A stretch of DNA of 11,207 nucleotides from Candidatus Iainarchaeum sp. (GTDB lineage Archaea; Iainarchaeota; Iainarchaeia; Iainarchaeales; CSSED10-239). Shown here piece by piece: positions 1 to 11,207 of the stretch. The position numbers and the translations under genes were made by a program. Below the pieces are notes generated by a model. It saw only the letters and a list, made by a program, of their open reading frames with translations, ran no database searches and had not been told where the DNA came from. The stretch lies in contig JAQUVR010000014.1 of assembly GCA_028693335.1 (NCBI GenBank), forward strand, positions 1 through 11,207. The letters run 5' to 3'. Each line of letters starts with the position of its first letter. Positions within the stretch are counted from its first letter, which is position 1.

Positions 1-3000
1 CTCTATTATCTTTTAATTTCTTTGATTCATTTAAATAATCTGTCCAAGTAATGAATGGATTTGCTTTTAGATCTAATGAAACAGGATTATTTATAGATTC
101 TGTAATAAAATATGAGAAATCATTATTATTAGATTCTGAAACTAAAGCATATAATGGAATTGGATATGTTGGACTATATTTTAATTCTGCAGTAAATCTA
201 CCTTGGTTATCTATTCCTAATAAATTAATTTCTAATAACTTTCTATTAGATTTTATAGATTGTTCTACATCTGATTTGTCAGTAATTTCAGTATAATTAC
301 TTGCTAGTAAATACATAAATCCTTGTGTTTGAGAATCATTTCTATCATACAAATAAATCAAATCATTGCCAGAGCTAGAAACTGGAATTTTAAGATCATT
401 ATCTAAATAATCAACAGTCACTCCATAATTATCTCTGTGAACTTTTTGAGTACTTCCAACAAGACCCATATTTCCATTTATTGGTAAATAATATAAGAAA
501 TTATTTAATGCATATGGTAATTCTTGTACTTGTGTTAAAGTAATGTGTAATTGAGAAGATCTATCAACATAATAATCAGAATTAATAGAAATTTTATACT
601 TACCTGGTTTTGTTGTTTGTTGTTCTCTAGAATCTAATTTTGTAATTTTTAATTTATTATCATTAATATTTTGATCAGAAAATATATTTCTATTTTCTTC
701 ACCAAGTCCATTGATAAAACCAGTACTAAAATCACGATCAAAAACAATAAAGTCTTTTAATAGGTCTTTAGATATTCCATCAGCCATTAAATAAATATAA
801 TAGTTTTCTGTATTGTTTTTTATTTGATCCAATTTAGAAGAATTTTTTATTAAGTTTATTATGCTTATTAACATCTGAGTAGAATCACAATGATTCTTTG
901 TTAGATTATAATCATAATCTGAATCAACACATTCTGTTTCCCAACTATTTACTGGAGATTGTTGACCTGAGGTTCCCCAATAATAAAGGATTCTTGGAGA
1001 ATTTTCTCTACCAACTCTACAATCTATTTTTTGAGAACAATTTGCAATTATAAAAAAGTCATCATTAGCTTGGGTTATTTGATGACCAGACCCTAAACAA
1101 ACATTACTAGTTAATCCATATTTGTTTAATGTTTGTTCTAAATTCTCAGCATAAACTGTAATCGAAATTATAACATCTCTTTGTGGTGTTGGAGTAATAG
1201 ATGTATTATTTATTTTGTAATTAAATAAAAGTTCTCTTTTAATATCCAAAGACAATAAACCAACAACATCATCACCAACAACATCTAAAATCTCTTGATA
1301 TTCTGCACTATAATTTATTAATATTTGATTTGTTTGTTCTGGATTTATTGTTGATAATTCATTTATTACTGTTTTTTCAATATTAAAATTATTAGATAAA
1401 TAATCTGGAGCTGTAGTGTTTTTTTGCAAATCAATACTTTCTAAGTTTAATGAATAGGTGCTAGTTTTATTTTCAACAGCATACAATTTATTAGAAGATT
1501 CACAAGAATTACTATTACAATTTAAAGAAACATTTGGGTGTAGATTTTCTATTTCTAAAACATTTTCTTCTCTATAAAGATTGGTGTTAATTGTAAAACC
1601 ATGTCTTCCAATAGAAACCCCTAAATGATCAGAAATATTAAAATCTATTGAAATGGTTCCTTCTTTTTTATTTGTAAAATTTTCATTACTAAAACCAACA
1701 GTAAAATAAAATGTTCCTGTTTGACCAGGGTTAATTAAACAAATGCTTGAAATTGGGCTAACATGTTCTTGAACATCAGAACCACTTGCAAAATAAAAAG
1801 CATCATCTATTTTTTTATCATTAGAAAAATTTGCTTGATTTCCTTGAGTTGAACAAGATAAAGAATATTCTACATTTATATTTCCAGATATTTGTGTAGA
1901 TTTTAGAATATCAACACCAGAAATATTTATGGCATTATTTGAATTATTCTTTATACTATAACTAAATGATCTTTGATTAGCAACAGTAGTTATTAATTCC
2001 AAAGTTTTTGTATCTTTATTAAATCCATTTAAATGAGGATTAACGCCAACACCTTCAAGATTTGTATCTAAATTTATTCTTAAAATATTAATTATTGTGT
2101 CAGCATTTAAAAAGAAAATAATTGGATTATTTAAATAATTACCAAGATTTACTTGATTTTCAAACTTTCCTAAAACAAAGTTTTTATTTGGTGAGATGTC
2201 TTTATTTAAAAGAGTATTTGCTTTAATTAAAGTTAAATTACTAGATATATCTCTTGGAATAGGATTATTTTGTGCATTAATATCAATATTCATATTTAAA
2301 ATATTCAAATCATTGTTTGTATATCCATCATTTAATATAAACTGAACAGATCTAAGATTTATTTGTCTGGTTGTATCTTTTTTAATAAAATAATCTTTTT
2401 GTTTTGTACTTGTTTCTTTAATGCCATTAACACTAAAAATTGCATTATTGAAATTTAACTTGTTTGTTGATGTTATTTCTGAACCCAAAGAAGATTCTCC
2501 AAGCTTATTATAAACACCAAGTCCAGAATAAACTCTTTTTTTTATTTTATAAATATTATTTTCTAGACCATAACTACTATCAAACAAGAATCTAAAAGTA
2601 ACATTAGAATCAACAAAAGAAAGTGGAACAATTACAGATCTATTATTTAATACTCCTTGTGAATTTGTTGTGCCTAAATCAATACAAGCATTATCAATAT
2701 CAATTAAACAATATTTTATATTAATATTTTGTAATGGCGCACCTAATTTACTTCTCACTAAAAAATTAACATCATTTTCTCCAGTATATATTCTATTTTG
2801 ATTTGTATTGTCACTTGTTATTATATCAATAAAGAAATCACTTTTACTATATGCTCTAACATTTTGTTTTAATGGACTAGGATTTGTAATTTCTAATATG
2901 TTGGTTGTAATTACTGGCACTTGATTACTATTAGTACTAAAGAAATTATCAACAGAAAATGTGCCGTTTAGATCAAACCAATAACCAATTGTTGCGATTT

Positions 3001-6000
3001 TATTATTAATTGTAAATTGAGTATTATTTACTTGTTGATTTACTAAAGATTGATTCTTTTCTAAAAATTTATAATTTAAATATTTTAAATTATTATTTGT
3101 ATATTGAGATGACCAATTAATATTTCCTGTTGCAGATTCTTGTTTTAGATATAAAAATTTGGTGTTATAATTATAATTATCACCAATATACAAGATATAG
3201 CTATTTCCATTTATCTCTGCTTCAACAGAATTACTATCATAAACTTTTCCAATAAAACTATAATTGCTGGAACTAAAAGGAATCTGCTGATAATTAGATC
3301 TGGCATAGAAAAAACCATTAGGCTTTACTGACCAATTTTGCCAATTTGTAAATGTTGGTGAAAATGAATAGTTACTACTATTGTTTGTAAGTGCTCTATA
3401 ATAGTGTTTATAATTATTTACATTTGTAACACCATTTTGGAACTTAAAATTAATAGTAAAAATAATTATATCTGCATCTGCATTAGTAAAATCAATTTTT
3501 ACCCATTTAGATTTATTGCTTGGACAACCATTTAAGCTTATATCTGTTTGATAATTATTATTAAAATGAGCAAAATTCCAATCTAACAACTCACCAGAAA
3601 ATCTACACCCAAATTGTCTTGTTGTTTGTGGGGCAAATACTGATTTTATATATAAAAAATCATCATTTAATAAAAGATTATTGCCTAATCTAATAAACCC
3701 ATATGAAAGATCTCTATCCTGTTTTGGGGATAAAGTTATTTTATATTTTAATTGATATTCTCTATCAATATTATAATTTCCAACAAAATTTAGTTGATCT
3801 ATTTCTATAGAACCACTTTCATCATAAAGACCTAAAAACTCAATATCTGAATATGGGGTTGCTTGTGGTTGTGTTAAAATAACACTTTTATAAACAACAT
3901 CTCCAGGGATCAATCTAATTAATTCTGTTTGATAGGTCGTATAGTTTACAGCACTTACAATTGCATAAATATCTCGATCACTTGAATTAAAGACATATTC
4001 TTTATTTAGATCACCAGTATTTTCTACATCTCTTGTAACATAGTTTGTAATTTGTGATCCAGTACCATCAAAAAAAGAAACACCATAAGTAGATGTATTT
4101 ACTCTTAGATTTAAAACTTTTGATTGATTTTGTAAATTTACTGTTAAATTTATTGTTTCATTTGAATCTAATAATCTTGTTTCAGAACTACCTTGAATAC
4201 TTTCATAAGGTAAAACAGACATTGCATAATACCTTATATTTGATCTAACCCCTCTAAAAGAAACAACTCCTTGAGAATTTGTAATTAATGGATCTGTTGG
4301 GTATGGTGTGTCTTTATCATCTCCAGATCCATAAAATAAATATACTGTTGCACCATCAATATCTATTCCACTATATTTAACATTAACATTAACGTCTCCA
4401 CTGTTTAACCATGATTGGTATTCTAAATAAATAACTTTATTTACATCTAAAGTATTAATAATTTCTGGATTTGGTGGCAAATATCCATATTGCTCAGTAC
4501 CAGAAACTCTTATTTGATAAATATAATCTGTAAGTACATTAAATTCTGTTCTATTAACATCCGTTCTTGTTGCAACCAATGAAAAAGAATTACTGTCATT
4601 TGATTTTTTCCATAAAGATATATTTCCTTTTACTAGTGACATAGTGTTTTGATCTTTTAAAGTTACATCAATATACCCAAGAGTACCTAATTGACATGTG
4701 CCATCAGGATTAATAATAAGATATGGAGTTAACAAATCATAACTACAATTTAGATCTCCTTGGGTTGTACAAAATTCAGCATATATTGGATTACTACAAT
4801 CAATTTCATTTATTTCTTGTATACTAAACAAAGTGTGATTAACTGAAGTTGTATTATTTAAAACAACTTGGTGAGTTTTTGATTTTGGAATAGTAATATA
4901 TCCTGATTTATCAACAGATAATAAATAATTACCAGGCGTTAAATTAAATATTGTTTTACCATAATAATCTGTCGCAAGAGTAGCAACAGCAATAGATGAT
5001 TCATCAATTGTTGTTGTTGGGTCATTTACTTTAAATACCTTTACAACAGCATCTGTTATTGCAGAACCAGTAGCACCAGAAACTGTTACTTCTAGTTTAC
5101 CAGAATTGCTATTTTTTGAGGATAAATTAATTCTATTTCCTTCAGGAACAACCATGTTGTTAATAGTTTCAAAATCTTGAGAATAAATATCTATTCTCAA
5201 ATCTCCACAGTTAGCTGGTTGATTAACATTTATTTTTCCAGTTATAACTACTTGTTGTTTTGGAGATGGGTCTTTGTTTTCTGCTGAACAATATAATCTC
5301 ACATCTAAATTTTTGCCAATTATTAAAACATTATTAGATAAAAACATTATTTCTCTTTCTTGTTCAGGAGATACGATGTTTTTTACTCCAGTTGTATTGA
5401 TATCTAAAACAATTTTTTCAATTATTTGTTTTTTATTAAAAATTATGTGTTTTGTTTTTGTATTATATGCTTCTTTTGTTGCAGTAACAGCAATACTTTG
5501 TTTTTTATTAAACTTATGATCATTAAAATTTACTTCCCCCCAAGCATCTGTTAACTTACTTTCTAATAATTCTTCATCTACTGTTAGTTTTACAGTTGCG
5601 CCAGTTATCGCAGAGCCAGTCACATCAACAACAGACACCACAATATTTCCTTGACTTGATCCTAAGAATAAATTTACTAGTGTTCCTGATGATATTAAAA
5701 AATATATCAAACCAATCAATGCAAATATAAATATTAAAAACAAAATAAAACTTGGAAACTTTTTATCTATTTTATCAACAAGTTTATTGATTGGAATAAC
5801 CTTATCTATTTTATCCATGAGATCATAATATCTATCTTCAAAAAAGAAATATATTTTTTTAAAGAACAAACCAATTTTATTGAATGGATTTTGCTTTGGT
5901 TTTTTGACAACATTCTTTTTTTGATCTTTCTTTAAATTTTGATTTATTTCTTGTAATAACTTTTCAGCTTCTTTTTTTTGTTTATCATTTTCTTTTTGAT

Positions 6001-6202
6001 TAGTTGTTTTTTCTAAAACAGCGTCATCTTTAAAAGAACAATTATCTTTAACTAATTTGTTTATTACTAAGTCAGCAACATCAGAAGAATAACCATCATT
6101 TAGAATTATTTTCTTTAGATCTTCTCTTGTAAAAGATTTTGTTTTTGATTTTAGAACATTATATATTTGTTCTGCTCTTTTTTCTTTTTCTTGGTTATCC
6201 AT
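1..6202 (-). CDS. Giant membrane-anchored surface protein (adhesin-like). The 3' end is cut by the window edge, with 2067 codons visible.
   Basis: The minus-strand ATG at 6202..6200 is preceded by an in-frame TGA (+ 6233..6235 'tca'). Hand translation of the reverse complement gave 2067 consecutive sense codons down to base 2. The frame was re-verified at bases 2..55 (...FITWTDYLNESKKLKDNR) and 2249..2263 (PIPRD). An open frame of this length is not plausible by chance in DNA this AT-rich. It is missing from the supplied track, presumably because no stop lies inside the window. The protein begins MDNQEKEKRAEQIYNVLKSKTKSFTREDLKK. Confidence 0.9.
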   Translation of the reverse strand, partial: MDNQEKEKRAEQIYNVLKSKTKSFTREDLKKIILNDGYSSDVADLVINKLVKDNCSFKDDAVLEKTTNQKENDKQKKEAEKLLQEINQNLKKDQKKNVVKKPKQNPFNKIGLFFKKIYFFFEDRYYDLMDKIDKVIPINKLVDKIDKKFPSFILFLIFIFALIGLIYFLISSGTLVNLFLGSSQGNIVVSVVDVTGSAITGATVKLTVDEELLESKLTDAWGEVNFNDHKFNKKQSIAVTATKEAYNTKTKHIIFNKKQIIEKIVLDINTTGVKNIVSPEQEREIMFLSNNVLIIGKNLDVRLYCSAENKDPSPKQQVVITGKINVNQPANCGDLRIDIYSQDFETINNMVVPEGNRINLSSKNSNSGKLEVTVSGATGSAITDAVVKVFKVNDPTTTIDESSIAVATLATDYYGKTIFNLTPGNYLLSVDKSGYITIPKSKTHQVVLNNTTSVNHTLFSIQEINEIDCSNPIYAEFCTTQGDLNCSYDLLTPYLIINPDGTCQLGTLGYIDVTLKDQNTMSLVKGNISLWKKSNDSNSFSLVATRTDVNRTEFNVLTDYIYQIRVSGTEQYGYLPPNPEIINTLDVNKVIYLEYQSWLNSGDVNVNVKYSGIDIDGATVYLFYGSGDDKDTPYPTDPLITNSQGVVSFRGVRSNIRYYAMSVLPYESIQGSSETRLLDSNETINLTVNLQNQSKVLNLRVNTSTYGVSFFDGTGSQITNYVTRDVENTGDLNKEYVFNSSDRDIYAIVSAVNYTTYQTELIRLIPGDVVYKSVILTQPQATPYSDIEFLGLYDESGSIEIDQLNFVGNYNIDREYQLKYKITLSPKQDRDLSYGFIRLGNNLLLNDDFLYIKSVFAPQTTRQFGCRFSGELLDWNFAHFNNNYQTDISLNGCPSNKSKWVKIDFTNADADIIIFTINFKFQNGVTNVNNYKHYYRALTNNSSNYSFSPTFTNWQNWSVKPNGFFYARSNYQQIPFSSSNYSFIGKVYDSNSVEAEINGNSYILYIGDNYNYNTKFLYLKQESATGNINWSSQYTNNNLKYLNYKFLEKNQSLVNQQVNNTQFTINNKIATIGYWFDLNGTFSVDNFFSTNSNQVPVITTNILEITNPSPLKQNVRAYSKSDFFIDIITSDNTNQNRIYTGENDVNFLVRSKLGAPLQNINIKYCLIDIDNACIDLGTTNSQGVLNNRSVIVPLSFVDSNVTFRFLFDSSYGLENNIYKIKKRVYSGLGVYNKLGESSLGSEITSTNKLNFNNAIFSVNGIKETSTKQKDYFIKKDTTRQINLRSVQFILNDGYTNNDLNILNMNIDINAQNNPIPRDISSNLTLIKANTLLNKDISPNKNFVLGKFENQVNLGNYLNNPIIFFLNADTIINILRINLDTNLEGVGVNPHLNGFNKDTKTLELITTVANQRSFSYSIKNNSNNAINISGVDILKSTQISGNINVEYSLSCSTQGNQANFSNDKKIDDAFYFASGSDVQEHVSPISSICLINPGQTGTFYFTVGFSNENFTNKKEGTISIDFNISDHLGVSIGRHGFTINTNLYREENVLEIENLHPNVSLNCNSNSCESSNKLYAVENKTSTYSLNLESIDLQKNTTAPDYLSNNFNIEKTVINELSTINPEQTNQILINYSAEYQEILDVVGDDVVGLLSLDIKRELLFNYKINNTSITPTPQRDVIISITVYAENLEQTLNKYGLTSNVCLGSGHQITQANDDFFIIANCSQKIDCRVGRENSPRILYYWGTSGQQSPVNSWETECVDSDYDYNLTKNHCDSTQMLISIINLIKNSSKLDQIKNNTENYYIYLMADGISKDLLKDFIVFDRDFSTGFINGLGEENRNIFSDQNINDNKLKITKLDSREQQTTKPGKYKISINSDYYVDRSSQLHITLTQVQELPYALNNFLYYLPINGNMGLVGSTQKVHRDNYGVTVDYLDNDLKIPVSSSGNDLIYLYDRNDSQTQGFMYLLASNYTEITDKSDVEQSIKSNRKLLEINLLGIDNQGRFTAELKYSPTYPIPLYALVSESNNNDFSYFITESINNPVSLDLKANPFITWTDYLNESKKLKDNR
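3869..5650 (-). other. Array of at least five tandem prealbumin-like / CarboxypepD_reg-like beta-sandwich domains in the giant protein (aa ~185-778). A sixth likely copy lies at aa ~1143-1215 (nt ~2558..2776).
   Basis: The family signature G-x-[IV]-x-V-x-[VD]-x-x-G-x-x-[IL]-x-[GD]-A-x-V-x-[LV] ... T[DN]-x-x-G-x-x-x-F ... Y-x-[LI]-x-V-x-x-x-GY recurs. Copy 1: GNIVVSVVDVTGSAITGATVKLTVDEE..TDAWGEVNF..VTATKEAY. Copy 2: GKLEVTVSGATGSAITDAVVKVFKVND..TDYYGKTIFNLTPGNYLLSVDKSGY. Copy 3: GYIDVTLKDQNTMSLVKGNISLW..YQIRVSGTEQYGY. Copy 4: GDVNVNVKYSGIDIDGATVYLFYG..TNSQGVVSFRGV..YYAMSV. Copy 5: LNLRVNTSTYGVSFFDGTGSQI..IYAIVSAVNYTTY. Recognised by eye, not by HMM. Confidence 0.65.
5687..5758 (-). other. Single transmembrane anchor of the giant protein (aa ~149-172, FPSFILFLIFIFALIGLIYFLISS), predicted N-in/C-out
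   Basis: This is an uninterrupted hydrophobic stretch of about 24 residues. It is preceded by a strongly Lys-rich segment (DKIDKKF) and followed by uncharged SSGTLVNLFLGSSQGN. The positive-inside rule therefore places the first ~148 aa in the cytoplasm. Confidence 0.75.
5763..5815 (-). repeat. Perfect 14-nt direct repeat (+ strand ttatctattttatc at 5763..5776 and 5802..5815), spaced 39 nt in frame. Each copy encodes DKIDK, immediately N-terminal to the TM anchor.
   Basis: Both copies were read directly from the sequence. The protein context is MDKIDKVIPINKLVDKIDKKFPSF. Confidence 0.85.
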
Positions 6203-6228
6203 AATCAATCTATTTTTGTAATAATTTT

Positions 6229-8355
6229 TTATTCAAAGCCATATATTGGAATAAAAGGAAAATCAAATGTTTTTGATGACCCATTATCTAAAGTAATTGT
6301 TCCTTTAATTTTATATTGTTGTCCTGAACAATATGCTTTTGAATCAGTAACTTCACTTAATAAAACATTATATCTTGGAGAAAACAATTTATCTTTTGAT
6401 AAAACATATTCATATACAGCAGGATCTGAAAATCTTTGACTTATTGTTCCAGTAATTTGAGAATTATTTGTATAAACTACATATTCTTCACTTGGCAATA
6501 AGTGATTTGGTTTAAAGATCTGCCCATTTTCTTTAAGATAATATATTTTTAAATCTCCAGCATTAATTGTTCCAGAATTATTAGAATAAATTGTATAGGT
6601 GTCATCCACCCTATTTAGATTAGTTAATTCTAATGCATCACAAATCGGACAAGTAATTGCTGGTCTATTAAAGACAAGTATTCTTGATTTATCATAATCA
6701 AAATCATTTAGAAAGTGATCTGTATTGGCAGAATTAATAGTTAATTGGCCTGTTTGATATTCTAATCTTTTTAATCCAGATGATTTTATATAACAGGCAT
6801 TGATCTCTATTTTTGTATTGTCTATTTGATATGCAGAAATTGTTTTTAACTTCTTTGGAAGATAACTTCCACTTGAAAGATAATTTATTTTAATTTCTCC
6901 TGGACTGAATTGAGTTTCTGGAGAATTTGATGTACAACTTAGATAATCGGCAGTATCTTTTATGGTTTGATTAACTCTACTAATTATTTCTATTCCTCTA
7001 TTATTATTTTCTAAATAATTAATATTAATATCTCCGACAATGCCTGGAACTCCAAAATAACATGGATAAGAAGAACTATAAATCCCCTTTTTGCCAGATA
7101 AGATATTTATTAAAACATTCTTGTGATTATTTATAAAATTTGAAATATTTAAACTTCCAACAGAGCCACCATTACCACCATAATTATAAGATCCATCACT
7201 AACTTTTGCTCCTGCGTTACCGCCATTTCCGGCATTTATAAAGAAAAATAAATTTCCATCTAGTATTAAATCTACAATATTAATATCAAAAATATTTCCA
7301 CCATTGCCACCTAAACTACTATCCCCAGAAGTATCTGAACTACAATTATTTGTGCCTGCAGAACCACCATTACCACCATTACCAGTTAATAAACTTATAT
7401 TAAAAGCAGTTTCTGGTTTAGAATTAATTTTTGAAACATTAAAATCAATGGAACCAGCATCAGCACCGTTACCACCTGGTCTTGGCTCTCCTGGACAAAA
7501 CCAACCACCACCTTCTCTAGAGCCTTTGCCGCCATTGCCACCATTACCTGACTTTAAATTTAATAAAAATAAAGCATCTTCTCTCAAATCAATAAAATTA
7601 ATTTGAATATTTGCATCTCCACCAATTCCGCCATTTCCGCCATCTTTATTCTTTTTTTTCTTACCATCAGATCCTTTACCACCATCTCCTGCTATTAGAT
7701 CTAATCTTAAATTCCCATAATTTTTAATTTGATTACAATCAAATAATGCGGGACCACCTGACACACCTGAATAGGTGGCATCATAGTTATCACCAGGGCT
7801 GCTTGCGTTTTTTGAAATAATGCTTAAATTAAAATCAGAATTTTGATCTATAAATAAATTATTAGCATTCATCTTTATTCCGTGTGCTGGCCAATATGAT
7901 GAATCACTTGACCATGATCTTTCTGCTTCTAAAACATAAAATGCAGATCTATTCTGCATACTTGAATAAATGTCTGCATTAATATCAATTGTTGTTAATC
8001 TAACAACATTATCCAAATTATCAACATTAATAGTTAAATTTGCATTATTTCTAAATTCTATTACATCCATACCAGAAACAACATAATTATCTCTAGATCC
8101 AGAAATATTTATTGTCTTGTCGCTATCAATCACAAAAACAATTTTTTTATTTTCACAGTTTTGTGGTTGTAATTTTAATTCAGAATTATCTATTAAAGAT
8201 ACATTTAATATAACTTCAACATTATCACCAATAATTTGAGAAGATAAAAACGTGCTCAAACTTTGATCTGTAATAGAAACTGTACATCCAAAAATATCTG
8301 CACTAAATATAATTATCAAAAACAAAACTATTATTTTTAATTTTTTATAAATCAT
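6229..8355 (-). CDS. Secreted (possibly lipid-anchored) Gly/Asn-rich repeat protein, 708 aa, predicted beta-solenoid
   Basis: This complete ORF is in the supplied track and ends in TAA. The N-terminus MIYKKLKIIVLFLIIIFSADIFGC has the form of a signal peptide. The central part carries GNGGNGG repeats and many alternating hydrophobic-x-hydrophobic-x-N strands (TINISG, LTINVDN, IQINFIDL, IFDINIVDL). There is no C-terminal hydrophobic tail. Confidence 0.9.
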   Translation of the reverse strand: MIYKKLKIIVLFLIIIFSADIFGCTVSITDQSLSTFLSSQIIGDNVEVILNVSLIDNSELKLQPQNCENKKIVFVIDSDKTINISGSRDNYVVSGMDVIEFRNNANLTINVDNLDNVVRLTTIDINADIYSSMQNRSAFYVLEAERSWSSDSSYWPAHGIKMNANNLFIDQNSDFNLSIISKNASSPGDNYDATYSGVSGGPALFDCNQIKNYGNLRLDLIAGDGGKGSDGKKKKNKDGGNGGIGGDANIQINFIDLREDALFLLNLKSGNGGNGGKGSREGGGWFCPGEPRPGGNGADAGSIDFNVSKINSKPETAFNISLLTGNGGNGGSAGTNNCSSDTSGDSSLGGNGGNIFDINIVDLILDGNLFFFINAGNGGNAGAKVSDGSYNYGGNGGSVGSLNISNFINNHKNVLINILSGKKGIYSSSYPCYFGVPGIVGDININYLENNNRGIEIISRVNQTIKDTADYLSCTSNSPETQFSPGEIKINYLSSGSYLPKKLKTISAYQIDNTKIEINACYIKSSGLKRLEYQTGQLTINSANTDHFLNDFDYDKSRILVFNRPAITCPICDALELTNLNRVDDTYTIYSNNSGTINAGDLKIYYLKENGQIFKPNHLLPSEEYVVYTNNSQITGTISQRFSDPAVYEYVLSKDKLFSPRYNVLLSEVTDSKAYCSGQQYKIKGTITLDNGSSKTFDFPFIPIYGFE
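7021..7770 (-). repeat. Four to five tandem protein repeats of ~44-55 aa (aa ~196-445). Each has two Gly/Asn-rich turns and two short beta-strand-like segments.
   Basis: R1: LIAGDGGKGSDGKKKKNKDGGNGGIGGDANIQINFIDLREDALFLLNL. R2: KSGNGGNGGKGSREGGGWFCPGEPRPGGNGADAGSIDFNVSKINSKPETAFNISL. R3: LTGNGGNGGSAGTNNCSSDTSGDSSLGGNGGNIFDINIVDLILDGNLFFFIN. R4: AGNGGNAGAKVSDGSYNYGGNGGSVGSLNISNFINNHKNVLINI. A degenerate fifth copy follows: LSGKKGIYSSSYPCYFGVPGIVGDININYL. At DNA level, CCATTnCCnCC-type motifs recur at about 7165, 7217, 7297, 7363, 7466, 7523 and 7619. The line 7501..7560 is about 50% G+C. Confidence 0.85.
8284..8355 (-). other. Signal peptide of the 708-aa protein, with a possible lipobox-like I-F-G-C (Cys24)
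   Basis: The region has KK, then a 14-residue hydrophobic core, then SADIFG|C. Phe at position -2 is atypical for a lipobox, so lipidation is only a possibility. Confidence 0.5.
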
Positions 8356-8365
8356 AATTATTCAT

Positions 8366-10156
8366 TTATTTATAAAGTTTATAGGGATAAATTAATCTAA
8401 TTAAATCATTTTCATAAGTCAGATTTGAATCAATCGCATAGATACTGTTGTCGCCTATGTAATTACTATTAATTTCTGTTTGATTATAAATTTTAAATTT
8501 AGAATTATTTATCTTTAATAACAACTGTGCATTAAATTGAAATTTCTTTAAATTGTTATCATACATCAATAATTTTGGATTTGAAAGATTAGGAACAATA
8601 TTATCTAAAGGAAATATTTTACTAATATTACCAAATAAAACAGGATTTGCAAACTTTTCATTAGACATATTTAGATAAGAGGTATAAGAATTTGAAGAAT
8701 AATTTACTGCATTACAAGTGTTTTTATGAAAATTAAATATTTTGTTATTTTCTAAATTAGAAATTCCAACAGCATTAAGATCTAAATTATTAGAGTAATT
8801 GAAAAAAGAATACACATTATAATCTGCATTAGCTGGTTTATTTAAACTTTCAGAACAAGTAGTAAAATAAACAATATTGCCTTTTTTATTATTTAATATC
8901 TTTGGATAATTAATACCTGCAAAATTTTCAAAGAAAAAAGAAGTACTTGCTGTTTGAATAGATGATAAAATATTTATTTCTGATTTTTTTGAATTTATTT
9001 CTATTTCGCCATTATTTATTATAGATTTAAAAATAATAGAGTCATTTAAAATTTGTTCAATTACAAAATATTGAATCTCTGGAAACCACAGATTTGATAT
9101 AGAGCAAGAATCAGAAGTGCCTTCTGCATTATATATATATAAAATATATTCATTTTCTTCTAAATTTGAAAAACTACTATCATCACACAGTTCACAAGGG
9201 CCCCCACAATCTATTCCTTCTTCTCCAAATATTGGATCAAACGCTTCATTTTCACAATGTTCTGGTAAACTCACACTATCTTCTGAAGTTGGAGAATTAG
9301 CAAAATAAAAATATTTTCTAGGACAAGAAACTAATGATGGATAAACATAATTATAATTTAAACCTGATAAAGAAGAATAATTTTGAACAATATAATTTTT
9401 AATATTTGTAAATATATGCAGTTTTGAATTTTGGGAAATATAAATCTCAGTGTTAGAAAAATCAATACTATCTGAACCAATAACTAAAGGGTTTTCCCTA
9501 GCAGTCTTTATACTTGGAAAAAAATAACCTAGTTGATTATTATTATTTGTATAATAATAATGATTTTCTAAAGTTCTCATAAAATTAATATCATTATTAG
9601 ACATAAAATTAATTACAAGCTTGGATCCGTTTCCAGAAATATTTATTTTGGAAATATTACTTTTTAATAATATTCTTGAATGATTGTCTGGCAAAGAAGA
9701 AACAACACCAGCAAACATATTTTTGTAATATCTTAAAAATTGAAATGTCTTACCATTAGATACATCTAATTCTTTAAAATTTAATATTAATCCTTCTTTT
9801 GATAAATTTCTGTTGTCTGGAATTAAAACTGTTGCAGATCTCTCAGATATTAAAAGTCTTATATTGTTTTGAATATTACCAAATTCATCCTTTATATATA
9901 TATTATTAGATCTTAAAATAAAATAATCCGCAACAGAATCTAATTTACAAGTAACTATATCAGAAATTAAATTAATATCTGTAACTACACATGTTGCTGG
10001 ATTGTCTGTCAATTCTATATTATTTAAATTAAATGCATTAATATTAATATAAAGACCATTTATTATCAATTGATCATTAATTTCTAAAGAGAACACAGAA
10101 TTACATAAAACAATTAAAAATAAACTTATGATTACTAATTTTAATGATCTAAACAT
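8366..10156 (-). CDS. Secreted Asn-rich protein of unknown function, 596 aa, with a central four-Cys module
   Basis: This complete ORF is in the supplied track and ends in TAA. The N-terminus MFRSLKLVIISLFLIVLCNSVFS|LEIN has the form of a cleavable signal peptide. A GGAG motif lies 7 nt upstream of the ATG. There is no C-terminal anchor. Confidence 0.9.
   Translation of the reverse strand: MFRSLKLVIISLFLIVLCNSVFSLEINDQLIINGLYININAFNLNNIELTDNPATCVVTDINLISDIVTCKLDSVADYFILRSNNIYIKDEFGNIQNNIRLLISERSATVLIPDNRNLSKEGLILNFKELDVSNGKTFQFLRYYKNMFAGVVSSLPDNHSRILLKSNISKINISGNGSKLVINFMSNNDINFMRTLENHYYYTNNNNQLGYFFPSIKTARENPLVIGSDSIDFSNTEIYISQNSKLHIFTNIKNYIVQNYSSLSGLNYNYVYPSLVSCPRKYFYFANSPTSEDSVSLPEHCENEAFDPIFGEEGIDCGGPCELCDDSSFSNLEENEYILYIYNAEGTSDSCSISNLWFPEIQYFVIEQILNDSIIFKSIINNGEIEINSKKSEINILSSIQTASTSFFFENFAGINYPKILNNKKGNIVYFTTCSESLNKPANADYNVYSFFNYSNNLDLNAVGISNLENNKIFNFHKNTCNAVNYSSNSYTSYLNMSNEKFANPVLFGNISKIFPLDNIVPNLSNPKLLMYDNNLKKFQFNAQLLLKINNSKFKIYNQTEINSNYIGDNSIYAIDSNLTYENDLIRLIYPYKLYK
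9185..9256 (-). other. Compact Cys module C-x15-C-x3-C-x2-C (CENEAFDPIFGEEGIDCGGPCELC, aa 301-324)
   Basis: Read directly from the sequence: GGA GAA GAA GGA ATA GAT TGT GGG GGC CCT TGT GAA CTG TGT. It contains a local G+C spike (gggccccc at 9198..9205) in otherwise AT-rich coding sequence. Confidence 0.8.
10088..10156 (-). other. Signal peptide of the 596-aa protein (aa 1-23)
   Basis: It has Arg/Lys at positions 3 and 5, a hydrophobic core LVIISLFLIVL, and small residues in S-V-F-S before the acidic mature start LEIND. Confidence 0.65.
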
Positions 10157-10163
10157 AAAGTAT

Positions 10164-10167
10164 CTCC
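10164..10167 (-). promoter_or_regulatory. Shine-Dalgarno core GGAG for the 596-aa gene
   Basis: The minus strand reads ...TTTTTGGAGATACTTTATG, with GGAG 7 nt before the ATG at 10156. Confidence 0.55.
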
Positions 10168-10181
10168 AAAAATATATTTAT

Positions 10182-10213
10182 CTATATATATAGTTTTAGA
10201 TATATTTTAAAAA
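10182..10213 (-). promoter_or_regulatory. Candidate promoter with TATA-box-like elements, in the only sizeable intergenic gap
   Basis: The minus strand reads ...AGTAATCTTTTTAAAATATATCTAAAACTATATATATAGATAAATATATTTTTGGAGATACTTTATG. TTTTTAAAATATA (10201..10213) lies 45-57 nt upstream of the ATG. The perfect palindrome CTATATATATAG (10182..10193) lies 26-37 nt upstream. I cannot distinguish an archaeal TATA box from a bacterial -10 element by eye in DNA this AT-rich. Confidence 0.35.
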
Positions 10214-10227
10214 GATTACTTTTTAAT

Positions 10228-10253
10228 AAAAAAAGAAAAGAATTAGAAAAAAA
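10228..10253 (-). terminator. Candidate oligo-T termination signals downstream of the 138-aa gene
   Basis: The minus strand directly after the TAA reads TTATTTTTTTCTAATTCTTTTCTTTTTTTATT, with two T7 runs (A-runs on + at 10247..10253 and 10228..10234). I see no convincing GC-rich hairpin. This would fit archaeal-style oligo-T termination, but it could equally be AT-rich spacer. Confidence 0.3.
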
Positions 10254-10256
10254 TAA

Positions 10257-10673
10257 TTACTTTTCTGCTTCTTCTGTTGTATTATCTTCGGTTGCTTTAC
10301 ATTTACACAAACGACCAATTAGACTATTCTGGCCAACCCATCCACAAAACCAACTACAGATCCCTCTTTGAAAATGAGTGTCAATTTTATCTGGAGTTAT
10401 TCCTTCTTTTTTTAATTGATTTATTATTTCATTTTCAGCATCAATTGCAGAACGAGCATCACTTGATTTTAATATATCTGTATATATCTCTAAATATTCT
10501 TGATTTGTATGTAATGCAACAATATAATTTAACTTCTCATTAGAATCATTTATTACTGCTCTTTTTGCCATACCAGCCCCAATAAAATTACTTAATAAAA
10601 CCCCAAAAATCAACCCAAGTACAAAGAATAAAGCATACATTGGCACTTTTTGACTGTTACCTATTTTTTTCAT
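10257..10673 (-). CDS. Small N-anchored membrane protein, 138 aa, with a helical ectodomain and a C-terminal C-x3-C-x12-C-x-C cluster
   Basis: This complete ORF is in the track and ends in TAA. A strong Shine-Dalgarno motif, AGGAGTGA, lies 9 nt upstream. The TM segment MYALFFVLGLIFGVLLSNFIGAGM (aa 12-35, nt 10569..10640) follows MKKIGNSQK. The Cys cluster GICSWFCGWVGQNSLIGRLCKC is at nt 10299..10358. Confidence 0.8.
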   Translation of the reverse strand: MKKIGNSQKVPMYALFFVLGLIFGVLLSNFIGAGMAKRAVINDSNEKLNYIVALHTNQEYLEIYTDILKSSDARSAIDAENEIINQLKKEGITPDKIDTHFQRGICSWFCGWVGQNSLIGRLCKCKATEDNTTEEAEK

Positions 10674-10682
10674 AGTTTTTAA

Positions 10683-10690
10683 TCACTCCT
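10683..10690 (-). promoter_or_regulatory. Shine-Dalgarno sequence AGGAGTGA for the 138-aa gene
   Basis: The + strand 'tcactcct' at 10683..10690 is AGGAGTGA on the minus strand, 9 nt before the ATG at 10673. It resembles the canonical GGAGGTGA anti-16S-tail motif. Confidence 0.7.
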
Positions 10691-10699
10691 TTTTATTTT

Positions 10700-11207
10700 T
10701 TAATTACCTATAACCCCTAAATCAAAGCCGTCAAAATTTCCAGTATAAATACTATTTTCTGGATATATCTTTGCTGGATTCCAATAATACTCAGATCTTA
10801 GACCATCATCTGAATTGGTTACACAAATATTTCCATTTTCTATATTTTCAAATACAGATCTAATGCTATTAATTCTATTTGTATTTGATAGATCTGGTAT
10901 TGAAATACTTGAAGTCAATGGCTTATTTATGTTTCTTATAAATTTTACTGATGGATCTTGAGTAGATCTAGTAATTAAGGTGTAGTTCTTTGGTGTGCCA
11001 CCTCTAGTATATGGTGTATAAATAATTGTTCTTAAATTTACTTGTCCTCTTCTAGAAACATTCTCCCAATCAACAGCATAACTGTTATATATTTGTTCAT
11101 CTAATCTACTCATTCTGTCTGAGAAATTAACAAACCTTGCTTGAGTTGTGTCTCCTGAAAAGTCTGTATGATCTCCAAACCCTGTCCAAAATAATAAATT
11201 ATTTTGA
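10700..11207 (-). CDS. C-terminal part of a larger protein of unknown function. The 5' end lies beyond the right window edge.
   Basis: The track lists 10700..11113 from an ATG. The same frame stays open for all 31 upstream codons to base 11206 (QNNLLFWTGFGDHTDFSGDTTQARFVNFSDR-MSRLDEQ...). No Shine-Dalgarno-like motif precedes the 11113 ATG, so that Met is probably internal. The stop is TAA at 10700..10702. Confidence 0.75.
   Translation of the reverse strand, partial: QNNLLFWTGFGDHTDFSGDTTQARFVNFSDRMSRLDEQIYNSYAVDWENVSRRGQVNLRTIIYTPYTRGGTPKNYTLITRSTQDPSVKFIRNINKPLTSSISIPDLSNTNRINSIRSVFENIENGNICVTNSDDGLRSEYYWNPAKIYPENSIYTGNFDGFDLGVIGN

Follow-up and report, generated by a model that had tools for sequence, protein, structure and literature searches.

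A stretch of 11,207 nt recorded as Candidatus Iainarchaeum sp. (the window) appears to be the central part, about one third, of a locus of 7 to 10 genes and roughly 30 kb, and comparative genomics gives good support to the view that the products of this locus would function together as a multi-protein surface apparatus. It is plausible that these proteins are parts of a candidate cell-surface attachment structure. The more specific anatomy proposed below, in which the locus would build a multi-protein cell-surface fibre apparatus of a small-genome DPANN host, with partner proteins carried on the giant protein giantB, is the reading that we favour with slightly more confidence than doubt. It draws on the gene order, the topology signals of the products, the paralogy of the large proteins, the fold class of the secreted protein g708, and the invariant adjacency and tandem duplication of the g708 and giantB genes.

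Gene layout of the window

In the open-frame listing, every substantial reading frame of the window lies on the minus strand, the GC content is 21-32% throughout, and the intergenic gaps are exactly 26, 10, 100 and 26 nt:

2..6202, minus strand: giantB, N-terminal 2,067 aa of about 2,220 aa (ATG at 6202, open from base 2)
6229..8355, minus strand: g708, 708 aa (open reading frame)
8366..10156, minus strand: g596, 596 aa (open reading frame)
10157..10256, minus strand: intergenic region, 100 nt (sequence)
10257..10673, minus strand: g138, 138 aa (open reading frame)
10700..11206, minus strand: giantA, C-terminal 168 aa (open frame, start beyond the right window end)

The reading frames confirm the co-directional layout, gaps included, that had been described in an earlier note on this DNA. 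The five-gene island postulated there stands in so far as the genes are co-directional and encode envelope proteins, but they are not five complete genes and the island is not self-contained; what was taken for a separate fifth gene is actually the C-terminal end (168 aa) of another giant protein, giantA (~2,520 aa). By themselves, five co-directional genes are weak evidence of anything (p ~0.06), and we regard the locus as more than a chance arrangement because its synteny is kept across many divergent loci. In the 100-nt intergenic region, oligo-T runs are followed by an AT-rich, TATA-like stretch and this in turn by a GGAG, 8 nt ahead of the g596 ATG. The region is probably a transcription-unit boundary or an internal promoter, and its elements would be a putative archaeal terminator and promoter.

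Hydropathy analysis (19-aa windows, cut-off at least 1.6) detected a signal peptide or a membrane anchor at every N-terminus visible in the window, as the earlier note had claimed, and no C-terminal hydrophobic stretch in any window protein. We listed the C-termini of 13 g708-type proteins and 14 proteins of the variable slot described below, along with those of full-length giantB, giantA and F967. An LPXTG or PGF-CTERM-like tail is absent at the C-termini ...FDFPFIPIYGFE and ...LIRLIYPYKLYK, and in the search for sorting signals (LPXTG/sortase, PGF-CTERM/archaeosortase) neither g708 nor g596 nor the giantA tail showed a hydrophobic segment at its C-terminus, so that the secreted 708-aa and 596-aa proteins indeed carry neither a C-terminal anchor nor a sorting tail. 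Searches of Pfam, NCBIfam and PHROGs produced no enzymatic, regulatory or housekeeping match among the window products, again as had been suggested, and no cytoplasmic or enzymatic annotation appears for the products of the locus. The sole notable Pfam match in the window is a sub-threshold CarboxypepD_reg in giantB (30.4 bits against a cut-off of 32.3). The locus as a whole appears to define several protein families without relatives in Pfam, NCBIfam or the PDB.

Conservation of the locus in related archaea

The locus runs on past both window ends, and the window holds the giantA tail, an accessory gene and three further genes. The order F967 - giantA - variable slot - g708 - giantB - TMa - TMb (- s77) is conserved in ~25 archaeal loci at protein identities of 26-62%. 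The slot between giantA and g708 is occupied by a variable small secreted protein; TMa and TMb are small polytopic membrane proteins. Comparison of gene order with related genomes, which the earlier note had proposed as a check, upheld its idea of a coherent gene group, given that the order persists down to 26% identity and that the homologues, far from being scattered, are always co-localised.

Within this order, each of the 15 giantB-type genes, extra tandem copies included, has a g708-type gene directly upstream of it, at a spacing of -4 to 26 nt. The g708/giantB unit is tandemly duplicated in loci L007, L009, L011 and L012, and its copy number differs between lineages. The combination of invariant adjacency and tandem repetition is hard to explain without functional coupling, and the suggestion of a multi-component structure made in the earlier note gains support from it.

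The relatives labelled 'archaeon' sit on contigs of 0.66-0.84 Mb. Taxonomy here rests on record labels, not marker genes; the label 'Candidatus (I)ainarchaeum sp.' and the 'archaeon'-labelled relatives agree with the previous guess of a DPANN organism. No cultured representative of Iainarchaeota was found in the literature searched. The contig of L010 is 97% identical to the window and co-linear with it for giantB, and lacks a 450-nt indel that contains g138.

As a point against the favoured reading, the conserved adjacency of the g708 and giantB genes could also arise if the two were co-regulated and formed no complex, or if g708 acted like a chaperone.

The giant proteins and their common head module

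The part of giantB within the window shares 96% identity with P0042, a full-length protein of 2,220 aa, and aligns co-linearly with L010:13958-20620; the last ~153 aa fall beyond the left window end. Orthologues in L003-L013 are 31-62% identical. The following parts can be distinguished:

5768..6202, minus strand: cytoplasmic N-terminal region, aa 1 to ~145 (translation)
5660..5764, minus strand: single transmembrane segment, aa ~147-181 (hydropathy segment aa 145-181, peak 3.16)
1133..5650, minus strand: extracellular rod of tandem Ig-like beta-sandwich domains, aa ~185-1690 (Pfam, AF2, Foldseek)
2..1132, minus strand: head module, first ~380 aa, Cys-containing, cut by the window end (conserved motifs, homology)

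The earlier description of this giant as N-anchored holds for the single transmembrane segment on the N-terminal side, the only 19-aa hydropathy window of at least 1.6 within 2,067 aa, but not for the extreme N-terminus, because a cytoplasmic region of ~145 aa precedes the membrane. A conserved motif, FFEDRYYDLMDKIDKVIPINKL, closes this region just before the transmembrane segment. The motif, the transmembrane segment and the first Ig-like domains correspond to the giantA N-terminus, by hhalign (E=8e-34) as well as by HMM (positions 116-840), and the first ~120 aa are missing from shorter giantB paralogues.

Several lines of evidence point to an Ig-like rod. The CarboxypepD_reg match in giantB, just under the cut-off, spans aa 370-458, and PF13620 is precomputed on 12 of 15 homologues. 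The AF2 model of aa 868-2067 contains ~six beta-sandwich domains with pLDDT of 70-90, and Foldseek matches this model to tandem Ig-like arrays (hydin, integrin, macroglobulin, PrgB, cadherin) at E of 1e-15 to 1e-9. In giantA, the Pfam matches exceed the cut-offs (CarboxypepD_reg, 45.5 bits versus 32.3; SpaA, 27.0 bits versus 23.1).

The giantA tail is 79-82% identical to the ends of the 2,484-2,486-aa giantA proteins of L002 and L006, its DNA is 98.8% identical to the end of the giantA gene of L010 (2,519 aa), and it shows weaker matches to the F967 C-terminus. The segment 10700..11206 is accordingly the end of the giantA head module, with the rest of giantA beyond the right window end. This head module is common to the C-termini of giantA, giantB and the secreted F967 (hmmsearch, 1e-15 to 1e-19; blastp, 7e-31). 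In giantB it displays invariant Cys and Trp residues and HCDSxQ / YIYLMxDG motifs, and the same motifs recur in alignments A5 and A6. It has no match in Pfam or the PDB and is matched by only 20 clusters among 1.84e9 representatives; the AF2 model of the giantB head module is of low confidence (pLDDT <50). No recognised adhesive, lectin or host-binding domain was found in the locus proteins. By these alignments, giantA, giantB and F967 are paralogous at the N-terminus and at the head. The paralogy of the large proteins through a common distal head module had escaped the earlier note.

The Gly-rich beta-solenoid protein g708

Hydropathy shows a single hydrophobic segment in g708, at the N-terminus (aa 1-30); its n-region is positively charged and its c-region is made up of small residues. 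The protein also has a core of Gly-rich repeats:

8287..8355, minus strand: signal peptide, aa 1-23, MIYKKLKIIVLFLIIIFSADIFG|C (hydropathy)
6976..7758, minus strand: Gly-rich repeat core, aa ~200-460 (repeat listing, invariant Gly columns)

The same n-h-c pattern, with FA, FS or YA at its end, recurs in each of the 25 family members, and a conserved Cys lies 1-5 residues after the end of the signal peptide. We considered a lipoprotein and rejected it: the invariant Cys directly follows A, G or S in only some of the 25 members and elsewhere sits 2-5 residues further on, for example in IFATTNC and VFSASC. Cleavage by signal peptidase I together with a disulfide-forming Cys fits this pattern better than does a lipobox, in which Cys would stand at +1 right behind [LVI][ASTVI][GAS].

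The homologues of g708 (n=28) are all unannotated and, where named, are labelled 'archaeon'. AF2 predicts a Gly-rich beta-solenoid with a C-terminal beta-rich domain (pLDDT 86.6, pTM 0.84). The core consists of five to six repeat units with a period of ~50 aa, each made of a beta-hairpin and GNGGNGG / GGNGGxxG segments; in the model, DSSP assigns hairpins parted by coil, the Gly-rich stretches being the coil, and most 10-residue blocks there are above pLDDT 90. Foldseek found no match at E<=1e-3 in the PDB or BFVD, and the best PDB match, the EtpA beta-helix (secretion domain), is not significant (E=0.022, TM 0.16/0.25). With regard to a possible Obg fold or polyglycine-II helix bundle, weak matches to the Gly-rich N-terminal domain of Obg recur, both in PDB profile searches (Obg chains, E=0.03-0.23) and in Pfam, where GTP1_OBG weakly matches five of the 25 family members (best E=3.5e-4). 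An RTX beta-roll was also rejected, given that the ~50-aa repeats are not GGxGxDxUx nonapeptides; HemolysinCabind has no match at E<=1 in the 25 members.

The variable slot and the accessory gene g138

The N-terminus of g596 resembles that of g708: its only hydrophobic segment spans aa 1-27, with positive charge in the n-region and small residues in the c-region. The orthologues from L002 and L006 share 45% identity with g596, a 24%-identical relative occupies the same slot in L007, and no match was detected in Pfam or the PDB. Two of its features are conserved:

9185..9256, minus strand: four-Cys mini-module, C301 ... EEGIDC317GGPC321ELC324 (motif conservation)
8369..8671, minus strand: C-terminal ~100 aa, ending in ..LIRLIYPYKLYK (common to slot proteins)

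The four-Cys module is kept in the orthologues of L001, L002, L006 and L010. The C-terminal ending is common to 14 slot proteins, and secreted proteins of 120-220 aa fill the slot in other lineages. Alignment of the s120 family with aa 498-595 of g596 (hhalign E=6.8e-5, probability 63.5%) provides moderate evidence that these shorter secreted proteins share the C-terminal ~100 aa of g596. We therefore place g596, as a long Sec-secreted protein, in the variable s120/g596 slot that precedes g708.

The g138 protein combines an N-terminal transmembrane segment (hydrophobic aa 8-36) with a C-terminal CxxxC...CxC. The gene lies within a strain-variable indel of 450 nt (window 10250-10699) and is absent from the 97%-identical L010; a 37%-identical homologue is present in the same slot after giantA in L011 and L024. 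We classify g138 as an accessory gene. A type IV pilin-like identity was rejected, the N-terminus MKKIGNSQKVPMYALFFVLG... being without a class III [KR]G / small-residue cleavage motif; Pfam has no match to g138, and a PilB/PilC-type ATPase or platform gene is absent from every locus examined.

Proposed surface apparatus and alternative explanations

Taken together, these results can be cast as a model of the apparatus. Under this model, giantA (~2,520 aa), giantB (~2,220 aa) and perhaps more paralogues would be held in the cell's own membrane, each by one N-terminal transmembrane segment that follows the conserved cytoplasmic helix motif. Each giant would project a rod of roughly a dozen Ig-like domains, presumably tens of nm long, ending in the common Cys-containing head module of 400-700 aa, and F967 would be a stalk-less secreted paralogue with the same head. 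Both g596 and g708, which lack an anchor, would leave the cell through Sec by means of cleavable signal peptides; g708 would be the dedicated partner of giantB and the g596/s120-type protein the third member of the unit. Most likely, the partners dock non-covalently on giantB, forming a distal or lateral complex, and the two small polytopic membrane proteins encoded just downstream probably make up a membrane platform. The most likely function would be contact with another cell or surface. Against the model speaks that the searches found neither a known adhesive, lectin or host-binding domain nor domains common to the giants and g708 or g596 beyond the signal peptides.

Among the alternatives, a cell-envelope scaffold deserves the most attention, even if we judge it fairly unlikely. 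Here the giants would be anchored stalks and the secreted proteins an outer, S-layer-like canopy, comparable to SlaB and SlaA of Sulfolobales, and the locus would serve the structural upkeep of the envelope rather than encode a host-contact device. Such a role would suit the adjacency of a gene for a non-anchored secreted protein to one for a membrane-anchored beta-sandwich stalk, as well as the presence of the locus in every related genome examined, at a size of at least 29 kb on contigs of 0.66-0.70 Mb (~4%) and in stable chromosomal surroundings, where HU and HisRS follow the locus in L003, L004 and L013. However, no likeness to S-layer families emerged in Pfam, NCBIfam or the PDB, and giants that occur as several paralogues of 2,000-2,500 aa, with heads at the distal end, are not what one abundant lattice protein would look like. 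Moreover, the varying copy number of the g708/giantB unit and the strain-variable accessory genes are more typical of interaction or adhesion loci, and the great rarity of the head-module family among sequenced representatives also speaks against a scaffold.

It is improbable, in our estimate, that the locus encodes independent surface proteins clustered only by duplication and common regulation, with the giants as stand-alone adhesins and g596 and g708 free or separate. That the giants are paralogues would fit an expansion by duplication, both the length and the content of the g596 slot vary widely, and the families show neither domain sharing nor a recognisable docking module; specifically, hhalign of g708 or g596 against the giants found no common domains beyond signal peptides. 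Such independence is nevertheless difficult to reconcile with the close and invariable juxtaposition of giantB and the unrelated g708, with the repetition of this pair as a tandem unit in four loci, and with the retention of gene order at low sequence identity.

We also consider rather improbable a more elaborate version of the preferred model, in which the locus is a DPANN-lineage-specific cell-to-cell contact machine. In this version, the giant heads would hetero-oligomerise with F967, g708 (possibly polyglycine-II) would form a tip or sheath, the small membrane proteins would provide the base, and giantA would bridge the cells: in some lineages, its mid-chain Gly/Ala-rich hydrophobic hairpin of ~50 aa would insert into the partner membrane.

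A role for g708, and perhaps for g596 as well, not as a structural subunit but as a secreted effector or enzyme delivered or positioned by the giant, such as a beta-helix depolymerase or lyase directed against the envelope of a host or prey, seems to us quite improbable. Polysaccharide lyases, hydrolases and phage tailspike depolymerases typically fold as parallel beta-helices, g708 is secreted and unanchored, and among its weak Foldseek matches are a phage protein of the pectate-lyase superfamily (E=0.09) and giant-virus beta-helix proteins. None of the g708 Foldseek matches reaches significance, though, and no Pfam Beta_helix, Pectate_lyase or glycosidase match was found in the 25 family members even at E<=1. 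Furthermore, the invariant columns of the family are mostly Gly, Cys and hydrophobic residues, with no obvious acidic or basic catalytic set.

Finally, a viral, proviral or mobile-element module, for instance of tail-fibre-like proteins on a contig mistaken for a cellular one, is effectively refuted: giant fibre-like proteins and beta-helices do occur in viruses, and g138 is an indel between strains, but there is no PHROGs family match at E<0.04, no relative in the IMG/VR scan or among GenBank phages (tblastn), no BFVD match at E<=1e-3 in the Foldseek search and no integrase, capsid or terminase gene in any flank, and the relatives of the locus lie in the stable chromosomal context of large contigs, next to HisRS and HU. 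The viral origin that the earlier note had named as an outcome contrary to its proposal has thus left no signal.

Comparison with known systems

To our knowledge, it is not settled how DPANN archaea recognise other cells and stay attached to them, and most genes for their contact structures have yet to be identified. Imaging has shown such structures in a few lineages that grow in culture. For an uncultured lineage, the present locus offers a concrete, conserved candidate gene set for cell contact, which would comprise three or four head-bearing paralogues, an obligate beta-solenoid partner, a variable third partner and two membrane proteins. The locus takes up about 4% of a genome of ~0.7 Mb, a large investment. 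If the partners do dock on the giant, the result would be an archaeal heteromeric fibrillar surface organelle assembled without pilus-type machinery.

The giants resemble the fibrillar adhesins of bacteria (SiiE, LapA/MpIBP-type RTX and Gram-positive SpaA/Sdr-type proteins), which likewise are very long surface proteins of tandem Ig-like, prealbumin-like or CarboxypepD_reg type, anchored at one end and bearing a distinct non-repetitive module at the other. Stalk domains of this kind are found in giantA by Pfam and in giantB by AF2 and Foldseek, and hydropathy places an anchor at one end. The giants differ, however, in being anchored by an N-terminal transmembrane segment with a conserved cytoplasmic motif rather than by a sortase, T1SS-retention or outer-membrane anchor, in a distal module that matches no known adhesive domain, in the obligatory unrelated secreted partner genes and small membrane proteins, and in their archaeal host.

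SlaA and SlaB of Sulfolobales are also encoded by adjacent genes, and there an unanchored secreted protein is held by a membrane-anchored, beta-sandwich-rich stalk, much as the earlier note had proposed that the secreted proteins could be retained by binding the giant. In contrast to that system, with its C-terminal anchor, the giants are anchored at the N-terminus, the stalk proteins have about five times the size, and several paralogues with heads occur in copy numbers that vary by lineage. Neither the five products nor their neighbours belong to an S-layer family in Pfam or NCBIfam, and no sequence relatives of theirs were detected in the PDB.

Within DPANN, the SPEARE proteins of Nanohaloarchaeota are reportedly giant, lineage-specific surface proteins proposed to mediate host interaction. 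The locus proteins are similar in kind but much smaller (2,000-2,500 aa) and come from a multi-gene locus with partners. Membership of SPEARE was rejected, the serine protease, restriction endonuclease and other enzymatic domains being absent from the large locus proteins. The adhesin-like proteins of methanogens (Methanobrevibacter, Methanosphaera) are said to combine Ig-like and beta-helix elements on archaeal surfaces; these are single-gene adhesins, as opposed to the conserved heteromeric gene units described here, and no common Pfam domains were detected.

With respect to g708, TpsA adhesins (EtpA) and autotransporter passengers share with it secretion and an elongated beta-solenoid, whereas the turns of g708 are weakly Obg-like Gly runs of the GNGGNGG type. 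An archaeon has neither TpsB nor an outer membrane. Assignment of g708 to TpsA or autotransporter proteins was rejected on the grounds that there is no TPS domain, no Pfam match and no transporter gene in any locus, and that the EtpA match stays at E=0.022. What distinguishes g708 is a confidently predicted fold with ordered Gly-rich repeats and no significant structural match.

Results

Gene layout and extent of the locus

The window is AT-rich (GC 21-32% in 1-kb windows across 11,207 bp), and its minus strand carries every substantial reading frame.

Genes and open frames of the window
Base 2 to ATG at 6202, minus strand: giantB, a giant N-anchored surface protein; open frame of 2,067 codons, with the C-terminus beyond the left end
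6229-8355, minus strand: ORF of g708 (708 aa)
8366-10156, minus strand: ORF of g596 (596 aa)
10257-10673, minus strand: ORF of g138 (138 aa)
10700-11206, minus strand: tail of giantA, the giant paralogue of giantB; open frame, with the start beyond the right end

The spacers between these genes are 26, 10, 100 and 26 nt, precisely the gaps given in the earlier note, which had described a five-gene island on the minus strand. The co-direction and the gaps stand, but the fifth gene turned out to be the C-terminal end of giantA (168 aa, with 79-82% identity to its orthologues in L002 and L006; DNA 98.8% identical to the closely related locus L010), and the window covers only part of a larger locus. 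The plus strand contains only short ORFs; the longest of these (7304-7606, 100 aa, Pro-rich) was rejected as spurious, since it merely mirrors g708's Gly-rich (GGN) repeats on the opposite strand. Neither tRNA nor Rfam elements were found within the window. Within the 100-nt spacer before g596 lie runs of oligo-T, a TATA-like stretch rich in AT and, 8 nt ahead of the ATG, GGAG; these features suggest that g596, g708 and giantB may form a transcription unit of their own.

The entire region is carried by L010 (JASEYN010000352.1, 104.9 kb, 97% identical) in the order F967 (a secreted protein of ~970-980 aa), giantA (2,519 aa), g596, g709, giantB (2,220 aa), TMa and TMb (polytopic, 118 aa each) and s77. 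We compared ~25 loci from Logan, JGI, ENA and GTDB genomes, with the nine closest sequences as the query of the first genome scan; the near-identical strain apart, protein identity to the window ranged from 26% to 62%. The locus is carried by the runs SRR22315505, SRR23823812 and SRR11582162. Gene order, which the earlier note had put forward for checking, is conserved across these loci as F967, giantA, a variable small or medium secreted protein, g708, giantB, TMa and TMb. Two conserved small polytopic proteins of the TMa/TMb type (~115-123 aa, with 38-91% identity between lineages) invariably come after giantB, and a two-TM protein of 72-77 aa often comes next; no family assignment was obtained for any of the three.

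Locus features outside the window
L010:20626-21693; L003:18888-19614; L006:18823-19857; L007:18530-19665: two small polytopic membrane proteins, downstream of giantB
L020 and L025:1-9144; L015, L019, L022, L023: upstream extension of the locus

In other genomes, the region upstream of F967 encodes a co-directional, N-anchored giantA-like protein of 1,778-1,867 aa (CarboxypepD_reg, 62.8 bits; Big_1, 39.6 bits) and a further co-directional protein of more than 1,170 aa with no family matches. When L003 and L025 are combined as the same species, given that their 120-aa secreted proteins preceding g708 are 100% identical, the locus is estimated to occupy at least 29 kb, or ~4%, of a 0.66-0.70 Mb contig.

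Each of the 15 giantB-type genes directly follows a g708-type gene, with −4 to 26 nt between the two. Additional tandem g708-giantB pairs are present in L007, L009, L011 and L012, and one tandem unit each in L007, L011 and L012 is also preceded by a gene of the g596 or 120-aa type. Profile comparison (hhalign) of g708 with g596 and with giantB revealed no common domain except signal peptides. That unrelated families stay invariably adjacent through repeated tandem duplication is the strongest evidence that g708, along with the secreted protein encoded before it, works together with giantB.

Membrane topology and export

The hydropathy scan detected a single hydrophobic segment in each of four window proteins: N-terminal in g708 (aa 1-30) and g596 (aa 1-27), at aa 8-36 in g138, and internal in giantB (aa 145-181). 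No window protein has a C-terminal hydrophobic segment, and the C-termini of the locus proteins include no LPXTG or PGF-CTERM-like tails, in agreement with the absence of C-terminal anchors and sorting signals proposed from the sequence alone. Likewise, the proposal that the island encodes only envelope or secreted proteins is upheld by the hydropathy signals together with searches of Pfam, NCBIfam and PHROGs, which yielded no enzymatic, regulatory or housekeeping matches for the five products and only Ig-like stalk domains.

Given that its only hydrophobic segment is internal, giantB is predicted to be a type II membrane protein, in which ~145 cytoplasmic residues ending in the conserved motif FFEDRYYDLMDKIDKVIPINKL are followed by the TM segment and by ~1,900+ extracellular residues. 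All 25 members of the g708 family begin with a signal peptide of the classical n-h-c type, its last residues being FA, FS or YA, and the distance between the predicted cleavage site and the conserved Cys that follows it varies. This variable position argues for cleavage by signal peptidase I rather than at a lipobox, and g708 was accordingly rejected as a lipoprotein. N-glycosylation sequons, tried as a marker of surface location, number 48 in giantB versus 38±6 in shuffles, an enrichment that is not significant.

Giant proteins and the common head

The N-termini of giantA and giantB, comprising the cytoplasmic motif, the TM segment and the first Ig-like domains, are homologous (hhalign E=8e-34), and the two proteins also have a C-terminal module in common (hmmsearch domain E 1e-15 to 1e-19). 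F967, which has a signal peptide but lacks a stalk, carries the same Cys-containing module, here called the head (blastp E of 7e-31 with giantA and 7e-7 with giantB). In the L014 copy of F967, the complete head corresponds to aa 260-981. All three heads contain the motifs xCD[AS]TQ..., Y[LI]M/T.DG/N.S.DF..DF and PG+Y+V/I, as well as Y.MP.NG..G, Y/FSPS.P.P and a near-terminal AC[IV]. The head has no relatives in Pfam or PDB, and phmmer, run exhaustively with the head of giantB as the query, recovered only 20 clusters (50% identity) among 1.84 billion representatives, a count by which we consider the family rare and lineage-restricted.

The AF2 model of giantB aa 868-2067 has an overall pLDDT of 57.5, and only its Ig-like rod, a series of about six beta-sandwich domains with pLDDT 70-90, is usable. 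In Foldseek searches, the rod matches tandem Ig-like arrays of hydin, integrin legs, macroglobulins, PrgB and cadherins. The head region of the same model is below pLDDT 50, probably because the alignment is shallow (13 sequences) and the C-terminus is truncated. GiantA exceeds the Pfam cut-offs for CarboxypepD_reg and SpaA, and sequence and profile searches of PDB with giantB, giantA, F967, g708 and g596 returned only weak Obg-like Gly-rich matches.

Cytoplasmic region of giantB
5768-6202, minus strand: giantB aa 1-145, of which the first ~120 residues are a small conserved domain (…GYS…A..V…)

These ~120 residues are kept in the long orthologues and missing from the paralogues of 1,980-2,000 aa (L007a, L009, L011, L012), and the TM-adjacent motif FEDxYY…IP.NK is retained in all giants. 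Outside the window, giantA (L010:2335-9894) contains a Gly/Ala-rich hydrophobic stretch of ~50 aa and variable length (aa ~1520-1573), which is present in the L010, L003, L004, L012 and L013 orthologues and absent in those of L002 and L006. The stretch has the length needed for a helical hairpin, the surrounding giantA being otherwise extracellular, and could represent a second membrane insertion, into either the cell's own membrane or that of a partner cell.

The secreted proteins and g138

The AF2 model of g708 (pLDDT 86.6, pTM 0.84; 25-sequence alignment) consists of an N-terminal beta region, a repeat core at aa ~200-460 and a C-terminal beta-rich part with four conserved Cys. The core is built of five to six repeats in which a beta-hairpin precedes Gly-rich segments (GNGGNGG / GGNGGxxG; coil according to DSSP), and most of its 10-residue blocks exceed pLDDT 90. 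The Gly-rich region weakly but repeatedly matches the Gly-rich domain at the N-terminus of Obg (PDB profile E=0.03), and Pfam GTP1_OBG weakly matches 5 of the 25 family members (best E=3.5e-4), which hints at packing of the polyglycine-II type. No Foldseek match of the model to PDB or BFVD reached E≤1e-3, the best being to generic beta-helices (EtpA, E=0.022) and small Ig/CopC-like sandwiches.

The proteins encoded directly upstream of g708-type genes range from 120 to 603 aa, and all end in ..L.L.(Y/F)P(Y/F)K(L/I).K (g596 C-terminus, window 8369-8671; L003:9630-9992; L011:9487-9930; others). In profile comparison, the 120-aa family aligns to g596 aa 498-595 (E=6.8e-5, probability 63.5%). The common ending and this alignment lend moderate support to g596, which is identical to NCBI protein MDD3244739.1 (locus tag PHU47_01165), being a long member of the same family. 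The g708-type proteins have a terminal motif of their own, F.FPF.PL...., and both endings, as short conserved strands, might serve in assembly or docking.

Conserved module of g596
9185-9256, minus strand: g596 aa 301-324, four-Cys mini-module C-x15-C-GG-x-C-x2-C with the core EEGIDCGGxCxxC

The g596 orthologues, 45% identical overall, retain this mini-module, for which Pfam gave no match.

The g138 protein (138 aa) combines an N-terminal TM segment with a C-terminal CxxxC...CxC motif, and its gene lies inside a 450-nt indel (window 10250-10699) that is missing from the 97%-identical L010. A 37%-identical homologue occupies the same position after giantA in L011 and L024. From this distribution, we class g138 as an accessory, strain-variable member of the locus; its loss from L010, L002 and L006 is more probable than a gain in the window strain. 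It was rejected as a pilin, with neither a class III signal motif nor an ATPase or platform gene.

Discussion

Taken as a whole, the data fit a multi-component cell-surface apparatus. There is good support for a surface location and functional coupling of the locus products; physical docking, host attachment and the part played by the membrane proteins are hypothetical. Under the model that we propose, giant Ig-like rods would be fixed N-terminally in the membrane of the cell that makes them and display a common distal head, of which F967 would be a free secreted copy. The secreted pair, consisting of the variable protein and the g708 beta-solenoid, would be dedicated to giantB, and the two small polytopic membrane proteins would be the likely base. 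Roughly a dozen beta-sandwich domains in each rod could give it a length of several tens of nm.

The gene logic of the locus resembles that of SlaA/SlaB, and an envelope scaffold of the S-layer type is a rival explanation. The architecture of the giants is similar to that of bacterial fibrillar adhesins, and the products might also be independent adhesins that are merely co-regulated; the adjacency of g708 and giantB speaks for cooperation. A further rival reading, held less likely, takes g708 for a beta-helix enzyme or effector. A viral module is effectively excluded, with no support from PHROGs, BFVD Foldseek, IMG/VR or GenBank phages and with the locus in a stable chromosomal context adjoining HU and HisRS.

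We regard the locus as encoding a surface-fibre or adhesin-like system whose protein families are uncharacterised. Sequence and profile tests placed it in no named family, and no description of it came up in literature searches covering giant and surface proteins of DPANN, organelles of attachment, carboxypeptidase-regulatory domains and Iainarchaeota. Its unusual features are the N-terminal anchoring motif, the head found in both anchored and free paralogues, and the obligate Gly-rich beta-solenoid partner. DPANN cell biology thereby gains a concrete candidate gene set, of hypothetical function, and several new protein families.

The record of the contig carries the label 'Candidatus (I)ainarchaeum sp.'; Ca. 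Iainarchaeum is classified in Iainarchaeota, part of Nanobdellati/DPANN. For the more distant relatives, which lie on 0.52-0.84 Mb contigs, the label is just 'archaeon'. The taxonomy of the organism follows these labels because the accessible flanks (L027), which encode an ABC transporter, a nuclease and a flavodoxin, include no diagnostic gene. Just downstream of the locus, after HU, L013 carries a serpin-family gene (PF00079; L013:20199-21545), at the place where L003 and L004 have HisRS.

Follow-up and report, generated by a model that had tools for sequence, protein, structure and literature searches.

A secreted 708-aa protein of Candidatus Iainarchaeum sp. is built around a tandem repeat in which two glycine segments, a variable loop, and two predicted beta-strands recur in each unit. 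This scaffold is covered by no database family or solved structure. It probably forms the core of a disulfide-stabilised surface protein of the Iainarchaeota type of DPANN archaea, i.e., a solenoid combining beta-strands with polyglycine-II (PGII) helices and displaying its loops as an adhesin or recognition subunit. The analysis shows the repeat and its conservation, the prediction of two strands per unit, a Gly period of three against a strand period of two, the parity of the loop cysteines, and synteny.

Organisation of the protein

The window, i.e., the whole 11,207-nt stretch of DNA that was analysed, carries the gene on its minus strand at 6229..8355, with the stop codon at 6229–6231. 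The reading frame, taken from the list of open reading frames (ORFs), is confirmed by 28 homologues in one database, 25 of which were aligned over the full length. A Pro-rich ORF on the plus strand (7304–7606) is an antisense reading of the Gly codons.

All parts of the protein described below lie on the minus strand. The signal peptide (aa 1–23, MIYKKLKIIVLFLIIIFSADIFG; 8287..8355) has a basic n-region, a hydrophobic h-region, and a small c-region, and is modelled by AF2 as a helix at aa 2–21. It is followed by Cys24, which, like Cys67, is invariant in the alignment of 25 homologues; the signal peptide is presumably cleaved, and the two cysteines may form a disulfide. A lipoprotein (lipobox) reading of the sequence IFGC was not adopted, since Cys24 lies away from the hydrophobic core in several homologues and co-occurs with Cys67. 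By both sequence and AF2 model, the protein lacks a membrane anchor while possessing the signal peptide.

An N-terminal stalk of short beta rungs (aa 37–200; 7756..8247) comes next, with TINISG and LTINVDNLDNVV as examples. The preliminary description had taken TINISG and LTINVDNLDNVVRLTTIDINADIY to be rungs of a parallel beta-helix. Both strings are present, and DSSP analysis of the AF2 model shows short strands in a regular series at aa 37–180. The long Foldseek alignments of the full model are to beta-helices only (HMW1, EtpA, tapirin, a pectate-lyase-type tailspike, and AidA) and are weak, with E of at least 5e-3. The stalk leads into a rung at aa 201–221 (GGPALFDCNQIKNYGNLRLDLI; 7693..7755), recognised from the AF2 model and the alignment as a strand pair without a full Gly motif. 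Its strands (203–212 and 215–221) have a pLDDT of 96–97 and its GGPA is conserved in the family, and this stretch before Unit 1 showed no similarity to the units in a shuffle test.

Beyond the repeats, the C-terminal region (aa 463–708; 6232..6969), defined by invariant columns and AF2, consists of a capping helix (465–474) followed by beta strands that are predicted to form one or more beta-sandwich domains. It contains conserved Cys521, Cys569-x-x-Cys572 (CPxCD), Cys676, SGSYLPK, and a C-terminal FPFxPLF motif. Its short Foldseek matches (~130 columns) are Ig-like or CopC-like sandwiches, with probabilities up to 0.98 and E > 0.07.

The repeat units

Four clear units and a degenerate fifth had been proposed from the sequence, and all five, including every loop string quoted for them, are present. 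Unit 1 (aa 222–268; 7552..7692) reads AGDGGKG, loop SDGKKKKNKD, GGNGGIGG, and then strands, an order that recurs in each of the others. Unit 2 (aa 269–324; 7384..7551) has SGNGGNGGKG, loop SREGGGWFCPGEPRP with Cys287, and GGNGADAG; Unit 3 (aa 325–375; 7231..7383) has GNGGNGG, loop SAGTNNCSSDTSGDSSL with Cys338, and GGNGGN; and Unit 4 (aa 376–420; 7096..7230) has GNGGNAG, loop AKVSDGSYNY, and GGNGGSVG. In the degenerate Unit 5 (aa 421–462; 6970..7095), GKKG and GIVG enclose loop IYSSSYPCYFGVP with Cys432; its strands are modelled by AF2 at 443–450 and 455–460, and the family keeps the pattern SGKKG ... G.xG.INI.YL. The span originally assigned to the repeat, 7770..7021 on the minus strand, corresponds to aa 196–445 of the 708-aa ORF 8355..6229. 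It is real, except that Unit 5 runs ~50 nt past its end.

The motif G[ND]GG occurs seven times in the protein, at aa 223, 240, 270, 325, 350, 376, and 394. Pairwise Smith-Waterman scores among Units 1–4 are 49–70, versus 29–37 for composition-preserving shuffles (z 2.8–6.3), with the observed score reached by only 0–1 of 300 shuffles. Unit 5 resembles only Unit 4 (z 3.8, shuffle test). At the DNA level, no unit-length tandem repeat was found, the only periodicity being one of 9 bp (GGT/AAT). The units are therefore old, and their origin by recent duplication or as a slippage array was rejected on this ground.

Two different periods are apparent when 65 units are aligned. Glycine follows a period of three, with the profile G95 x G93 G86 x G95 G76 x G40 and then G86 G93 x G98 G86 x G40 G80, whereas the strands follow a period of two, in which hydrophobic residues (87–100%) alternate with N/S/D. 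Within the Gly triplets, N/D accounts for 53–68% at the x positions, where K, A, S, and F are also accepted. Thus, two positions in every three are glycine for 2–3 turns or more, the pattern that characterises the PGII class.

Predicted fold

The AF2 models were built on shallow alignments of 14–26 sequences. The full-length model has a pLDDT of 87 and a pTM of 0.85; its best 50 Foldseek matches to the PDB and BFVD include none at E ≤ 1e-3 and are crowded by matches of the C-terminal Ig-like region, so the repeat domain was re-predicted alone (pLDDT 89.8, pTM 0.86). Structure prediction, suggested earlier as the check between stacked rungs and a disordered linker, gave a confident, regular stack. 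Two beta-strands per unit occupy identical positions in both runs. The Gly segments are assigned by DSSP as "other", i.e., neither strand nor helix, at a pLDDT of 91–98 in both runs, and 25–35 residues per unit are modelled as confident non-beta. The loops, for their part, have a pLDDT of 60–78 in the full-length model.

When the domain model was searched with Foldseek, a springtail antifreeze of nine PPII helices (7jjv, E 6e-3) ranked first and the snow-flea AFP 3bog (TM 0.50 on target length, probability 0.63) fifth; the remaining matches are beta-helices with TM ≤ 0.25 and E > 1e-3. No match reaches E ≤ 1e-3, and those to PGII antifreezes and to beta-helices are alike non-significant.

The domain had initially been described as a beta-solenoid with glycine turns. 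Regular stacked strands are indeed predicted, but the Gly motifs are probably not the turns of a pure beta-solenoid, given their period of three and their confident non-beta modelling. The evidence suggests, instead, that the Gly segments are PGII helices, because of the Gly period of three versus the strand period of two, the sequence echoes of the Obg Gly-hairpin (see below), and the presence of PGII-bundle antifreezes among the best fold matches. The motifs thus look like PGII-type helices that probably make up the non-beta side or sides of a hybrid beta/PGII stack, a reading based on DSSP strings, pLDDT, sequence periodicity, and fold matches. Such helices would link the domain in principle to the PGII bundles of the Obg fold, phage gp38, and springtail antifreeze proteins.

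Alternatively, the domain could be a conventional three-sided right-handed parallel beta-helix of the pectate-lyase/autotransporter type, with the Gly motifs as tight turns, T3-like loops, and no PGII. Long Foldseek alignments to HMW1, EtpA, PfbA, RbmB, tailspikes, AlgE4, and pectate lyases speak for such a fold, as does the strand-turn motif of the units, I-x-N-x-G-x-L-N-I-x-L, which is typical of beta-helical adhesins. It is nevertheless unlikely in view of the two strands per unit assigned by DSSP, the confident non-beta residues, a Gly period of three rather than two, and PGII bundles at ranks 1 and 5. Solved members of the pectate-lyase-like clan, which have three-sheet rungs, are matched in fold only at E 5e-3 to 2 with TM ≤ 0.25. 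No beta-helix Pfam family matches the protein at E ≤ 1.

Family conservation and loop variability

A metagenomic search for the repeat, proposed at the outset, recovered ~45 full-length homologue clusters among 1.84 billion representatives, all of them metagenomic, with the Gly motifs kept and the loops varied. Named full-length homologues belong to the Iainarchaeota (DPANN), e.g., Ca. Forterrea. The query for the GTDB genome scan was an alignment of the close subgroup of the family, and a homologue search with the repeat-region profile returned 6 matches and was swamped by Gly-rich word matches. Nor is the unit confined to this protein: it is also found in many other extracellular proteins, where it accompanies MACPF, BspA-type LRR, Listeria-Bacteroides-repeat, and CARDB domains; the cluster names of 10 repeat-carrying proteins were uninformative.

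Within the family, conservation at the Gly motif positions is complete or at least 90%. Column entropy is lowest in the Gly motifs (1.4–1.5 bits), intermediate in the strands (2.0), and highest in the loops (2.4), and indels fall chiefly in the loops (mostly-gap columns: 50 of 121 in loops, 38 of 153 in strands). Loop length is 9–17 residues in the protein described here and about 1–33 across the family. For the members P0023 and P0027, 57% of loop positions differ, compared with 18% elsewhere. In several close homologue pairs, however, divergence is no higher in the loops than elsewhere in the protein, and diversifying selection on the loops is therefore not general. Entropy, indels, the gap in pLDDT between Gly segments and loops, and cysteines on neighbouring loops support a constant scaffold that carries variable loops, but the loops of close homologues are only sometimes the more divergent part.

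The five loops contain an even number of cysteines in 24 of 26 members, which are not phylogenetically independent of one another. These cysteines lie on neighbouring loops, and the pair of loops involved differs between clades. Such parity fits aligned loops that would be stapled by disulfides.

With 22% Gly and 14% Asn in a genome of 25% GC, the region could in principle be a low-complexity, largely disordered linker, or an AT-rich compositional artefact, on which AlphaFold is over-confident; the shallow alignments and the swamped word search are in keeping with this. This is highly improbable in view of position-specific conservation that persists to 26–30% identity, similarity of the units above composition-preserving shuffles, hydrophobic strands of period two, even loop cysteines, agreement of two independent AF2 runs, and a unit number that is largely kept (4–5 in most members, with ≤3 in a minority, some of them fragments).

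The alignment bears also on a possible enzymatic role. It contains no invariant D, E, H, K, or R column, the invariant columns being Gly, Cys, N, L, S, P, Y, Q, and F, and hence the family shows no catalytic signature. A beta-helical enzyme that attacks a polymer of the host or of a biofilm, such as a polysaccharide lyase, hydrolase, or epimerase with the loop ridge as substrate groove, is thus improbable, although the protein is secreted, many of its fold neighbours are carbohydrate-active beta-helices, and DPANN cells rely on the surfaces of their hosts. Conservation is lowest in the loops, which would have to line such a groove, and no CAZy-type family matches the protein in Pfam or NCBIfam, or the 26 members in Pfam.

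Relation to known families and folds

Pfam, NCBIfam, and PHROGs were scanned with the protein, four neighbours, 26 family members, and 8 unrelated repeat carriers, and no family of these collections covers the repeat in any of them. An HMM search for beta-helices had been named as a way to place the repeat; none of Pfam, NCBIfam, PHROGs, or PDB sequences assigns it to a described family. The pectate-lyase-like right-handed beta-helix clan (PF13229, PF12708, PF05048, and others) gives no match at E ≤ 1 for the protein or E ≤ 0.1 for the 26 members, and the filamentous haemagglutinin and Chlamydia Pmp repeats (PF05594, PF13332, and PF02415) are likewise unmatched in both. The initial distinction from three other glycine-rich repeats holds. 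RTX nonapeptides are set apart by the 45–56-aa unit, the motif GxGGxGG, the lack of GGxGxD, and the absence of a HemolysinCabind (PF00353) match at E ≤ 1 in the protein and E ≤ 0.1 in the 26 members. As for collagen Gly-X-Y, the GGx spans cover only 8–9 residues and are broken by strands and loops, with no Collagen Pfam match in the protein. PE-PGRS proteins differ by near-continuous GGx, as opposed to a ~50-aa unit with two hydrophobic strands and long loops; the PE domain (PF00934) is absent from the protein and the 26 members, and the N-terminus is a signal peptide plus beta stalk. In the literature, no description was found of the Iainarchaeota repeat family or its gene cluster.

The Gly-rich domain of Obg contains segments solved as PPII/PGII helices (doi 10.1101/2023.11.25.568672). 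Its element strand-GGDGGNG-loop-GGxGGxGGxGG-D-V-strand (PF01018; 1LNZ, 5M04, and 4CSU) aligns residue by residue with one unit. PF01018 (GTP1_OBG) is matched below threshold in 3 of 26 members, at a best E-value of 3.5e-4, and by the protein itself not at all; the highest score listed is 18.9 bits, for member P0013 (E 1.2e-3) over profile positions 5–67 only, against a gathering threshold of 27 bits. Of 177,635 PDB sequences, the repeat-region profile finds only Obg structures (1lnz at E 0.18, 5m04, and 4csu; E 0.18–3.5), aligned on VKGGDGGNG...GGPAGGDGGKGGDVVFEV. Searches of PDB sequences with the protein, the unit profile, P0013, or the repeat-region profile gave nothing significant, and one match was discarded as an artificial GGSGGS linker. 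Obg is cytoplasmic, with six PGII helices on a beta-barrel in a single non-repetitive domain and an attached GTPase, and it lacks tandem rungs and disulfide loops, whereas no family member has a GTPase domain in Pfam; nor is Obg among the Foldseek matches listed. The resemblance is probably convergent or at the level of the motif.

Closer in working principle is gp38, the adhesin tip of Salmonella phage S16 and T2/T6-like phages (PDB 6F45), in which Gly-rich motifs form a rigid PGII scaffold with receptor-recognising variable loops between them, and in which PGII helices and the layers of a small beta-solenoid interleave (doi 10.1101/2023.11.25.568672). Here, too, conserved Gly motifs alternate with variable loops, as judged by entropy, indels, and unit alignment, and the common logic would be a constant Gly frame, beta layers, and displayed loops. 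This analogy suggests that the two work alike, not that they belong to one family: PHROGs and PDB sequences give no match to gp38, BFVD yields none, and 6F45 is absent among the Foldseek matches listed. Moreover, gp38 forms a compact sandwich of ten helices at the tip of a fibre, unlike the ~50-aa tandem rungs, with two full beta-strands each, of this cellular archaeal protein.

The springtail and snow-flea antifreezes (7JJV, 3BOG, and 2PNE) are pure PGII bundles that share GGx triplet periodicity and disulfide stabilisation with the repeat domain. They differ from it in lacking beta-strands, in having only short loops and antiparallel helices, and in being animal and ice-binding. Known PGII bundles in general pack mostly antiparallel, whereas same-layer neighbours in the archaeal domain would be parallel. 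A further possibility is that the functional face consists not of the loops but of the outward N/D residues of the GGx triplets, which would bind a metal (Ca2+), ice, or a mineral, as in RTX beta-rolls and springtail antifreezes. Prompted by the N/D content of the x positions and by PGII antifreezes as best fold matches, this too is highly improbable: the x positions also take K, A, S, and F, neither GGxGxD nonapeptides nor a regular Thr/Ala ice-binding face are present, HemolysinCabind is unmatched, and the conserved disulfides and indels sit in the loops, as fits a functional ridge there.

The PGRS domains of the mycobacterial PE_PGRS proteins, which are surface-exposed, carry GGA/GGN-type triplets and are predicted by AlphaFold to form PGII sandwiches (PMC13243192); such predictions also appear in passages of PMC9436101 and PMC10216338. 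Their near-continuous GGx runs, mycobacterial origin, and PE domain separate them from the archaeal protein, and there is no sequence match. Finally, beta-helical adhesins and tailspikes (HMW1/EtpA TPS, PfbA, and pectate-lyase-fold proteins) have in common with it an elongated stack of parallel rungs, the N-x-G turn, an extracellular location, and binding ridges formed by loops, and they recur consistently, if weakly, among its long fold matches, but their rungs are of 18–25 aa with three beta sides, compared with 45–56 aa, two beta sides, and Gly segments.

Proposed arrangement

In the hybrid beta/PGII solenoid favoured here, the signal peptide and an ordinary short-rung beta-helix stalk would be followed by five stacked rungs of ~45–56 residues. 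Each rung would pass through a Gly segment (GxGGxGGxG), the variable loop, a second Gly segment (GGxGGxxG), strand A of ~10 residues (D-[ILV]-x-[FIL]-x-[IV]), a tight N-x-G turn, and strand B of ~7 residues (N-h-N-h-N-L), with strands A and B forming two parallel beta-sheets. The Gly segments, with Gly first and second in each three-residue period and a polar N/D/K third, are most likely PGII helices that, stacked from rung to rung, would close the solenoid. Every loop would leave the scaffold between the two Gly segments, and the loops would therefore line up as one ridge, neighbouring loops being disulfide-stapled. This ridge may be the variable, ligand-contacting surface on a constant Gly/beta frame.

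Folded Gly-rich PGII assemblies are rare in the PDB and are sought as design scaffolds; reviews name no others than Obg, acetophenone carboxylase, ALK/LTK, springtail antifreezes, and some domains of phage tail fibres or tail spikes (doi 10.1101/2023.11.25.568672; PMC13243192). If the proposal is true, the repeat would be a regular tandem version with rungs of beta-strands plus PGII, tolerating long, variable, disulfide-stapled loops. It would offer a naturally occurring, extensible scaffold for loop display, together with a sequence signature with which to annotate "hypothetical" extracellular regions in many metagenomic proteins.

Gene neighbourhood

The gene lies in a conserved cluster. Its upstream neighbour, 10 nt from its start, encodes a 596-aa secreted protein (8366..10156, minus strand) with no match in Pfam, NCBIfam, or PHROGs, and the same gene order recurs in loci L002 and L003. 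Farther upstream, an ORF entering from the right window edge (10700..11206, minus strand) is the C-terminal end of a giant protein, designated giant A, with 37% identity to the C-terminus of a 2466-aa gene in locus L001. Downstream, giant B (1..6202, minus strand; >2067 aa) runs off the window and has a single TM at its N-terminus as well as Ig-like (CarboxypepD_reg) domains. Over ~1480 aa it shares 34% identity with a 2147-aa gene that follows the Ca. Forterrea homologue, and its synteny recurs in loci L001, L006, and L007. In genomes of Ca. Forterrea and Ca. Iainarchaeum, the conserved order is giant A, small secreted protein, repeat protein, giant B (TM), and two small membrane proteins.

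The most likely role of the protein is that of a putative loop-display binding module within this giant-surface-protein cluster. Having no anchor of its own, it is probably kept at the cell surface by the conserved beta-sandwich region and FPFxPLF tail at its C-terminus, with one of the two adjacent membrane-anchored giants as its likely partner, and it may act as an adhesin or recognition subunit toward a host cell or surface polymer. A bolder reading, possible but doubtful, is that the repeat represents a hybrid-solenoid fold class not recognised before, with one rung spacing common to beta-sheets and stacked parallel PGII helices, and a widespread disulfide-stapled loop-display scaffold. 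In the Iainarchaeota, it would then be the recognition subunit of a conserved apparatus with two membrane-anchored proteins of ~2,100–2,500 residues that attaches reduced DPANN cells to their partners.

The repeat is a marker of a surface gene cluster that is conserved and unannotated among Iainarchaeota/DPANN archaea. As the cell-cell contact machinery of DPANN archaea is little characterised, the cluster is a concrete candidate for localisation and binding work. With respect to giant B, the interval 300–6200 had no listed ORFs, which raised the possibility of an alternative genetic code; this was rejected, as the interval is occupied by one giant minus-strand ORF that extends past the window edge.

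The repeat and its gene

The glycine-motif repeat lies in a 708-aa secreted protein, the target, which is encoded at 8355-6229 on the minus strand. Window positions 7770-7021 correspond to its residues 196-445, and every peptide string quoted in the preliminary description is present in the translation. The description's central observation, a succession of several similar units, is borne out. Units U1 (aa 222-268), U2 (aa 269-324), U3 (aa 325-375) and U4 (aa 376-420), all read from the minus strand, outscore composition-preserving shuffles in pairwise comparison, with z-scores of 2.8-6.3 and the observed score reached by 0-1 of 300 shuffles. U5 (aa 421-462, minus strand) is degenerate and similar to U4 only, and the segment before U1 resembles no unit in the same test. 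Since a tandem-repeat search of the DNA found no unit-length repeat, the protein-level repeat is ancient. A 100-aa, proline-rich plus-strand ORF at 7304-7606 (PPLPPLP...) was rejected as a gene; it is an antisense reading of the GGT/GGC glycine codons opposite the repeat.

Comparison with known families

The target has no match in Pfam, NCBIfam or PHROGs, and none of the described families in these collections covers the repeat. The only family matched is GTP1_OBG, which is sub-threshold in three of 26 members (best E 3.5e-4); for example, the homologue P0013 scores 18.9 bits against a cutoff of 27. Models of RTX, collagen, PE, Pmp, haemagglutinin-repeat and beta-helix-clan families were not matched. 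The earlier separation of the repeat from RTX proteins, collagen and PE-PGRS proteins thus holds: RTX repeats are nonapeptides, collagen follows Gly-X-Y, and PE_PGRS proteins join a PE domain to near-continuous GGx, all unlike the target. Sequence searches of the PDB gave nothing significant. A profile of the repeat region, compared with 177,635 PDB sequences, retrieved three Obg structures only (E 0.18-3.5), aligned exactly on the Obg-fold element VKGGDGGNG-loop-GGPAGGDGGKGGDVVFEV. The Gly segments of Obg are solved polyproline-II (PPII) helices (doi 10.1101/2023.11.25.568672). The Obg fold has one local element in common with the target family without the family threshold being reached, and Obg carries a GTPase, which the target lacks.

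Predicted structure and fold

The full-length AlphaFold2 (AF2) model has a pLDDT of 87 and a pTM of 0.85 (five models at 84-87), and a separate run on aa 196-470 gave 89.8 and 0.86; the alignments behind these models are shallow, with 14 sequences for the domain-only run. The structure prediction proposed as a check on the solenoid thus returned a folded repeat region, and on these confident models the region is not a disordered Gly-rich linker. Each unit has two strands, which fall on identical residues in both runs: 203-212 and 215-221, 248-257 and 262-268, 303-312 and 317-323, 358-365 and 368-374, 402-409 and 414-419, and 443-450 and 455-460. For the Gly motifs, which nevertheless score a pLDDT of 91-98, the assignment is neither helix nor strand; the variable loops score 60-78. 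Outside the repeat, aa 37-180 are predicted as a series of short strands and aa 488-708 as beta domains, following a short helix at 465-474.

Foldseek comparison of the full-length model with the PDB and BFVD gave no match at E ≤ 1e-3. Every long alignment was to a beta-helix (HMW1, EtpA, tapirin, SufBD, a pectate-lyase-type tailspike or AidA), and the short ones were to Ig-like or CopC-like sandwiches matching the C-terminal part. When the domain-only model was compared, the best match was the springtail antifreeze protein 7jjv, a bundle of nine PPII helices (E 6e-3, not significant), and the snow-flea antifreeze protein 3bog ranked fifth (TM 0.50 on target length, probability 0.63, not significant); the remaining matches were beta-helices, none significant. 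Bundles of polyglycine-II (PGII) helices, which are of PPII type, are represented by a handful of PDB entries only.

Across 65 aligned units, Gly segment 1 reads G95 x G93 G86 x G95 G76 x G40 and Gly segment 2 reads G86 G93 x G98 G86 x G40 G80, both with a period of three and N, D or K at the third position. At the level of sequence, this pattern is diagnostic of PGII helices that pack on two faces. The segments that follow the Gly motifs alternate hydrophobic residues (87-100%) with N, S or D in a strand-like period of two. Each rung most likely combines two beta-strands with two PGII segments, because the Foldseek ranking, the glycine period, the strand period and the Obg alignment agree. 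Of the pure beta-solenoid originally put forward, the stacked scaffold stands; the purely beta composition probably does not, and a beta/PGII hybrid is favoured in view of the period-three glycines, the Obg alignment and the Foldseek matches. In contrast to ordinary beta-helices, the target has rungs of 45-56 aa with, as predicted, two beta sides only. The models point to a stacked scaffold with variable loops that lies outside any described family and is probably such a hybrid.

The closest system in way of working is the gp38 adhesin tip of S16/T2-type phages, whose conserved Gly-rich motifs build a PGII scaffold that has beta-solenoid layers interleaved with it and displays variable receptor-binding loops (doi 10.1101/2023.11.25.568672). 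The target shares with gp38 a conserved Gly frame and variable loops but is no member of that group, as neither sequence nor fold searches matched it to gp38.

Variable loops and cysteines

The proposal of a constant scaffold with divergent loops is supported across the family and only partly among close homologues. Column entropy is highest in the loops (2.41 bits, compared with 2.04 in the strands and 1.39 and 1.48 in the Gly motifs), and the majority of indels fall in loops, whose length ranges from ~1 to 33 residues. Among pairs of homologues, P0023 and P0027 differ at 57% of loop positions and 18% elsewhere, P0016 and P0020 at 64% versus 37%, and the window protein and P0001 at 8% versus 4%, but several other close pairs show no excess of loop divergence.

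The cysteines provide a separate line of argument. Taken together, the five loops (L1-L5, one per unit) contain an even number of them in 24 of 26 members. Neighbouring loops carry these cysteines, with a loop pair that varies by clade: L2 and L3 in the window's clade (Cys287 and Cys338), L4 and L5 or L1 and L2 in others. The window protein and its 94% relative, with three loop cysteines apiece plus the scaffold residue Cys207, are the two exceptions to parity. Such an arrangement is the expected pattern if successive loops are spatially adjacent and stapled by disulfides, which would in turn require stacked rungs and an extracellular location.

Distribution and conservation of the family

A word-indexed search yielded 28 homologues, all metagenomic and a few of them labelled 'archaeon', and none carries a Pfam domain. 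When 1.84 billion representatives were searched exhaustively with a profile, 161 proteins reached E ≤ 1e-3; 43 of these fell below 1e-30, and for the majority of the 43 the match spans almost the entire length. According to a GTDB scan, Candidatus Forterrea multitransposorum, whose genome is complete (CP045477.1), carries the family, as do Ca. Iainarchaeum MAGs; the named-genome carriers are DPANN archaea of the Iainarchaeota. Most members have 4-5 detected units; a minority, including some fragments, have three or fewer.

Among the 26 aligned sequences, conservation of the motif glycines is complete or at least 90%, and none of the invariant columns is acidic, basic or histidine. Six cysteines are invariant in all 26 members (minus-strand codons): Cys24 (8284-8286), Cys67 (8155-8157), Cys521 (6793-6795), Cys569 (6649-6651) and Cys572 (6640-6642), the latter two in a CPxCD motif, and Cys676 (6328-6330). 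Apart from these and Gly, only a few N, L, S, P, Y, Q and F residues are invariant. The six non-repeat cysteines are likely either to stabilise the stalk and C-terminal domains as structural disulfides or to form a metal site there.

Gene cluster and likely function

The window has a GC content of 25%, and all its credible genes are on the minus strand. From the right edge enters the ORF of giant A, whose C-terminal end (11206-10700) is 37% identical to the end of a 2466-aa gene upstream of the target homologue in locus L001. It is followed by a 138-aa membrane protein (10673-10257), a 596-aa secreted protein (10156-8366) with the Cys motif 'EEGIDCGGPCELCD' and no match in Pfam, NCBIfam or PHROGs, the target, and giant B (6202-1, >2067 aa), which runs off the left edge. 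Giant B begins with a Lys-rich tail and a single TM, followed by weak CarboxypepD_reg/MG4 Ig-like matches, and shares 34% identity over ~1480 aa with the 2147-aa gene that follows the target homologue in Ca. Forterrea. An alternative genetic code for 1-6202 was rejected, the region being one giant minus-strand ORF that extends past the window edge. The very short gaps (10 nt at 8356-8365, separating the 596-aa gene from the target; 26-27 nt at 6203-6228, from the target stop to the giant B start) and the shared strand suggest that the 596-aa gene, the target, giant B and the other genes form one transcription unit.

Ca. Forterrea, Ca. Iainarchaeum and related contigs share a conserved gene order. 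A protein of ~730-970 aa comes first, then giant A (~2,430-2,505 aa) and a small secreted protein; the target follows, and after it giant B (~2,110-2,150 aa, with one N-terminal TM and Ig-like CarboxypepD_reg-type domains) and two ~120-aa membrane proteins. In loci L001, L006 and L007, two consecutive genes of ~115-123 aa follow giant B, at about 18.6-19.6 kb in each locus, and those of L006 translate to multi-pass membrane proteins. These genes constitute a conserved, predicted surface cluster of 6-7 genes in Iainarchaeota. The 596-aa gene between giant A and the target is confined to the window's clade (L002; 602 aa in L003), and in other Iainarchaeota this position is taken by a ~120-aa secreted protein alone. 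The cluster looks chromosomal rather than viral, because a PHROGs scan of it gave no matches; in L001, a 663-kb contig, it lies near a histidyl-tRNA synthetase gene.

A non-enzymatic role in recognition or adhesion is favoured for the target, since it has a signal peptide with no anchor, a conserved C-terminal FPFxPLF motif and, across the family, no invariant catalytic-type residues. As a recognition or adhesion subunit, it would dock onto the giant surface proteins and, once docked, present its loop ridge.

The unit in other proteins

About 100 further matches to the family profile cover the repeat region only. On inspection, these proteins share the unit strand-[SA]G[ND]GG[ND]GG-loop-GG[ND]GG[ND]GG-x-I-strand, and an HMM of the unit detected it in 69 of them. 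They are 300-3,266 aa long, with remaining domains that are typical extracellular modules, such as Listeria-Bacteroides repeats with BspA-type LRR in P0068 and CARDB and TSP3 in P0096. In these carriers, as in the target, the repeat is without annotation. Because it is present, unannotated, in unrelated multidomain proteins, the unit is a dispersed and undescribed module that is not peculiar to the target gene.

In one further carrier, P0069, the unit is fused to MACPF, a hint that a pore-forming module could be targeted by way of the scaffold.
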